From NCBI GenBank assembly GCA_012103475.1, contig WLWS01000006.1, forward strand, positions 136,518 to 200,517: 64,000 bases of DNA. The letters are read 5' to 3'. The notes under the pieces were generated by a model, which did not search any database, had not been told where the DNA came from, and saw nothing but the letters and a program-made list of their open reading frames with translations. Source of the stretch: Gammaproteobacteria bacterium. Lineage in GTDB: Bacteria; Pseudomonadota; Gammaproteobacteria; Eutrophobiales; Eutrophobiaceae. How positions within the stretch are numbered: position 1 is the stretch's first letter; the number at the start of each line of letters is the position of its first letter. Made by a program: the position numbers and the translations under genes. Shown here one piece after another: positions 1 to 64,000 of this stretch.

Positions 1-1
1 G

Positions 2-1738
2 TCGTTTATTAAACTGGCGAAAGCCGATAGCGTTAGCGCCGAACGCCTGAATAATCTAAAATCAGAAGAAGAAGCGGGAAACTGGTTGACCAACCATCGC
101 AGTTACGACTCCCACCGCTTCTCTCCACTCAAAGAAATTAATCGCGAAACAGTCTCCGGGTTAAAACTTGCCTATGCAGTCGCACTGGGAGGACGCGGAG
201 GTACCGGCATTGCCAGCGTCACCATGCAGGCAACCCCACTTGCTGACAAGGGATACCTGTACGTCACAGATGGCTGGGGAACGATTTATAAAATTGATGC
301 CACTTCCGGCAAACGCGGAGTCATCGAGTGGAAGGCTGATCTCGAAGTCGATCGCGAACATGAACGTATTCCTTCAAACCGGGGCGCAGCGCTCTGGCAA
401 AATCTTGTTTTTACCAACACCGTCGATGGACGAGTCGCGGCGGTCGATACACAAAGTGGTGAGATTGTCTGGGAAAAACAAATAGCGACAGGACGCGGTG
501 AAGGTTTTTCTGGCGCACCGATAATAGTCGATGACAAGCTTATCGTAGGTCAATCCATGGGTGATTGGCTAACGCGCGGCTTCGTTGCCGCACTCGATCC
601 CGCCACTGGTGAAGAACTCTGGCGCTTTGACGTGGTACCTGAACCGGGACAGCCGGGTAGCCGGAGCTGGCGCTGTGAAAAAGCCGGCAATCCTGATTGC
701 TGGCGAACCGGCGGCGGTGGCGTGTGGGCGACAGGAGCCTATGATAAAGAAAACGGTCTGTACATAGTGGGGACCGGCAACCCCGCTCCGGCTTTTGATC
801 CCGAAGCCAGACCTGGTGATAACCTGTATACCAATAGTGTCATCGCCCTCGATATCAATACCGGCAAACTGGCCTGGCATTTTCAGTACACACCGAACGA
901 CTATATGGAGTTTGACGAGGCCGGCACCCACTTGCTTGTCGATCGCATGGTGAAAGGCAAAAAGAAAAAGACTGTTGCTCACTATGGCCGTAACGGTTTT
1001 TTCTATCGACTGGATGAGAAGAGTGGTCAGTTTATTGATGCCGTGCCTTATGTTGAGAAAGTGACCTGGACAGAAGGTATCGATAAGCGAACGGGTAAAC
1101 CGCTTGGCTATCAGGAAAATAGTGATCTACAGGAATACACACCCAACTCAGCTCCGCGTCGCAATACCCCGGGCAAGAATTTTTCTAATTGCCCTCATGC
1201 ACAGGGCGGCGTTAATTTCTGGCCGACTGCCTTTGATGAAAAGACAGGCATTGCGTATGCAACATCACTTGAAGCCTGTTCTATAACCAGCACCAAAGAA
1301 CTACCTCTACTCGATGGTGCGATAGCAAAAGGCGATCGTCAGGCTGGCGATTTGTACATCGCTGGCGGCTATGTGGCAGATGGTGTTGCGCGAGGTTCTC
1401 TTCTCGCAGTTAATGTTGAGAGTGGTGATATTGTTAACAAAATTATGTTCGAATATCCGAATTACTCTGGCGTTCTGCTTACTGCGGGCAAGTTGGTATT
1501 TACCGGGCATATGGATGGTGGGTTTTCCGCCTATGATGCCGACACACTTGCAGAACTGTGGACAATTAATCTCGGTACTGAGTTTCAGGCGCCTGCCATG
1601 ACCTTTTCAGTTAATGGAAAACAATACATTGGGATTCTCGGAGGAGGGGGTGGCATTAATCCTCTGATTAACAGTTTCGGTCGCAGAGATTTGGAAACGA
1701 TGGAGCCGTCTTCCATGCTGTTTGTATTCGCACTATAG
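2..1738 (+). CDS. PQQ-dependent dehydrogenase (quinoprotein alcohol-dehydrogenase family), 5' end outside window
   Basis: Frame is open from nt 2 (SFIKLAKADSVSAERLNNLKSEEEAGNWLTNHRSYDSHRFSPLKEIN, a typical PQQ-ADH N-terminal region), so the TTG at 86 in the ORF track is an artefact. Propeller repeats are present: VAAVDTQSGEIVWE, FVAALDPATGEELWRF, VIALDINTGKLAWHF, FSAYDADTLAELW. Confidence 0.85.
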   Translation, partial: SFIKLAKADSVSAERLNNLKSEEEAGNWLTNHRSYDSHRFSPLKEINRETVSGLKLAYAVALGGRGGTGIASVTMQATPLADKGYLYVTDGWGTIYKIDATSGKRGVIEWKADLEVDREHERIPSNRGAALWQNLVFTNTVDGRVAAVDTQSGEIVWEKQIATGRGEGFSGAPIIVDDKLIVGQSMGDWLTRGFVAALDPATGEELWRFDVVPEPGQPGSRSWRCEKAGNPDCWRTGGGGVWATGAYDKENGLYIVGTGNPAPAFDPEARPGDNLYTNSVIALDINTGKLAWHFQYTPNDYMEFDEAGTHLLVDRMVKGKKKKTVAHYGRNGFFYRLDEKSGQFIDAVPYVEKVTWTEGIDKRTGKPLGYQENSDLQEYTPNSAPRRNTPGKNFSNCPHAQGGVNFWPTAFDEKTGIAYATSLEACSITSTKELPLLDGAIAKGDRQAGDLYIAGGYVADGVARGSLLAVNVESGDIVNKIMFEYPNYSGVLLTAGKLVFTGHMDGGFSAYDADTLAELWTINLGTEFQAPAMTFSVNGKQYIGILGGGGGINPLINSFGRRDLETMEPSSMLFVFAL

Positions 1739-1748
1739 AATTTATTCC

Positions 1749-2264
1749 ATGTACCATCGTGTTGCACTATTTCTGTTTGTTTTTTGCTCAGTGAATTGTA
1801 TATCACCGAATACCTTGGCCGATGAAAAACCCAGTACTGAAACATCAGCGAGCCTGGAAGATATAAACAAGGGTAAGGAGATTTACAAAAAAAGTAATTG
1901 TGCTTTTTGTCATGGCTGGTCAGGTAATGGCAGGGGGCACCCCCGTTCTCCCGGGGTGGCATCAAATTTACGTCTTAGTCAACTTGATCGAGAAGCGATG
2001 AAACACATTATCCGTTGTGGCGTGCCAGGTGGGGCCATGCCCTACCATGATCGCATGGCTTATCGCGACAAGCGCTGTGGTATTGAACCCGGTAGTATTA
2101 AAAAAACTGATTTACCTACAAAGGGTAAAAGTATACAAGCCAGAGAATGGGATGCATTACTGGATTATATTATTGCTCTACGCGCTGACGGAACACCAGA
2201 TTTGGAACAATGCGAAGCATTTTTTAAACCCGGTAGTCTGAACTGTCAATATTTGAAAAAATAA
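1749..2264 (+). CDS. mono-haem c-type cytochrome, probable electron acceptor for the adjacent quinoprotein
   Basis: Single CxxCH motif (CAFCHGW). Signal-like N-terminus MYHRVALFLFVFCSVNCISPNTLA. An alternative ATG at 1722 overlaps the upstream gene. Confidence 0.8.
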   Translation: MYHRVALFLFVFCSVNCISPNTLADEKPSTETSASLEDINKGKEIYKKSNCAFCHGWSGNGRGHPRSPGVASNLRLSQLDREAMKHIIRCGVPGGAMPYHDRMAYRDKRCGIEPGSIKKTDLPTKGKSIQAREWDALLDYIIALRADGTPDLEQCEAFFKPGSLNCQYLKK

Positions 2265-2297
2265 ACAATATATGTATCCAAACCAGAGGGTAGATAA

Positions 2298-4028
2298 ATG
2301 AGCCACGAAAAAAGTGGATTAACACGTCGCCAAATCATTCAGGGGACAGGTGCCGTTGTTGCGGGTAGTGCCGTTGGTTTGTCAACATCATGTGCTGCAG
2401 AACATTGGGATAAAACAACTGATGTACTGGTAGTCGGCTCTGGTATCGGTGGAGCGACTGCAGCCTTTACCGCCCATAACAATGGTGACAAAACACTTAT
2501 CCTGGAAAAGGCTGGCAACTATGGTGGAACCACTGCCCGGTCTGCAGGAGTTATCTGGGCACCAAATAATTTCTTGTTACGTGAACGTGGCATTAATGAT
2601 GACAAAGAATCCTGTCTTAAGTATATGGCACGTTTTTCCTGGCCACAACGCTATAACCCCGATGATAAAACACTTGGTTTAAGTCAGTATGATTATGAAA
2701 TGCTGGAAGCGTTTTATGACAATAACTCGAAAGTTGTCGATTTAATGCATGAATCCGGAACACTCAAATTAAAAGAATGGCGAGGATTTGTAGGTGTGCA
2801 TGACGCGCCTCCCGATTACCTGGATCATGCTGATGAGAACCGTGTACCGTCTGGTCGCGCCATTGGAGTGAGCATTGGTGAAAATAGTACAGGTCTGGGT
2901 GCGCATTTAATGGAACAGATGAAAGCCGCCCTTGATAAAATTGGGGTTCCGCTAAGATTAGAGCATGAAGTTACATCCGTCATTGTAGATGAGAATAATC
3001 GCGCAATCGGTGTCGTTGTAAAGCATAAAGGCAATGAAATAAGGGTTAAAGCGAACAAAGGCGTTATTTTTACCACCGGTGGTTATGCTCATAACACGGA
3101 GTTTATTGCTAACTACCAACGTAGCAATCTTTATGGCGCTTGTGCCAGCCCACATGCAATGGGTGATTTTATTCGCATAGCGGGAGCTGCTGGTGCACGA
3201 ATGGGAAACCTGAGCGGTGCATGGCGTGCGCAAGTTGTACTTGAGCAATCACTTGCGAATCGCGTCATACCGGCTGGTGTATTTATCGTGCCCGGTGACT
3301 CTATGATACAGGTCAATCGATATGGGAAACGCGTTGTGAACGAAAAGCGAAATTACAATGACCGCTCCGAAATACACAGTCAATACAATCCGAGTGATGC
3401 TGAGTTTCCAAACCACTTGTTGTTTTTCATTTATGATCAGCGTACTGCTGAAGCTTTTGCTGGTGCTCATCCTGTTCCGAAAAAACCTGGTGACAGTGAA
3501 TATGTGTTACAGGGCGATACTTTAGATGGGCTCACCAATGCGATTCAGAATAGATTACAAAAACATGCAGCCAGTATTGGCGGGTTTACGCTGGATAATT
3601 CATTCACGTCCAACTTAAAAGAAACAATAAATCGATACAACGAATTTGCTAATAATGGCAAGGACCTCGATTTCCAGCGTGGTGACAGTGCGTATGACCG
3701 TGCATGGTCGAAGATATTTGCCCCATTTAATAAGGAAAGCGGTTGGCCTGAAAACGATAAGCCAAATGACAGTATGTATCCATTCAGGGAAAAGGGACCT
3801 TACTTTGCGACTATTCTTGCACCAGGTTGCCTGGACACCAATGGAGGGCCATTGATTAACGCCAATGCACAAGTGCTGGACAGTCATGATAAACCAATGA
3901 AGGGCCTGTACGGTGCAGGCAATTGTATTGCTAGTCCCTCAGGCGAAGCCTACTACGGTGCTGGTCATACAATTGGACTGGCGATGACATTCGCTTATAT
4001 AGCAGCTAATCATGCGCATAACGGATAA
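2298..4028 (+). CDS. Tat-exported FAD-dependent oxidoreductase (FAD_binding_2; fumarate-reductase / 3-ketosteroid-dehydrogenase-like)
   Basis: Twin-arginine motif LTRRQIIQGTGAVVAG. Dinucleotide fold VLVVGSGIGGATAA. C-terminal GLYGAGNC motif. Shine-Dalgarno-like GAGGG upstream. Confidence 0.8.
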   Translation: MSHEKSGLTRRQIIQGTGAVVAGSAVGLSTSCAAEHWDKTTDVLVVGSGIGGATAAFTAHNNGDKTLILEKAGNYGGTTARSAGVIWAPNNFLLRERGINDDKESCLKYMARFSWPQRYNPDDKTLGLSQYDYEMLEAFYDNNSKVVDLMHESGTLKLKEWRGFVGVHDAPPDYLDHADENRVPSGRAIGVSIGENSTGLGAHLMEQMKAALDKIGVPLRLEHEVTSVIVDENNRAIGVVVKHKGNEIRVKANKGVIFTTGGYAHNTEFIANYQRSNLYGACASPHAMGDFIRIAGAAGARMGNLSGAWRAQVVLEQSLANRVIPAGVFIVPGDSMIQVNRYGKRVVNEKRNYNDRSEIHSQYNPSDAEFPNHLLFFIYDQRTAEAFAGAHPVPKKPGDSEYVLQGDTLDGLTNAIQNRLQKHAASIGGFTLDNSFTSNLKETINRYNEFANNGKDLDFQRGDSAYDRAWSKIFAPFNKESGWPENDKPNDSMYPFREKGPYFATILAPGCLDTNGGPLINANAQVLDSHDKPMKGLYGAGNCIASPSGEAYYGAGHTIGLAMTFAYIAANHAHNG

Positions 4029-4059
4029 CACGGTTAATTGTTATGCCGAGGAAATATTT

Positions 4060-4548
4060 ATGAGTAGTGAAAACGTTCAATCACAGATTGAAGTCTTGCT
4101 CAAACGGGTCGATGAGTTAGAAAGCCGGGCGAAATTGCGTGATCTCGTCAGTGATTATTGTCTTGGTTTTGACAATCATGACTGGGATACTTTTATTTCA
4201 ATCTGGCACGATGATGCGGTGTGGGAAATCGGCCCACCTTTCGGTACCTTCACCGGACATGAAGAAATTAAAAACGCTGTGTATGAAATTCTTTACCCTT
4301 TCTGGCGAGAAACACACCATCTCACCACCAATTTACGCATAGAGTTCAGCGACAGTGACCATGCAAGTGGTATTTGTAATGTCGATTGTATGGGTGCAAG
4401 TAATGAAGGTGGGGTGGTCCAGATGGTGAACGCCACCTACATTGATGAGTACACACGTAGGGTCGGGGTATGGAAGATCGCCAGACGAAAAGTGGATTTA
4501 CATTACTTCAACCCGATTCCCGGAGTTGAAATGAGCCCTCCTGCCTAG
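4060..4548 (+). CDS. NTF2-like / SnoaL_4 family protein
   Basis: About 160 aa with a coiled N-terminal helix followed by a cone-fold-like sequence (DYCLGFDNHDWDTFISIWHDDAVWE ... WKIARRKV). Start chosen at ATG 4060 rather than the track start at 4012. Confidence 0.6.
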   Translation: MSSENVQSQIEVLLKRVDELESRAKLRDLVSDYCLGFDNHDWDTFISIWHDDAVWEIGPPFGTFTGHEEIKNAVYEILYPFWRETHHLTTNLRIEFSDSDHASGICNVDCMGASNEGGVVQMVNATYIDEYTRRVGVWKIARRKVDLHYFNPIPGVEMSPPA

Positions 4549-4992
4549 TTAGTTAAGCGCCTCTGACAGGTGGACGCTAAGGTCACCGATTAAATCCGCG
4601 GATATCTGGCGTTCCTTAAAGCGCCATTCATTATCCACTTTTTCAAACTGGTCATGATAGTGGCCGGCAAATATTGGCTGCATGGGAAAGTCAGGAGGTA
4701 CCGCTTGCAAGACAGTTGTATAGGATTGCGCGCTCGCTTGTTGCTGATTATCTGCAATATCGATTTGAACATTTGTACTCACATGTTTTGTAAGTGGCTT
4801 GCCATCGTAAAGTATTACCCGGTTCAGGTAGGCTCGTACTTCATCTCTACCATTCATGGCGCCATCTGGATCACCCATAATTGCAAATTTAGCATGTGAA
4901 AATAAATCAGCAAATCCATCCAGATCTCCCTGATCAACGCGATAGCAATATTCGTTCATTAACCGCAAAATGGCATGGTAGTCGTTGTTCAT
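4549..4992 (-). CDS. NTF2-like / SnoaL_4 family protein (ring-hydroxylating dioxygenase beta-subunit-like fold)
   Basis: YCYRVDQGDLDGFADLF ... WRFKERQI pattern typical of SnoaL_4/NTF2 proteins; 147 aa. Confidence 0.6.
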   Translation of the reverse strand: MNNDYHAILRLMNEYCYRVDQGDLDGFADLFSHAKFAIMGDPDGAMNGRDEVRAYLNRVILYDGKPLTKHVSTNVQIDIADNQQQASAQSYTTVLQAVPPDFPMQPIFAGHYHDQFEKVDNEWRFKERQISADLIGDLSVHLSEALN

Positions 4993-5108
4993 ATTGCTTC
5001 CTCTGGATGTGAATTTCGTGCCTGTTTAATTGCCTTACAGGCTTGCTGTATTATGCCTCAAAGCAGCATGATAAACATAAAATTAGGCCACAATGAGAGT
5101 TGTAAGAA

Positions 5109-6098
5109 ATGACTGATAAAAGCGAATGGCTGGCAAAAACGGTCGAACAGGTCATTGAACCTGAATTGGAAATTTGTGATCCACATCATCATGTCTGGGA
5201 GTATCCGGGTAGTCGCTATTTACTCGAAGAGTTCCTGCAGGATTTCGATAGCGGCCATAACATTGTTAGCACAGTCTTCGTCGAGTGTTTACAGAAATAC
5301 CGAGAGAAGGGGCCAGAGACCTTAAAACCGGTTGGGGAAACAGAATTTGTTGCAACGCTCAGCGAAGGAAACAGCTCTTCCATTCACATTGCTAAAGGCA
5401 TTGTCGCTTTCGCTGACCTGCGTCTCGGCGAGGCGGTAAATTCAGTCATCGATGCCCATCGTCAGGCCAGTAAACGGGTGTGTGGTTTTCGCTATTCAAC
5501 CGCCAGAGATGATGATGATCGTGTACATAATTCGCACACCAATCCAGCCCCTGAATTACTCGCAGATAATAAATTCAGAAAGGGCCTGAGTCAGGTCGAC
5601 AAGGCAGGACTGGTGTTTGATTCCTGGGTGTTTTTTCATCAGCTACCGGAGCTGATCGCCCTGGCTCGTGCTTTCCCCCAATTACAGATTGTGCTGAATC
5701 ATGTTGGCGGACCTTTGGGTATCGGTCCCTACAAAGATAAACGGGAGGAGGTATTTGAACTCTGGCGCGAACATATAAAAGCGCTGTCAGCCTGTGATAA
5801 TGTCGCAGTAAAACTGGGTGGTATGACCCTGTCTATGATGGGCTTTGGCTGGCACAAGCGTGATGTGCCACCCGGGTCGAACGAACTGGCGGAGGCAATG
5901 GCTCCCTACTATCAAACATGTATAGAGTATTTCACACCGCAACGCTGTATGTTTGATAGTAATTTTCCCGTTGATAAAGCATCCAGTTCTTATACGGTTC
6001 TCTGGAATGCATTTAAGAAAATATCTAAAGACTATTCGATGGATGAAAGACGAAATCTCTTTCATGATAATGCCATACGAATTTATCAACTAGATTAA
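5109..6098 (+). CDS. amidohydrolase-2 family metal-dependent hydrolase (TIM barrel)
   Basis: N-terminal ICDPHHHVW (HxH metal motif), LNHVGGP, and C-terminal FDSNFPVD motif. Confidence 0.75.
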   Translation: MTDKSEWLAKTVEQVIEPELEICDPHHHVWEYPGSRYLLEEFLQDFDSGHNIVSTVFVECLQKYREKGPETLKPVGETEFVATLSEGNSSSIHIAKGIVAFADLRLGEAVNSVIDAHRQASKRVCGFRYSTARDDDDRVHNSHTNPAPELLADNKFRKGLSQVDKAGLVFDSWVFFHQLPELIALARAFPQLQIVLNHVGGPLGIGPYKDKREEVFELWREHIKALSACDNVAVKLGGMTLSMMGFGWHKRDVPPGSNELAEAMAPYYQTCIEYFTPQRCMFDSNFPVDKASSSYTVLWNAFKKISKDYSMDERRNLFHDNAIRIYQLD

Positions 6099-6100
6099 CG

Positions 6101-6508
6101 ATGACCTCAGATAAGACAACTATTGTTAAAGCCTTTCTTGCAGCGGCAGTTGAGGCCGACTGGGAAAAATTGCAACAGTATCGCCACCCTGATTTTCAGG
6201 TAACAGAGTCCGAAGCTTTGCCCTATGCAGGAGTTTATAAAGGGGTCGACGGTTTCAGGAAACTGGTAAAGTTGATTTTTATTGAGTTGTTCGATGACTT
6301 TAAGGTGGAGCCTGAATGTTTTGCTGAAGGTGATAATCATGTGCTGTTGCTCGCGAATATCAGTGGTGTAGGCAAAAATACCGGCATCGGTTTTTCGTCG
6401 CAGGTTGCAGAAATTTATCATTTAGACAATCAGCTGATAAAAGAGATTCAGCCTTTTTACTGGGATACACAGCTTATTACCCGTGCGTTCTGTGGAGGAG
6501 GCTATTGA
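6101..6508 (+). CDS. NTF2-like / ketosteroid-isomerase-like protein
   Basis: 135 aa SnoaL-like pattern; starts 2 nt after the upstream stop. Confidence 0.55.
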   Translation: MTSDKTTIVKAFLAAAVEADWEKLQQYRHPDFQVTESEALPYAGVYKGVDGFRKLVKLIFIELFDDFKVEPECFAEGDNHVLLLANISGVGKNTGIGFSSQVAEIYHLDNQLIKEIQPFYWDTQLITRAFCGGGY

Positions 6509-6655
6509 AGATGCACTGCAGTGGAAGTTGGCAGGTATAGATTATTTTTCACTGGATACATGTCGGCTGGTTTCTCCAACATCGCAAAGCACATCAGGGC
6601 TTTTGAAACATTTAAAGCAGCGGTCGACTAGCGATTCGTGTTTCTGAAAGTTGAT

Positions 6656-7456
6656 TTAGTTGTCTGATTCGGCAGCCGCTTTCATGCTGGCATTTATTTC
6701 CCAGGGCAGGGGGTTTCTACGCAGGGTTAAGCCACCGTTTATTTGTAACACCTGACCGCTCATAAAGCTTTCATCGGAGCCCAGCCATAAAGCAGCATTT
6801 GCAACATCATCAGTTGTACCAATACGACCCATCGGATATTCCTTCAGGAAGGCATCGAGAAGACCGGGCATATTTATTTCGTTTTCGGTCATGGGTGTTG
6901 AGGTAAGACCGGGTGCAATGGCGTTGATTTTTATACCTTTGCTACCGTATTCGTTCGCAAAACAGCGCATTACCGCATCCGCTCCAGCTTTTGAGCCTAT
7001 GTAAGCCGCATGATGATACAGCGTGCAATAGACTGAGGCCGAGGAGGTTAAAATTATAGAGCCAGCACTACCTTTACTCATGTGTTCTGTGAAAACCTGA
7101 AGAAAGAAAAACGTGCCATTGATATGCAGGGCAGTTACTGCGTTCAACTGTTCTTCGCTGGTTTTTTGCAGTTTTTCGAGCAAGCCCCAGCCGGCACAGT
7201 TTATCGCGATGCTGACTTCACCATACTGGTCCTGGGCAAATTGTGCTAATGCTTCTACCTCCTCCTTGCTGGTAATATCACACAGAGTAAAGGCGCCGCC
7301 AATTTCGTCAGCCAGCTCTTTCAGCGCATTTTCCTTACGCCCGCTTATAACCACCTTAGCACCTTCGGCGGCATAACGACGGGCAATGATCTGTCCCATA
7401 TTGTCTTTGGCTGCGGCACCCAGGATAACGGCTGTTTTACCTTTGAGTCGGGACAT
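6656..7456 (-). CDS. short-chain dehydrogenase/reductase (SDR)
   Basis: N-terminal KTAVILGAAAKDNMGQ nucleotide loop; catalytic YIGSKAGAD (YxxxK); C-terminal GQVLQINGG. Confidence 0.8.
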   Translation of the reverse strand: MSRLKGKTAVILGAAAKDNMGQIIARRYAAEGAKVVISGRKENALKELADEIGGAFTLCDITSKEEVEALAQFAQDQYGEVSIAINCAGWGLLEKLQKTSEEQLNAVTALHINGTFFFLQVFTEHMSKGSAGSIILTSSASVYCTLYHHAAYIGSKAGADAVMRCFANEYGSKGIKINAIAPGLTSTPMTENEINMPGLLDAFLKEYPMGRIGTTDDVANAALWLGSDESFMSGQVLQINGGLTLRRNPLPWEINASMKAAAESDN

Positions 7457-7470
7457 GTAAGTTCTCTCTT

Positions 7471-8637
7471 TTAATCTCTGAATTGACGAAAAAATGTGCG
7501 AACGTCATTAACCAGCAGTTCCGGTTGTTCAGACGGCGCGAAATGCCCGCCTTCAGGCATGTAATGCAGCTGTTTCAAATTATAGTAATTATGCAAAAAC
7601 TTACGCGGCATCAGGCACAGTTCCTCAGGAAAAAGTGCAATTGCTGTGGGAGCTTCTATAGCCGGCATTCTGTCATGCACTGGTGACCACAGGTGATGGG
7701 CGGACTCCCAGTAAAAGCGGGCAGAGGTGACGAAGGAGTTGCTTACCCAGTAAATCATTGCTGTGGTGATCAGATCTTCACGTGAAAACACACTTTCAAC
7801 ATCCCCTCCGCAATCACTCCAGTTGCGTCGTCTTTCTACCAGCCAGGAGAGTAATCCCACCGGGGAATCATGTAAGGCCGAGGCCAGCGTCTGCGGATCG
7901 GTACATTGCACAGAGACGTGACTTGTCGCGTGTGCCATTCTCCCTTGGGTATGGTGGTAGTTGTGTTTTTCGTCATCCTCATATTCATCTTCACCTGGCA
8001 GACCCTTTACGAAGAAGTCGAGAGGAAAAGACAGGCTCAGATGTACACCGATTAACTGATCTGCATACTTGTGGCCCAGTTGCGCACTGATGATTGAACC
8101 CCAGTCACCACCCTGCGCAGCAAACCGTTCGTAACCAAGCACATCGCGCATCAGGGTTGACCATATATCAGCCGTACGCCAGAAATTAATGCCGGTCCTG
8201 TTCAGCGGTGTTGAGAAACCAAAACCGGGCAGGGATGGGACTACCACATCAAATGCATCTTCCGGGTCGCCACCGAAGCTGCCAGGATCACAAAGGGGCT
8301 CGATGACGTTTTTAAAATCCCAGAATGTCCAGGGCCAGCCGTGACTCAGAATAAGTGGAATGGGTGCGGGCCCGTTACCAGCCTGATGAATAAAATGGAT
8401 CGGCATCTCATCAATCTGGGTACGAAAATGTGAAAAATAATTAATTTCCTGTTCAACTTTGCGCCAGTCGTATTCTTCAATCCAGTACTCAACGAGATCT
8501 TTTAAATAGGCAGTAGGTGTACCGTAACGCCAGTCGTCGTTTTCCAGATCGTCTGCATAACGCGCATTTCGTAAACGTGTGAAGAGATCCTCGAGAATAT
8601 GATTCTCGATATCAACGTTAAAAGGTGATTTTTCCAT
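7471..8637 (-). CDS. epoxide hydrolase (N-terminal EHN domain + alpha/beta hydrolase)
   Basis: FNVDIENHILEDLFTRLRNARY, IHFIH, and HGWPWTFWDF (HGWP oxyanion motif) are typical of microsomal-type epoxide hydrolases. Confidence 0.8.
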   Translation of the reverse strand: MEKSPFNVDIENHILEDLFTRLRNARYADDLENDDWRYGTPTAYLKDLVEYWIEEYDWRKVEQEINYFSHFRTQIDEMPIHFIHQAGNGPAPIPLILSHGWPWTFWDFKNVIEPLCDPGSFGGDPEDAFDVVVPSLPGFGFSTPLNRTGINFWRTADIWSTLMRDVLGYERFAAQGGDWGSIISAQLGHKYADQLIGVHLSLSFPLDFFVKGLPGEDEYEDDEKHNYHHTQGRMAHATSHVSVQCTDPQTLASALHDSPVGLLSWLVERRRNWSDCGGDVESVFSREDLITTAMIYWVSNSFVTSARFYWESAHHLWSPVHDRMPAIEAPTAIALFPEELCLMPRKFLHNYYNLKQLHYMPEGGHFAPSEQPELLVNDVRTFFRQFRD

Positions 8638-8670
8638 GAAGCGTATAGGACAGTTCGTGGCTTATCGGTA

Positions 8671-9213
8671 TCAACCGAGACCGGGCATTTCACGCAGTGG
8701 GTTTTTACCATCCCAGTTCTGACAGATATTTTCCAGTTCCCTTAACATGGCGGAAAAATCATCGTGTCGTTCCACCAGTTCCACCATACAACCCAGTGTT
8801 GCTTGCGTATCAATATAAGCAAAGCGTACAAAATCTATCACGCGGCCTGTTATAGCAGATTCGGCACCCTGACTGGCATAGTGTGCCAGATCGGCATCCA
8901 TATCGTCAGTCCACGCTGCCACGTGATGAAAGCGGGTTTCGCCTACGGGGACAGTATCCGAGTAAGGCGTCGGATTATCATCAAGACGTTCAATGAGCTC
9001 AATCTGATTCGGACCGGCATGACTACAGGCAACTTTAATGTTCAGGGAGCCGGGTTGCCCGCGATAGACAAGGTCGGTCAATTTATCATCACCGTACTCC
9101 GTCACGAAAAAGGGGCCGACATTAAAATTCTTAACCCATTGCATAGCAGCTTCTTCAGCGTCAGGTACCACCCAGGCGTTTTGCCAGATAGCTTGATCAG
9201 TGGGTAGTTTCAT
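8671..9213 (-). CDS. VOC (glyoxalase/bleomycin-resistance/dioxygenase fold) family protein
   Basis: NAWVVPDAEEAAMQWVKNFNVGPFF and RFHHVAAW motifs; clear paralogue of 11165-11698. Confidence 0.65.
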   Translation of the reverse strand: MKLPTDQAIWQNAWVVPDAEEAAMQWVKNFNVGPFFVTEYGDDKLTDLVYRGQPGSLNIKVACSHAGPNQIELIERLDDNPTPYSDTVPVGETRFHHVAAWTDDMDADLAHYASQGAESAITGRVIDFVRFAYIDTQATLGCMVELVERHDDFSAMLRELENICQNWDGKNPLREMPGLG

Positions 9214-9241
9214 CCGTACACCTCCTGTAAGAGTTTATAAT

Positions 9242-10835
9242 TTAATTTTCGGACAGTTCTTTTACTAAAGCCTGTTGTAACTTGTGCTTTTGAATTTTAG
9301 TCGCCGATTGTGGCCATTCCTCAACAAAGCGTACGTAACGTGGGATCTTATAGCTGGCTATTTTACCAGTACAGAACTCAATAATCTCCTGCTCAGTGCA
9401 GTTTTGCCCGGGTTTTAGTTGAATAAAGGCAGCTGCTACTTCCTGTAGTTTATCATCCGGAATACTGACTACCTGAGTGATGAGTACAGCAGGATGATCA
9501 TAGAGAAAGGACTCAATTTCAATTGCTGCGACATTTTCACCGCCCACTTTTAACATATCTTTAATTCGACCGTGGTAGCTAACTTGTCCGGTTTCGTTCT
9601 GTGAGCACACGTCACCAGTATGGAACCAGCCCTGTTCATCAATAGCAGTCCGGCTTTGCTCAGGTGATTTGTAGTAGCCTTCGAATAATGAAAATCCTCT
9701 AATGATCATTTCACCACGTTGGTTGGTGCTGAGCTCATGTCCGGTATCGACATCGACGATACGCATTTGCACACCCGAGAAAGGTTTACCTGATGTCGTT
9801 GCGCGAATTTCATCATCTTCATCCGGGCTACCGAATCAGCTTATTCCGGAAGCTTCAGTCATATCATAAGCACTGATGTGTACAGCGTGGGGCAGAAGAG
9901 ACATGTTTTTCCTGAGCTGGTTAGGTGGTGCAACATTATTCACCAGACGAATTTGTTTCATTTTTTCTGCGTTGAAAACAGGATGCCCAACAATGGCAGA
10001 CATTACGGCGGGGAAAGCTGTGAAGAGAATGGTGGGTTTTTCTGTTTCAATACTCTTTAAAGCGTCATCCGCAACAAAATGCGTCGAGCTGATAAAACTG
10101 CTACCTGCCCACATGCCCGCGAGAAGAGGCATGATAGCACTCATGTGAAACATGGGAAGCGGATTCCACTGAATATCTGCTTCTGTTATTTGAAGCCGTA
10201 AGCTGATCTCTTTGGCATTACGTACAATGGCTTCATGACTCAGGCGACAGCCTTTGGGGTGTGCGGTCGTTCCGGAGGTGTACATCATAAATACAGGGAT
10301 TACTCAGTTTGACCTGCTGACGCCGGTTCCAGGCTTCATGTTCCGTAATTTCATTGGCGTAGTTTATAAACTGAGAAAACGACATGAGCCCGGGTTTTTC
10401 GGCCTCATCCAGTAACACCACTTTTTTCAGTTTTGGCGCGGCATCCAGTTGCAAAGGGAGTGAGGGATCAACTCTTCTATTGAGTCCTTCAAGAGACTCG
10501 TACAACAACTCTGGAAAATCCACATAATCTTCAATACGGTTTGTGCTGAACAATAGTTTGATATCAGTGTTTTCGATAACGTAGGACAGTTCATGGGTTT
10601 TATAACGGGCGTTGATAAATACCGCTACCACATCGCATAAGGCAATGGCGAAAAGGAGTTCTATTACTTCGATCAGGTTTGGCGCCAGTATGCCGATATG
10701 GTCGCCGGACTGAATGCCACTGCCCTGTAGGGAGCGTGCCAGAAGTAAAGACTTCCCGGCCATTTTTGCATAACTTACTCGTCGTTCGGGAAAAATCAGA
10801 AGATCCTTTTCCGGATAAAGGATGTGCAACCCCAA
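9242..10835 (-). pseudogene. acyl-CoA synthetase (AMP-binding enzyme), disrupted by 5' truncation, a frameshift and an in-frame TGA
   Basis: Three collinear ORF fragments. The N-terminal part (ILYPEKDLLIFPERRVSYAKM...GILAPN) is in one frame. The AMP motif MMYTSGTTAHPKG lies in another frame, with the shift at about 10286-10295. An in-frame TGA sits at 9836-9838 between ...AYDMTEASGIS and FGSPDEDDEIRATTSGKPFSGVQMRIVD. Confidence 0.85.
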
Positions 10836-11098
10836 ATCCAGACCAGTCCTGAGGCATGACGGGCAAATTCACGCATAAAAATAGCCTGCATGACGATGTC
10901 GCCACCCAGACCACCATATTTTTCCTCTATACCAACTCCGTTAAAGCCCTGTTCGGTCAGTTTGTCCCATAATTCCTGAGGGTACTCATGTTCCTTTTTC
11001 TCCAGCTCACGACACCATTGCTTGGGACACTCATTAACGACCCACTTTCTAATCGTGTCCTGAAACAGTTGTTGTTCTTCACTGAGTTCAAAGTTCAT
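10796..11098 (-). pseudogene. acyl-CoA dehydrogenase N-terminal remnant (about 100 codons only)
   Basis: MNFELSEEQQLFQDTIRKWVVNE...ELWDKLTEQGFNGVGIEEKYGGLGGDIVMQAIFMREFAR is a typical ACAD N-terminal alpha-domain. The ORF ends after about 100 aa where acyl-CoA-synthetase-like sequence begins in a different frame. Confidence 0.8.
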
Positions 11099-11164
11099 CA
11101 GAATGTTAACCAAAGGTTATTCAGGTTCAATACCTGTATGTTAATGTATGATCAGATACTTAAA

Positions 11165-11698
11165 TCAATTTATATATCTGAATAATTCCAGGCCATCCCA
11201 TTTTTGGGCCGAGCGTGCAACCGCATCATAAAATTTTGATAAGGCTTCTACCGGTTTATATATTTCTAACATGTGTCCGAGTACAGGGCGTGTATCAATA
11301 AACGCCACCTCAACATCACCATCGCAGGTAAAATAGTGTGTGACCGTATCAAATCCGAGTGCCTGCAGTCTGTTCATCTCCCCAGAGACGTTATCGACAA
11401 ATATGGCAGCGTGATGGAAGCCTTCTTCGCCTTTCTCAAACATTTCGCTAAAAGTGGAGGGAGCATCGTTATGCTGTTGGGTAAATTCGATCATTAGCGG
11501 GCCAGCCTGGGCATACGCGGAACTGTGGTCGAGTTCGCTTTCGCTTCCGCGATAGCTGACCTCTCTTAATTTAATGTGTCGGTAAATGAAAAACGGGCCG
11601 GTTCCGAATGTTTCGTGGGCTTTTTTTGCAGCGCTCTCAACATTGTCTACATAATAGGCAATCTGTACGATATTCTGCAGATTGAGTTTGTCAGGCAT
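11165..11698 (-). CDS. VOC family protein (paralogue of 8671-9213)
   Basis: QIAYYVDNVESAAKKAHETFGTGPFF and GFHHAAIFV motifs parallel those of 8671-9213. Confidence 0.65.
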   Translation of the reverse strand: MPDKLNLQNIVQIAYYVDNVESAAKKAHETFGTGPFFIYRHIKLREVSYRGSESELDHSSAYAQAGPLMIEFTQQHNDAPSTFSEMFEKGEEGFHHAAIFVDNVSGEMNRLQALGFDTVTHYFTCDGDVEVAFIDTRPVLGHMLEIYKPVEALSKFYDAVARSAQKWDGLELFRYIN

Positions 11699-11706
11699 AA
11701 GGGAGC

Positions 11707-12516
11707 TTACTTGTTACGCATGCCATCAGGATCAATGTCCTCGCGAATCATACCGAGCTGCGCCTCGGTGGGTCGCGCAGTTTCAGGGACAGTGCCTTGC
11801 GGTAATAACAATTCAAAACCCGTTGCCGCCTGCACTTCATCAACACTGATCCCCGGATGTACGGACTTGAGCTGCATGCGTTTGCTCTCTTTGTGGAAAT
11901 CCATCACCGCAAGATTGGTGACTACAAGCTGTGGACCGTTTTTCAGCCCCAGTTTGTCCCGGGTATCATGCCCATCAAGGTATCCGGCACCACTGATGAA
12001 ATCGACTTTCTCTACCAGGGATTTGGGTGAATGATTCAGATTCCAGTAATACAGTTTTTTGCCCAGTGAACATAAATCGGCCAGGCCTGCGGTACCGGGC
12101 AAACGTACTTTCGGAGCATGGTAGTCTGCGCCTATAACGGAATTATTGGCATTACCAAATTGATCCAGTTGCGCTGCGCCGACGCAGAATTTTTCAATCC
12201 AGCGATCACTGAAAAGATAATGCCAGGCATCGCCATACTGCTCGATGTACATGATTGAATCTTTCCACAAAGGTGCTTCGAGGGTAGAGGCGGGGATACG
12301 TTTCGGTCGGGGTTCGAGCCCGACGGTACCGGCTAACCAGATAAGATCCGGTGCATGGGTCATGCGCGCCAGCATAAATGCTGCCACCGGTATAAACGAG
12401 CCCATACCATTTGTGGCCTGATCATCATTACGAAACTGCTCCGCAAGTACACTGATAATCAGTTCCTCGATACTGTATTCATCAGCTGGGGGACTGTTTT
12501 GCCAGTCAGCACTCAT
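11707..12516 (-). CDS. CoA-transferase-fold beta subunit (glutaconate-CoA-transferase B / IpdB-like)
   Basis: Size and sequence pattern of class I CoA-transferase beta subunits. Start overlaps the stop of the alpha subunit by 4 nt. The SENG-type motif reads QATNGMG here. Confidence 0.7.
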   Translation of the reverse strand: MSADWQNSPPADEYSIEELIISVLAEQFRNDDQATNGMGSFIPVAAFMLARMTHAPDLIWLAGTVGLEPRPKRIPASTLEAPLWKDSIMYIEQYGDAWHYLFSDRWIEKFCVGAAQLDQFGNANNSVIGADYHAPKVRLPGTAGLADLCSLGKKLYYWNLNHSPKSLVEKVDFISGAGYLDGHDTRDKLGLKNGPQLVVTNLAVMDFHKESKRMQLKSVHPGISVDEVQAATGFELLLPQGTVPETARPTEAQLGMIREDIDPDGMRNK

Positions 12517-13406
12517 TCTTCTTCCTCCCAGCGAGCGAGGTGCTTTAATACAGTTTTACCGCCAATGAGTTTAAGATAGTCTGACTGATCTACAGGTGTG
12601 CTTACATATTTTTGAAGGAAATCACTGACCTGGTCTTTGTCTCTGGAAATCGCTGTCCATTGACGGTGAAAGTCACTGTCATAGCCGTAATTCGGATAGA
12701 AGGAAGTTGGGTGCGCACCATAAGGAATTTCCACAACTGCATCGACAATAAAACCGGGTAAAACGGTGCGATCCGGATTTTTTCGCAATACTTCCGTATC
12801 CACAATTTCTTCAGCGCTGACGATAACTTTTTTCGCTGCATTTGGCATGATACCGATATCAGGCCATATGGCCGTAGGTTCATATTGCACATTGCCAAAA
12901 CGATCTGCGCGATGGGCATGAATAAGCGCGACATCCGGGTTCAAGGCACGACAGGCGATGACTGGTAAACCTCCGAATGGATCTTCGATGAGTTTCATGT
13001 TGTCCGGATTTTCTTTCATCAGGTCAGTACCTATGGCGCCGCGCGTAGGTAAAAAAGGTAAATTACGCGCACCTGCACCCAGGCGTGCGTTGAGCACGCT
13101 TTCTGATATTTCTTCAACGCGAATACGTCCCTGTTCCACGGCTTGTCGATACTGCTGACATAATCCAAACTGTTCCATGGTCACAGCTGCACCAATCAGT
13201 CTGTCAATGACACCAGCTGCGGCGAGCCAGTCGACAGGAATTCCCCCCACCAGTACAACCAGGCCGAGGTTCTGTTTTTTCTGACGAATCAATTCGCGCA
13301 CCAGAGCCATGGGCGAGGCTACTGTAGCCATAGTCTGCAGGGCAACAATGTCACCGTCGTTAACTAGAGTGATGGCCTGTTTAATAGTGGTGAGTTTTTC
13401 TTTCAT
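12513..13406 (-). CDS. CoA-transferase-fold alpha subunit (glutaconate-CoA-transferase A / IpdA-like)
   Basis: KLTTIKQAITLVNDGDIVAL ... HAHRADRFGNVQ are typical of class I CoA-transferase alpha subunits. Confidence 0.75.
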   Translation of the reverse strand: MKEKLTTIKQAITLVNDGDIVALQTMATVASPMALVRELIRQKKQNLGLVVLVGGIPVDWLAAAGVIDRLIGAAVTMEQFGLCQQYRQAVEQGRIRVEEISESVLNARLGAGARNLPFLPTRGAIGTDLMKENPDNMKLIEDPFGGLPVIACRALNPDVALIHAHRADRFGNVQYEPTAIWPDIGIMPNAAKKVIVSAEEIVDTEVLRKNPDRTVLPGFIVDAVVEIPYGAHPTSFYPNYGYDSDFHRQWTAISRDKDQVSDFLQKYVSTPVDQSDYLKLIGGKTVLKHLARWEEEE

Positions 13407-13426
13407 TGCTTTTTGAAGTGAAGTAA

Positions 13427-14194
13427 CTACGTAAGCATTCCACCATCGACAACCAGAATATGCCCGGTGATATAGTCCGCTGCGGAAGAGGCAAGAAACA
13501 CGGCAGTGCCTTTGAAGTCGTCCGTATATCCCAATCTGCCCAGTGGTATGACCGCTTCCATTTCGGCCACTTTCTTATCCAGACCTTTTGTTGCGTTACT
13601 GGGAAAGATGCCAGGCGCAATGCCGTTGACGGTAATATTATGTTTCGCCCAGTAACGGGCAAGACTGCGTGTGAGTGTTGCCAATGCACCCTTGGTGGAG
13701 GCATAGGCAGGGGTAATGGCAATTGCGGGATCTGATGCTTTAAAAGCCGTCATTGAGGAAAGATTGATTATTTTGCCGCTTTTGTTTTCAATCATGTTGC
13801 GACCGATTTCCGTGGTACATAAAAAGGTACCACGTACATTGGTGTTATAAATCTGGTCCCAGCGTTCCAGTGGCGTGTCTTCAAGCTCATCGCCCCAGGC
13901 CATGCCGGCATTGTTAACCAGAATATCGACCTTGCCAAAAAGTACATGTGCACGTTCGGCCATGGCTTTGACATCATCAGGATTTGCAACGTCGCAGACA
14001 ATCGCCTCACACTCTGCACCAAGCGCACGTATTTTTTCTGCCGCGGCTTCGCATTCGTCAATCTTTCTGGAACACAAAAGTATTCTGGCACCAGCTTCGG
14101 CGAAGCCTTCTGCCATCATATATCCCAGTCCTTTTGAGCCGCCGGTAATAATCGCGGTTTTGTTTTCCAGACTGAATAATTTCATTACATCCAT
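13427..14194 (-). CDS. short-chain dehydrogenase/reductase (SDR)
   Basis: TAIITGGSKGLG; NNAG; YASTKGAL (YxxxK). Confidence 0.85.
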   Translation of the reverse strand: MDVMKLFSLENKTAIITGGSKGLGYMMAEGFAEAGARILLCSRKIDECEAAAEKIRALGAECEAIVCDVANPDDVKAMAERAHVLFGKVDILVNNAGMAWGDELEDTPLERWDQIYNTNVRGTFLCTTEIGRNMIENKSGKIINLSSMTAFKASDPAIAITPAYASTKGALATLTRSLARYWAKHNITVNGIAPGIFPSNATKGLDKKVAEMEAVIPLGRLGYTDDFKGTAVFLASSAADYITGHILVVDGGMLT

Positions 14195-14254
14195 TGAGAG
14201 TTACTCCAGATTGATTTTAGCTACACTCTTAAGACGTCATGCTTTCTAAATTAC

Positions 14255-14668
14255 TTATTCCGCTGGTTTGAATTTAGGTATAGATATTTCTTCAGACCAG
14301 TTTTCAAACACGACCTCAACGGGCATTCCAATCGCGACTGTTTCAAGGTCACATTCTATTACATTACTCATCAGGGTAGGCCCTTCACTTAATTGAATCA
14401 GAGCCACCACATAGGGTGTTTCTTCAGCATAGGCTTTCGAAACGGGATGCCGGACGATGGTAAAACTCAGCACTTCAGCCTTACCGGAAGCCTGTACCCA
14501 GTTAACTTCTGAGCTCATACATTGCGTACACATAATACGCGGGTAAAACTGAAAATGATTGCAGGAGTGACACTGTTGGATCATCAGTTTATGTTCACGA
14601 CAGGCATCCCAGTAAACAGCCGTTTCCGGACTGGGGCGGGGAAATATTTTGCCGGAATGATCAGTCAT
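14255..14668 (-). CDS. Zn-ribbon / OB-fold protein (DUF35 family)
   Basis: Four-Cys ribbon CHSCNHFQFYPRIMCTQC followed by an OB-fold-like segment. Start abuts the upstream thiolase-like gene with a 1-nt overlap. Confidence 0.8.
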   Translation of the reverse strand: MTDHSGKIFPRPSPETAVYWDACREHKLMIQQCHSCNHFQFYPRIMCTQCMSSEVNWVQASGKAEVLSFTIVRHPVSKAYAEETPYVVALIQLSEGPTLMSNVIECDLETVAIGMPVEVVFENWSEEISIPKFKPAE

Positions 14669-15843
14669 TAGTCTCGCTCACGGCCAATAATTAAAGTAGT
14701 GTGACTGGACATGATTCCCCCCTGGCCGTGTACCAACGCCACTTCAGCATCTTTCACCTGTCGTTCACCGGCCTGATGCCGGAGTTGAAAAACGGCTTCT
14801 GTCAGGTGATACATGGAACCAGGATTTCCTGGATGACAATGTGAAAGCAGACCACCGTGAGTATTAACCGGCAGCGAGTTACCTAACTCAATAGCGCCGG
14901 ATTCGACAAAGGCACCGGCCTCGCCTTTTTCACAAAAACCGAGATCTTCCAGCTCGATTAATACGGTGGGTGTGAAGCAGTCATAAAGTTGTGCGAAGTC
15001 CATATCTGCCGGGCCCAGTCCGGCCATCGTATAAGCACGTTTGCCTGATTCCAGTGCGGCAGAGGTAGTCAGGTTTCGTGCCTGACTGACATACTCATGG
15101 GAATGCCCTTCGCCGACACCCAGCAGGTACAGGGGTTGATGTGGAAAATCAGCGGCTCGTTCTGCTGAGGTCATGATGATGGCGGAACCGCCATCAGAGA
15201 CCAGTGAGCAATCCAGCAGATGCAGAGGATCAGCAATCATTCTTGACTCAAGTACATCTTCTACAGTGATAGGATCTTTCTTTTGCGCCGCCGGATGTAA
15301 AGCAGCATGTTTGCGGCAGGCCACGGCAATGGCAGCATATTGTTCAGCGGTTGTGCCGTATTTATGCATGTGTGCTTGCGCGATCAGTGCGTAATAAGCC
15401 GGTACTGTCGGACCATAAGGTGATTCAAACTGTGCATGCCCGGTTGAGGCCTGAACAAGCATAGCCTGTTCCCGCGACAGGCCACTGCGCAGACTATCGG
15501 CCATGGAAATAAGCACGGTATCGCATACACCAGTAAGAATTGCCGAAGCGGCGTGATGCATTACGGAAAACGTTGAACTGCCTCCGGCTCCAATCGCCAT
15601 ACAGTACTGTGGAAAAATCTGCATGTACTCGGCAATAGTTTCGGCATGATACATGTAGGGTTCAGCCATGGAGTTGCAAGTGATTAAACCATCGATCTGT
15701 TCTTTTTTTATGCCTGCATCATCAAGTACACGTCTTGCTGCATCTACACATAATTGAGTCGCACCCAGATCGGAAACCACACCCACCTCGGTATCGGCAG
15801 CACCGACGATGGCAACTTTTCCGCGAAGCGATTGCTTAGCCAT
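14668..15843 (-). CDS. thiolase-superfamily protein, SCP-x / Ltp-type (possible retro-aldolase)
   Basis: Thiolase-like C-terminus NTHGGLLSHCHPGNPGSM. The segment aligning with the thiolase nucleophile motif C-x-S-G reads G-G-S-S (15568-15591). Always adjacent to DUF35 in such modules. Confidence 0.75.
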   Translation of the reverse strand: MAKQSLRGKVAIVGAADTEVGVVSDLGATQLCVDAARRVLDDAGIKKEQIDGLITCNSMAEPYMYHAETIAEYMQIFPQYCMAIGAGGSSTFSVMHHAASAILTGVCDTVLISMADSLRSGLSREQAMLVQASTGHAQFESPYGPTVPAYYALIAQAHMHKYGTTAEQYAAIAVACRKHAALHPAAQKKDPITVEDVLESRMIADPLHLLDCSLVSDGGSAIIMTSAERAADFPHQPLYLLGVGEGHSHEYVSQARNLTTSAALESGKRAYTMAGLGPADMDFAQLYDCFTPTVLIELEDLGFCEKGEAGAFVESGAIELGNSLPVNTHGGLLSHCHPGNPGSMYHLTEAVFQLRHQAGERQVKDAEVALVHGQGGIMSSHTTLIIGRERD

Positions 15844-16259
15844 TAGTCTGTGTTGAACCTTAAAGTGGCCGTACCCGGCGTGACAATTTCGTCTGCCTCA
15901 TTCTTGATAAATAATGCCAGCTCAACTTCGCCAGTTTCTTTGTTAACTGAGCTTACACTACCTCCGGAACGTAGCGTTTCACCAATATATGAAGCTTTTC
16001 TGTTTGAATATTCAAAGCTACAGAACATGCCATCGTCGCCGAGCCATTCCAATGCCGCTTGCGTAAGCCAATCACCCAGTTGCGGACCTGCTATCACCAG
16101 TCCGGGATAGCCTTCGACCTCCGTAGCGTAGGGATAATCATAATGAATACGATGCGCATTCCAGAGCACGGCATTGTAAAAGAATAGCTCTATGTTATCC
16201 GGAGTATAAGCCCGTTTCGGCAATGCATCGTCTACTTTAATGTTATCTAGTCGTGACAT
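15843..16259 (-). CDS. MaoC-like (R)-specific enoyl-CoA hydratase, hot-dog fold
   Basis: WNAHRIHYDYPYATEVEGYPGLVIAGPQLG is typical of the MaoC dehydratase domain. Confidence 0.75.
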   Translation of the reverse strand: MSRLDNIKVDDALPKRAYTPDNIELFFYNAVLWNAHRIHYDYPYATEVEGYPGLVIAGPQLGDWLTQAALEWLGDDGMFCSFEYSNRKASYIGETLRSGGSVSSVNKETGEVELALFIKNEADEIVTPGTATLRFNTD

Positions 16260-16262
16260 AAG

Positions 16263-16718
16263 TTAACGTAACAGGCGAGTTGTTTTTTCATTCAGCACTG
16301 CATCTCCGACCTTGTTTTTCACTTCCATGATGACTTCATAAAAGATTATCGGCCCCTTTGAACCCTGTTTTTCGTAAATGTCGGTTAAAGTCCGTGTAGC
16401 AATCAGAACATCGCCGGGAAAAATCGATTTGAAATAATCGATCTTTAAACCACCGGCCATAGCTTTTTCCAGAGGAAATTTTGGCAGCAATGTATCGATT
16501 GAGACGCCATCAGGTGAAAGCTGATCAAGTTCCACTACATCCCAGAACAAAGACACATGAAACATGGGTGGGGCTTCGTCACCATCCAGAAATTTACGCA
16601 AGCGCTGATTAGTGGCGATGGAATACTTACGAATATCGCGGCGCGTTACCACTTCCTCTCTAGCCGGACCGGTATCGCCGATGTGGGATAAGAGTTCAGG
16701 TGTTATTAGTCCTGTCAT
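16263..16718 (-). CDS. MaoC-dehydratase N-terminal-type hot-dog protein (hydratase partner subunit)
   Basis: About 150 aa. VVTRRDIRKYSIATNQ pattern, and its position directly upstream of the MaoC-like gene. Confidence 0.65.
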   Translation of the reverse strand: MTGLITPELLSHIGDTGPAREEVVTRRDIRKYSIATNQRLRKFLDGDEAPPMFHVSLFWDVVELDQLSPDGVSIDTLLPKFPLEKAMAGGLKIDYFKSIFPGDVLIATRTLTDIYEKQGSKGPIIFYEVIMEVKNKVGDAVLNEKTTRLLR

Positions 16719-16722
16719 GATC

Positions 16723-18837
16723 TCACACAGCTTTCGGATAAATCCGGTTTGTTGATTTTACCAGCTCATGCAAAAATGCCGGCACAGTAAACTGAGGCCC
16801 GTACTTAACCGCCAGTTGATCGCATTGTTTGATAAAGTCCGAAATACCCATGGTGTCTATATAGGAAAGCATGCCACCAGTATAAGACGGATAGCCACAA
16901 ATCAGAACTGATGCGATGTCAGCATCGGCAGCCTGCATAGTTTCATCAGCATAATAAGAAAGTGCAGTGAGTGCCTGAATACTTAAAAACCGCTGTCTGA
17001 GAACTTCAATATCGACCTGTTCTGAATCTGGCGGGAAATGTTCGTTCAATGAAGACCATAATGAGATGGTCTTGCCTTCATTGTAATCATAGAAGCCTTT
17101 GTTTTCGACAAGTCCTTTTCTATCATGCTGTGAATGCAAAGTATGCAGGACAGCTTTCGCATCCTTGTCATCGCATTGATCTTCCAGTGTCTGTAACGAC
17201 ATACTATCAATCAATCTCAAAGGACTTGTTTTCATACCCGTACTACGAGCTGCGTTTTCCAGCAAGGCAGGCTTGATACCTGCGGCTACCATACGCAAGG
17301 CTTCTTCCATGTAGGCTTGGTTACAATGCCGACTGAATAGCGGCAGGATATCGGATTGAATGAGTGGTGTTTTACGTAGTTGTTTACTGAAATCGAGGGA
17401 CATTGCAATGCATTCATCACTAGCATCTTCTGCCAGAATAATTTCAACTGTCGTATTCTTTTCTACTGGTGCTTTAATATGCCAGCCGATGGTATTTTTA
17501 TATTTCGGCAAGACCCTTGTTATATCTGCAATACTAATATCAGATGTTGTACTAGCGATAAGAGTCGTTGATGATAGGTCTGCGAGCAGATCTGCCAGCG
17601 TATCGATCTGAGTTCCACCTGTAAGTAATATAATCTGACTTTCCGCAAGACTGTTTTTATCAACATCCAGCGCTATCCGTGCAATCAGTGCATCGGCTTT
17701 TTCTCGCGTGCTTCTGCCAGATTCAATTTTTTTCTCTGAGTGTTTAGCTGCATAGTCCTGCATTGACTGCGCTACGCTCTTTGCATTTTCTCCAGCTGTT
17801 CGTATCTCTATATCGGCAGTGGCACAGGCAAGTGCCAGACTTTCCACTTCACCAGGTACACCAATAATTGTCGCTTGTTTTACCTTAACAGGCTCGACAG
17901 ATTGCGGACGTCTTTCATGTTTGTCTGCAATCCCTTTATTCAGAAACAAAGTGCGGGTCATATTGCGGTAAACAGGATCGCGGGTGAGTTTTGAAAACTC
18001 CCGGGTTTCGATTTTAAGCGCCGCATCAAATGAAATCACAGTGGTGCCGTTAAAGATCGCTTCAAGTGCAGCGAGTGGGGCGGGGTAGTTATAACGTGCC
18101 GTCGTGGCGACACGAGTTGTTAAATCCTGCCAGAGTTTACCAATCTTCGGATTATTTAATGTTGCACCGCCGGGTATTTGAAAACCCCGCTTATCCCAGG
18201 CTTGCTCAGATACGCCTTCTTCTTTAAGCCAGCGAATCGCCTCGTCTAATAACTCATCTCTATTTACGACCTTATGCACCAGCCCGAGCTTCAGCGCCTT
18301 TTGCGGAGAAATATGTGCACCGGAAAGAATCAATTCCGTCGCATCTTTGATGCCAATCAGACGAGGAAGACGTTGTGTACCACCGGCACCTGGAATCAAA
18401 CCGACATTGGTTTCCGGTAAGCCCAATGGGATCTTTTCATCATTAACTACCACACGGTAATGACAGGCCAGAGCCAGCTCAAGACCGCCACCTAAGGCCG
18501 CACCGTTAATTGCACAGGCGACTGGTTTGCCACAGGTTTCCAGTTTACGCAACGCTTCGGTAAACACACGCGACTCTGAATAAGCCTGTTCCGGACTACG
18601 CTCAAGATCGTACAAACTGACCAGACGCTTCAAATCGCCACCGGCGACAAAGGACGATTTGCCGGACTGGATAACAGCGCCTATGGCTTTTTCATCTGTT
18701 GCCAATTGTTCGGCGACTTTGGCAACATCCTGATGTAAATCCGGTGTCAGAATATTCATCGGCCGGTCTTTTACATCGATGGTAATGATGACGACGCCAT
18801 CCCCAGAGTGTTCGTAGTTCATAGTGACTAAATTCAT
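16723..18837 (-). CDS. FadB/FadJ-like multifunctional protein (enoyl-CoA hydratase + 3-hydroxyacyl-CoA dehydrogenase-like domains)
   Basis: Crotonase motifs FVAGGDLK and AINGAALGGGLELALACHYR. The C-terminal half is collinear with FadB (GWHIKAPVEKNTTVEI, KGFYDY), but the GxGxxG loop is degenerate (GVPGEV). Confidence 0.8.
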   Translation of the reverse strand: MNLVTMNYEHSGDGVVIITIDVKDRPMNILTPDLHQDVAKVAEQLATDEKAIGAVIQSGKSSFVAGGDLKRLVSLYDLERSPEQAYSESRVFTEALRKLETCGKPVACAINGAALGGGLELALACHYRVVVNDEKIPLGLPETNVGLIPGAGGTQRLPRLIGIKDATELILSGAHISPQKALKLGLVHKVVNRDELLDEAIRWLKEEGVSEQAWDKRGFQIPGGATLNNPKIGKLWQDLTTRVATTARYNYPAPLAALEAIFNGTTVISFDAALKIETREFSKLTRDPVYRNMTRTLFLNKGIADKHERRPQSVEPVKVKQATIIGVPGEVESLALACATADIEIRTAGENAKSVAQSMQDYAAKHSEKKIESGRSTREKADALIARIALDVDKNSLAESQIILLTGGTQIDTLADLLADLSSTTLIASTTSDISIADITRVLPKYKNTIGWHIKAPVEKNTTVEIILAEDASDECIAMSLDFSKQLRKTPLIQSDILPLFSRHCNQAYMEEALRMVAAGIKPALLENAARSTGMKTSPLRLIDSMSLQTLEDQCDDKDAKAVLHTLHSQHDRKGLVENKGFYDYNEGKTISLWSSLNEHFPPDSEQVDIEVLRQRFLSIQALTALSYYADETMQAADADIASVLICGYPSYTGGMLSYIDTMGISDFIKQCDQLAVKYGPQFTVPAFLHELVKSTNRIYPKAV

Positions 18838-18858
18838 GTCTGACTTACTCTGGAAAAC

Positions 18859-20064
18859 TTAGACACGTTCAATAATGGTCGCAGTGCCCATACCAGCGCC
18901 GACACAAAGATTGATTAAAGCGGTACCAAGGTTCTGTCGCTCCAGCTCATCGAGAACTGTGCCGAGGATCATGGCACCGGTTGCGCCAATCGGATGGCCC
19001 ATGGCAATGGAACCACCATTGACGTTTATTTTATCGTGGGGAATATTCATCTCCTGTATGAACAAGAGCACAACCGAAGCAAAGGCTTCATTGAGTTCGA
19101 ACAAATCAATATCTGCTTGTTGCATCCCTGCCTTTTCCAGTGCTTTGCGTGCGGATGGTGTCGGGCCGGTAAGCATGACGGTGGGATCTGTCCCGACAGA
19201 GGCAAAAGAACGAATCCTTGCCCTTGGTTTCAGATCCAGTTTTTTAGCGGTATCTGCATCGCCGATCAGGACGGCGGCGGCACCGTCAACAATACCACTG
19301 GAATTCCCCGCTGTATGAATATGGTTGATTTTTTCTAATTCGGGATACTTACTGATAGCTTGCTCATCGAAACCATCTGCCCCCATTTTTTCAAACACGG
19401 CTGGTAATTTTGCCAGATCTTCTAGGCTTGTATCTGCGCGCATATGTTCATCTCTGGATAGTAATGGCTGACCAATAGAATCCACAACAGTGAATACCGA
19501 CTGGTCAAAGTAGCCATTATCCCAGGCATGGGCAGTGCGACGCTGACTTTCCAGTGCGTACAGATCCGCATCCTCTCTGCTGAAGTCATGCAACGTAGCG
19601 ATCAAATCTGCAGATATACCCTGTGAGACGAAATGAATTTTGTGTGCCAGAGAAGGATCTGAAGACCAGGCACCGCCTGAAGAACCAATCGGTATACGCG
19701 ACATACTCTCAACACCGCATCCAATGACCAAATCGCACTGTTTCGACATGACTTTGGCGGCGGCAAGATTTACAGCTTCCAGCCCTGAGGAGCAGAAGCG
19801 ATGGATCTGCTGGCCGGGCGTAGTCAGGGCATATTCTGCTTTCAGGCAGGCGCTACGACCGATGGCACTGCCCTGTTCGCCGATAGGGGAACCACAGCCG
19901 GCGATGACATCTTCCACCAGTCCGGTATCTAGTTGAGTTCGTTCGCGTAATTGAATCAGGGTCTGTGACAGTAATTCGACTGCTGACACGGAGTGCAATG
20001 CGCCCGACGGGCGTCCTTTTCCTCGTGGTGTTCGAAGATGATTATATATGTACGCGTCAGACAT
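18859..20064 (-). CDS. acetyl-CoA C-acyltransferase (degradative thiolase, FadA-like)
   Basis: Active-site Cys region RFCSSGLEAV; NVNGGSIAMGHPIGATG; LCVGAGMG. Confidence 0.9.
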   Translation of the reverse strand: MSDAYIYNHLRTPRGKGRPSGALHSVSAVELLSQTLIQLRERTQLDTGLVEDVIAGCGSPIGEQGSAIGRSACLKAEYALTTPGQQIHRFCSSGLEAVNLAAAKVMSKQCDLVIGCGVESMSRIPIGSSGGAWSSDPSLAHKIHFVSQGISADLIATLHDFSREDADLYALESQRRTAHAWDNGYFDQSVFTVVDSIGQPLLSRDEHMRADTSLEDLAKLPAVFEKMGADGFDEQAISKYPELEKINHIHTAGNSSGIVDGAAAVLIGDADTAKKLDLKPRARIRSFASVGTDPTVMLTGPTPSARKALEKAGMQQADIDLFELNEAFASVVLLFIQEMNIPHDKINVNGGSIAMGHPIGATGAMILGTVLDELERQNLGTALINLCVGAGMGTATIIERV

Positions 20065-20249
20065 AGTGTCTCAACATTTGAAGTCTTCTAAGAGTGGAGA
20101 AGAGTGGATGTCGCGGTAGTTTATCTTAATTATTATATTTCAAACTGACCTCAGAAACGTTATCATAAACTTGAGTTTTATTCAAAAACTAATCGCTTTA
20201 ACAAAGAAAATCAGTAGCTTCGTGAATGTGGGCTGAGAAGAGGACAGAA

Positions 20250-21020
20250 ATGGAATTGAACAATCGTGTAGCCGTTGTAACAGGTGGTGCCTCCGGTTTG
20301 GGCAGAGCCAGTGTTGAGGCGTTCGTGAAAGCGGGTGCCAGAGTTGCCATATTCGATATGAATGAAGAAGCTGGTCGGGAACTGGCCGCGAAACTGGGCG
20401 AATCTGTTATTTTCTGCCCGGTCAATATCAGCGAGGAAAGCTCAATTGTCTCTGCCATCGGAGAAGTAGTGACGGCCTTTGGTGCAATCCACATTTGTGT
20501 TAACTGTGCCGGCAGGGGCGGGGGAGCGACAAAAACCCTGAGTAGAAAAGGGCCTTTCCCAATGGATTTGTTCAGAGATGTTATCAACATCAATCTTGTT
20601 GGCACCTTCAATATGATTACGCTCGTTGCAGAAAAAATGGCAGAAAACGAAGTCAACGACAAGGGCGAACGGGGAGTCATCATTAACACTTCATCAATAG
20701 CGGCTTACGAAGGACAGCGAGGGCAGGTCGCTTACGCCGCGAGCAAGGGTGCATTGGTCAGCTTGACCCTGCCGGTAGCACGCGATCTTGCCTACTACGG
20801 TATACGTATTGTGACGATTGCACCGGGTCTTTGCGAGACGCCATTGTTAGGAGGTCTGCCTGATGAGGTAAAGGAAGGTCTGGCAAAAGACGTCCAGTTT
20901 CCGAAACGATTGGCAGAACCTGATGAGTTTGCCTCGATGGTTGAAGAGATTGTCAGTAACGCCTATATAAATGGTGAAACTATTCGTCTGGATGGCGGAC
21001 TGAGAATGGGACCCGGTTGA
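20250..21020 (+). CDS. SDR, 3-hydroxyacyl-CoA dehydrogenase type-2-like
   Basis: VAVVTGGASGLG; YAASKGALVSLT; ETIRLDGGLRM. Start moved to ATG 20250, which has AGAGGA upstream. Confidence 0.8.
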   Translation: MELNNRVAVVTGGASGLGRASVEAFVKAGARVAIFDMNEEAGRELAAKLGESVIFCPVNISEESSIVSAIGEVVTAFGAIHICVNCAGRGGGATKTLSRKGPFPMDLFRDVININLVGTFNMITLVAEKMAENEVNDKGERGVIINTSSIAAYEGQRGQVAYAASKGALVSLTLPVARDLAYYGIRIVTIAPGLCETPLLGGLPDEVKEGLAKDVQFPKRLAEPDEFASMVEEIVSNAYINGETIRLDGGLRMGPG

Positions 21021-21089
21021 AGGCAGTATCCACAAATGCGGGCTATAATAAATAAAGTACTTTGAGCTAGTGAACCAACGAGGTTAATC

Positions 21090-21644
21090 ATGGCAAATTC
21101 CCCATTGCAACGAATTCCAAGAGAGAATCTTTCCGAAAGTGCCCAGCTTGCCTGGGATCATCTGAAAAAACTGACTAATGAGCCTACCTTTGTTGAGGTA
21201 TTCGCGAACGCGCCGGAGATGCTCGATTTTATAATGAATCAGTTTTACGCAAAAATATTTTTCGGTGGCAAAGTTGAACAAAAGTACAAACAGCTCGCAC
21301 GCTTACGATTATCACAGATTCATGGCTGTAGAACCTGTAATAAGCAAAACGTACCTGGTTCTCTCGAAGCAGGAATCACTGAGGAACAGGTAGAGCAAGT
21401 GGACAATGTTGATGCTGGTCCATTTAGTGATGCGGAAAAAGCGGTGGTGAAATTTGCCGAGGAAATGGCATTAACTAACCATGAAGGTAAATTGAATCAG
21501 GAACTCTATGATCAATTGCATGCACACTTTAGTGATGAAGAAATTTGTGAACTGGGTTCTGTGATGGCCTTTATTGGCGGTTTCGCAAAACTCGCCTTTG
21601 TCATGGATCTTGTGGAACGAGAGGACTATTGTCCGTTTAATTGA
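21090..21644 (+). CDS. carboxymuconolactone decarboxylase (AhpD-like) family protein
   Basis: IHGCRTCN (CxxC-containing CMD motif); all-helical, 184 aa. Confidence 0.65.
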   Translation: MANSPLQRIPRENLSESAQLAWDHLKKLTNEPTFVEVFANAPEMLDFIMNQFYAKIFFGGKVEQKYKQLARLRLSQIHGCRTCNKQNVPGSLEAGITEEQVEQVDNVDAGPFSDAEKAVVKFAEEMALTNHEGKLNQELYDQLHAHFSDEEICELGSVMAFIGGFAKLAFVMDLVEREDYCPFN

Positions 21645-21708
21645 AATTGTTGAATACAGTATCTGCGTGTAGACACTTGATCTAACTGTAAGCCTGGGAG
21701 TAAACGCG

Positions 21709-23073
21709 ATGAGTGACAGAAACGAAGTTGAAGATTGGGTAATCAATCCAGAATTATCCAGCGATGATCTGGAAGGTAAACAGGCACACATTGATAATGG
21801 CACAGAACCATTGGATCCCTATCGTTACTATAGTGAGGACTTCATGGAGCTGGAATGGGAACGCCTGTGGACAAGGGTCTGGCAATTAGCCGGTGTAGAG
21901 TCCGATATTCCTGAAGCCGGAGATTATCTACTTTATAAAATTCGTCATGAAGAAATCATCGTAGTCCGGCAGGACGATAATTCGGTGAAAGCATTTTATA
22001 ATGTATGTCCCCATAGAGGTAATCGTCTGGTTTTTAATGATCGCGGAACCTTAATGCAGTTCACTTGTGCATTTCATTCCTGGCAATTCGGATTAAACGG
22101 ATGCCTGAAGAAAATTACCGATGAGCAGACATTCAAAAGCGATGTTATAAAACATCGTCCGGGACTCACGAATGTACGCTGCGAAACTCGGGCGGGGCTG
22201 ATTTTTATCAATATGGATGAAGAGGCGCCACCCTTAACAGATCGTCTGGGTTTACCAGAAGGCTATCTTGAACAATATCAGATAGAAAAAATGAACGTGG
22301 TTCGTCATGTGGTGGCAGAATGGGGTGCAAACTGGAAAAACGGGGTGGATGCTTTTTATGAAACCTACCATCTGCATGCGATTCATCCCCAGACTCAGGG
22401 AGTAATGGCAGACATAGGTACTCAATATGATCTGTATCCGCATGGCTCCCAGAGAATGATTGTCCCAATAGGCTGTAAAAGCCCCCGGGTTGAAGATCAG
22501 GAGTCTGTGGATGCCGGATTAAACTACATGATGACCAGTGAAGGCATGGATGCCAGTAAATTTACCGGCACAGCCAGTGAAGTTCGTTTTGCAATAGCAA
22601 AGCATAAACGTGAAAGGGCCAGGAAACTGGGATTCGACTATGACCATTTCAGTGATACCCAGCTAATGGATAGCTGGGCTACCGGCATATTTCCCAATGT
22701 TCAGATTGGTATGCATCCGGAGGGTTGTTTCCTCATGCGCTTTATGCCACATCCGACTGATCCGCAAAAATTCTATTACGACACGATGAGCTTATTTCGG
22801 GCGGCTGAAGATCCGAATTACAAGGCGCCCGACTGGATGGGTGTGCCGGATGGCATAGATTTAACAGGATCACATCGCCCGGACACTGAATATGTGGCAA
22901 TAGGTGAACCCGCCAATCTTGGCGAAGTGCTGGAGCAGGACGTGCAATTATTGCAGGATGTTCAGGCTGGGACCCATTCCCGTGGTTTTAAAGGTGCTTT
23001 GTGGGGTGAGCAGGAGCAGAGAATCAGGCACTACCAACGCGAAGTTGATCGTTATGTTGATGGAGAAAAATAA
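21709..23073 (+). CDS. Rieske [2Fe-2S] non-haem-iron oxygenase, alpha subunit
   Basis: Rieske motif CPHRGNRL...CAFHSWQF. Catalytic-domain His pair in DAFYETYHLHAIHP. Confidence 0.85.
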   Translation: MSDRNEVEDWVINPELSSDDLEGKQAHIDNGTEPLDPYRYYSEDFMELEWERLWTRVWQLAGVESDIPEAGDYLLYKIRHEEIIVVRQDDNSVKAFYNVCPHRGNRLVFNDRGTLMQFTCAFHSWQFGLNGCLKKITDEQTFKSDVIKHRPGLTNVRCETRAGLIFINMDEEAPPLTDRLGLPEGYLEQYQIEKMNVVRHVVAEWGANWKNGVDAFYETYHLHAIHPQTQGVMADIGTQYDLYPHGSQRMIVPIGCKSPRVEDQESVDAGLNYMMTSEGMDASKFTGTASEVRFAIAKHKRERARKLGFDYDHFSDTQLMDSWATGIFPNVQIGMHPEGCFLMRFMPHPTDPQKFYYDTMSLFRAAEDPNYKAPDWMGVPDGIDLTGSHRPDTEYVAIGEPANLGEVLEQDVQLLQDVQAGTHSRGFKGALWGEQEQRIRHYQREVDRYVDGEK

Positions 23074-23297
23074 GAGATTATAGTGACTCTTCAATCAGGG
23101 CTGTCTCGTAATAACAACAAATTTCTGCAGCGCAGCAAGAGAAGCTATTGGAATGATTGATAATTGCTCACTATTTCACTAGGCTAAAGACAGTTTTTAG
23201 AATATAATTCAAATTCTATTCGGAGAAGACGAATAGTAATTTGTTTTTCAGTTGGAAAATCACAACACCTAAGCGTCATCTTATTCCGGGGGAATGT

Positions 23298-25794
23298 ATG
23301 TACACCAAAAGTAAATCTCTGCAGAATAATCTGCTTAAATCAATTGTTATAGCCTTTCTTGCTCTCATCACCGCGTTACCTATGCAAGTTATGGCGCAGT
23401 CGGTTCTGGAAGAAATTCTGGTCACCGCGACACGAAGAGCCGAAACCGATATTCAGACCACACCGATTTCAGTATCAGCCATAACTGAAGATGCGCTCGA
23501 TGACATGCTTCTGTTTGACCTTGGTGATATCGCAGCGGCTGTCCCGAATCTTGTGCAGGGCAATGCACCGGCTTTTAGTTCTTTCAACCCCAGTCTACGA
23601 GGTGTTGGTAAGGACGGCATTATTTTGTATGTGGAATCTCCTGTTGGTGTAGCGGTCGATGATTTCGTACTAATGTCGACTCAGACTCAAAATTTGGAGC
23701 CTTTCGATATCGAGGCGATTGAAGTATTACGTGGTCCTCAGGGCACACTGTTTGGTAAAAACAGTACCGCCGGCCTGATCCATGTACGTACCAAAAAGCC
23801 AGTAATGGACGAACGCAGTATCGAAGTTCGCGCCAGCTATGCCTCTTTCGATAGTTTAGAGACAAAATTTGCAGGTAATTACGGCACCGATAGATACCCT
23901 TGCTTTTCGAGCTGCCGGTATTTATCAGAAGAACGATGGTTATTACAATGCAGGAAAGACCTCTACCAGTTTTAACCCGTTTACATTCGCGCCGGAAACA
24001 TTCACAGGTGATGGACGTGATCTTGCCGGTGTAGATAAATTTTCTGGTCGTTTTAAAGTTCTGTGGGAACCTAATGAAGACTTTAGTGCTATTGCGACTT
24101 ATGAAATCGTTCGAGACAACAGTGATTCACCAGTAGTTGTGAATGAAAGTGCTACCGCCGGCGGTGCAGTTTTCCCGACACTGGGTCTGACACCTGATGC
24201 CGGTTACGAAGCTGTCGCAGCGGGTGACCCTCTTGATCAGTCAAATCAGTCTCGACGTACTGATTTTTTCAACATGGATTCAGGACATCAGATTGATATT
24301 GACGGGTTTTATCTGAACATGGACTGGACAGTTGGTGATTACACCATTCACTCCGTAACTGGCTACCGTGAGGAAGAAGCTCGTCTGCCGAGTACTTACA
24401 TGGGTGAGGGAAGAGCATCACTGTTTGATGCAACACGAGACGATAATCGCGAGACCTTTCAGCAGGAAATTCGAATCGACTCAAACTACGACGGAGATTT
24501 TAACTTTACGGTCGGTGGTTTCTACCAGGAGGGCGATGTTAAATTCTGCGTAACCCAGATTTTGGGCTTCCTCGATTATTTCGGTGCCGGTTTTGCACCA
24601 AACACTATCCTGGGTGGACTCAGCGATGGCATGGGTAACCCACTTTCACTCGCTACCAATACGCATAACGACAACGCATCAGTATTGTGTAACCGTCAGG
24701 ATTCAAAAGCCTTTGCCCTATTTGCTGATGGAACATTCGATTTCACCGAAAAATTACAAATTGGTTTTGGTGTTAGACAGACTTATGAAAACAAGAAATG
24801 GGCTGGTCGTTCGCAAACCTATTTCCAGTTTCTTAATGGTACAGCTAATGGCGCAGACGAAACCCTGTTCGCATCACTTGGGAATAATCTGGATGCCGCA
24901 GACTTCGGACGTTTCCCTTTTAATGTGGCTACAGCAGAACAGAGCTGGACTGACCCGAGCTTTCGTGTCACAGCTGGTTATGCTGCAACCGATAATCTTT
25001 ATACATGGGCAACAGTATCACGCGGGGTTAAGTCAGGTGCGTTTAATGACCAGACCGGTACTTCGACAGTGGGTGTTCCAGTACCGTTTACTGACCCACG
25101 CACTATTGCTCCAATCGATCCGGAATTTGCGACTAGTTTTGAAATTGGCGTGAAAGCAGATCTGTTTGATAACCGCGTACGCATGAACGTGGTCTATTTC
25201 AATGTGACTTATGATGATGCGCAACGACAATTAAATGCTATCACCGGTAACTTTCAGGAAACCCGATTCTTTAACGCGGCAGAGCTGGACGCTGAGGGTA
25301 TCGAGTTTGAGGGTAGCTGGGTCGTAAATGATAACCTGACAATCAGTGGTAACTGGTCCTGGCAGGATGTGGAATTTGTGTCGTTTGAAGCAGATACCGA
25401 TTTTGACGGTGTAACCGACATTAATCTATCCAACCAGCCTGTTAACCGTTCACCTGAATGGACTGCTTACATCATGGCGAGCTATGAGCACACGCTGGGT
25501 GACATGGGTATGGCCAGACATAACCTCAGCGCTTCATTTGTTGACGACACTGTTTTTACCTACTCAGCTCTCGGACCAGCATTCGATGCCATGGCTGATA
25601 ACCGTACTCTGGTAAACTGGAGTACAACATTAACGGATTCAAGTGAGAAATATTTTATCCGCGCCTTTGGTAAAAACCTGACTGATGAGCGCTATCGCAC
25701 TGGTAATCTGGCTGTAGCCGGACTCTGGACGATGGCTTCTTACGGAGCACCACGTCAGTGGGGTGTTGAAATTGGTGGCAAATTTGATTTCTAA
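23298..25794 (+). pseudogene. TonB-dependent receptor, split by a frameshift near 23880-23890
   Basis: Signal peptide and plug (LEEILVTATRRAE, IEVLRGPQGTLFGKNSTAG) are in frame 0 and the barrel is in frame +1. The homology is continuous across ...LETKFAGNY / APIDTLAFRAAGIYQ... The protein ends in the terminal Phe typical of OMPs. Confidence 0.8.
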
Positions 25795-25818
25795 TAATAA
25801 TAACTAGGCATTATTTTC

Positions 25819-25845
25819 AGGCCGGCTTTATGCCGGCCTTTTTTG
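25819..25845 (+). terminator. Rho-independent terminator after the TonB receptor gene
   Basis: Perfect 8-bp GC-rich stem aggccggc / gccggcct with loop tttat, followed by a T-run. Confidence 0.8.
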
Positions 25846-25860
25846 TTGAGGAATGTACCC

Positions 25861-26607
25861 ATGACAAATAAAAAATTAGCGAACAAAGTTGCTATTGTGA
25901 CCGGTGCCGCCAGCGGAATTGGTCGAGCCATAGCCAGTTTGTATCTGGATAATGGTGCCAGTGTGCTGGTTGTCGATATGCCCGGACAGAATCTTCAGGA
26001 GCAATTTAATTCTGATGCAGTTCAATATCTGGAAGTTGACATCACGGAGTCTCATGCACCGCAACGAATAGTAAATGAATGCATAAACGCATTTGCACAA
26101 TTGGATATTCTGGTAAACAACGCCGGTATTTGTATCGCAGGAGATTTCGAAGAACTAAGTGATGAGCAATGGGAGAGAATTCTCTCGGTAAACGTGACAT
26201 CAATGTTCAGAATCTCACGTGAAGCCATACCTCATTTAAAAGAATCTAAAAAGGGGAGAATTATCAATCTGGGCTCAATTATGTCAGACATGGGCGGACC
26301 CTCGTTATCAATTTACGGTATGTCAAAGCATGCGGTGGCCGGGCTCAGCAAAGGAATGGCTGTAGATCTGGGCAAGCATCAGATCACTGTGAATTATCTA
26401 CAACCAGGATCCATCGTCACTGCTTTGTCCGAACCCTTTATGGATGATCCTGCTTTTAAAAAATACTGGGAAGATAAAGCACCCATCGGTCGTCTTGGTC
26501 AACCGGAGGAGGTGGCATACGCCGCGTTGTTTCTGGCCGCCGATGAAGCACAATTTATTTCCGGACTCGGCCTGAATGTAGATGGTGGTGCTATTGTTAA
26601 TTTCTAA
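25861..26607 (+). CDS. short-chain dehydrogenase/reductase (SDR)
   Basis: VAIVTGAASGIG; NNAG; YGMSKHAV. Confidence 0.85.
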   Translation: MTNKKLANKVAIVTGAASGIGRAIASLYLDNGASVLVVDMPGQNLQEQFNSDAVQYLEVDITESHAPQRIVNECINAFAQLDILVNNAGICIAGDFEELSDEQWERILSVNVTSMFRISREAIPHLKESKKGRIINLGSIMSDMGGPSLSIYGMSKHAVAGLSKGMAVDLGKHQITVNYLQPGSIVTALSEPFMDDPAFKKYWEDKAPIGRLGQPEEVAYAALFLAADEAQFISGLGLNVDGGAIVNF

Positions 26608-26663
26608 AATTGATTTAGTTCATAACTTTTCACTGGCACATATTGAATGAGAAACGAAAGATT

Positions 26664-28505
26664 ATGAAAAAATTAGCAATCATTTTAGCCGCGCTGTTCT
26701 TTTGTCTGGATGCTTCAGCTAAAGAAGCAGCAGTCACTTACTCTCCGGTTGTTGGTAAAACTTACCCGACAAAACTTCTCTGGGGTGACACCCATCTACA
26801 CACAAATAATTCTGCAGATTCTTTCACTTTTGCCAATAAATCGTTGACTGCAGAAGACGCGTACAAATTCGCACGTGGTGAAGAGGTTAATTCGCAATTT
26901 GGCCTGCCCGCGAAATTACGTGTTCCACTAGATTTCCTTGTTGTTGCTGATCATGCAGAATTCCTGGGTATATTCAGTTTGCTTGACGCCGAGGCACCGG
27001 AGTTTCTGCGTACTAAACTGGGAAAGTACTGGCATGAAAATATCAAAGCTGGTCGCTGGAATATTGTCCTGAAAGATTTTGTTCGCGCCTTGCGAGGTGA
27101 GGAATGGGATTTTGAGGTAGACAAGGAAATTGCGGTTTCTGTCTGGAATGAGGTCGCGAGAGTTGCTGATCAGTACAACGAGCCAGGTCGATTTACCACT
27201 TTTTCAGGGTTTGAGTGGAGTTCCATGCCGGATGGAAATAATTTACACCGCGTTGTCATGTTCAAGGATAGTGCTGAAATGGTAACGCAGGTTCTGCCTT
27301 TCTCAGCAATCGACAGTTCCGATCCTGAAGATTTATGGCAGTATCTGCAAGACTATGAGAATACGAGTGGTGGTGAAGCACTGGCTATTCCTCATAATCC
27401 AAACGTGAGTAATGGGTTAATGTTTTCATCAAAGAAAATGGATGGAAATAAACTTGATTCCGTTTACGCCTCATTACGTTCGCGCTGGGAACCTATACTC
27501 GAGGTAACTCAGACGAAAGGCGATAGTGAAGCCCATCCTTTTTTATCACCGAATGATGAGTTTGCTGATTACGAAACCTGGGATTCCGTAAATATTGACG
27601 GCAGTACTGTAAAGGAAAATTGGATGCTTAAGTATGAATACGCACGTTCAGCCTTGAAGATGGGCCTTGAGTATCAAAACAGCTTGAAAGCTAATCCATT
27701 TGAGTTTGGGATGATAGGCAGTACTGACTCGCATACATCACTGGCCACAGCCGAAGAGGATAACTGGTACGGCAAGTTTCCGCTGGAAAGACCCGGACCG
27801 GATAGAGCAACAGGTAAAAACCCACCATTTTATGATTACTGGCGTTTGGGGGCGGCAGGTTACGCCGCGGTCTGGGCACATGAGAATAGCAGAGAGTCGA
27901 TTTTCGCTGCGATGAAAAGAAAAGAGGTGTATGCCAGTACCGGGCCCAGAATAGTACTACGTATGTTTGCAGGTTGGGGTTTTCTGCCTGATGATGTTTA
28001 CGCACATGATTATGTTGACATTGGTTATTCCCAGGGTGTATCGATGGGCTCAAAACTGGATGAAATTCAGTCTCCTAATGGGGTACCACGTTTCATGGTT
28101 ACGGCTGTGAAAGATCCTAATGGTGCCAACCTCGATAGAATCCAGATCATTAAGGGCTGGTTAGATGGGGATGGGGTAGCCCAGGAAAAAATTTACAATA
28201 TTGCGGTATCTGATCAAAAACGAATTAACAAAGAGAATGGTGAAGTACAGCCTGTCGGTAATACTGTCATAGTAAGTGAAGCAAGTTACAGTAATAAAAT
28301 TGGTGCAGCGCAATTAATCGCCTATTGGCGGGATCCCGATTTTTTAAAAGATTCGGGGGCATTTTATTATGTTCGAGTTTTAGAAATTCCAACGCCAAGA
28401 TGGACGGCATATGATGCGAAGAAATTCACACAGGATTTACCTGATGAAATCCAGACATGGCAGCAGGAACGGGCATATTCTTCTCCTATCTGGTATAAGC
28501 CCTGA
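26664..28505 (+). CDS. secreted DUF3604-family protein (PHP-like metal-dependent hydrolase fold)
   Basis: Signal peptide MKKLAIILAALFFCLDASA. LWGDTHLHTNNSADSF and later HNPN motifs are as I recall for DUF3604; about 610 aa. Confidence 0.65.
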   Translation: MKKLAIILAALFFCLDASAKEAAVTYSPVVGKTYPTKLLWGDTHLHTNNSADSFTFANKSLTAEDAYKFARGEEVNSQFGLPAKLRVPLDFLVVADHAEFLGIFSLLDAEAPEFLRTKLGKYWHENIKAGRWNIVLKDFVRALRGEEWDFEVDKEIAVSVWNEVARVADQYNEPGRFTTFSGFEWSSMPDGNNLHRVVMFKDSAEMVTQVLPFSAIDSSDPEDLWQYLQDYENTSGGEALAIPHNPNVSNGLMFSSKKMDGNKLDSVYASLRSRWEPILEVTQTKGDSEAHPFLSPNDEFADYETWDSVNIDGSTVKENWMLKYEYARSALKMGLEYQNSLKANPFEFGMIGSTDSHTSLATAEEDNWYGKFPLERPGPDRATGKNPPFYDYWRLGAAGYAAVWAHENSRESIFAAMKRKEVYASTGPRIVLRMFAGWGFLPDDVYAHDYVDIGYSQGVSMGSKLDEIQSPNGVPRFMVTAVKDPNGANLDRIQIIKGWLDGDGVAQEKIYNIAVSDQKRINKENGEVQPVGNTVIVSEASYSNKIGAAQLIAYWRDPDFLKDSGAFYYVRVLEIPTPRWTAYDAKKFTQDLPDEIQTWQQERAYSSPIWYKP

Positions 28506-28639
28506 CAGTCTCAGTTATCAATTTTTCATTTTTTAGTGTTCGAATGTATTTGGCCCATATATCACTTTCTTCAAAATCGTTGTTTATCGTATCGAAGGTC
28601 CTGTCTGGGTGTTGATTTATTTTAGATTAATGTATTAAG

Positions 28640-28651
28640 ATATGCGCATAT
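28640..28651. promoter_or_regulatory. perfect 12-bp palindrome ATATGCGCATAT, candidate ArsR-family operator
   Basis: Read directly from the sequence. Lies 21-32 nt upstream of the arsR-family ATG (28672) and just upstream of the GAGGA ribosome-binding site. Confidence 0.5.
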
Positions 28652-28671
28652 TAGAAACTGAGGATAAGTGA

Positions 28672-29028
28672 ATGCCCGCTCGCGAAGTGGTCGCCCGGGA
28701 ACTCGCGGAAACTTTCCGAGTTTTGGGTCACGAATTAAGAATACGTATCGTCGAGGAACTGGCACATGGCCACAAAGGCGAACTCGATGTGCATACTCTG
28801 GTGGATATTCTGGATGTGCCTCAGCCTACTGTTTCCCAGCATCTGGGCGTACTTCGGAATGCGAAACTGGTTAAACAACGTCGAGTGGGCCGGCATGTAC
28901 ATTACTCGCTGACGAATCGACAGCTGGCCGGATGGCTTCTCAAGGCTTTGCTTTTTCTGGATGTGCGCTCTCATGATGCTGAAGAGCTGAGTCGAGCCGT
29001 CGAAGATGTTCGACGGGTATGGGGTTAA
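28672..29028 (+). CDS. ArsR/SmtB-family winged-helix transcriptional regulator (cysteine-free)
   Basis: FRVLGHELRIRIVEEL ... VPQPTVSQHLGVLRNAKLV...GRHVHYSL are canonical ArsR HTH motifs. There are no Cys residues, and ELDVHTL sits where ELCVCDL would be. Confidence 0.85.
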   Translation: MPAREVVARELAETFRVLGHELRIRIVEELAHGHKGELDVHTLVDILDVPQPTVSQHLGVLRNAKLVKQRRVGRHVHYSLTNRQLAGWLLKALLFLDVRSHDAEELSRAVEDVRRVWG

Positions 29029-29053
29029 TTACATATTTAATGGGAAGAGAGAT

Positions 29054-30685
29054 ATGACTACGACAACTACCGATATACCTCAGGGAACTATAGATGGACT
29101 CAAACGTCACTGGAAAGACGATATGTTATCGGGCTTTCTGGTATTTCTTATTGCCTTGCCTTTATGTCTTGCCATCTCGCTTGCCTGTGGCTACCCGGCA
29201 ATAGCCGGTGTATTCACGGCGATTATTGGCGGTATTTTGTCCGCTTTTATAAGCAATTCCGAATTGACGATCAAAGGCCCTGCTGCCGGACTTATTGTGG
29301 TCGCTTTGGGCTGTGTCACCGAATTCGGTTTCACAGGAGGACAGGATCTCGCTGCAGATATCCAGGCCTATCGATTGGCTCTGGGAGTCGGAGTAGTCGC
29401 CGGTATTATTCAAATTCTTTTTGGCGTTTTCCGCTCCGGCATACTCGGCGAATTTTTTCCTACATCAGCCGTTCACGGCTTGCTGGCTTCTATCGGTATT
29501 CTGGTCATATCCACGCAAGTACCAATTGTGCTTGGCGTCGCCGCCGGTGGGACACCGCTCGAGCGACTGGCCGCCATTCCAAGCTATTTCATTGAAATGA
29601 ATCCAGTTATAGCCCTGATAGGCGGAATAAGTCTCATCATCATGTTCGGGTTTCCGCTCATTAAGAATCCGCGGCTCAAAATCATACCGGCGCCCATGCT
29701 TGTCCTTTTAGTAGCTGTTCCTCTCGGCATGTATTTCGATATAGGCACTGAACAAATAGTGATGTTCGCAGGACAAGAGGCTTCACTCGGGCCACGCTAC
29801 CTTGTCGATGTGCCTAATAACATGTTCACTGCACTGACCTTTCCGGACTTTTCAGGAGTAATGACAAAAACCGGCATAACCTACATCATCATGTTCTCAT
29901 TAATCGGCAGTGTTGAATCCCTGTTAAGTGCAAAAGCCGTTGATCAGATTGACCCATGGCGTCGTAAAACTAATATGGACAAGGATCTTCTCGCCGTTGG
30001 CATTGGTAACACAGCTGCAGCCTTTGTTGGTGGTCTACCGATGATTTCCGAGATCGTACGAAGTAAAGCCAATATAGATAATGGTGCGCGTACCCGCTTC
30101 GCTAACATGTTTCATGGCTTCTTCCTGCTAGCCTTTGTCGCTCTGGTACCTGCATTAATCGATCGTATTCCCCTCGCAGCGCTTGCAGCGATGCTGGTAT
30201 TTACAGGTTTTCGACTCGCGTCCCCACAAGAGTTCGTCCATATGTACAAAATTGGTCGAGAGCAATTTATCATTTTTGTCTCGACCATCATTGGTGTGCT
30301 TGCAACTGATCTGCTTGTTGGCATCTGTATTGGAATACTGGTGAAAGCAATCATCCACGTCATCAATGGCGCGCCAATCGTTTCCTTGTTCAAGCCCAGT
30401 ATCACAGTTGAAAACGAGAGCGATGAGACGGCGACAATTAAGGTAGATAAATCCGCCCTGTTCAGCACCTGGATCGCGCTGAAAAACCGAATCGGCGGAC
30501 AAAGCGCGAAGCAAGTCATTGTCGACTTGTCTGACACCAAATTCGTGGACCACACTGTGATGGCGAATCTGGAAGCACTCGCCAAAGAATTCAGTGAGAG
30601 TGATCGCGAACTCTTAATCACAGGAATAGAGGAACATAAATCCTTATCTGAACATCCCCTGGCAGCACGAAAGAAATCGTACTGA
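29054..30685 (+). CDS. SulP-family anion transporter with C-terminal STAS domain (candidate bicarbonate transporter)
   Basis: DMLSGFLVFLIALPLCLAISLACGYPAIAGVFTAIIGG and TIKGPAAGLIVV are typical of SulP. The C-terminal section (QVIVDLSDTKFVDHTVMANLEAL) looks like STAS. Start set to ATG 29054. Confidence 0.85.
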   Translation: MTTTTTDIPQGTIDGLKRHWKDDMLSGFLVFLIALPLCLAISLACGYPAIAGVFTAIIGGILSAFISNSELTIKGPAAGLIVVALGCVTEFGFTGGQDLAADIQAYRLALGVGVVAGIIQILFGVFRSGILGEFFPTSAVHGLLASIGILVISTQVPIVLGVAAGGTPLERLAAIPSYFIEMNPVIALIGGISLIIMFGFPLIKNPRLKIIPAPMLVLLVAVPLGMYFDIGTEQIVMFAGQEASLGPRYLVDVPNNMFTALTFPDFSGVMTKTGITYIIMFSLIGSVESLLSAKAVDQIDPWRRKTNMDKDLLAVGIGNTAAAFVGGLPMISEIVRSKANIDNGARTRFANMFHGFFLLAFVALVPALIDRIPLAALAAMLVFTGFRLASPQEFVHMYKIGREQFIIFVSTIIGVLATDLLVGICIGILVKAIIHVINGAPIVSLFKPSITVENESDETATIKVDKSALFSTWIALKNRIGGQSAKQVIVDLSDTKFVDHTVMANLEALAKEFSESDRELLITGIEEHKSLSEHPLAARKKSY

Positions 30686-33552
30686 TGAGCGCAAGCACTC
30701 CATTCTACCGTCTCATCGAGGAGGCGGCCGAACCAGTTTCTCAGTTCTGGCCAATGAAAGGATTTGTCTCGCACAATCCAATACAGGGCCTCGAACATCT
30801 TCCTTTTGACGAAGCATTCCGGCAGGCAAAAGATCTGTTTGGCGCGGAAGGATATTTACCAGCAGAGGAATATCGGGCTTTGTTGCAGACTGGTCGTATA
30901 ACACAGGAAAGCGTGAATAGCGCGATGGCTCGTGTTGGTCCAGAGAATGATGAGTCTGTATCTTTATCATCGCGAACAATTTCAGCAAAGGAAGTACTGA
31001 GGCTTCATTTGCTGCATGGGATTGATGTGCTTGAGCCGGCACTACTTGAATGGCAGCTAACAAGTGGAGGTGCTTTAGAGAAGCCCTTTGCAGCTGCTAC
31101 TACAGAGTTGGACTTAGCCGGATTGTGGCAACAAGTGTTATCTATATTGAAGCTTGCCGACGGCTCTACGAACAAAAAGGGACCGATATCTGCGCAGGCA
31201 GATGAGGCCAGGCTCGATTTACCATTTCGCCGAACCCTCAGTGACTGGCTTGACGAGCTTACCAACTCCTCACTAGTCGCAAGCATCGATCAGCATCTGA
31301 TCAAATGGACATCCTCCTTTGTCGATGAAGGCATGGCCAGCTGGTCTATGCCAGGCAGGCCTTCCGGTTTTTATCTTGCGTGGCGTGAACTCGCCCAGCA
31401 CGATGCGAGTGCCCGACTCCTGGGAATAAAGAACTTTTCATCAAAGGTGGCCGCTTTGCCAGAGGATCCGGAAGCTGGCATCCAGCAATCGCTACAGGCA
31501 CTTCAGATTCCTGAAGCACGTTGGCCGGACTATTTAACCAGAGTGCTCGCCCAGTTGCCAGGCTGGACAGGATTGATTCGCTGGCGTGGGTTGAACCCGG
31601 ATGATCCGATTCAGAAAGCAGCGCCGATCGATGTTGTGCAATATCTTGCCGTTCGCATGTTTTATGAACGGGAGCTTGTTCAATTACAGGCCTCTCGGGA
31701 ATGGCGTATCGAAGGTAATTTACCAACGCTTACAAAATATCTGCAAGAACATGGCAGGGCGCCGGAAGCCACAGTTAGTGCCAACAAAGCGGCGGTATGC
31801 AGCGATGCCTGGCGATTGTTTAATCTCATGCAGCTTTTGAAATCTGAAGCAAGCTCTTTTACTGATATTAGATATGAGCAGGCAAAAGTTATGCTTGGCT
31901 GGCTTGATGAATTTCCTGTTGAGCAACATTTACCCGTTTGGCTTGAGGCATATGAAGATTCCTATCGGAATGAATTGTTGTCAAAAATTCACGCACACAG
32001 GGGAAACGTAACCGAAGCTAAGGAGCGACCACTCGCCCAGGCGGCATTTTGTATTGATGTTCGCTCAGAGCCCTTCCGCCGTCATTTTGAAGCAACAGGG
32101 GCAATAGAAACAATTGGTTATGCGGGCTTTTTCGGTATCCCGATGAGTCACCGCGGGTACGACACAGAAGAGTCCTTTCCACTTTGCCCGGTATTGCTGT
32201 CACCCTCAAATGCACTCTATGAATTACCTCGGGAAGGTCAGCAACAGGCACTCTCAAAATACGCCTCGGGTACACGCTGGCTACAACTAGGGGAGCAACT
32301 ATTTCACGATATAAAGCACAGTCCGATTGCGTCGTTTTTATTGGTAGATGTGCTTGGACTGTTTTTTAGCGTTGCGCTAATTGGCAAAACGCTCTTTCGG
32401 CGTTCTTACCATATCCTGCTTAGTGCAATGAAAAAATGGTTTGTTCAATCTGTCGAGACTGAGATTCAGGCCGGTGAAGAGACAGGTGATAAACCACGAG
32501 TTAGCGGCGTACCGGTTGAGCTTACTCGAGGTTATAGTGTTGCGCAGCAGGCTGATTTCGTCGAAGGTGGACTGCGAGTTACCGGGCTGACGGAAAATCT
32601 TGGCCGATTTGTCGTGCTCTGTGGTCACGGCAGTACAACTGACAATAACCCGTATTCTGCCGCCCTCGACTGCGGTGCATGTGGTGGGCGTCACGGCGAT
32701 CCGAATGCACGTACTTTTGCTATAATGGCGAATAATCCTTTGGTTCGAGCGGAGATCAAGAGGCGTGGTCTTGATATCCCGGAAGACACCTGGTTCTTAC
32801 CAGCAAAGCACAATACCACTGCCGATACGATCGAATTTTACGATGTCGTAGATGTTCCCCAAAGTCATCGAGAAGATCTGGAGAAGCTTCGCCAGTTATT
32901 TATTGAAGGTGGTGAGCAGCAGGCTCTTGACCGTTGCAAACGCATTCCGGGAACTCCGAGTAACATGACCGCGAAACAGGCTTTCGCACATGTTGAGTCA
33001 AGGAGCTTTGACTGGGCGACATCCCGACCTGAATGGGGCCTTTCGGGTAACGCCGCCTTTATCATTGGAAGACGGATGATGACCAAGGGTCTTGATTTAG
33101 GAGGACGTTGTTTCTTACATTCTTACAACGCACTTTCTGATCCGGAAGGCGCCTTGCTGGAAAAAATAATGACGGCACCGCTTGTAGTGGGCGAGTGGAT
33201 CAATATGCAGTACTACACCTCTGCAACTGATCCCTGGAAATACGGCAGTGGCAGCAAAGTTATTCATAATGTTGTGGGAGGAGTGGGGGTTATGTATGGC
33301 GCGCAAAGCGATCTGGCTACAGGCTTACCGCTGCAGACTGTGAATGATGGCGCCAGCCATTTTCACGAGCCCGTACGTTTACTGACTTTGATTGAAGCTG
33401 ATCACGCGATTGTTGGCGAAATCATCGCCAGACATGACATACTGCAACAGTTTTTTCATAACGGCTGGTTGAATCTTGTCGTTATCGATCCGAATACATT
33501 TGAGTTCCGTCGGTACAACACAGACGCAAGCTGGGAGTTGCTTGAGCTATGA
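30685..33552 (+). CDS. dabA: DabA (DUF2309) - carbonic-anhydrase-like subunit of DIC-accumulating (DAB/Mps) complexes
   Basis: 955 aa. N-terminus FWPMKGFVSHNPIQGLEHLPFDEA. CIDVRSE motif (C456, D458). GHGS (H648) and LDCGACGG (C663), with the same H-to-C spacing of 15 as the published DabA Zn site. The ATG overlaps the sulP stop. Confidence 0.85.
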   Translation: MSASTPFYRLIEEAAEPVSQFWPMKGFVSHNPIQGLEHLPFDEAFRQAKDLFGAEGYLPAEEYRALLQTGRITQESVNSAMARVGPENDESVSLSSRTISAKEVLRLHLLHGIDVLEPALLEWQLTSGGALEKPFAAATTELDLAGLWQQVLSILKLADGSTNKKGPISAQADEARLDLPFRRTLSDWLDELTNSSLVASIDQHLIKWTSSFVDEGMASWSMPGRPSGFYLAWRELAQHDASARLLGIKNFSSKVAALPEDPEAGIQQSLQALQIPEARWPDYLTRVLAQLPGWTGLIRWRGLNPDDPIQKAAPIDVVQYLAVRMFYERELVQLQASREWRIEGNLPTLTKYLQEHGRAPEATVSANKAAVCSDAWRLFNLMQLLKSEASSFTDIRYEQAKVMLGWLDEFPVEQHLPVWLEAYEDSYRNELLSKIHAHRGNVTEAKERPLAQAAFCIDVRSEPFRRHFEATGAIETIGYAGFFGIPMSHRGYDTEESFPLCPVLLSPSNALYELPREGQQQALSKYASGTRWLQLGEQLFHDIKHSPIASFLLVDVLGLFFSVALIGKTLFRRSYHILLSAMKKWFVQSVETEIQAGEETGDKPRVSGVPVELTRGYSVAQQADFVEGGLRVTGLTENLGRFVVLCGHGSTTDNNPYSAALDCGACGGRHGDPNARTFAIMANNPLVRAEIKRRGLDIPEDTWFLPAKHNTTADTIEFYDVVDVPQSHREDLEKLRQLFIEGGEQQALDRCKRIPGTPSNMTAKQAFAHVESRSFDWATSRPEWGLSGNAAFIIGRRMMTKGLDLGGRCFLHSYNALSDPEGALLEKIMTAPLVVGEWINMQYYTSATDPWKYGSGSKVIHNVVGGVGVMYGAQSDLATGLPLQTVNDGASHFHEPVRLLTLIEADHAIVGEIIARHDILQQFFHNGWLNLVVIDPNTFEFRRYNTDASWELLEL

Positions 33553-34019
33553 AAGTTTTTATTGCAATCGCGCTCTTTGCATTGTGGCTGGTGTTGTCTG
33601 CATCCTTTAACCCGGCCCATGTAGTGCTGGGAGCAATTGTTGCTTTAATCGTTGCCTGGATAAACCCGATAGGCACTCCCTATACGCGACGCTTTTTATG
33701 GCTGCGAGCGCTGGGCTATGCGCCCTGGCTATTCGGGCGAGTTGTTAAAAGCGGCTTACACGTCAGTCGACTTATTCTTTATCCTGCTCTGCCAATCAAG
33801 CCCGAGCTTATACAACACAAAACAAAGCTTCGCAGCGAAGGAGAGCTTGTTGTACTAGGCAATTCAATCACCCTTACGCCTGGTACGATCACCGTCGAAG
33901 TAGCGCCTGGCGAACTTATCGTACATGCCATTGATGCATCAGCGCAGCAGGACCTTATCAGTGGAGTGCTTGATGAGAAGGTCAGTCGTTTGTTCTCAGC
34001 ATGGGAGGGAGATCAGTGA
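33549..34019 (+). CDS. mrpE: Mrp/Mnh antiporter subunit E-like (MbhA-like)
   Basis: NSITLTPGTITVEV signature. Two N-terminal TM helices. ATGA overlap with the dabA stop. Confidence 0.8.
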   Translation: MKVFIAIALFALWLVLSASFNPAHVVLGAIVALIVAWINPIGTPYTRRFLWLRALGYAPWLFGRVVKSGLHVSRLILYPALPIKPELIQHKTKLRSEGELVVLGNSITLTPGTITVEVAPGELIVHAIDASAQQDLISGVLDEKVSRLFSAWEGDQ

Positions 34020-34288
34020 GTTCATTTTTTGTTTTTGTGCTCGTTACCCTGACGATGCTGATGCTTGTTTATTTATATCGTGTTATTCGCGGACCCAGTG
34101 TCTTTGACCGTGTGCTTGGATTAAACGGTATATCCACCAAGGCAATTGTTTTACTTGTGTTGCTTGGCACGATGTTTGAACGCGTCGATATGTTCGTGGA
34201 TATTTCAACCGGATACGCACTATTGAATCTCGTTGGTGCACTGGCCATCGCGAAATTCCTTGAAGAAAGGGGGACCTCAGAGAAATGA
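34016..34288 (+). CDS. mrpF: Mrp/Mnh subunit F-like (MbhB-like)
   Basis: YRVIRGPSVFDRVLGLN signature. GTG 34016 gives a GTGA overlap with the mrpE stop; an alternative ATG lies at 34001. Confidence 0.75.
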   Translation: MSSFFVFVLVTLTMLMLVYLYRVIRGPSVFDRVLGLNGISTKAIVLLVLLGTMFERVDMFVDISTGYALLNLVGALAIAKFLEERGTSEK

Positions 34289-34584
34289 CCGCCTTAGCAG
34301 TTTTTCTAATAGTCGTAGGACTATTTTTTCTTGTTGTTGGCTCGATTGGTATGATGCGCTTGCCGGATGTCTTTTCCCGTGCACACGCACTTTCGCTTAC
34401 TGATTCACTCGGGGCCGTTTTCGTTCTGGCAGGGCTTGCGGTCTATGAAGGTTTTACCCTTAATTTTCTTCGGATCATTGTTGTGCTACTGCTCGTCTAC
34501 CTGATGAATCCTGCAATTTCACACGCGACATTAAGGGCAGCATACCGTTCAGGTCTTCGGCCTTCTGCAAAGGAAGAAAAATGA
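34285..34584 (+). CDS. mrpG: Mrp/Mnh subunit G-like (MbhC-like)
   Basis: VGSIGMMRLPDVFSRAHALSLTDSLG signature; ATGA overlap with the upstream gene. Confidence 0.8.
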   Translation: MTALAVFLIVVGLFFLVVGSIGMMRLPDVFSRAHALSLTDSLGAVFVLAGLAVYEGFTLNFLRIIVVLLLVYLMNPAISHATLRAAYRSGLRPSAKEEK

Positions 34585-35105
34585 CAATTGAAATTCCACT
34601 TCTTATTTTACTGGTGATGACAGCTGCTGGTGCCATGCTGGTGAAGGATCTTATTTCTTCAGTGTTCATTCTTGGTTCCTATAGCTTCGCACTGTCACTT
34701 GTCTGGGCACTCCTGGGCGCAGTTGATGTGGCTTTTGTAGAGGCCGTTGTCGGGGCAGGACTGGCAACGGTCTTCTTCCTGTTAACCTTATTCCGGACCA
34801 CAGAAAAAGATGACGTTATACGTCGTCCGCCGGTACCCTGGGCGGCAATAATTGGCCTGCCCCTGTTAGGTTTACTGCTTCTTTATGGAGCGGGTGATCT
34901 ACCCGCATTTGGCGATGTAAGTTCTCCGGCAAGCACGCATATTTCTCCCTACTACCTCGAGAACAGTGTTGCGCAAACCCGAACTCCGAACGTGGTGACC
35001 GCTGTGCTCATGGATTATCGTTCTTTCGATACCTTTATCGAGACCATCGTGATATTTACCGCAGGGATTGCCTGCGCACTCATTCTCAGGAAGGGCGGCG
35101 AATGA
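34581..35105 (+). CDS. MbhD/MbhE-like protein (DUF4040 + MnhB N-terminal-type segment; equivalent to the MrpA C-terminal domain)
   Basis: AVDVAFVEAVVGAGLATVFFLL (DUF4040-like) and NVVTAVLMDYRSFDTFIETIVIF (MnhB-type) motifs. Confidence 0.7.
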   Translation: MTIEIPLLILLVMTAAGAMLVKDLISSVFILGSYSFALSLVWALLGAVDVAFVEAVVGAGLATVFFLLTLFRTTEKDDVIRRPPVPWAAIIGLPLLGLLLLYGAGDLPAFGDVSSPASTHISPYYLENSVAQTRTPNVVTAVLMDYRSFDTFIETIVIFTAGIACALILRKGGE

Positions 35106-35563
35106 TTCAGCCACATGACAGCGCTATCGTGCGTTCACTTGGTCATGTTGTCATTCCGATAGCTCAACTCTTCGGGGCTTATGTACTGGTGTTTGGTCAA
35201 CACGGACCGGGGGGCGGCTTTGTCGGTGGTGTGGTCATTGCGGCCAGCATGATCATGGCCATTTTAATCTTCGGCGTTGACTCTGCTGATAGTACGCTCG
35301 CCCGAAAAATACTGCATGGAGACGGGCTGGGTCTGCTGCTCTTTGGCGGTGTTGGCGGACTCTGCCTGATCGGAGGAGGTCAATTTCTGAATTACAGCTT
35401 CTTGCAAATCCCTGGTCTCGACGAAGCGTCTCAACATTATGCCGGAATACTATTGACCCAGATTGGGGTCGCCATGGATGTCGCAGTTACCGGCGTGTCA
35501 ATTGCCGTCAGTCTGTCATTTGAAGAAGATGAAATTTCTCAAGACGAGGTGAAAGATGCTTGA
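35102..35563 (+). CDS. mrpB: Mrp/Mnh subunit B-like (MbhF-like)
   Basis: GQHGPGGGFVGGVVIAAS signature of the MnhB domain. Confidence 0.75.
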   Translation: MIQPHDSAIVRSLGHVVIPIAQLFGAYVLVFGQHGPGGGFVGGVVIAASMIMAILIFGVDSADSTLARKILHGDGLGLLLFGGVGGLCLIGGGQFLNYSFLQIPGLDEASQHYAGILLTQIGVAMDVAVTGVSIAVSLSFEEDEISQDEVKDA

Positions 35564-35933
35564 GCTATTGCAAACACTGATACAACGACCGAACTTTGTT
35601 GTTTTCGTCATCTTGTTTCTTTGGGGCATCTATATCATGGCGGCCCATCCAAACTTCGTTAAAAAACTCATCGGTCTGTATATTGTGCAGATCAGCGCGA
35701 TTTTTTTTCTTGTCGCCTTCAGTGCCAAACAAGGTGCGACGGTACCGGTCATAATGGAAGGGGCGGCAGCGGTGGAACCACTTATCTATGCAAATCCGCT
35801 TCCACATGTGCTGACTGTAACGGCTATTGTGGTCCAGGTTGCAACTCTTGGCGTCTCGCTGGCACTCGTGGCGGGGATTTATCGGAAGTTTGGCACTCTC
35901 GATGAAGATAAAGTGATGGAACAGCTAAAATGA
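35556..35933 (+). CDS. mrpC: Mrp/Mnh subunit C-like (NuoK-like, MbhG-like)
   Basis: 125 aa with three TM helices and a NuoK/MnhC-like pattern; position between mrpB and mrpD. Confidence 0.7.
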   Translation: MLELLQTLIQRPNFVVFVILFLWGIYIMAAHPNFVKKLIGLYIVQISAIFFLVAFSAKQGATVPVIMEGAAAVEPLIYANPLPHVLTVTAIVVQVATLGVSLALVAGIYRKFGTLDEDKVMEQLK

Positions 35934-37396
35934 ACTCTCATCTGCCCATCCTGATTTTTCTCGTGCCCTTTTTTGTGGGTGTATCGATGCCTATTCTCAC
36001 GGCAAAGCGACCTTCGCTATGCCCGGATATCACTTTGGCTGCGGTTATTGTTATGTTTTTGCTGGCAATAGCCAATCTTTATATGGTTCAGACAGAAGGG
36101 CCAATCGAGTATGCACTCGGTGGCTGGACTGCACCGATTGGTATCGCGTGGCTTAATGATTCGATTGCAGCAATTGTGGTTTTGACAGTCACTGTGGTGG
36201 CATTACTGACGCTGATCTATGGCCGGGTTATTGTTAGCGCCGATCTGGCAAAAAGTGTTCCTTACTATACGCTTATCCTTATCATGATTTCAGGCCTGGT
36301 TGGCCTCGTGTTTGCCGCAGACCTGTTTAATGTCTTTGTGTTTCTGGAAGTTGCCGCCTTATCTGGTTATGCACTGGTTGGTGCCGGGGGTGGGAAAGCG
36401 CAGGTTTATGCTTTTCGCTATCTACTGCTGGGTTCTTTTGGCGCAACACTTTATCTGCTGGGCCTTGGGCATCTCTACGTAGTCACCGGTACGCTCAATA
36501 TGGCGGATCTGGCGCTACGACTTCCTGAGTTAATGACATCTACAGCAGTAGTCGGCGGTCTTATCTATATTTTTCTTGGTCTTTCGATCAAGATGGCATT
36601 AATACCACTGCACAGCTGGTTGCCAGATGCGTATACCAACGCGCCCTCCGCAGTGACACCATTACTGGCCTCCACCGTCACCAAGGTCGCATTGGTAGCA
36701 TGGGTTCGCATTGAGTATTCGCTTATTGCGCCAAATGTTGAAGTCAGTCATGTGCCTGTGCTGGTGCTGTTAGAGGAACTAGGCGTTATCGCAGCACTCA
36801 TAGGCGGTGCGCTCGCTCTAATCCAGACCGATCTCAAGCGTATGTTTGCTTATGGCGGGATCAGTCATATTGGTTTGATTCTGATCGGTGTGAGTCTCGG
36901 CAATGACACGGGATTCGTAGGCGGCATGTTTTACCTGATCAATGACGCTGTCATGCAAGCAGCACTTTTCATGATTGCCGGTGCTATTCTTTATTACCAC
37001 AAGGCCCGTACACTTGATGATATACGCGGTGTGGGTCTGCACACTTCACCCTGGCTTACAGGGGCCCTGATAGTGGTCGCAGTAGCAATGGTAGGGTTGC
37101 CACCTACTGGCGGTTTTTTCGGCAAATGGAATATCATACTTGGTGCCCTGGAGGCAGAACACTACTTTGCCGTATTTGCGGTGATCGCATCAACACTGCT
37201 GACCTTCGGTTATTTCCTTAAAGTATTCGCCGCCTGGTTCCACCAGACTGAATTTGTCGAAGCAAAATCAATCAAGATCTCAAGTGGCTTGAGAGTCAGT
37301 TTGGGTGCTATATCAATCTTAATGATTGCGCTTGGGCTTATGAGTGATTCAGTTGTGCAAATTTTACTTGAATCAGTAAACAATGGAGGCATTTGA
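35930..37396 (+). CDS. mrpD: antiporter-like subunit, MrpD/NuoN/MbhH-type (Proton_antipo_M)
   Basis: YALGGWTAPIGIAWLNDS, HSWLPDAY and MFAYGGISHIG are typical of MrpD-class subunits. Confidence 0.8.
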   Translation: MNSHLPILIFLVPFFVGVSMPILTAKRPSLCPDITLAAVIVMFLLAIANLYMVQTEGPIEYALGGWTAPIGIAWLNDSIAAIVVLTVTVVALLTLIYGRVIVSADLAKSVPYYTLILIMISGLVGLVFAADLFNVFVFLEVAALSGYALVGAGGGKAQVYAFRYLLLGSFGATLYLLGLGHLYVVTGTLNMADLALRLPELMTSTAVVGGLIYIFLGLSIKMALIPLHSWLPDAYTNAPSAVTPLLASTVTKVALVAWVRIEYSLIAPNVEVSHVPVLVLLEELGVIAALIGGALALIQTDLKRMFAYGGISHIGLILIGVSLGNDTGFVGGMFYLINDAVMQAALFMIAGAILYYHKARTLDDIRGVGLHTSPWLTGALIVVAVAMVGLPPTGGFFGKWNIILGALEAEHYFAVFAVIASTLLTFGYFLKVFAAWFHQTEFVEAKSIKISSGLRVSLGAISILMIALGLMSDSVVQILLESVNNGGI

Positions 37397-37403
37397 GAAG
37401 ACC

Positions 37404-39491
37404 ATGTCGATTTACACACTGATTCCTTTTCTACCGCTGGCAGCCTCGCTGATCCTGACACTATTTGGCGAGCAGCTGCAGGGCAAAGGGCAGCGACTTG
37501 TGATTCCGGCAATTGCACTTTCATTTCTGCTTTCCATTATTGCCTTCCTCGAAGTTATTGCAAACGGCCCGATTAATGTACAACTCTATCAATTTCTGAA
37601 TGTAGGCAAGCTGGTTGTTGATATGGGCTTTTTTCTCGATCAGCTCACCGTACTTTTGCTGCTGCTGGTAACCGGGGTCAGCACTGTCGTGCAGGTCTAT
37701 GCCTCCCGTTACATGGTAGGCGATCCACGGCACAGCCGTTTTTTTGCGCTGACTGCAATGTTTACAGCTGCAATGACACTACTGGTAATGAGCAGCAACT
37801 TAATGATGACCTTCATTTTTTGGGAACTCATGGGACTGTGCTCGTATCTGCTGATATCACATTACGCCGAGCGCCCCAGTGCCGCACGTGCCGCAACAAA
37901 GGTATTTCTGGTTAATTCCGTCGCCGATGCCGGACTCTTAGTCGGTGTCGTTCTGACTTTTCTGACTTTTGGCACGCTCGATATTCAGGAGATTCTGGTA
38001 ATAGCAAAATCAGGTGCTGATGTTTCCGATCTGCCCATAACACTGTTAACGCTATGTCTATTTTGCGGTGCAGTCGGCAAATCTGCGCAAATGCCTGCGC
38101 ACGTCTGGTTACCTTTTGCGATGGAAGCGCCGACACCAGTATCCGCGCTGATTCATGCCGCAACAATGGTGAATGCCGGGCCTTTTTTACTCGTGCGCCT
38201 GAGCCCGGTTATTGTGCTTTCGCCTACTGCGATGACGGTTATCACTATCGTTGGCGCCATGACGGCACTGTTTGCCGCAGTCGTGTCCTTAACGCAAACC
38301 GATATTAAGCGAACACTTGCCTATTCCACCATAAGTCAGCTCGGCTTTATGGTTATGTTATGTGGTGTGGGCGCATTTGTGGCCGCTATTTTTCACCTTA
38401 TCGCACATGGCTTCTTCAAGGCCTTCCTGTTTCTGTCCACCGGCAACGCGCTTACTGCCACCCATCGTCATTTAGAGCATGAAGAGGAAACGCCGGCACT
38501 TGCCAGGAACGGACTCTTTGTTGGCGCCCTAATCATGTCGATTGTACCGGTGCTGGTGTTTTTCTCAGGTTCCTATCGTCACCTGTGGCTTTCACAGAGT
38601 TCTTCCACCGCGGAAATAGCCTTATGGATTGTTGGCCTTGCTACGATCTTTTTTACTGCGATGTATCTCTTCAAAAGTGTGACGACAATCTTCCGCCGTG
38701 GTCCCACGGGAGCTAAAGACAGTGAGCCCCTTGTTTCTCCAGACCTGTTCTCTGCACGTCACGTAATTGGCGTTGCTGTCATAGCAGCAATCATGATTGC
38801 ACTGTTAATTACAGTATGGCGCTGGTTTGCGGGTTTCCTCTCGCCAGCAGTAGGTGGTGCGCAGAGTCAGCTTGCATCGGAATTTTCTGTCTGGATACTG
38901 TTGCCCTTGCTTGTCGCCGTGGCGGGCTGGATAGTCGCTTATGTCCGATTCAGACGTCCGCGCTTGCAGCAGACCTCGGTTTTAAAGAAACGACTTTATG
39001 TCTTCTTCCTGAATAAAGGGTATTTCGATGACATTTATGAGGTATTTCTGGTCCGCCCGACTTTAAAACTTGCTGACTGGACCTGGAGAAAGATTGATCA
39101 GGGTATTATCGATAAGGTCATAATTTCACTCGGTACTATAAGTACAGCGCTTGCCCATCGTCTCGGTTACCTCGATGCAGCTATTGATAAGGGAGTCATG
39201 TCGGTTGGTACTGGCAGTACTGCAATTGCCCATCGCCTCGGCTATCTCGATGCTATTGTTGATAATCGTGTTACTTCGGTTGGCTCGGTCAGCATCGGTT
39301 TAGCCCGTTGGCTGGGCAGATTCGTCGATACAGAGGGCATTTCTAAAACGGTTGATGGATTAGGACGGAGCGTGGATGCGTCCGGACACGCGGCTAGACG
39401 CTATGAACCACACACACTACAACACAACCTGTTGGTGGTAGTATTGTGGCTGGTTGCAGCTCTGGGTTTTTTCTACTGGATCGGGGGATAA
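37404..39491 (+). CDS. antiporter-like subunit, NuoL/NdhF/MrpA-N-type (DabB candidate) with expanded C-terminal lateral-helix region
   Basis: FIFWELMGLCSYLLI, VGKSAQMPAHVWLPFAMEAPTPVSALIHAATMV and LAYSTISQLGFM are NuoL/NdhF hallmarks. The C-terminus has four tandem 25-26-aa units and a final TM anchor. An alternative ATG at 37383 overlaps the upstream gene. Confidence 0.8.
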   Translation: MSIYTLIPFLPLAASLILTLFGEQLQGKGQRLVIPAIALSFLLSIIAFLEVIANGPINVQLYQFLNVGKLVVDMGFFLDQLTVLLLLLVTGVSTVVQVYASRYMVGDPRHSRFFALTAMFTAAMTLLVMSSNLMMTFIFWELMGLCSYLLISHYAERPSAARAATKVFLVNSVADAGLLVGVVLTFLTFGTLDIQEILVIAKSGADVSDLPITLLTLCLFCGAVGKSAQMPAHVWLPFAMEAPTPVSALIHAATMVNAGPFLLVRLSPVIVLSPTAMTVITIVGAMTALFAAVVSLTQTDIKRTLAYSTISQLGFMVMLCGVGAFVAAIFHLIAHGFFKAFLFLSTGNALTATHRHLEHEEETPALARNGLFVGALIMSIVPVLVFFSGSYRHLWLSQSSSTAEIALWIVGLATIFFTAMYLFKSVTTIFRRGPTGAKDSEPLVSPDLFSARHVIGVAVIAAIMIALLITVWRWFAGFLSPAVGGAQSQLASEFSVWILLPLLVAVAGWIVAYVRFRRPRLQQTSVLKKRLYVFFLNKGYFDDIYEVFLVRPTLKLADWTWRKIDQGIIDKVIISLGTISTALAHRLGYLDAAIDKGVMSVGTGSTAIAHRLGYLDAIVDNRVTSVGSVSIGLARWLGRFVDTEGISKTVDGLGRSVDASGHAARRYEPHTLQHNLLVVVLWLVAALGFFYWIGG
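39096..39404 (+). repeat. four tandem 75-78-nt (25-26-aa) repeat units inside the NuoL-like gene
   Basis: Units start at D572, D598, D623 and D649: DQGIIDKVIISLGTISTALAHRLGYL / DAAIDKGVMSVGTGSTAIAHRLGYL / DAIVDNRVTSVGSVSIGLARWLGRFV / DTEGISKTVDGLGRSVDASGHAARRY. Units 1 and 2 are also very similar at the DNA level (gcccatcgtctcggttacctcgatgc vs gcccatcgcctcggctatctcgatgc). Confidence 0.85.
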
Positions 39492-39499
39492 ACAACGTT

Positions 39500-40972
39500 A
39501 TGGATTCACTATTTACAGACCACCTGCTGAGCTTGATGATCGCCATGCCATTTATCGGCATGGTTATTCTCGCATTTTTAAGTGACCGAAAATGGGTACT
39601 CACGACGACACTTGTTATCACACTGATCAACACGGCGCTCGCTTTCTTTCTCTGGAGTCAATTTGACCTCACCGAAACCGGCATGCAATTCGTTGAACGC
39701 CATCAATGGATGCCGACCTTCGGCATAGAATATGCCGTCGGTGTAGACGGCATCAGTCTGCTACTGGTACTGCTGACCACCTTCCTGCCGCCTCTTTGTG
39801 TGCTTGGATGCTGGGATTCAATCACCACCCGCTTGAAAGCCTTCATGATGTTGATCCTGCTCGTCGAAGGCGCCATGCTGGTTGTGTTTACTGCCCTGGA
39901 TGCTTTTCTATTCTTCATGCTCTGGGAAGTCACCATGGTGCCCATGTATTTCATGATTGTGCTGTGGGGCGGGCCGAATCGCGTCGCAGCCGGTTTGAAG
40001 TATGTCCTGTACAGCCTTACGGGAAGTTTACTTCTGCTCGTCGGTATATTGGGGCTTTCACTGCAGGCGGGTACTTTCGACATCATACAACTGGCAGATT
40101 TCAGTTATTCGGAGAAATCGGAATTCTGGATATTCCTCGCCCTGTTTCTGGGCTTTGCGATCAAACTTCCGATGCTGCCTTTTCACACCTGGCTTCCGGA
40201 TGCTCACTCCGAAGCGCCGACCGCGGGTAGTGTGCTGTTGGCAGGGGTACTCCTGAAAATGGGTGGCTATGGACTCATTCGTTTCTGTCTGCCCATCTTT
40301 CCAGAAATGGCGCATAGTTTTGCGCCGGCTGTGCTGTGGTTATCAGTTGCCGGTATTTTGTACGGCGGTTATATGGCGCTGGCACAAGAAGATCTGAAGA
40401 GACTGGTTGCCTATTCTTCCGTCTCGCATATGGGTTTTGTCACTCTGGGAATTTTCTCCTTCAATAACGAAGGTATCGAAGGCGCCATTTTGCAAATGAT
40501 GACCCATGGCCTGACTACCGGTGCAATGTTCCTGATAGTTGGTCAGCTATATGACCGCACACACAGTCGCAACATAGCTGACTATGGTGGTCTTCAGCAA
40601 CGCATGCCCAGATTCGTGGCCATTCTCAGCCTGTTTGCGGTCGCGTCATTCGGTTTACCTACAACATCTAATTTTATCGGCGAGTTCCTTATTCTTGTGG
40701 GTGTCTCCTACGAAAACTTTATCTTCGTCGTGCTGGCGATGGGCGGCATTGTCCTGGGTGCGGCCTACATGCTGTGGATGTTGCAGCGTGTTGCCTTCGG
40801 TCAGGCACGCACCGAAGCTGCTAGACAATTAACAGATCTGAATTTTCGGGAAATGCTGACAATACTTCCACTGGCTGTTGCTGTGGTAGGTATTGGCGTC
40901 TATCCAGGGCCATTTCTTGAGTCTATGGATGCCAGTGTGACTTACGTGGTTGAACGAATGGCTCAGCATTGA
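39500..40972 (+). CDS. antiporter-like subunit, NuoM/NdhD-type
   Basis: FGIEYAVGVDGISLLLVLLTTFL and FHTWLPDAHSEAPTAGSVLLAGVLLKMGGYGLIRF are NuoM hallmarks. Start set to ATG 39500, 8 nt after the upstream stop. Confidence 0.85.
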   Translation: MDSLFTDHLLSLMIAMPFIGMVILAFLSDRKWVLTTTLVITLINTALAFFLWSQFDLTETGMQFVERHQWMPTFGIEYAVGVDGISLLLVLLTTFLPPLCVLGCWDSITTRLKAFMMLILLVEGAMLVVFTALDAFLFFMLWEVTMVPMYFMIVLWGGPNRVAAGLKYVLYSLTGSLLLLVGILGLSLQAGTFDIIQLADFSYSEKSEFWIFLALFLGFAIKLPMLPFHTWLPDAHSEAPTAGSVLLAGVLLKMGGYGLIRFCLPIFPEMAHSFAPAVLWLSVAGILYGGYMALAQEDLKRLVAYSSVSHMGFVTLGIFSFNNEGIEGAILQMMTHGLTTGAMFLIVGQLYDRTHSRNIADYGGLQQRMPRFVAILSLFAVASFGLPTTSNFIGEFLILVGVSYENFIFVVLAMGGIVLGAAYMLWMLQRVAFGQARTEAARQLTDLNFREMLTILPLAVAVVGIGVYPGPFLESMDASVTYVVERMAQH

Positions 40973-41015
40973 TGCCATTCATGTCAGGGACTCCTCTTTA
41001 TTGAGCGGTATTAAG

Positions 41016-41720
41016 ATGTCAAACAACATATATCGCATCCTCATTTCATATTTTCTTTGCTGGGTGTTAAGCGCGAACGCTGCAGCTCAGATTGACGAGG
41101 ATCAGACGGGCGCATGGTACATGTATTTATGGAATACGGCATTTGAAGACAGTCAGTTTGGATTGCAAGGGGATATCCAGCACAGAAACTGGGACCTTGG
41201 AGGAGACCTGGAGCAGTTGCTGATCAGAGGCGGCCTTAGCTGGTCTCCCGAGCAAAGTAATGTGAAATACACTTTGGGTTATGCCAACATCACATCCGGC
41301 ACCTTTGGTTCTTCGTCAAGCACCTCAAATGAGCATCGAGCCTATCAGAAGGCATCGATTCCTCAACGATGGGGTAAAAAACTTTATATTGGTCATCGTC
41401 TCAGGTTGGAACAACGTTGGGTGGAAGATCAGGACTATCGCAATCGATTCCGTTATTTCCTCAGTGCTAATTATCCCTTGAACAAATCTGACTTGAGTCA
41501 GGGAAGTGTTTATCTGTCATTTTACAATGAGCTATTCATCAACCTGGAAAAAGATATTGGCAATGGCAGGAAGGTCGATAATTTCGATAGAAACCGAACT
41601 TATCTGGCTCTTGGCTATAGCTGGACTAATCAAATCAGACTTCAATTCGGCTATATGCATCAAAAAACGAAATCAGTAGATAAGGGTCAATTGCAGTTCA
41701 ATTTATTTCATTCGTTCTAA
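41016..41720 (+). CDS. putative outer-membrane beta-barrel protein (DUF2490-like)
   Basis: Signal peptide MSNNIYRILISYFLCWVLSANAAAQ. Alternating amphipathic strands rich in Y/W/R. C-terminal ...FNLFHSF with terminal Phe. The DUF2490 assignment is from memory of the family pattern. Confidence 0.55.
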   Translation: MSNNIYRILISYFLCWVLSANAAAQIDEDQTGAWYMYLWNTAFEDSQFGLQGDIQHRNWDLGGDLEQLLIRGGLSWSPEQSNVKYTLGYANITSGTFGSSSSTSNEHRAYQKASIPQRWGKKLYIGHRLRLEQRWVEDQDYRNRFRYFLSANYPLNKSDLSQGSVYLSFYNELFINLEKDIGNGRKVDNFDRNRTYLALGYSWTNQIRLQFGYMHQKTKSVDKGQLQFNLFHSF

Positions 41721-41747
41721 TTTGATGACAAACGTCGTTTACGGCGC

Positions 41748-42815
41748 CTAGTAGTTTACTTTTGGACTACCAGCAGGATAGAAGACACCCATCAGCCGCA
41801 TACCCGACGAATCAGTGCACTCGAGAGAATGAGCCTGTCTTTCAGGCAGGAATATCAAGTCCCCGGGAACGACTTTGGTTTTCTTTGTTGTTGTCCACAT
41901 CATGCCTTCACCTGACATAATAAATATCGCTTCTTCATACAGATGATGATGAAAAGCGGCTCTTGACCTGGGTACTTCACCAATAAACTGTGTGACCTGT
42001 TCACATCCGAGATCACTGTTAACCAGCTCCAGTAAATGACGGTCTGCCATGGTGTCGCGCTTACTTTGATCATAGGTGGCGCTACGAGATTTTAATTCTG
42101 AATTAAAATTGTCTGGCATTTCATCAAGAAGCTGCAGTTCAACATTGCCCGGACACACCGTGATAATTGCTTTCAGTTCATCAGATCCGAGATTTGTGAG
42201 ACGAAAGGCCTCATCAGCGCAAACGTATATACCGGTTTCTACCGGGGTGACCATCGTTTCTCCAGATATATTGATGTTACCGTTGCCAGCAGCAATATAG
42301 ATGACCACTTCTGAATCAGGAAAAGAGAGAACGGGACTCTCTCCCTGGCTGATCTGAGCTACGTATTGAGCAAGATGCCTGGCACCGGTTTCGTCAGAAA
42401 TGTTTTTCTTGATTGTGACATGATGATTGCTGAACTGCAGACTGCCATTGTCACGAACTACATAACAGCCATTGTCCAGCAAGGCTGTTTGAAACTCTCC
42501 ATCTTCACTATTTGTATAGTCGACCTCAGCCGCATCGGCGAAATCTTCTGGAGCGGCTTCTGCGTAGGTGTCAGATAAATTATTGTGAGCACCATCGCAG
42601 AAGGGAGCAGACTGGGTTTGTTTACAGGCACATAAAAGTACATCTTCGTCGCGCTCTGGAACATAACGTAAAGGCTCAAACGAGGATCCCTGATGAGCGC
42701 CATCACAAAAAGGCTGTTTCTGGCTAAGCCCACAGCTACACCAGGCATAAGGACGGCCAGCTTTTAGGGAGACAAGACAGGGTTTGAGGGCGCTGACAAA
42801 TGCTTTTTCAGTCAT
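41748..42815 (-). CDS. double CDGSH iron-sulfur domain protein fused to cupin domain(s)
   Basis: Two motifs, CSCGLSQKQPFCDGAH and CACKQTQSAPFCDGAH, with a C-terminal cupin-like section (HHHLYEEAIFIMSGEG...PERQAHS). Confidence 0.75.
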   Translation of the reverse strand: MTEKAFVSALKPCLVSLKAGRPYAWCSCGLSQKQPFCDGAHQGSSFEPLRYVPERDEDVLLCACKQTQSAPFCDGAHNNLSDTYAEAAPEDFADAAEVDYTNSEDGEFQTALLDNGCYVVRDNGSLQFSNHHVTIKKNISDETGARHLAQYVAQISQGESPVLSFPDSEVVIYIAAGNGNINISGETMVTPVETGIYVCADEAFRLTNLGSDELKAIITVCPGNVELQLLDEMPDNFNSELKSRSATYDQSKRDTMADRHLLELVNSDLGCEQVTQFIGEVPRSRAAFHHHLYEEAIFIMSGEGMMWTTTKKTKVVPGDLIFLPERQAHSLECTDSSGMRLMGVFYPAGSPKVNY

Positions 42816-42941
42816 AATTATTTTTGTGTAATTTAGGTTGTCACAGAATTAACAAGTGGCGCGCATATAAACACATTTATCAGAAGCACGAAAGTGAAAA
42901 AGTATCAATTTCAGGTTTACAGCACCCGACTCAGCTAATAT

Positions 42942-43430
42942 TTAATTTGCTTTCAGTTTAGCCGGGTCCCAGTGTTCCACCATCAGACCATCAACGATTC
43001 GAAACATATCGAACCAGGTTGTTGTGTATTTTTTCCCTGGTACGTTGGGATCTTCAAACTCCCTGAGCATACTGATGATGACCATATCACCTTCGGCACT
43101 TATCGATACCAGTCCATCCAGAGTATCCTTAAGCGGTCGTGGCTCGCTGCCGACGATTTGCCTGAGATAGTTTTTCATGCCGTCGAAGCCTGAAGCCTCA
43201 TTTGGATTATGATTAATCAGGTCTTTTGATACCAGCTCGTCGAGTTTGTCCAGTTGGCCAGCCATAACATAGCGATAAATATCATAAGCAACCCGTTTAT
43301 TTGCTGCCAATGTTGCTGAATCAGATTCGAGCAGTCTGGCTTGTTCCTGGGCAGGAACAGCTATAACCGGATAGGCAGCATAGCTTGTGGCAGAAATTAT
43401 GCTTAGTAGTGTTGCAATGATCAGTTTCAT
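42942..43430 (-). CDS. secreted SnoaL-like / NTF2-fold protein (predicted ester-cyclase type)
   Basis: Signal peptide MKLIIATLLSIISATSYA; ...LINHNPNEASGFDGMKNY...VEHWD pattern. Confidence 0.6.
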   Translation of the reverse strand: MKLIIATLLSIISATSYAAYPVIAVPAQEQARLLESDSATLAANKRVAYDIYRYVMAGQLDKLDELVSKDLINHNPNEASGFDGMKNYLRQIVGSEPRPLKDTLDGLVSISAEGDMVIISMLREFEDPNVPGKKYTTTWFDMFRIVDGLMVEHWDPAKLKAN

Positions 43431-43552
43431 TTGAGCTCCTGTATATCTACTTGTAATGATTAGAAGGAATGCTGTTCAGTCAGACTGGAATAGTAATCAA
43501 TTTTTTAATAAAACCCTATAAGCCTGAACAGATTTTCAGTATCCTGAATGTA

Positions 43553-45049
43553 ATGGACATTCGTACAATTTCTCGTTTTAAAACCTCATATGTCAATCCA
43601 TCTCGTAGAGACTTACTGAAACAACTAATGGCAATGGGCTGTCTGAGTACGACTACGCTATTCTCAACGTCATTTTTGTCTGCTGCTGAAAAACGTAACC
43701 TCGCAAAGCAAGAGCTGAATAACTCAACCAGCAAAGGGGATGAGCGTTATGAGGCGCTGCGTAAGGCAATGATATGGCGCGTTAATACCCCGAAAAGATA
43801 TCCGGATATCATTGTGCAGGCGACGACTGAAGCTGAAATTCAAGAATGTTTGAAGTTTGCCAGTAGAAATCAATTACAGGTTGTTTGCAGGGGAAGTGGA
43901 CACAATACTGCCGGTTCGGTATTGCGAGAAGGAGGTATGCTGCTGGATATATCTGCAATGGCTGAAGCCTCAGTCGATGTTGAAACGATGACAGCAGATG
44001 TAGGTCCGGGCGTAAACATGCATCGCTTTTATCAGTCTCTGACTACCTGGGGAAAGGTTTTTCCAGTCGCCGAATGTCACGGCGTGGCGATGGGCGGATA
44101 TCTACTTGGCGGTGGCTATCCACCGATCGGCACTATCTGGGCCAAGGGTCCGGCGTGTTATTCGATACTCAGTGCAGATGTGATTTTGGCCAGTGGTAAA
44201 AAAGTGCTTGCCAGCAAGGAATGTAATCCTGAGTTATTCTGGGCTATACGCGGTGTCGGCCCGGGTTTTTTCGGTGTCGTGACAAATTATCATGTGCGCA
44301 TTTATGAACATCCGAAAATTATCATGCAGAGTACATTTTTTTATGAGCTCGAAAAATTACCAAATGTGATTTCATTTTTGAATACTCTGCAAAAAGAAAA
44401 GGATGATCGAGTTGAAGTTAGTGTTGCCTTGACTAATGAGCCGGGTGACAAAAAGAGGACCGTAGCAAAGTTGAAAATTATCGTCGCCGTCACTGGATCG
44501 CCTGATTCGGAATCGGAAGCCCGTTCTCTATTGGAACTTTACTCTACTAGTAGTTTGTCTTCTCTTGCAAAATCAATCAGGGAATATGAGGCGGTCGAGT
44601 TTTCTGATTTGATGTATTCCCCCAATCGAAATCTGCGCAATAACTCTGACAATATCTGGACCGATGATGCAAACGCACTAATGGCGATTGTAGAACATTA
44701 TATGAACAAACCTGAGGGGAGCACTCTATATATGACGCTGCACCACGGTCGTCAGTCTTCAGTAGAACGTGAGGACGCTTGCTATTCTTCGGTCGGGTCA
44801 CATTTCCTGAGTAGCCATTTATTATGGGAGCATGCCTCCGATGACGAGCTGAGTAAGCAGTGGTATGCAGAATTCAACAGAATATTGAAGCCATACGCCA
44901 GTAGTCATTATGTTAATCAGGTTGATAATGAGCACCACCCACAGAGAATTCAGGCGAGTTTTACTGAAGAAAACTGGCTTCGTTTGGGTGCATTGCGAAA
45001 AAAACACGATCCAGATCAACTATTTTACAGCTATCTGGGATACGACTAA
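43553..45049 (+). CDS. Tat-exported FAD-linked oxidase (FAD_binding_4 + BBE-like C-terminus)
   Basis: SRRDLLKQLMAMG Tat-like motif; RGSGHNTAG; C-terminal KKHDPDQLFYSYLG. Start set to ATG 43553. Confidence 0.75.
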   Translation: MDIRTISRFKTSYVNPSRRDLLKQLMAMGCLSTTTLFSTSFLSAAEKRNLAKQELNNSTSKGDERYEALRKAMIWRVNTPKRYPDIIVQATTEAEIQECLKFASRNQLQVVCRGSGHNTAGSVLREGGMLLDISAMAEASVDVETMTADVGPGVNMHRFYQSLTTWGKVFPVAECHGVAMGGYLLGGGYPPIGTIWAKGPACYSILSADVILASGKKVLASKECNPELFWAIRGVGPGFFGVVTNYHVRIYEHPKIIMQSTFFYELEKLPNVISFLNTLQKEKDDRVEVSVALTNEPGDKKRTVAKLKIIVAVTGSPDSESEARSLLELYSTSSLSSLAKSIREYEAVEFSDLMYSPNRNLRNNSDNIWTDDANALMAIVEHYMNKPEGSTLYMTLHHGRQSSVEREDACYSSVGSHFLSSHLLWEHASDDELSKQWYAEFNRILKPYASSHYVNQVDNEHHPQRIQASFTEENWLRLGALRKKHDPDQLFYSYLGYD

Positions 45050-45093
45050 TTTGTACTGCTAAGCTAGAGCGATGTGCGATTGTGGGAAATATT

Positions 45094-45975
45094 ATGACTA
45101 AGAAAAAAACTGGAAAAACTAAGAAATCGAGTGAAAGGAAAGTTGATATAGTGGATGCCTATCATGAGGATGATCCGCGGCTCAGGGGGGAAAAGGAAAA
45201 AGCACTGCCAAAAAAGTATTATGAAGAGGAGTTATTCAGACTGCAGATAGAACTGGTCAAATTGCAGGAATGGGTAAAAAAGAAAGGACTCAAGGTAGTG
45301 GTGATATTTGAAGGACGGGATGCAGCTGGTAAGGGCGGGGTCATTAAAAGAATTGTTCAGCACCTGAATCCAAGAGTTTGCAGAATTGTTGCACTGGCGG
45401 CGCCAACTGAAAGAGAAAAAACGCAGTGGTACTTTCAACGCTATGTCGAACACTTGCCAGCGGCGGGCGAAATCGTTCTGTTAGATCGTAGCTGGTATAA
45501 CCGTGCTGGAGTGGAAAAAGTGATGGGTTTCTGCAGTTATGAAGAGCATCAGGAATTTTTACGTTTTTGCCCGGAATTTGAGAGCGCTCTGGTCCGTTCC
45601 GGAACTATCCTTATTAAGTACTGGTTTTCGGTTAGTAACCTGGAGCAGGATAAACGTTTTCGGGCCCGCGCTCTCGAACTCCATAAACGTTGGAAACTCA
45701 GTCCTATGGATCTTGAATCAAGGACTAAATGGGTAGAGTATTCAAAAGCCAAGGATGAAATGTTTCTACACACGGACACGGCTCAGGTACCGTGGTTCGT
45801 AGTCCCTTCCGATGATAAGAAAAGAGCCAGACTCAATTGTATGGCTCATTTTCTCAGTATGATCCCCTATAAGGATATATTGCCAGAAGTACCGAAAATA
45901 CCACCTTTAAATAATGCCAGAGGTTACAAACGATCGCCGATGCACAGACAAACTTTTATACCCAAGAAGTACTAA
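45094..45975 (+). CDS. ppk2: polyphosphate kinase 2
   Basis: VVVIFEGRDAAGKGG (Walker A of PPK2), LDRSWYNRAG, FWFSVS-like KYWFSVS and RWKLSPMD motifs. Confidence 0.9.
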   Translation: MTKKKTGKTKKSSERKVDIVDAYHEDDPRLRGEKEKALPKKYYEEELFRLQIELVKLQEWVKKKGLKVVVIFEGRDAAGKGGVIKRIVQHLNPRVCRIVALAAPTEREKTQWYFQRYVEHLPAAGEIVLLDRSWYNRAGVEKVMGFCSYEEHQEFLRFCPEFESALVRSGTILIKYWFSVSNLEQDKRFRARALELHKRWKLSPMDLESRTKWVEYSKAKDEMFLHTDTAQVPWFVVPSDDKKRARLNCMAHFLSMIPYKDILPEVPKIPPLNNARGYKRSPMHRQTFIPKKY

Positions 45976-46620
45976 TTAACTATTCTGAAATTCATTTAGT
46001 GCAGCCAGCCACTCAGAGTCCACTGTTTTGCAATGTTCTCTTGCTGCGACGGTTTCTTTCCATGACTTTAATCCGGGAATGTCTGAAATAATATCCCAGT
46101 CGTAGATTTTCTCTGCGACGTTTACGGGGTAACTGAAACAATGATAAGCAACAATATCAGCATAGCTCAGTTCCTCACCGCATAAATAAGGGCTGAACCT
46201 AGCCAGTTGACTGATAGCTCGAACGCCTTTTTCCATTACAGGTTTTACCTCGTTTACCGCGGCTTCATTAATGTCTTCTCCAAAAAAAAGATGTCCATAG
46301 TGACGGCGTGCAGCGAGTTCTATATAGAGTTCACAGCAGCGTAATAATTCTCTGGCTTTCGCTTTCTGGAAAGCATCGCTGGGGAATAAGGCCGGAGAAG
46401 GAGAAATGTCCTCCAGATAATCGAGGATTACCCCTGTTTCGGAAAGATAAGCTCCATCTACTTCAATGCATGGCACCTTGCCCATTGGACTCTTGCTGGT
46501 GAATTCGGTTTCCTGATTGGGCATGGCATGGACTTCTTCAAACTTTATCCCTTTTTCCAAAAAAGCGAATTTAAGCATGTTGTAATAATTACTGACACGA
46601 AAACCGTATAACTTAAGCAT
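45976..46620 (-). CDS. glutathione S-transferase
   Basis: MLKLYGFRVSNYYNMLKFAFLEKGIKFEEV thioredoxin-like N-domain; GKVPCIEVDGAYLSETGVILDYL. Start set to ATG 46620. Confidence 0.8.
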   Translation of the reverse strand: MLKLYGFRVSNYYNMLKFAFLEKGIKFEEVHAMPNQETEFTSKSPMGKVPCIEVDGAYLSETGVILDYLEDISPSPALFPSDAFQKAKARELLRCCELYIELAARRHYGHLFFGEDINEAAVNEVKPVMEKGVRAISQLARFSPYLCGEELSYADIVAYHCFSYPVNVAEKIYDWDIISDIPGLKSWKETVAAREHCKTVDSEWLAALNEFQNS

Positions 46621-46719
46621 TGCTCTTCTCCATTTGTCCTGATTGGTTTGATTGAATAAAAAATTATGAAAAGAAGAGTACAATACGCAGTAAAGCTAAG
46701 CAATGACGAGGTTGAGTAA

Positions 46720-47499
46720 ATGATATACGCAAGATACATTCTCAGAGTCACGTTAGGCCTGATACTTTCTATTCAGTCTGGTCTGAATCTGGTTTATGCC
46801 AGTGAAGATAAGAACATAGTGGTTTTTGGAGCTAGCGGCAGAATAGGAGAGGTCGTCGTAATTGAAGCTCTTGAGCGCGGTTACAAAGTAAAAGGTGTTT
46901 CCAGAAAACCGGAGAAACTCGTTTTTGAAGATCAGAATTTCACCTCTGTAAAAGGTGATCTAAAAGATATTGTCTCGATCCGGGACGCAATTAATAACAG
47001 TGACGCTGTTGTTATCTCCGTTTCGGCCAGAGCACCTGATAATAAGCCTGAAAACTCCATGCTGGTTGAGTTTACCCGGAATTTGATCGAAGTTGTTTCC
47101 GCAATGGAAAATAAACCTTATATCGTTCAGGTTGGTGGCGCGAATTTGATGTATGGGGCAACTTATGAAGAAGTAAAAAGCAATATGCACAATGCCCCAT
47201 TTTCTTATGAGAAGGGGACCGCAATGCACGCTGTGTTGTTTGGACATCAGATTTCGGTAGAGCTGTATCGTGCCAGTGGCTTGCCCTGGACAGTTATTGC
47301 CCCGCCAATGAGAATTCTGGGGATATACGGAGAATTGGATAGAAGCACTTCCCGACCTTCATTTCGTATTTCAGATACCGAAGCGCTGGTGGCAGAAGAT
47401 GGTAGTAAAACGGTTTACGTTAGAGATCTCGCCAGAGCCCTCGTCAATGAAATCGAAGAGAAGCAGTTTTCGGGAAAGATTTTTAACGTAGCTTATTAA
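46720..47499 (+). CDS. NAD(P)H-binding (NmrA/atypical-SDR-like) protein with signal sequence
   Basis: IVVFGASGRIGEVVVIEALERGYKVKGVSRKPEKL. Confidence 0.7.
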   Translation: MIYARYILRVTLGLILSIQSGLNLVYASEDKNIVVFGASGRIGEVVVIEALERGYKVKGVSRKPEKLVFEDQNFTSVKGDLKDIVSIRDAINNSDAVVISVSARAPDNKPENSMLVEFTRNLIEVVSAMENKPYIVQVGGANLMYGATYEEVKSNMHNAPFSYEKGTAMHAVLFGHQISVELYRASGLPWTVIAPPMRILGIYGELDRSTSRPSFRISDTEALVAEDGSKTVYVRDLARALVNEIEEKQFSGKIFNVAY

Positions 47500-47523
47500 A
47501 TATTTGGTTTACAAAACACTGTC

Positions 47524-48762
47524 ATGAAATCTTATGATGTCATTGTGATTGGCGCAGGGATTATCGGTACCTCTATTGCCTGGCAAATTGCCAGACGCTC
47601 GACATTAAAAGTAGCTGTTCTTGAAAAAGGAACCGGCCCGGGTGAAGGATCAAGCGGAGCATCATCTGCCATCTGCCGTTACCGCTATACACTAAATGAA
47701 ATGGTCAGTTTGGCGAGGGACGGTATCGACGCTTATCAGAACTGGCAACAATTCACTGAGTTGAAGCAACCACGGGCAAGCTTCAATAACGATGGTGTGT
47801 TGTGGATGCCCGGAGATGATCCGGATTGGGCGAATAAGGAACATCGACGACTAAATGGCCTGGGTATAGCAACAGAAGTGCTGGATAACAATGAATTGGC
47901 TGAGCGTTTCCCAGCGATTAATTCCTGCACAATCGTGCCTGATCTGATACACGGCGAAGATCATATTTGCCAGGGTCACACTGGAAATCTGTTGGAGAAA
48001 GATGCCGGTTATGTGGATCCTGTATCAGCAGTTCAGGATCTACTCGAAGCCTGCAAAAAAAACAATGTCGACGTGTTGTTTAATACTCAGGCAAATGAGA
48101 TTCAGGTAAGGGGGAACCGGATACAGGGACTGGGGCTGGACGGTGGTCAAAGGATTTCTACACCCTTGATCATTAATGCTTCCGGCCCATGGTGCCGGCA
48201 ATTATTTCGTGCAGCTGGGCTGGATATAAACTGGAACCTTCAGCCTGTCCGAATTCAGGTTATTTACCGGGATCGTCCTGTTGAGCTTAAGGGACACATT
48301 CCGGTGACCATAGATATGGGAAGCGGAATATATTTCAGAACCCAGAACCGTGGCCAGCAATTACTTGTCAGTTCCGTGAGAGAAGAAGATGAAAGGGAAG
48401 AGGTAAGCGATCCGGATAGCTATGTTACAGAGCACGATGCTGAATTTGAACATAGGACCTTACATCTGTTACATCATCGCTTGCCGGCTTTACCTTATCG
48501 GGGAAAAATTCGCGGTAACTGCGGGCTCTATACGGTAAATCTCGACGATGTCCACCCTTTGGTCGGACCGAGTGAAATTGACGGTTTCTGGTTAGCTAAT
48601 GGTTTTAGTGGACACGGATTTAAACTGGCACCCGCTATCGGTTCAATGGTGGCACAGGCCATCACGGGAGTAAAAACCAGTTACGATACAGAAATACCTA
48701 TTTCTTTTTTTTCTATAGAACGTAATCCGATAAGCATTGCAGATAAGTCAGTGCTAGCCTGA
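47524..48762 (+). CDS. FAD-dependent oxidoreductase (DAO family; sarcosine/D-amino-acid oxidase-like)
   Basis: YDVIVIGAGIIGTSIA; NGFSGHGFKLAPAIG. Confidence 0.8.
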   Translation: MKSYDVIVIGAGIIGTSIAWQIARRSTLKVAVLEKGTGPGEGSSGASSAICRYRYTLNEMVSLARDGIDAYQNWQQFTELKQPRASFNNDGVLWMPGDDPDWANKEHRRLNGLGIATEVLDNNELAERFPAINSCTIVPDLIHGEDHICQGHTGNLLEKDAGYVDPVSAVQDLLEACKKNNVDVLFNTQANEIQVRGNRIQGLGLDGGQRISTPLIINASGPWCRQLFRAAGLDINWNLQPVRIQVIYRDRPVELKGHIPVTIDMGSGIYFRTQNRGQQLLVSSVREEDEREEVSDPDSYVTEHDAEFEHRTLHLLHHRLPALPYRGKIRGNCGLYTVNLDDVHPLVGPSEIDGFWLANGFSGHGFKLAPAIGSMVAQAITGVKTSYDTEIPISFFSIERNPISIADKSVLA

Positions 48763-48839
48763 CTTATCACTTTGATTGCACTGATTTTCTCTGTGTACTT
48801 GTTATATAATTCTGACTCACATTTTGCTTAGATTTAATC

Positions 48840-50816
48840 ATGCTGGATAGTTCAGAGTCCAAAACTTATTTCGACAAAACAATTAACCTGCTCAAGGAAG
48901 GTAAGTTGGATGAGGCGGAAAAACAATGTCAGGAAGTTCTGCTACAGAACAGTTCAGATGCGAATTTTCTGGGATTGTTGGGTGCGATACTCCTGAAGAA
49001 GGATAAAGCCAGAGAAGCTATTCCCCACCTGCACAATGCAGTACGAATCGTGCCTGGATTTGCGCAGGCTTACGAAGACCTTGGTAGCGCATATTTCTAC
49101 ATCGGCCAAACTGAGCAGGCGATCGAACATTTAGAAAAGGCTCTGGAAATCAACCCTCGTCTTGAATCAGCAGGAAGCAAGCTGAATTACATCTTTAAAG
49201 TATCAGACAAACATGAGGAAGCATCAGCGTTACAAAAGAAATTGTTCGCCTTCACGCCGGCTAAACGAAGGCTTGTTGAAGCACTTGAACATTTGCATAA
49301 AAATGAATTCCGTCAGGTTGAGAAGCTGGCAAAAGAAGTTATTCAGGATGAACCTAATAATGTCGACGCACTGCGACTGTTATCTATTGTTGCCAGTAAA
49401 GCAGCCTGTCATCAGGATGCTGAAAAACTGTTAAGACGTGTAGTTGAGCTAAAACCCCGACATATTGATGCCTGGCATGAACTTAGTGGGGCGCTGAAAG
49501 AGCAGGATAAATATGACGAGACGATTGAAGTTTTGCAACAGACGATAGAGATCGATAACAACAACCATCAGTCTTACTATCTGCTTGGCAGTTCTCTTGC
49601 CCTGGCAGCGAGACCTTTTGATGCGATTGAACCGTATAAAAAAGCGCTGCAGTTAAAACCTGCTTTTTCTCCGGCATTACTTGGCTTAGGTCATGTACTG
49701 AAGACTGTTGGACAGTTTGAGGAAGGAGTGGAAGCTTATAAGAATGCTATTAAGTTACGCCCCGGCTTTGCAGAAGCCTGGTGGAGTCTGGCCAACCTGA
49801 AAACTTATCGATTTACCGATGAAGACATTGAGCAGATGAAGACACAATTGGCCACAATTGAAGAGGACAAGGAAGAGAAGGCGCATTTCTGTTTCTCTCT
49901 GGCCAAAGCCTATGAGGATCGCAAAGATTTTGATACCTCTTTTGATTATTACGAGGAAGCCAATCGCATTAACAGGATGTTAATTGCTTATGATCCGGTT
50001 CAGACAGAAATTATTCACGATCATTTAATAGAAGTATTTAACAAGGATTTTATACAAAAAAAAGCAAATCTTGGAAACCCGGATCCGGCACCGATATTTA
50101 TACTCGGTTTACCACGCTCAGGTTCGACTTTGATTGAGCAAATACTGGCGAGTCATAGTTTGGTTGATGGTACCAGCGAACTGCAGGACCTGGGTCAGCT
50201 CGCTACCTCGCTTAATAAACGCAGTGGTGGACTAAAGTATCCTGAGATTGTTCGTATTCTTGAGGATGATGACTTTCATCAACTCGGCAAGAGCTACATT
50301 GAGCGAACCATGCGACATAGAAAAGGTGCACCGTATTTCACCGATAAAATGCCCAACAACTTCCCGACTATCGGTTTATTGGCTCTGATACTACCTAATG
50401 CCAAAATTATTAACACTCGTAAGAATCCTATTGATAATTGCCTTGGTTGTTATAAACAGCATTTTGCTAAAGGTCAGGCCTTCACCTATGATCTGAATGA
50501 ATTAGGGGAGTTCTACCTTGATTATGTCCGTTTGATGGATCATTGGCATGAAGTACTTCCCGGGAAAATTCTCGATGTCGTTTATGAGGACTTTGTCGCT
50601 GATCAGGAGAATCAGACGAAAAGCTTACTCGAATTTTGCGGGCTTCCCTGGGAAGAGGCCTGCCTGAAATTTTATGAAACTGATCGGGCAATCAGAACAG
50701 CAAGTTCTGAACAGGTCAGGCAACCTATACATAACAAATCCGTCAACTACTGGAAAAATTATGAGGGACATCTACAGGATTTGATAGACGTACTACAACC
50801 CGTTTTAAATAAGTAA
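48840..50816 (+). CDS. TPR-repeat protein with C-terminal sulfotransferase domain
   Basis: Multiple TPR units (AIEHLEKALEINP, YKKALQLKPAF, YKNAIKLRPGF). PAPS-binding loop ILGLPRSGSTLIEQIL. Confidence 0.8.
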   Translation: MLDSSESKTYFDKTINLLKEGKLDEAEKQCQEVLLQNSSDANFLGLLGAILLKKDKAREAIPHLHNAVRIVPGFAQAYEDLGSAYFYIGQTEQAIEHLEKALEINPRLESAGSKLNYIFKVSDKHEEASALQKKLFAFTPAKRRLVEALEHLHKNEFRQVEKLAKEVIQDEPNNVDALRLLSIVASKAACHQDAEKLLRRVVELKPRHIDAWHELSGALKEQDKYDETIEVLQQTIEIDNNNHQSYYLLGSSLALAARPFDAIEPYKKALQLKPAFSPALLGLGHVLKTVGQFEEGVEAYKNAIKLRPGFAEAWWSLANLKTYRFTDEDIEQMKTQLATIEEDKEEKAHFCFSLAKAYEDRKDFDTSFDYYEEANRINRMLIAYDPVQTEIIHDHLIEVFNKDFIQKKANLGNPDPAPIFILGLPRSGSTLIEQILASHSLVDGTSELQDLGQLATSLNKRSGGLKYPEIVRILEDDDFHQLGKSYIERTMRHRKGAPYFTDKMPNNFPTIGLLALILPNAKIINTRKNPIDNCLGCYKQHFAKGQAFTYDLNELGEFYLDYVRLMDHWHEVLPGKILDVVYEDFVADQENQTKSLLEFCGLPWEEACLKFYETDRAIRTASSEQVRQPIHNKSVNYWKNYEGHLQDLIDVLQPVLNK

Positions 50817-50821
50817 AACCA

Positions 50822-51772
50822 ATGTCCAGTAGACCAATTTGCTTGCCAAAACTTCTTGCAACGTCTGTCGTACGTGGCTCACAACAGGGAGACAGTCATG
50901 GTGGAGTCTATAAAATTGATTTTACTAGTCAGGAGGTAGTCCAGGAAATAGACTGGAATACTACTGACATTGATTTTACCGGAAGAGGTTGGGACCGTGG
51001 CTTACGCGGTATCGAGTATTCGCAACAGGATATCTATATCGCAGCAAGTGATGAACTATTCGTATTCAATAGTCTGTTTGAATTACAAAGTTCTTATCGG
51101 AATCCATTTCTCAAGCACGCCCATGAGATCTGCAGAAAAAATAATCTCTTATACGTAACTTCGACAGGCTACGACAGCCTTCTCGTTTTTGATGTTCAAA
51201 AGAAAATGTTCATCTGGGGTTTGTATATATCTAAAAATTCTGAGGGATGGCTTGGGCAGGCGTTTAACCCAAATAGCGAAAACGGACCGTCGTTTAACAA
51301 TAACTATCACATAAATTCGGTCCATGTAGATGACACTGGCATTTATTTGAGTGGTTTACATACTGATGCCCTGTTACATATTGATAAGAATATTATGTTA
51401 TCTGAATTTTGTTCCTTGCCATCGGGTGTCCATAACGTACGATTATATAAAGAAGGTGTTCTTTTTAATGACACGAAAGCTGACTGTGTTCGCTATGCAG
51501 GCAGAGATGGAAGTGAACGCGTTTTCAAGATTCCTAAATATAAAGAGGCAGAAATTGTCAACGCAGGCATCGATGATTCAAAAGTAGCACGACAGGGGTT
51601 CAGCAGAGGACTGTGCCCCTTGAATGACGGACTAATTGCCGCAGGCTCGTCGCCTTCGACCATTAGCGTCTACGATTTTGATTCAAGCGAACTAGTTTCT
51701 TCAGTGAACCTGACAATGGATATTCGAAACGCAATTCATGGGCTGGAAGTCTGGCCGTTCAAAAAACAATAA
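50822..51772 (+). CDS. hypothetical protein (repeat-rich, possibly beta-propeller-like)
   Basis: Intact 316-aa ORF starting 5 nt after the sulfotransferase gene stop. I recognise no motif with confidence. Confidence 0.5.
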   Translation: MSSRPICLPKLLATSVVRGSQQGDSHGGVYKIDFTSQEVVQEIDWNTTDIDFTGRGWDRGLRGIEYSQQDIYIAASDELFVFNSLFELQSSYRNPFLKHAHEICRKNNLLYVTSTGYDSLLVFDVQKKMFIWGLYISKNSEGWLGQAFNPNSENGPSFNNNYHINSVHVDDTGIYLSGLHTDALLHIDKNIMLSEFCSLPSGVHNVRLYKEGVLFNDTKADCVRYAGRDGSERVFKIPKYKEAEIVNAGIDDSKVARQGFSRGLCPLNDGLIAAGSSPSTISVYDFDSSELVSSVNLTMDIRNAIHGLEVWPFKKQ

Positions 51773-51780
51773 TCCACATA

Positions 51781-51809
51781 AAAAAAGCCGGTCTTCAACC
51801 GGCTTTTTT
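51781..51809. terminator. bidirectional Rho-independent terminator between convergent genes
   Basis: aaaaaagccggt-cttca-accggctttttt: a 7-bp core stem flanked by an A-run and a T-run, so it works on both strands. Confidence 0.8.
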
Positions 51810-51827
51810 ACTTATCAAGAGAGTTAC

Positions 51828-54257
51828 CTATTCCCAACGATATCGGAATTTAGCACCGATGCTTCGAGGTCTGGCGGTTACTATTCGTTCCCGACCAAAG
51901 AAGGTTTCAAATTCATCAACCTGAGCCCAGATATCCGGTCGTTCATCCCAGAGGTTATTGACGAATAATTCTGCTTCCCACTTATCTGTGCCAAGACCAA
52001 CTTTCAAATCGCCAATCTGATAGCTTTGCTGAACTCTGAATGGAGGAAAGCCCCGGTTTATTTCAACCGAATTGGTCGAATCACCGGTGTAGCTATATTG
52101 AAAACGGACATACATCTCACCGTCTACAAAAGCAACAGGCCAGTTATATTGAGCGGAAGCAGACATACTAAAATCCGGTGACAGGGGTAACTGAGTGCCT
52201 GCCGGTACATCAAGTGCCGGAGTTCCGCCCTGAGCCGCAATACGTGGATCAACAATGGATGCCCGCTCAGAGACCTCATGGTCAACCAACCAGGTACCGT
52301 TCATGCTCAAGACTAATCCAGAGGTAGGAATCGCAGTTACATCAAAATCGATACCGTTAATCTCTGCATCAGCAACGTTGCCGACAACGATCTGAAACGG
52401 AAAGTTCAGGCCATTAGGTGGAGTTCCACTACTCGGATCAATAACTTCAAGTTGATAGTCTTCCCAGACCATGTGGTAACCGGTTAAATTGAATTGCAAC
52501 CTGCCGTCATACCATTGAGTTTTAATACCAGCCTCGTAGTTCTTCAGGACGTCGCCATCATAAACAACCGGAAAGCTTGGTGAGGATTGCGTCGCAGTCC
52601 CGAATATTCCGGAAGCAAGCTCTGCTGCATTCAAATTCCGTGTTCTGCCACGGTTACTACCACCAGGTCGGAAACCCTGAGAGTGTAAAGCATAGATCAT
52701 CTTGTCTTCACCAAAACGCCAGGTAATACCGGCACTGGGTAGAAACCCATCATCAGCACCAGCCGGACTCACCGGAGCTTGATCAAGGCGATTGTCGGGA
52801 CGTTCTACAAAATAAGCTCTGGTAATCTTAGTGTCGTAATAACGGCCACCGAATACCACGTCTATATCTTCCATAAAACTGAAGGTCACTTCACCAAAAA
52901 CAGAAAAACTTTTGTCATCAATAGCCTCACCGGAGTTCCACCATGCAGTGCCAAAATTGGCAACCTGAGAGGGGTAATAACCACTCCATGCGGCAAAAGA
53001 GGGTGAATTCACCCAGTCATCCGTGAAGGTTTTGAAATCCCAGTCCTGATCACCTTCTGAATAGAAAAAGCCGAGTATAGCTTTCCAGTTGTCTTCGTCC
53101 TTGGAAAGACGGGTCTCAATAGTAAAACGTTCGTCCTTCTGGTTGTATTCACGAAAGCCGATAGGGTCCTGACCAAAATCATAAGTCGCGTAATAAGAAC
53201 CAAACTGGATATCAAAGTAGGAGGCGTATGTCGTGGTGTCCTGAATATAACGAATGTCACGATCATAGTAGGAAGTTGCTACCATCAAATCAGCAAAGCC
53301 AAGGTCACCTTCTATGACATTACTAATAGAAATTATTTCGTCCTCTCTGGACTCCCGATAAAATTTAACGGTCTGTAAATCACCGACAGTTGTGTCAAAA
53401 TCGTTATAACCACCGGCGTCCGTATCCTGATAGTTTATGGAAAGAGTGGTTCGCCAGTCTGGGGTGATGTGCCAACGTACACCTGCGCGACCACCGGTAT
53501 ATTCAACATCGTTCAGATTCTTGCCAACAACGTTCGAATTGTCACGTAAACCTGTTTCAGGAGTGGTGCCTAAGACGTTATCAATATAACCACCATCTTT
53601 TGCATGAAAACCAACCAGTCGAATAGCGAGATTGTCGTTAACCGGGAAGTTAACCATGGCGTCAACGTCATAGCTTTCTTCACCATGTTCGATGGTGCTC
53701 ATGCCAACACCGATATTCGCTTCGAATTTTTCCGTTGTTGGTTTGTTGGTGATAATTCTTAAGGTGCCTGACTGTGAACTGGCGCCATATAGTGAGCCCT
53801 GAGGACCACTCAATGCTTCGATTCGTTCCAGATCAATCGGGCGCAAGGCAGGTGCTTGAGAAAGCTGAGTCAGGGGTTGCTCATCAAGATACACTGCTGT
53901 TGAAGGTGCTGCGATACCAACAACGTCCGCATCCGCTACACCGCGGAAAACCAGCTTGGTCGCACCGGGTGAATTTTCCAGATAAGTCATAGACGGAACA
54001 AAACGAACTAGATCTGCGACACCCTGGATACCTCGTTTTCTGATTTCTTCGTTACTGAATGCCTGCACGCTTTGCGGAATATCCTGTAGAGATTCCTGAC
54101 GTTTACGAGCTGTAACCGTTATTTCTTCAATGGATTCCACCTGCGCGTTTGCAGAGGTACTTATTCCTGTGCCGAGTATGGCGGCTGATACAGCGCTTGC
54201 CAGGGCACGTTTTCCAGGTAGTTCGCCAGGACTTACTGATAACTCAGACTTCAACAT
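51828..54257 (-). CDS. TonB-dependent receptor
   Basis: Signal peptide. Plug motifs EEITVTARKRQESLQDIPQSV and IEALSGPQGSLYGASSQSG. 809 aa, with a C-terminal ...KFRYRWE barrel end. Confidence 0.9.
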   Translation of the reverse strand: MLKSELSVSPGELPGKRALASAVSAAILGTGISTSANAQVESIEEITVTARKRQESLQDIPQSVQAFSNEEIRKRGIQGVADLVRFVPSMTYLENSPGATKLVFRGVADADVVGIAAPSTAVYLDEQPLTQLSQAPALRPIDLERIEALSGPQGSLYGASSQSGTLRIITNKPTTEKFEANIGVGMSTIEHGEESYDVDAMVNFPVNDNLAIRLVGFHAKDGGYIDNVLGTTPETGLRDNSNVVGKNLNDVEYTGGRAGVRWHITPDWRTTLSINYQDTDAGGYNDFDTTVGDLQTVKFYRESREDEIISISNVIEGDLGFADLMVATSYYDRDIRYIQDTTTYASYFDIQFGSYYATYDFGQDPIGFREYNQKDERFTIETRLSKDEDNWKAILGFFYSEGDQDWDFKTFTDDWVNSPSFAAWSGYYPSQVANFGTAWWNSGEAIDDKSFSVFGEVTFSFMEDIDVVFGGRYYDTKITRAYFVERPDNRLDQAPVSPAGADDGFLPSAGITWRFGEDKMIYALHSQGFRPGGSNRGRTRNLNAAELASGIFGTATQSSPSFPVVYDGDVLKNYEAGIKTQWYDGRLQFNLTGYHMVWEDYQLEVIDPSSGTPPNGLNFPFQIVVGNVADAEINGIDFDVTAIPTSGLVLSMNGTWLVDHEVSERASIVDPRIAAQGGTPALDVPAGTQLPLSPDFSMSASAQYNWPVAFVDGEMYVRFQYSYTGDSTNSVEINRGFPPFRVQQSYQIGDLKVGLGTDKWEAELFVNNLWDERPDIWAQVDEFETFFGRERIVTARPRSIGAKFRYRWE

Positions 54258-54418
54258 ATCATTCCCCCGTATGGACTGGTCTTCATTAGTAGTATTTTTC
54301 GGACAGAAATACTAACCCACTTAGCGAATAATGTCTTTAAAATCCTTCCTTTACCGAGCTAAAACGGACTAATTCTGTTGAAGTGTTAAATGTTGCTAAT
54401 TAGTTACAAAACGGCAGT

Positions 54419-55738
54419 TTAGGGAAGGCTGAAATCATTTCTGATAATTTCACCGTTCGCCATCACAAATTTAACCCGTTCCAGCTCGCTTATGTCATCA
54501 AGAGGACTAGCTGAAACCGCAATAATATCAGCCAGTTGTCCGGCTTTAATACTGCCGAACTCGTCGCCCTTATACAGCATTTCGGCGGGCACCCGCGTCG
54601 CAGCTTGAATTGCCTCCATCGGGCTGAGGCCAGCCTCTATTAAAACGGCAAGTTCTCTGGCATAGACAGTTGGGTCGTAGTCATAGCCACCAAGATCTAC
54701 ACCGACGACAACGGGAACGCCGGCTTTATGCGCTTTGCCAACCAGGGAGAGAAAAATATGACGATAGTTTTTTATGTAGTCATCGTTGATAGTCTGTTCT
54801 CTCAATACGTAGCGAGGATCGGCATAATAGTCGCCAACATAAATAGTCGGTACCAGATAAGCACCGTGCTTCTTCATTAGACGAATGGCTTCATCATCCA
54901 TGTAACTGCCATGTTCAATCGAACGAGCACCCAAACGCACCGCCATCTTAATTCCTTCAGTGGCGTGAGCGTGTGCCATCACAGGCATGTCCTGGCGATT
55001 AGCTTCTTCCATAAGGGCCCGGAACTCCTCTTCTGAGAACTGGACATTGCGAGGATTATCCCCTACAGACATAAAGGCTCCGGTGACCAGTACCTTGATC
55101 CAGTCAGCGCCATACTTGGCTTCTGTACGAACGGCTTTACGAATTTCATCAACACCATCCACAACAAGGCCATCAGCAATCAATTGTTGCTCCGGCGAAT
55201 AATAATTCACATCGCCACCACCGCCGGTAATGGAAAGATAATGGGCTGCGCCAAAAATTCTTGGACCGATCAGGACACCTTCATCGATTAATCGTTTGAT
55301 GTCCTGGTTGCCATAGTAAACGTCGGTGTCACCGGCAACACGTACTGTGGTCCAGCCGGCATTGAGTAAATTTCTAAGTGCTTTGTAGCCCTTTAACGTT
55401 TTATAGGCCGATGAACCCTGCAGGTGGTCTGTCTGGTAATCATCTCCTGCTATAAGTGGGTGGGCATGACTGTCAATCAATCCGGGCAGAAGTGTTGCGC
55501 CGTTTAATTCAATCAGTTTTACATCGCGGGGTATGGCTTTCTTATCAACTAGTGCAATAATCCTGTTACCTTCGATAATAATTGTTTTGCCCCTCAAGGG
55601 CTTGTTTCCGATGCCATCAATGACCTGGGCTCCCACAAGCGCGATTTTCTCAGCAAGTATTAGCGGACTGCAACAAATCAGACAGAGGAAAATAAAGTGC
55701 TGACAAATTGATGGGTATTTCCGTTTCTTGCGAATCAT
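54419..55738 (-). CDS. secreted amidohydrolase-family protein (metal-dependent; imidazolonepropionase/prolidase-like)
   Basis: LLPGLIDSHAHP (HxH); later VMAHAHA and SIEHGS motifs; signal-like N-terminus. Start set to ATG 55738. Confidence 0.8.
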   Translation of the reverse strand: MIRKKRKYPSICQHFIFLCLICCSPLILAEKIALVGAQVIDGIGNKPLRGKTIIIEGNRIIALVDKKAIPRDVKLIELNGATLLPGLIDSHAHPLIAGDDYQTDHLQGSSAYKTLKGYKALRNLLNAGWTTVRVAGDTDVYYGNQDIKRLIDEGVLIGPRIFGAAHYLSITGGGGDVNYYSPEQQLIADGLVVDGVDEIRKAVRTEAKYGADWIKVLVTGAFMSVGDNPRNVQFSEEEFRALMEEANRQDMPVMAHAHATEGIKMAVRLGARSIEHGSYMDDEAIRLMKKHGAYLVPTIYVGDYYADPRYVLREQTINDDYIKNYRHIFLSLVGKAHKAGVPVVVGVDLGGYDYDPTVYARELAVLIEAGLSPMEAIQAATRVPAEMLYKGDEFGSIKAGQLADIIAVSASPLDDISELERVKFVMANGEIIRNDFSLP

Positions 55739-55866
55739 CTTACTCTCCCGGCTAAAAGCTGTTGTGACACTCAGCCCTAGATTACCGTTGATCTTCACGC
55801 TTTGAAACTCTGGTATGTTTTATCTGCTGCGTGCAAACTAGTACTGATTCTATAGCGGGGACCTGT

Positions 55867-57099
55867 ATGACGAAAATAAGACGTTGGTTGGTAATGGGAA
55901 TATTGAGTTTCTCCGGGGGCATAATTTTTATGCTGCCTTTCCTGCGTGAGGTCTACTATATTCCCATGCAGGAGGCCTTCGGATACGACCATCATCAGTT
56001 GGGCGTGATAATGAGTGTTTTCGGTACTGTCTCGTTAATCATGTATTTTCCGGGTGGCTGGTTGGCGGATCGTTATTCTTCCCGCAAATTAATGAGCAGT
56101 GCGCTAATTGCTACCGGTCTGGGTGGCTTTTACTTTTCAGGCTATCCTTCCTATCAGGCCAGCATCCTCCTTCATGCCTTCTGGGGAGTGACCATTTCCC
56201 TGGTTTTCTGGTGTGCCATGATCAAAGTGACACGTGCCTGGGCACCCGCCGAAGAACAGGGCAGAGCGTTTGGCATACTCGAAAGCGGGCGGGGAATAGC
56301 AGAGTTGCTGAGCTCAACTGTGTTTCTGGCGATATTTGCCTGGCTTGGAAGTAATGCACAAGCCTTGTCGCAAGTGATTATACTTTTCGCTCTGACAAAC
56401 ATTGTGCTTGGTATTCTTGCCTGGTTTATTTTTGAGGAGAACACTCAGGAAGAAAGTGTAAGCAATGAAAAGAAGGTGACGCTTAAGGACGTTATCGAAG
56501 TTCTAAAACTTCCGGCTGTCTGGTTGATTACGATTGTAGTGATGACGGCTTACAGTGCTTATTGGGGTTCTTTCTATTTTACGCCATGCGCGACGGATGT
56601 TTATGCCTTGAGCGTTGTGTTGGGCGGCGCTGTTGGCGTCGGTAAAATGTGGTTAAAGCCAGTCGCCGCGCTCGGTGCAGGTTTTATCGCTGACAAGTTT
56701 GGCGTAGCCAATTCGGTGTTTGCTTTTTTTATTCTAATGAGTGCAAGTTTTTTCGTATTCGGAATTATGCCCGGCGGAGAGGCATTTCTCGTACTGATGT
56801 TGATTAATGCCACAATTGCATCGCTAGCCGTCTTTGCCCTGCGCGGGATTTATTTTGCCCTGTTACAGGAAGGCGGCATTGCTCCTGCAGTGACCGGTAC
56901 GGCAACAGGTGTCATTTCCGCAATTGGCTTTACTCCTGATGCCTGGATGCCTCTCGTCGGCGGATACATTCTTCAGAATTACCCCGGTGCCGATGGATAT
57001 CGATACTTTTTTCTACTAATCACAGGCTTATGCCTTATTGGAACTGTGGCTGCGTATATAATTATGAGACGCACCCAACACCAACAACGAAGCACATAG
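55867..57099 (+). CDS. MFS transporter
   Basis: About 12 predicted TM segments; GGWLADRYSSRK loop motif. Confidence 0.8.
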   Translation: MTKIRRWLVMGILSFSGGIIFMLPFLREVYYIPMQEAFGYDHHQLGVIMSVFGTVSLIMYFPGGWLADRYSSRKLMSSALIATGLGGFYFSGYPSYQASILLHAFWGVTISLVFWCAMIKVTRAWAPAEEQGRAFGILESGRGIAELLSSTVFLAIFAWLGSNAQALSQVIILFALTNIVLGILAWFIFEENTQEESVSNEKKVTLKDVIEVLKLPAVWLITIVVMTAYSAYWGSFYFTPCATDVYALSVVLGGAVGVGKMWLKPVAALGAGFIADKFGVANSVFAFFILMSASFFVFGIMPGGEAFLVLMLINATIASLAVFALRGIYFALLQEGGIAPAVTGTATGVISAIGFTPDAWMPLVGGYILQNYPGADGYRYFFLLITGLCLIGTVAAYIIMRRTQHQQRST

Positions 57100-58245
57100 A
57101 TGAGTCGGACAAAGAAAATGGAGCAAACTCTTCCCTCGAGTTGGTATCTCGAACAAAGTATTTTTGAACTTGAACGCGAACACATTTTTTCTAAAGAATG
57201 GGTTTGCGTCGCTCGTGAAGAAGAGCTTGCGGTCGCAGGTGATCATAAAGTTCTGGACGTTTATGGTGAGAGTATTTTGCTTGTTAGAAATCAGGAAAAC
57301 CTCTTACACGCTTTTTATAATGTTTGCCGACATCGTGGTGCCAGCCTGTGCCCGGTCGCTGAGCAGGAGAATTCAAATGATCGCTTGCCACTCAGGGGCG
57401 GTGTCATCAACGGAGAAATGATTACCTGTCCCTATCATGCCTGGGGCTACGATTTGGATGGACAGCTTAAACAAGCACCGCATATGACAGAGGAGATGGG
57501 TTTTCGTGTAAAAGACATACAGCTGTATAAAGTCGGTTGTAAGACCTGGGGTGGATTTATTTTTATTAATTTGTGTCATGAGACAGCACCGTCTTTCGAA
57601 GAAATGATAACGACAAGTGCGGAACAGTTTAAACGTTACCCGCTAAGTGAGCTACGTATCGGTGCGACTATTCGCTATGAGGTAAATGCCAACTGGAAAG
57701 TGCTTTGTGAGAATTACAACGAATGTTACCACTGCGGCCCCGTTCATCCTGAGTTGTGTCAGATTGTGCCTGTGTTCAAACAGGCGGGTGGTGCCGAGCT
57801 GGACTGGGAGAAGGGTATCCCACATCGTGAAGGGGCGTGGACCTTTACTAAAACCGGAACAACAAAGCGGCGTTCATTTCCAGGCCTGAGTGAGTCCGAA
57901 ATCAATCATCATAAGGGCGATCTCATCTACCCAAATGTATTTCTCAGTCTATCCAGCGATCATATTGCGGTGTTTATTTTAAAGGCACAAAGTGTTGACA
58001 GGACAACTATTGACTGTCACTTTTTGTTTGAAACTTTTGAAATCGACAAGCCTGATTTTGATCCAGCTGACGCTGTCGATTTCTGGCATCTTGTCAATCG
58101 ACAGGACTGGAGTATTTGCGAAAGGGTACAGCAAGGTATGCAGGCACGAGTACATAAACAGGGAATGTTTTCGCCGATGGAGGACTGGAACCTGGATATT
58201 CGACGCTATGTTAAGGACCGCATCGGAAAATATCTGGAAGACTAA
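57100..58245 (+). CDS. Rieske [2Fe-2S] oxygenase alpha subunit (GbcA / choline-monooxygenase / Stc2-like class)
   Basis: CRHRGASL...CPYHAWGY. Catalytic domain with NYNECYHCGPVHPEL. The ATG directly follows the MFS stop. Confidence 0.85.
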   Translation: MSRTKKMEQTLPSSWYLEQSIFELEREHIFSKEWVCVAREEELAVAGDHKVLDVYGESILLVRNQENLLHAFYNVCRHRGASLCPVAEQENSNDRLPLRGGVINGEMITCPYHAWGYDLDGQLKQAPHMTEEMGFRVKDIQLYKVGCKTWGGFIFINLCHETAPSFEEMITTSAEQFKRYPLSELRIGATIRYEVNANWKVLCENYNECYHCGPVHPELCQIVPVFKQAGGAELDWEKGIPHREGAWTFTKTGTTKRRSFPGLSESEINHHKGDLIYPNVFLSLSSDHIAVFILKAQSVDRTTIDCHFLFETFEIDKPDFDPADAVDFWHLVNRQDWSICERVQQGMQARVHKQGMFSPMEDWNLDIRRYVKDRIGKYLED

Positions 58246-60320
58246 ATAATTTCTGAGGGAGGATGTTCGGCTATCGGAATATCCCGCAGGTAAAGAGACG
58301 CATTGCCTTGATCAAGATCACGAGCGTATTGATGACCTGAATGCACTGCGTGAACAAGGGCACCGGGAGCAAGGACATCGCCAACACGATCGATAGACTT
58401 TATTCCAGCTGAATCAAAATCATCAGTGTGCTTCATTAATTCGTGATAAAGCCCGTCGTTTGGTAAACGCAGACCGACGATGACTATCGAATTCGCCGCC
58501 TGATCAACTTGTTTTGCTGTAAAAATATTACTCAGCACTGCGCGTGATCCATCAAAACTATTCAATAAGGCTTGTGTCGTGATTTCAATATTGAATTTGT
58601 CCAGAGTCTGGTGAATGAAGGGTTGTTCATTGGTCATGATAGTCCAGGCGGAAGCGTGACCAGCAGGTGTTGCGTAAGACACTTCTTTACCTTCTCTGGC
58701 CAGAGCTTCGGCGATAACACCACCCAGGTAATAGTTATCAAAATCATAAACCAGAATGGGGCCTTCCGGGACAATGCCAGCGGCGAGGTCATCAGGCGTG
58801 TAGACATTTTCCTGATTCATCTGACCCTTTGGGATTTCGAGTGATGAGTACAAGGCGCGCGTCCAGTTGGCACCAGTGGCGATAGCGATACGCTGATGCT
58901 CAAGACCGAGAATGTCATCGACGCCAAGCTCACTTTCCGGATAAAGATTGACATTTGCCATCTGCCTGAGAGCATATAGACGATAATCCTGAACGCGTGC
59001 CCAGTTACTCAAACCCGGCAATTTGCTTTCATATAAGAGGCGTCCGCCCAGCTCTGAGTTTTTGTCCGCAATGGTAACCTCGTAGCCACGTCGCGCAGCG
59101 ATAAGACCGGCTTCAAGACCAGCGGGACCGCCACCAATGATGAGAACTTTGTCTTCACTGTCTGCTTTTGAGAATTTTTCCGGATGCCAGTTGCGACGCC
59201 ATTCTTCACCCGCTGTGGCATTTTGCGTGCAGCGCACCGGCACGCCATCGTGCCAACTTGAAATGCAGATGTTACAGCCGATGCATTCGCGGATTTCATC
59301 TTCCCGACCTTCTTTTATTTTATTCGGCAGGAAGGGATCCGCAATCGAAGGTCTGGCACCGCCAATCAGATCGAGTACGCCTCGTTTAATTTGCGAGACC
59401 ATGGTATCAGGCGAGGTAAAGCGGCCAACCCCGACGACAGGTTTTTGTGTGACTTGTTTTACGAAATCAATAACCGCTTCATGTGCGCCTTCGGGACGAA
59501 AACGTGATGCGCCACAGTCTGTCGGACTCGAGTCCATCTTAACGTCCCATAAATCTGGCGTGTCACTCATCAGACTCACGACTTCGTGCGCTTCTGATTC
59601 GTAGTGCGGGCTTTTTTTGCGGCGTAACTCTTCCAGGCTGATGCGCAGAGCAACGGCGCAGGTATCGCCGACTGCGTCTTTCGTTGCTTCAATTAATTCA
59701 TTGACAAAGCGCACGCGGTTTTTGACTGAACCACCGTATTCATCCGTGCGGTGATTGTATTCTTCCAGGAGAAACTGGTAGCCCAGATACCCCATGCCTG
59801 CATAGATGTAAACGATATCAAAGCCGGCACGTTTTGCCCGCAGGGCAGCAGCGACCTGCCAGTCGATGACATCGCGAATATCTTTTTTATCCATAATCCG
59901 TGGTCGCAGATTTCCCATAAAGCCGACATGGGTGGCAGCCCAGGGAATGCCTGATGGGGAATAGGGAGCAATTCTAGATGTCCGGTTCATGACGGCTCCG
60001 CCACCATGCCAGAGTTCAATGGCTGCCAGGGCCCCATGCTCGTGTATGGCCTCGCAACTTAAAGCGTGGGAACGCACATCATTTTCATCCCAAAGACGTG
60101 CAAAGGGCAGAGGACTGTCGTCCGATGAGGGGTGAGTGGATACCGCACCTGTGGAGACCACTCCCCAGCCACCTTCTGCCTTGGTGCCACGAAAGGCCGC
60201 ACGAACTCTGGGATTCGCCTCGGTCATCCCGCTAGCATGGGGAACCTGATAAAAACGATTCGGGGCAACAACCGGACCTATTTGTACAGGCTCAAACAAT
60301 ATTTCGTAGCGAGTATTCAT
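58242..60320 (-). CDS. OYE-like FMN + 4Fe-4S + FAD/NAD(P) flavoprotein (trimethylamine-dehydrogenase / DgcA / 2,4-dienoyl-CoA-reductase family)
   Basis: LFEPVQIGPVVAPNRFYQVPH; ECIGCNICISSWHDGVPVRCTQNATAGEEWRRNWHPE (TMADH-like Fe-S motif); VLIIGGGPAGLEAG. Confidence 0.8.
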   Translation of the reverse strand: MNTRYEILFEPVQIGPVVAPNRFYQVPHASGMTEANPRVRAAFRGTKAEGGWGVVSTGAVSTHPSSDDSPLPFARLWDENDVRSHALSCEAIHEHGALAAIELWHGGGAVMNRTSRIAPYSPSGIPWAATHVGFMGNLRPRIMDKKDIRDVIDWQVAAALRAKRAGFDIVYIYAGMGYLGYQFLLEEYNHRTDEYGGSVKNRVRFVNELIEATKDAVGDTCAVALRISLEELRRKKSPHYESEAHEVVSLMSDTPDLWDVKMDSSPTDCGASRFRPEGAHEAVIDFVKQVTQKPVVGVGRFTSPDTMVSQIKRGVLDLIGGARPSIADPFLPNKIKEGREDEIRECIGCNICISSWHDGVPVRCTQNATAGEEWRRNWHPEKFSKADSEDKVLIIGGGPAGLEAGLIAARRGYEVTIADKNSELGGRLLYESKLPGLSNWARVQDYRLYALRQMANVNLYPESELGVDDILGLEHQRIAIATGANWTRALYSSLEIPKGQMNQENVYTPDDLAAGIVPEGPILVYDFDNYYLGGVIAEALAREGKEVSYATPAGHASAWTIMTNEQPFIHQTLDKFNIEITTQALLNSFDGSRAVLSNIFTAKQVDQAANSIVIVGLRLPNDGLYHELMKHTDDFDSAGIKSIDRVGDVLAPGALVHAVHSGHQYARDLDQGNASLYLRDIPIAEHPPSEII

Positions 60321-60425
60321 TATCGTTTTTTTCTTAACTATGAAGACAATTTTGCTAGTAAACTTGGCGAAAGTCTATGAGCAGGGTAAAGGCAGTATGA
60401 TTACAGAAACTGGGGGAGTCTGAAA

Positions 60426-61340
60426 ATGAGTTATGAATCTATTCGCAAGAGGCTGGGTAAAGAAGAGTTGATTCTACTAGATGGTGGCACTGGCACAGAA
60501 ATCGAAAGACAGGGAGCAAAAATGAACGACGTTGCCTGGTGCGGTGTTGCACATGTAGATAAGCCCGATGTTGTCAGGCGTGTGCATGAAAGTTATCTGG
60601 CTGCTGGCTCCGATATTATTATTGCCAATACCTTTGGTACCGCACCCCACGTTCTCAGTGAACTGAATTTGCTCGAACAAAGCGAGGAAATAAACAAAGT
60701 GGCTGTAGAAATTGCCCTGCAAGCGAGAGATAACAGCGGCAAAGATGCCTGCGTAGCCGCTTCAATGTCTTCAATGCCTGCCTTTAATGTCCCTCAGGTA
60801 CCAGACGAACGGAAGTATTTTGCGGGCTACCAGCGAATGGCTGAAATTCTCGCGGAAGCCGGAGCGGAGCTCATTGTTACCGAGATGATGCTGGATAAAA
60901 AAAATGCCAGCATGGTTGTTGAAGCTGCCAACTCGGTTGATTTACCAGTCTGGATTGGATTTAGTGCCTCAGTTAATGAGAAGGAAAAAGTCATGAATTT
61001 TGAAAGTGGGGGTAATTGGGATTTCGATGTCATGACATTTGATGATATGGCCACCAGCGTATTACCGATTGGCTGCAGCGCTGCAGGTATAATGCATACG
61101 CGGGTAGATCATATTAATCCGGCGCTGAATGAATTAAAACAACACTGGGATGGCCCTCTGTTTGCCTATGCGGAAAGCGGACATTTCGTTGCGCCCAGTT
61201 GGAAATTCGAGGAAGTTATTTCCATAGAGGATTATCTGGTCTATGCGAAGCAATGGCGAGCCGGAGGTGCCCAGATAATTGGCGGTTGTTGCGGTATTGG
61301 GCCGGAGCATATACGTTGTCTGAAAGAGAACCTTCAATAA
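60426..61340 (+). CDS. homocysteine S-methyltransferase family protein
   Basis: ILLDGGTGTEIERQG; IGGCCGIGPEHI (Zn-binding Cys pair). Confidence 0.85.
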   Translation: MSYESIRKRLGKEELILLDGGTGTEIERQGAKMNDVAWCGVAHVDKPDVVRRVHESYLAAGSDIIIANTFGTAPHVLSELNLLEQSEEINKVAVEIALQARDNSGKDACVAASMSSMPAFNVPQVPDERKYFAGYQRMAEILAEAGAELIVTEMMLDKKNASMVVEAANSVDLPVWIGFSASVNEKEKVMNFESGGNWDFDVMTFDDMATSVLPIGCSAAGIMHTRVDHINPALNELKQHWDGPLFAYAESGHFVAPSWKFEEVISIEDYLVYAKQWRAGGAQIIGGCCGIGPEHIRCLKENLQ

Positions 61341-61371
61341 ATTAGAAACGAAAAGCTGAAAGGATAAATCA

Positions 61372-62286
61372 ATGGCTAATAAGCATTCTGTTTACCAAAC
61401 TATTTTACTTACAGTCTTTCTGCTCTGTGATTCAACTGCCGTTCTGGCCGAATCCTCAGAAGAAAAAATCACCCTACCGGGTAGTGAAAAAAGTTATACA
61501 GAAAAGGAGATTAATAATTTTTTTGAGGTACCTGACTGGTACCCGGAAAAACATATTCCAATGCCGACGGTAGTGAGTCACGGTGCCAAGCCGAAGGTTT
61601 TTGCCTGTGCGAGTTGTCACCTGACATCAGGTAGCGGTCATCCTGAATCGTCGGCGTTGGCCGGTTTGCCGGTGGAATATCAGATCAGACAGATGAAGGC
61701 CTATCAGAAATTTCAGCGTAACAGTGTCATCGGGGTGATGAATACCATCGCCAGAGCAATGACGAATGAGCAAATCCGAGATTCGGCTGAGTATTTTGCG
61801 GCTCTACCTGCCCTTGACGTACAGGAAGTCAGGGAGGCGATCGATGTGCCGCTGACTTACGTGAATAAGCGCTTCATGCTTCTCGAACTTGAATCAGGTT
61901 CAGATAAAAAAGAAAAAATCGGTGAGAGAATAATTATGCTTCCGGTTGATGAGAATCGTGTAAAGGCCCGCGACCCCTACGCTACTTTCATCACCTATGT
62001 TCCCGAAGGTAGTCTATTGACAGGGAAAAAACTTGTGAACGAGGGTAAGGGCAATGCTGCGGCCTGTACCAGCTGTCATGGTGCCGATTTGAAAGGAACC
62101 AGTGTGGCGCCCTTAATTGCCGGTCAGCATGCAAGTTATCTGAGGGCTCAATTACGCGATTACAAAGCGGGTATCAGGCGCGGAGAAGCCGATCCGGGAA
62201 AAATCATGGCCACGAACATGAAGTATTTCACTGACTGGGAAATTCTGGCAACCGCAGCTTATATAGCATCGTTACCAAGGCAATAA
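61372..62286 (+). CDS. di-haem c-type cytochrome, periplasmic
   Basis: Signal peptide; two CxxCH motifs (CASCH, CTSCH). Confidence 0.8.
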   Translation: MANKHSVYQTILLTVFLLCDSTAVLAESSEEKITLPGSEKSYTEKEINNFFEVPDWYPEKHIPMPTVVSHGAKPKVFACASCHLTSGSGHPESSALAGLPVEYQIRQMKAYQKFQRNSVIGVMNTIARAMTNEQIRDSAEYFAALPALDVQEVREAIDVPLTYVNKRFMLLELESGSDKKEKIGERIIMLPVDENRVKARDPYATFITYVPEGSLLTGKKLVNEGKGNAAACTSCHGADLKGTSVAPLIAGQHASYLRAQLRDYKAGIRRGEADPGKIMATNMKYFTDWEILATAAYIASLPRQ

Positions 62287-62308
62287 TCTGACGACGATTC
62301 TGATGTAA

Positions 62309-63433
62309 TTACTTGCGGTGTCTGCTGAAGAACTGCCAGATTAATTCAGAACCCCATACCTCTTTATCTGCCGGAGGAATCTCACATTGAGGAGTGTGAG
62401 AAATATCATCCATTTGTATGGCATCTGTGCACCAACCACCTCCTTTTCTGTTACCTGGCCAGGTATGCTCGCCACTGACCCAAAGACAGTCAATAACTTC
62501 CATATCGGTAGCACCACACTGCTGATAAATGTTGCATTGTAAATCTGCTGATTGCGCAGTTTTTCTCTGCCATGATTCCGGCTTCAGTGAACATTGCCCT
62601 TGTTGAGCCCAGTCAAGTGAGACTTTTTCTGCAGGGGTATAGTAAAAACCAGCGGACGATGCCGAACCATCGAAAGGGACAACGGTGTCCTGTGCACCAT
62701 TTATCTGTAACAAGGGAATGACAGAGTCTGGAACACAGTTGTAGCCTCGTGAAAGACGTCCATTGGCTAGTACGACGGCAGCGAATTCATGACTCAACTC
62801 GCAGGCAAGTCTTTGTGCGAAAGTTGCTCCGTTACTGAAACCGACAAGATAAGATCGTGCTGGATCAAAATTCAACTCTGTTTTAAGTTCAATAAGCAGT
62901 TTTTTGATAAAGCCGATGTCGTCATGACAGGCTGTCCAATGACACTTATTGCATTGACCACATTCAGGCGGACAGGCATAGATTTCGCTTTCAGCTGTGC
63001 AAAGTGGACCCAGAGGACCATCACTTTTATTCCCGGCAAGGTCATTCCATGAGCTGACAAATTGGGGCTTATTATTCGTGGTGTAGTCAAGAAAATGTGA
63101 AGCCTGCGGGTAGACGAGAATGAAACCGTGTTTTTCCGCATAATTGTTCAGACCTGCCGAGGTCTCCAGAGCCAGGCCGGTGGCAGTGCCCTGGTATCCG
63201 TGCAGGGCGAGTACAAGAGGGAGTGCTTTATCATTTCTGTATTGTTCTGGTAAATAGATGATGTACTCACGTTCATAGTTATCGTGGCGTATTGTTCTGC
63301 TTAGAAATTTCCCCGTTTCCAGACTGTGTTTAGTTTTAACACTGCTTTGACGAGACTCTATTGATGTACATCCGCTAGATAAGACGGAGATTAAAAGCAA
63401 CGCGCTGATAACAAACTTGAGTGTGACCTTCAT
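62309..63433 (-). CDS. lipoprotein esterase, PHB-depolymerase/LpqC-like alpha/beta hydrolase
   Basis: Lipobox-like LSSGC; PLVLALHGYQGTA; nucleophile elbow GFSNGA. Confidence 0.7.
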   Translation of the reverse strand: MKVTLKFVISALLLISVLSSGCTSIESRQSSVKTKHSLETGKFLSRTIRHDNYEREYIIYLPEQYRNDKALPLVLALHGYQGTATGLALETSAGLNNYAEKHGFILVYPQASHFLDYTTNNKPQFVSSWNDLAGNKSDGPLGPLCTAESEIYACPPECGQCNKCHWTACHDDIGFIKKLLIELKTELNFDPARSYLVGFSNGATFAQRLACELSHEFAAVVLANGRLSRGYNCVPDSVIPLLQINGAQDTVVPFDGSASSAGFYYTPAEKVSLDWAQQGQCSLKPESWQRKTAQSADLQCNIYQQCGATDMEVIDCLWVSGEHTWPGNRKGGGWCTDAIQMDDISHTPQCEIPPADKEVWGSELIWQFFSRHRK

Positions 63434-64000
63434 AAATTCCGGATGTCCACAAAACTTCCGCTTTCATAGCTCGTCAGGTGGTCCATTTGTCCAAGAATAG
63501 CATTAGCCGTCTGTATGGGCTGAGGCATAGCCTCAGTACCGCGTGCCAGTCTGAATTTTTCCAGGGCTGGAAAATCTCTGATCTGAGCTTCATTGTCATC
63601 ACAAAGATAATCTTGCATGGCCGTATCAACCAGACCGGGTGCAAGTGAGATGAAATGTGTGTCGCCATACTCCGTCGCATAGAGTTGCATGAGTTTATTA
63701 AGAGCTGCTTTGGAAAGGCTGTAACAGGCCCAGCCTTTTGTCGCTGATATGGCGGCTCCTGAAGAAATGGCGATGACCTGTTTGATTTCGATATTCTGAG
63801 CGAAGAGCCAATCCAGAATAGTTTTATTGGCCCAGACATTGACCTGCATGATTCGCTCAATATCGTACAATTCGATATCAGCAAGTGGCTTTAACTTACC
63901 AAAAATTCCAGCGTTTAAAAAGACGATATCTATTTGTTCAACATTGCCAAGTAAACGTGCCAGGGCAGGAGCAATTAACTCTTCTCTCTCAAGATCGCAG
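63430..64000 (-). CDS. short-chain dehydrogenase/reductase, 5' end outside window
   Basis: The frame stays open upstream of the track start to the window edge (…IDIVFLNAGIFGKLKPLADIELYDIERIMQVN…). Catalytic YSLSKAALN. The stop overlaps the downstream gene start by 4 nt. Confidence 0.8.
   Translation of the reverse strand, partial: CDLEREELIAPALARLLGNVEQIDIVFLNAGIFGKLKPLADIELYDIERIMQVNVWANKTILDWLFAQNIEIKQVIAISSGAAISATKGWACYSLSKAALNKLMQLYATEYGDTHFISLAPGLVDTAMQDYLCDDNEAQIRDFPALEKFRLARGTEAMPQPIQTANAILGQMDHLTSYESGSFVDIRNL

What the first reader, a model, noticed from the sequence alone, without database searches (positions are those of the whole stretch)
39096..39404. Four-fold tandem 25-26-aa repeat expands the lateral-helix region of the NuoL-like subunit
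Four consecutive units lie between the last core TM region and the final C-terminal TM anchor (LLVVVLWLVAALGFFYWIGG). Each has the pattern D-x-x-(I/V)-D-x-x-V-x-S-(L/V)-G-x-x-S-x-x-(L/I)-A-(H/R)-(R/W)-L-G, and they start at D572, D598, D623 and D649. Units 1 and 2 are nearly identical even at the DNA level, which implies recent duplication. In NuoL/NdhF this is where the long amphipathic horizontal helix HL sits. As I recall, canonical proteins carry a single copy of the D..(I/V)D..VN motif. Extra units would add roughly 50-75 helical residues, enough to reach across additional membrane subunits. That fits an arm that is longer than the NuoL-M-N trio. It is also a hotspot for copy-number variation by slippage.
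Basis: partly seen in the sequence, partly recalled or inferred. Interest (0 to 1): 0.7.

Follow-up and report, generated by a model that had tools for sequence, protein, structure and literature searches.

The report
Repeat-lengthened lateral helix, DabA–Mrp complex
A NuoL-like membrane subunit, which belongs to a little-studied DabA (CO2-hydrating) plus Mrp-type ion-transport operon rather than to complex I, has its long surface "strap" helix lengthened by tandem copies of a 25-residue module that ordinary NuoL carries once, and the copy number has changed many times among relatives.

Summary
The repeat is real but overstated. Units 1-3 (residues 572-648) are significantly alike (0 of 2000 shuffles). 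Unit 4 is not significant on its own; it is the ordinary NuoL motif that precedes the last transmembrane helix. Units 1 and 2 are 64% (protein) and 72% (DNA) identical, so the duplication is not recent.

Canonical NuoL and NdhF carry one unit. This family carries 2-4, with 3 ancestral. Unit number changed at least 13 times among 82 orthologues, with different periods (25 or 27 aa) and breakpoints. The units are under purifying selection (dN/dS 0.15 versus 0.11 for the core).

The gene is not part of complex I. It sits in a conserved operon: SulP-DabA-MrpE-F-G-MbhD/E-MrpB-MrpC-MrpD-like-NuoL-like-NuoM-like. The long tail is rare (86 of 1.84 billion representatives). In every long contig checked it accompanies this operon.

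Operon content and subunit lengths do not change with unit number. So "one unit per extra encoded pump" is not supported.

Best reading: an elongated brace that reaches past the two neighbouring pump subunits over the small Mrp subunits. This is inferred, because AF2 gives helices at low confidence. A 26-aa lateral-helix insertion is already published for "2M" complex I, so this is a new variant of a known kind.

The parts
37383..39491 (+). NuoL-type antiporter-like subunit (702-aa ORF; probable true start M8 at 37404, giving 695 aa)
   Evidence: PF00662 + PF00361. TIGR01974 NDH_I_L scores 480.9 bits, above its 407.5 cutoff. Best PDB sequence matches and fold matches are complex-I ND5/NuoL. 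Orthologues start at MSIYT.
39015..39095 (+). Canonical start of the lateral helix (residues 545-571, 'KGYFDDIYEVFLVRPTLKLADWTWRKI')
   Evidence: Aligns to the same segment of Paracoccus NuoL and NdhF1. AF2 helix begins at residue 545.
39096..39173 (+). Repeat unit 1 (residues 572-597, DQGIIDKVIISLGTISTALAHRLGYL). Positionally equivalent to the single canonical 'D..VIDG.VN' unit.
   Evidence: D572 and D577 are invariant in 82 homologues.
39174..39248 (+). Repeat unit 2 (residues 598-622, DAAIDKGVMSVGTGSTAIAHRLGYL). This is the lineage-specific extra unit. It is a hybrid: its first 15 aa resemble unit B and its last 10 aa resemble unit A of the nearest 3-unit relative.
   Evidence: first 15 aa are 10/15 to B versus 7/15 to A; last 10 aa are 8/10 to A versus 4/10 to B. 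dN/dS is 0.09 versus L028.
39249..39326 (+). Repeat unit 3 (residues 623-648, DAIVDNRVTSVGSVSIGLARWLGRFV)
   Evidence: Unit-HMM score is 46 bits.
39327..39404 (+). Degenerate unit 4 (residues 649-674, DTEGISKTVDGLGRSVDASGHAARRY). This is the conserved pre-TM16 segment.
   Evidence: Not significantly similar to units 1-3. Conserved across the family: G661, D665, A666 and G668 are at least 90% conserved.
39411..39485 (+). C-terminal transmembrane anchor (TM16, residues 677-701)
   Evidence: AF2 helix 677-701. Hydrophobic window, mean hydrophobicity 0.6-0.9.
30685..33552 (+). DabA (955 aa), the beta-carbonic-anhydrase-like CO2-hydrating subunit
   Evidence: PF10070, E = 1e-262. E = 4.9e-115 to DabA2 9rd0_A, with Asp at the position aligned to the finger residue Glu444.
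29006..30685 (+). SulP-family transporter; its stop overlaps the DabA start
   Evidence: PF00916. Weak BicA/DauA-like matches below cutoff. Conserved upstream of DabA in L001, L002, L004 and L005.
33549..35933 (+). Small Mrp-type subunits: MrpE 33549-34019, MrpF 34001-34288, MrpG 34285-34584, MbhD/E-like (equivalent to the MrpA C-terminal domain) 34581-35105, MrpB 35102-35563, MrpC/NuoK-like 35556-35933
   Evidence: Pfam and NCBIfam matches.
35930..37396 (+). MrpD/NuoN-like antiporter-like subunit (488 aa)
   Evidence: PF00361; best NCBIfam matches are MrpD-type models.
39446..40972 (+). NuoM-like antiporter-like subunit (probable true start ATG 39500, 490 aa)
   Evidence: TIGR01972 NDH_I_M scores 598 bits. 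Orthologues are 490-493 aa and start 8-14 nt after the L stop. ATG at 39500.

Best explanation
Residues 545-674 encode the lateral helix (HL) of a NuoL-type subunit. That subunit is the largest membrane component of a DabA-linked, Mrp-type complex, not of complex I.

How the helix was lengthened: canonical NuoL/NdhF carry one module of about 25 residues ('D-x-x-(I/V)-D-x-x-V-x-S-x-G-...'). Tandem duplication of that module lengthened the HL here. The family's ancestral state is three modules. That is two extra modules, about 50 residues, or about 75 Å if helical. The window's lineage gained a fourth through an old, out-of-register 75-nt tandem duplication. This duplication produced hybrid unit 2.

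Most likely role (inferred): a longer version of the cytoplasm-side brace that HL forms in complex I and Mrp. It would run from TM15 of the L subunit over the NuoM-like and MrpD-like subunits. It would then continue across the block of about 20 TM helices formed by the small Mrp subunits. In this family that block is not covalently joined to the L subunit, whereas in MrpA it is. The helix ends in the TM16 anchor.

DabA probably docks on the L subunit as it does on DabB in DAB2. Ion flow through the three pump-like subunits and the Mrp module would then drive one-way CO2 hydration.

Shown: the repeat, its origin by duplication, its variability, the selection on it, the operon and its conservation. 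Inferred: the geometry of the helix, the subunit order and the DabA docking site.
For: Repeat significance and unit boundaries.

One unit in canonical proteins.

Unit counts among homologues: tails of about 109, 130 and 155-159 residues occur in 1, 97 and 23 of 121 proteins. The ancestral state is 3 units with at least 13 changes. Periods, breakpoints and copy identities differ between lineages.

Hybrid origin of unit 2.

Purifying selection: omega is 0.154 for the repeats and 0.088 for unit 2, against 0.106 for the core.

Helical prediction in two independent models: helices 545-616, 627-647 and 650-659 in the window protein, and 538-602, 606-615 and 619-642 in a 3-unit orthologue.

Composition: 41% small residues, 34% hydrophobic, no proline. 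This is typical of a helix packed at a membrane-protein surface rather than a soluble coiled coil.

Operon and its conservation. The tail is rare, at 86 of 1.84e9 representatives. All long contigs examined carry the DabA-Mrp operon, even at 33-39% tail identity.

Published structures: HL 'braces the complex' from TMH15 to TMH16 and connects the TMH7s on the cytoplasmic side. The Mrp small-subunit block is 50-16-14 = 20 TM helices (PMC7419157).

DabA docking on L: the positions equivalent to NuoL TM12 Lys399/Asp400 are variable here, while the other channel residues are invariant. In DAB2, DabA2 Glu444 functionally replaces these residues (PMC13144422). The window's DabA has Asp at the aligned position.
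Against: - Unit number varies from 2 to 4 with no change in operon gene content or in the length of any other subunit. A rigid brace with one fixed docking site for TM16 should not tolerate steps of about 37 Å.
- AF2 confidence is below 50 pLDDT across most of the repeats in both models. Both models also show breaks between helices.
- No coordinates were available, so membrane-parallel geometry was not tested.
- In sister clades the period is 27 aa and each unit contains Gly-Pro. In a continuous ideal helix that would rotate the helical face by about 180 degrees per unit.
- Glycine makes up 14% of the region.
- The conserved-face periodicity (3.53 residues per turn) is only marginal against shuffles, p = 0.06.
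- Subunit order and DabA placement are argued by analogy only.
Confidence: 0.45

Rival explanations
1. Molecular ruler for extra pump subunits. Each extra unit of about 25 aa (about 37 Å) accommodates one more antiporter-like subunit. A 3- or 4-unit helix would then strap four or five subunits beside L. Because no extra genes exist, the NuoM-like or MrpD-like subunit would have to be present in more than one copy.
For: The unit length of 25-27 aa matches the 26-aa HL insertion reported for NuoL of Nitrospira 2M complex I and for MrpD2 of Manganitrophaceae. There the insertion was postulated to accommodate one additional pump subunit (PMC9040806). Changes always come in whole units.
Against: All operons examined encode exactly three antiporter-like subunits, whether the L subunit has 3 or 4 units. 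Close relatives differ in unit number with an otherwise identical operon. There is no evidence for multi-copy stoichiometry.
Confidence: 0.1
2. The extra units are not a straight brace. They form a segmented, flexible helix-kink-helix element on the cytoplasmic face. This element could wrap the perimeter of the complex, contact the large cytoplasmic DabA, or bridge to a second protomer across the MrpE dimer interface. Under this reading, its exact length matters little.
For: Length steps of 25-27 aa are tolerated with no compensating change elsewhere. Each unit contains Gly, or Gly-Pro in the 27-aa clades. AF2 shows helix breaks and low confidence. Sequence is still constrained, with omega about 0.15, which fits a binding surface. 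HL lies on the cytoplasmic side, where DabA sits (PMC7419157; PMC13144422). Mrp dimerises through MrpE.
Against: AF2 predicts a continuous helix of 65-72 residues running through unit 1 and most of unit 2. The composition is that of a membrane-surface or packing helix. There is no direct evidence for contact with DabA. Canonical DabB has only a short HL, so DabA binding as such does not need a long one.
Confidence: 0.25
3. Functionally neutral, slippage-prone expansion. The repeats come and go by unequal recombination and are merely tolerated.
For: Unit number turns over rapidly. Some recent duplications have nearly identical copies, 39/44 in P0084 and 26/27 in P0124.
Against: dN/dS of the repeats is 0.15, and 0.09 for the extra unit, similar to the core. 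Asp, Gly and Ser positions inside the units are invariant or nearly so across 82 sequences. No family member has fewer than two units, and none has more than four. At least three units are retained even in clades with only 33-39% tail identity.
Confidence: 0.1
4. Assembly or annotation artefact: a collapsed or expanded repeat, or a frameshifted ORF.
For: Repeats can be mis-assembled. The single 2-unit case (P0062) comes from one short metagenome contig.
Against: The copies are only 55-72% identical at the DNA level, too diverged to mis-assemble. The same four-unit arrangement is found in independent assemblies, including a 6.6-Mb chromosome. The reading frame is intact through to a conserved TM16.
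Confidence: 0.02

Closest known systems
Lateral helix HL of NuoL / Nqo12 / ND5 / NdhF (respiratory and photosynthetic complex I)
   Same: Same protein fold and same position: TM15, then an amphipathic helix, then TM16. The start motif is the same ('YFD..Y..F.RP...') and so is the first 'D..(I/V)D..V' unit. TM5 Glu, TM7 Lys, TM8 His and TM11 His/His/Lys are conserved.
   Different: Canonical proteins have one unit and a tail of about 75-80 residues after the FD..Y motif. This protein has four units and 155 residues. The TM12 Lys/Asp pair is not conserved, and the Arg175 equivalent is Ser. The genomic context is not a nuo/ndh operon.
NuoL of '2M' complex I (Nitrospira; Chadwick et al. 2018, ISME J) and MrpD2 of Manganitrophaceae Complex_I_3
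   Same: An in-frame HL insertion of about 26 aa, about the width of one antiporter-like subunit (PMC9040806). The unit here is 25-27 aa.
   Different: Those are single insertions, each matched by an extra nuoM gene, inside true complex I. Here there are 1-3 extra units that are visibly tandem repeats. Their number varies among orthologues and no extra pump gene accompanies them. The complex is DabA + Mrp-type. The primary paper could not be read, so I cannot say whether its insertion is also a duplicated unit.
MrpA of Mrp Na+/H+ antiporters (structures 6z16, 7d3u, 7qru)
   Same: The operon has homologues of MrpB, C, D, E, F and G and of the MrpA C-terminal domain. In Mrp, HL 'braces the complex' (PMC7419157).
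   Different: The L subunit is closer to NuoL (E = 1e-75 to 1e-90) than to MrpA (about 1e-40 to 1e-43). The MrpA C-terminal domain is a separate MbhD/E-like protein. There is an additional NuoM-like subunit and a DabA gene. The HL is much longer.
DAB1/DAB2 (DabA-DabB, with or without DabC) vectorial CO2-hydrating complexes
   Same: Full-length DabA (PF10070; E = 4.9e-115 to DabA2), with an acidic residue aligned to finger residue Glu444. The L subunit has lost the TM12 Lys/Asp pair that DabA2 Glu444 replaces in DabB2. Neighbours include P-II, SulP, an LCIB-like carbonic anhydrase and MpsC.
   Different: Known DABs are two- or three-subunit complexes whose DabB has only a short HL, residues 499-527. 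Here DabA comes with nine membrane subunits, including three antiporter-like ones. The partner is NuoL-like rather than DabB-clade (2.5e-42 to DabB2). Only a brief neighbourhood note exists: COGNAT 'clade C', ybcC with SulP and NuoM genes (PMC5700660).

Membership tests
NuoL/ND5-type antiporter-like subunit | Proton_antipo_N (PF00662) plus Proton_antipo_M (PF00361) domains | tested here: met
   E = 2.1e-16 and 5.8e-61.
NuoL/ND5-type antiporter-like subunit | Scores above curated NuoL model cutoffs | tested here: inconclusive
   The subfamily model TIGR01974 is passed (480.9 bits, cutoff 407.5). The equivalog model NF005141 is not (498.8 bits, cutoff 556).
NuoL/ND5-type antiporter-like subunit | Conserved proton-channel residues, including TM12 Lys399/Asp400 (E. 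coli numbering) | tested here: not met
   E148, K233, H258, H338, H342 and K346 are invariant or nearly so. The TM12 positions are variable: R/Q/K/G at 399 and H/Y/D/Q/N at 400. The Arg175 equivalent is Ser or Ala.
NuoL/ND5-type antiporter-like subunit | TM15, lateral helix, TM16 architecture with a single HL unit | tested here: not met
   The architecture is present, but with four units where canonical proteins have one.
Respiratory complex I (nuo/nqo operon) | Encoded with NuoA-K, NuoH and the Q and N modules | tested here: not met
   The neighbours are SulP, DabA, MrpE/F/G, MbhD/E-like, MrpB, MrpC, MrpD-like and NuoM-like. There is no NuoH, B, C, D or I.
'2M'-type complex I with HL insertion | HL insertion of about 26 aa in the L subunit | tested here: met
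   Extra units of 25 aa (27 aa in sister clades). The published feature is cited from PMC9040806.
'2M'-type complex I with HL insertion | An additional NuoM gene matching each insertion | tested here: not met
   There is one NuoM-like and one MrpD-like gene in every operon, regardless of unit number.
Mrp (group 3) cation/proton antiporter | Full set of MrpA-G subunits | tested here: inconclusive
   Homologues of B, C, D, E, F and G and of the MrpA C-terminal domain are present. MrpA is replaced by a NuoL-like protein plus a separate MbhD/E-like protein, and extra NuoM-like and DabA genes are present.
Mrp (group 3) cation/proton antiporter | Na+(K+)/H+ antiport activity | not testable with these tools
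   Needs transport assays.
DAB (DabA/DabB) CO2-uptake complex | DabA (PF10070) with the membrane finger and its acidic residue | tested here: met
   PF10070 over its full length, E = 1e-262. The alignment to DabA2 covers the finger region. Asp aligns with Glu444. The zinc ligands were not checked one by one.
DAB (DabA/DabB) CO2-uptake complex | Partner belongs to the DabB clade of PF00361, with a short HL and no other membrane subunits (DabC at most) | tested here: not met
   The L subunit is much closer to NuoL than to DabB2. Its HL is long. Eight further membrane subunits are encoded.
DAB (DabA/DabB) CO2-uptake complex | Energy-coupled CO2 hydration (rescue of carbonic-anhydrase-free E. coli) | not testable with these tools
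   Needs a complementation experiment.

The most novel reading that the evidence does not exclude
The repeat number acts as a true molecular ruler in an undescribed multi-pump CO2-hydrating machine. Each 25-27-aa module would be a docking site for one membrane module. Three- and four-unit L subunits would then assemble arms of different length from the same genes. This could happen through extra copies of the NuoM-like or MrpD-like subunit, or by strapping a second protomer. The ion-to-CO2 coupling ratio would be tuned by simple unequal recombination.
Probability: 0.1. Interest if true: 0.85.

Novelty: new variant of a known kind. Interest (0 to 1): 0.58.

Why it matters
The lateral helix of NuoL is the hallmark brace of complex I and its relatives. 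Its role, coupling rod or clamp, was debated for years using engineered insertions. Here nature supplies a ready-made length series of 2, 3 and 4 units in otherwise identical operons. Each step is about the width of one pump subunit, and every copy is under purifying selection.

The series sits in a complex that has barely been noticed. A DabA CO2-hydrating subunit is joined to a full Mrp-type module with three pump-like subunits. This is far larger than the two- or three-subunit DAB complexes whose structures were solved in 2026.

If the complex is a high-coupling-ratio CO2 pump, it would be a chemotroph counterpart of the cyanobacterial NDH-1/Cup systems. The repeat would show how its arm is held together. 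It occurs mainly in metagenome-assembled genomes labelled Gammaproteobacteria, such as Pseudohongiella, Woeseiaceae, Arenicellaceae and Ca. Rariloculaceae.

If the extra length proves to be only a tolerated brace extension, the finding is a modest structural variant.

Tried and rejected
- Tandem Repeats Finder at the DNA level found nothing. The repeat is visible only as one 72%-identical 75-nt pair and at the protein level.
- Promoter and terminator scans across the operon gave no more sites than shuffles and were not used.
- Hydrophobic-moment scanning showed only moderate amphipathicity (0.2-0.5) and no clean angular peak over the whole region, so it was not decisive.
- Conservation periodicity peaked at 3.53 residues per turn but with p = 0.06. 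I treat it as suggestive only.
- Two AF2 runs, one on the 4-unit window protein and one on a 3-unit orthologue with a gap-free tail alignment, both gave helices but pLDDT below 50 in the repeats. Coordinates are not exposed, so helix orientation and length could not be measured.
- Foldseek against the PDB only re-identified NuoL/ND5/NdhF.
- I looked for covariation between unit number and other operon features: number of PF00361 genes and the lengths of DabA, MrpE-G, MbhD/E, MrpB, MrpC, MrpD and NuoM. There was none.
- The primary paper on the 26-aa HL insertion (Chadwick 2018) is not in the library, so it is cited second-hand through PMC9040806.
- Literature searches for a described DabA-Mrp complex found only the COGNAT neighbourhood note.
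- DNA for the closest orthologue (P0001) was unavailable, so dN/dS used L028, the 82%-identical orthologue, where dS is about 1 and close to saturation.
- The misassembly explanation was rejected because the copies are too diverged and the arrangement recurs in independent assemblies.
Full report
OBSERVATION

The ORF 37383..39491 (+) encodes a 702-aa protein. Orthologues begin at 'MSIYT', so the real start is probably M8 (37404), giving 695 aa.

Units 1-3 are genuinely repeated: DQGIIDKVIISLGTISTALAHRLGYL, DAAIDKGVMSVGTGSTAIAHRLGYL and DAIVDNRVTSVGSVSIGLARWLGRFV. Pairwise local scores are 45-81 against a shuffle mean of about 17 (sd 3.5), and none of 2000 shuffles reached them.

Unit 4 (DTEGISKTVDGLGRSVDASGHAARRY) is not significantly similar to the others. 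It is the conserved segment that precedes the last transmembrane helix.

The statement that units 1 and 2 are nearly identical at the DNA level does not hold. They share 16/25 residues and 54/75 nucleotides. The best 30-nt window at a lag of 75 nt is 24/30, and Tandem Repeats Finder reports nothing.

CANONICAL PROTEINS HAVE ONE UNIT

The tail on its own aligns to Paracoccus NuoL (8qby_L) and cyanobacterial NdhF1 (6hum_F) from the 'YFD..Y' motif through one 'D..V(I/V)DG.(I/V)N' unit. Only about 25-40 residues, TM16, follow that unit in those chains. The NCBIfam NuoL profile and T. thermophilus Nqo12 both run out about 75-80 residues before this protein ends. This protein carries three extra unit lengths.

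WHAT THE GENE BELONGS TO

It is not complex I. On the + strand, with overlapping or nearly abutting reading frames, lie:
- ArsR-type regulator (28672-29028)
- SulP transporter (29006-30685)
- DabA (30685-33552; PF10070, E = 1e-262)
- MrpE (33549-34019)
- MrpF (34001-34288)
- MrpG (34285-34584)
- MbhD/E-like protein, equivalent to the C-terminal domain of MrpA (34581-35105)
- MrpB (35102-35563)
- MrpC/NuoK-like (35556-35933)
- MrpD-like (35930-37396)
- the NuoL-like protein
- NuoM-like protein (probable start 39500, end 40972)

By sequence and by predicted fold, the L subunit is closest to complex-I ND5/NuoL (E = 1e-75 to 1e-90; TM-score about 0.6). It is more distant from MrpA (about 1e-40 to 1e-43) and from DabB2 (2.5e-42).

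ORTHOLOGUES

The 120 best homologues are 62-92% identical. All show the same tail type, but with different unit numbers. Measured from the FD..Y motif, the tail is about 109 residues in one protein (two units), about 130 in 97 (three units) and 155-159 in 23 (four units).

On a neighbour-joining tree built from 535 core columns, the ancestral state is three units. At least 13 changes of state are needed among 82 sequences.

The duplications differ between lineages:
- Period: 25 aa in the window's clade, and 27 aa in clades that repeat 'WLWRVIDQGxIDRFIVSLGP...'.
- Breakpoint: the repeated segment starts at different positions.
- Age: copy identity runs from 14/16 in the window to 39/44 in P0084 and 26/27 in P0124.

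In the window, unit 2 is a hybrid. Its first 15 residues resemble the second unit of the nearest three-unit relative (10/15, against 7/15 for the first unit). Its last 10 resemble the first unit (8/10, against 4/10). This is what an out-of-register tandem duplication of one period would produce. The four-unit state is shared with orthologues only 82-92% identical, so the event is old.

Against the orthologue in L028, dN/dS is 0.154 for the repeats and 0.088 for unit 2. The core gives 0.106. The added unit is therefore constrained like the rest of the protein.

THE LONG TAIL IS A HALLMARK OF THE DabA-Mrp OPERON

A search of 1.84 billion representative proteins with the tail found only 86 hits at E <= 0.001. 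Most are fragments of the same family. Divergent full-length relatives of 695-727 aa have four units.

Where enough contig was available, all relatives carry the same backbone, DabA-MrpE-F-G-MbhD/E-MrpB-MrpC-MrpD-L-M:
- L001, L002, L004, L005 and the P0001 locus.
- The distant L026 and L027, where DabA is 1240-1265 aa and the neighbours include P-II, an LCIB-like carbonic anhydrase, MpsC and SulP.

Named genomes include MAGs of Pseudohongiella, Arenicellaceae, Woeseiaceae, Ca. Rariloculaceae, Rhodospirillaceae and Myxococcota.

KEY NEGATIVE RESULT

The operon always encodes exactly three antiporter-like subunits. No other subunit changes length with unit number:

| Source | Units | DabA | MrpE | MbhD/E | MrpB | MrpC | MrpD | NuoM |
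|---|---|---|---|---|---|---|---|---|
| window, L001, P0001 locus | 4 | 955 | 155-156 | 174 | 153 | 125 | 488 | 490 |
| L002 | 3 | 961 | 156 | 174 | 153 | 125 | 487 | 491 |
| L004 | 4 | 952 | 156 | 174 | 151 | 124 | 487 | 493 |
| L005 | 3 | 955 | 161 | 174 | 149 | 124 | 487 | 517 |

The idea that each extra unit matches an extra encoded pump subunit is therefore not supported.

STRUCTURE

AF2 on the window protein with 82 sequences gave mean pLDDT 67. It predicts helices at 545-616, 627-647, 650-659 and 677-701. pLDDT is below 50 for residues 602-681.

A replicate on a three-unit orthologue, with a gap-free tail alignment, gave helices at 538-602, 606-615, 619-642 and 646-669, again at low confidence.

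Its geometry relative to the membrane could not be tested, because only single chains can be modelled and coordinates are not returned.

Other indicators point the same way but are weak:
- The composition is 41% Gly/Ala/Ser/Thr, 34% hydrophobic, 20% charged and no proline. That suits a helix packed at a membrane-protein surface rather than a soluble coiled coil.
- Conserved positions recur every 3-4 residues, and the spectral peak lies at 3.53 residues per turn. Against shuffles this is marginal, p = 0.06.

HOW IT PROBABLY WORKS

Published structures show that HL braces the complex from TMH15 to TMH16 and links the TMH7s of neighbouring antiporter-like subunits on the cytoplasmic side. They also show that the small Mrp subunits, together with the C-terminal domain of MrpA, form a block of 20 TM helices beyond MrpD (PMC7419157).

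In this family the C-terminal domain of MrpA is a separate polypeptide. The small-subunit block is therefore not tied covalently to the large subunit.

Two extra units are about 50 residues, or about 75 Å as a helix. By my own rough estimate from TM counts, that is about the length of such a block. The best-supported reading is that the ancestral three-unit helix is a brace spanning NuoM-like, MrpD-like and the small-subunit block, ending in TM16. This step is an inference.

The fourth unit adds about 37 Å more and is not explained by this picture. Nor is the tolerance of 2-4 units, or the 27-aa Gly-Pro-containing units in sister clades. These points keep alive the rival in which the extra units form a segmented, flexible surface element.

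DabA AND THE L SUBUNIT

The L subunit keeps TM5 Glu, TM7 Lys, TM8 His and TM11 His/His/Lys invariant. The positions equivalent to NuoL TM12 Lys399/Asp400 are variable, and the Arg175 equivalent is Ser.

In the DAB2 structure, Glu444 on DabA2's membrane 'finger' takes the place of exactly those TM12 residues. One of the two regulatory ion pairs is also broken there (PMC13144422).

The window's DabA aligns across the finger region and has Asp at the Glu444 position. This suggests that DabA docks on the L subunit as it does on DabB. The L-M-D plus Mrp module would then supply ion flow to drive one-way CO2 hydration. That too is inferred.

COMPARISON WITH WHAT IS KNOWN

A 26-aa HL insertion is already reported for NuoL of Nitrospira '2M' complex I and for MrpD2 of Manganitrophaceae. 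In both it was interpreted as making room for one extra pump subunit (PMC9040806, citing Chadwick et al. 2018).

The present case differs in five ways:
- there are up to three extra units;
- they are visibly tandem repeats;
- their number varies among orthologues;
- no extra pump gene accompanies them;
- the host complex is DabA + Mrp-type.

Known DAB complexes have two or three subunits, and their DabB has only a short HL. In the literature I could search, the only trace of the larger operon is a neighbourhood note: 'clade C', ybcC with SulP and NuoM genes, in PMC5700660. Other searches found nothing.

VERDICT

The repeat is real: three clear units plus the canonical terminal one. It is old, selected, and a family-wide but numerically labile feature of an almost undescribed DabA-Mrp complex. 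The claim of a recent duplication is wrong, and the 'extra pump subunits' inference is not supported by gene content. I classify it as a new variant of a known kind, of moderate to high interest.

Noticed in passing
window 28672-40972 (+): A twelve-gene cluster, ArsR-SulP-DabA-MrpE-F-G-MbhD/E-MrpB-MrpC-MrpD-like-NuoL-like-NuoM-like, joins a DabA CO2-hydrating subunit to a complete Mrp-type module with three antiporter-like subunits. Described DAB complexes have only DabA, DabB and sometimes DabC. The only literature trace found is a brief neighbourhood note (COGNAT 'clade C'). The cluster is conserved in MAGs labelled Gammaproteobacteria (Pseudohongiella, Woeseiaceae, Arenicellaceae, Ca. Rariloculaceae) and in MAGs labelled Rhodospirillaceae and Myxococcota.
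   Followed up: partly
window 37383-39491, residues 179 and 399-400; DabA 30685-33552, motif 'LLVDVLG': The L subunit has lost the NuoL TM12 Lys/Asp pair (variable across 82 homologues) and the Arg175 equivalent (Ser), while its other channel residues are invariant. DabA has Asp where DabA2 has the essential finger residue Glu444. This parallels the DabA-DabB coupling site of DAB2.
   Followed up: partly
window 37383/37404 and 39446/39500: The mechanical ORF starts are probably too early. Orthologues indicate that the L subunit starts at M8 (37404, 695 aa). The NuoM-like gene probably starts at ATG 39500 (490 aa) rather than at the GTG at 39446 that overlaps the end of L.
   Followed up: partly
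window 40950-41720 (+): A DUF2490 gene directly follows the NuoM-like gene. The same arrangement appears in the P0001 locus, L028 and L005. It may be an associated, possibly outer-membrane, component or simply a conserved neighbour.
   Followed up: no
L025 510-2522 (protein P0168, 670 aa): This NuoL-like protein has a canonical '...RQIQSGQFHHYA' ending and exactly one extra copy of the HL unit ('RWLSDSLDVGVIDRAVNGVG...' / 'RWLSASIDVGVIDRAVDGFG...'). It lies next to a P-II gene on a short contig. It suggests that single HL insertions elsewhere may also arise by duplication of a unit.
   Followed up: no
L026 and L027: Distant versions of the operon have a much larger DabA (1240-1265 aa). They sit beside carbon-concentrating-type genes: P-II, an LCIB-like carbonic anhydrase, MpsC, CBS/GAF proteins and SulP. 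In L027 there is also a second DabA followed by P-II.
   Followed up: no
proteins P0073-P0085, P0089, P0122, P0124 (tails): In sister clades the repeat period is 27 aa rather than 25, and each unit contains Gly-Pro. Some copies are nearly identical (39/44 and 26/27), so those duplications are very recent. A 27-aa step would flip the face of an ideal continuous helix, which is hard to reconcile with a single straight amphipathic helix.
   Followed up: partly
L003 695-2662 (protein P0062, 655 aa): This is the only two-unit member seen. Its single clear unit looks like a fusion of the first half of unit A with the second half of unit B, that is, an exact one-period deletion. It comes from one short metagenome contig.
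   Followed up: no
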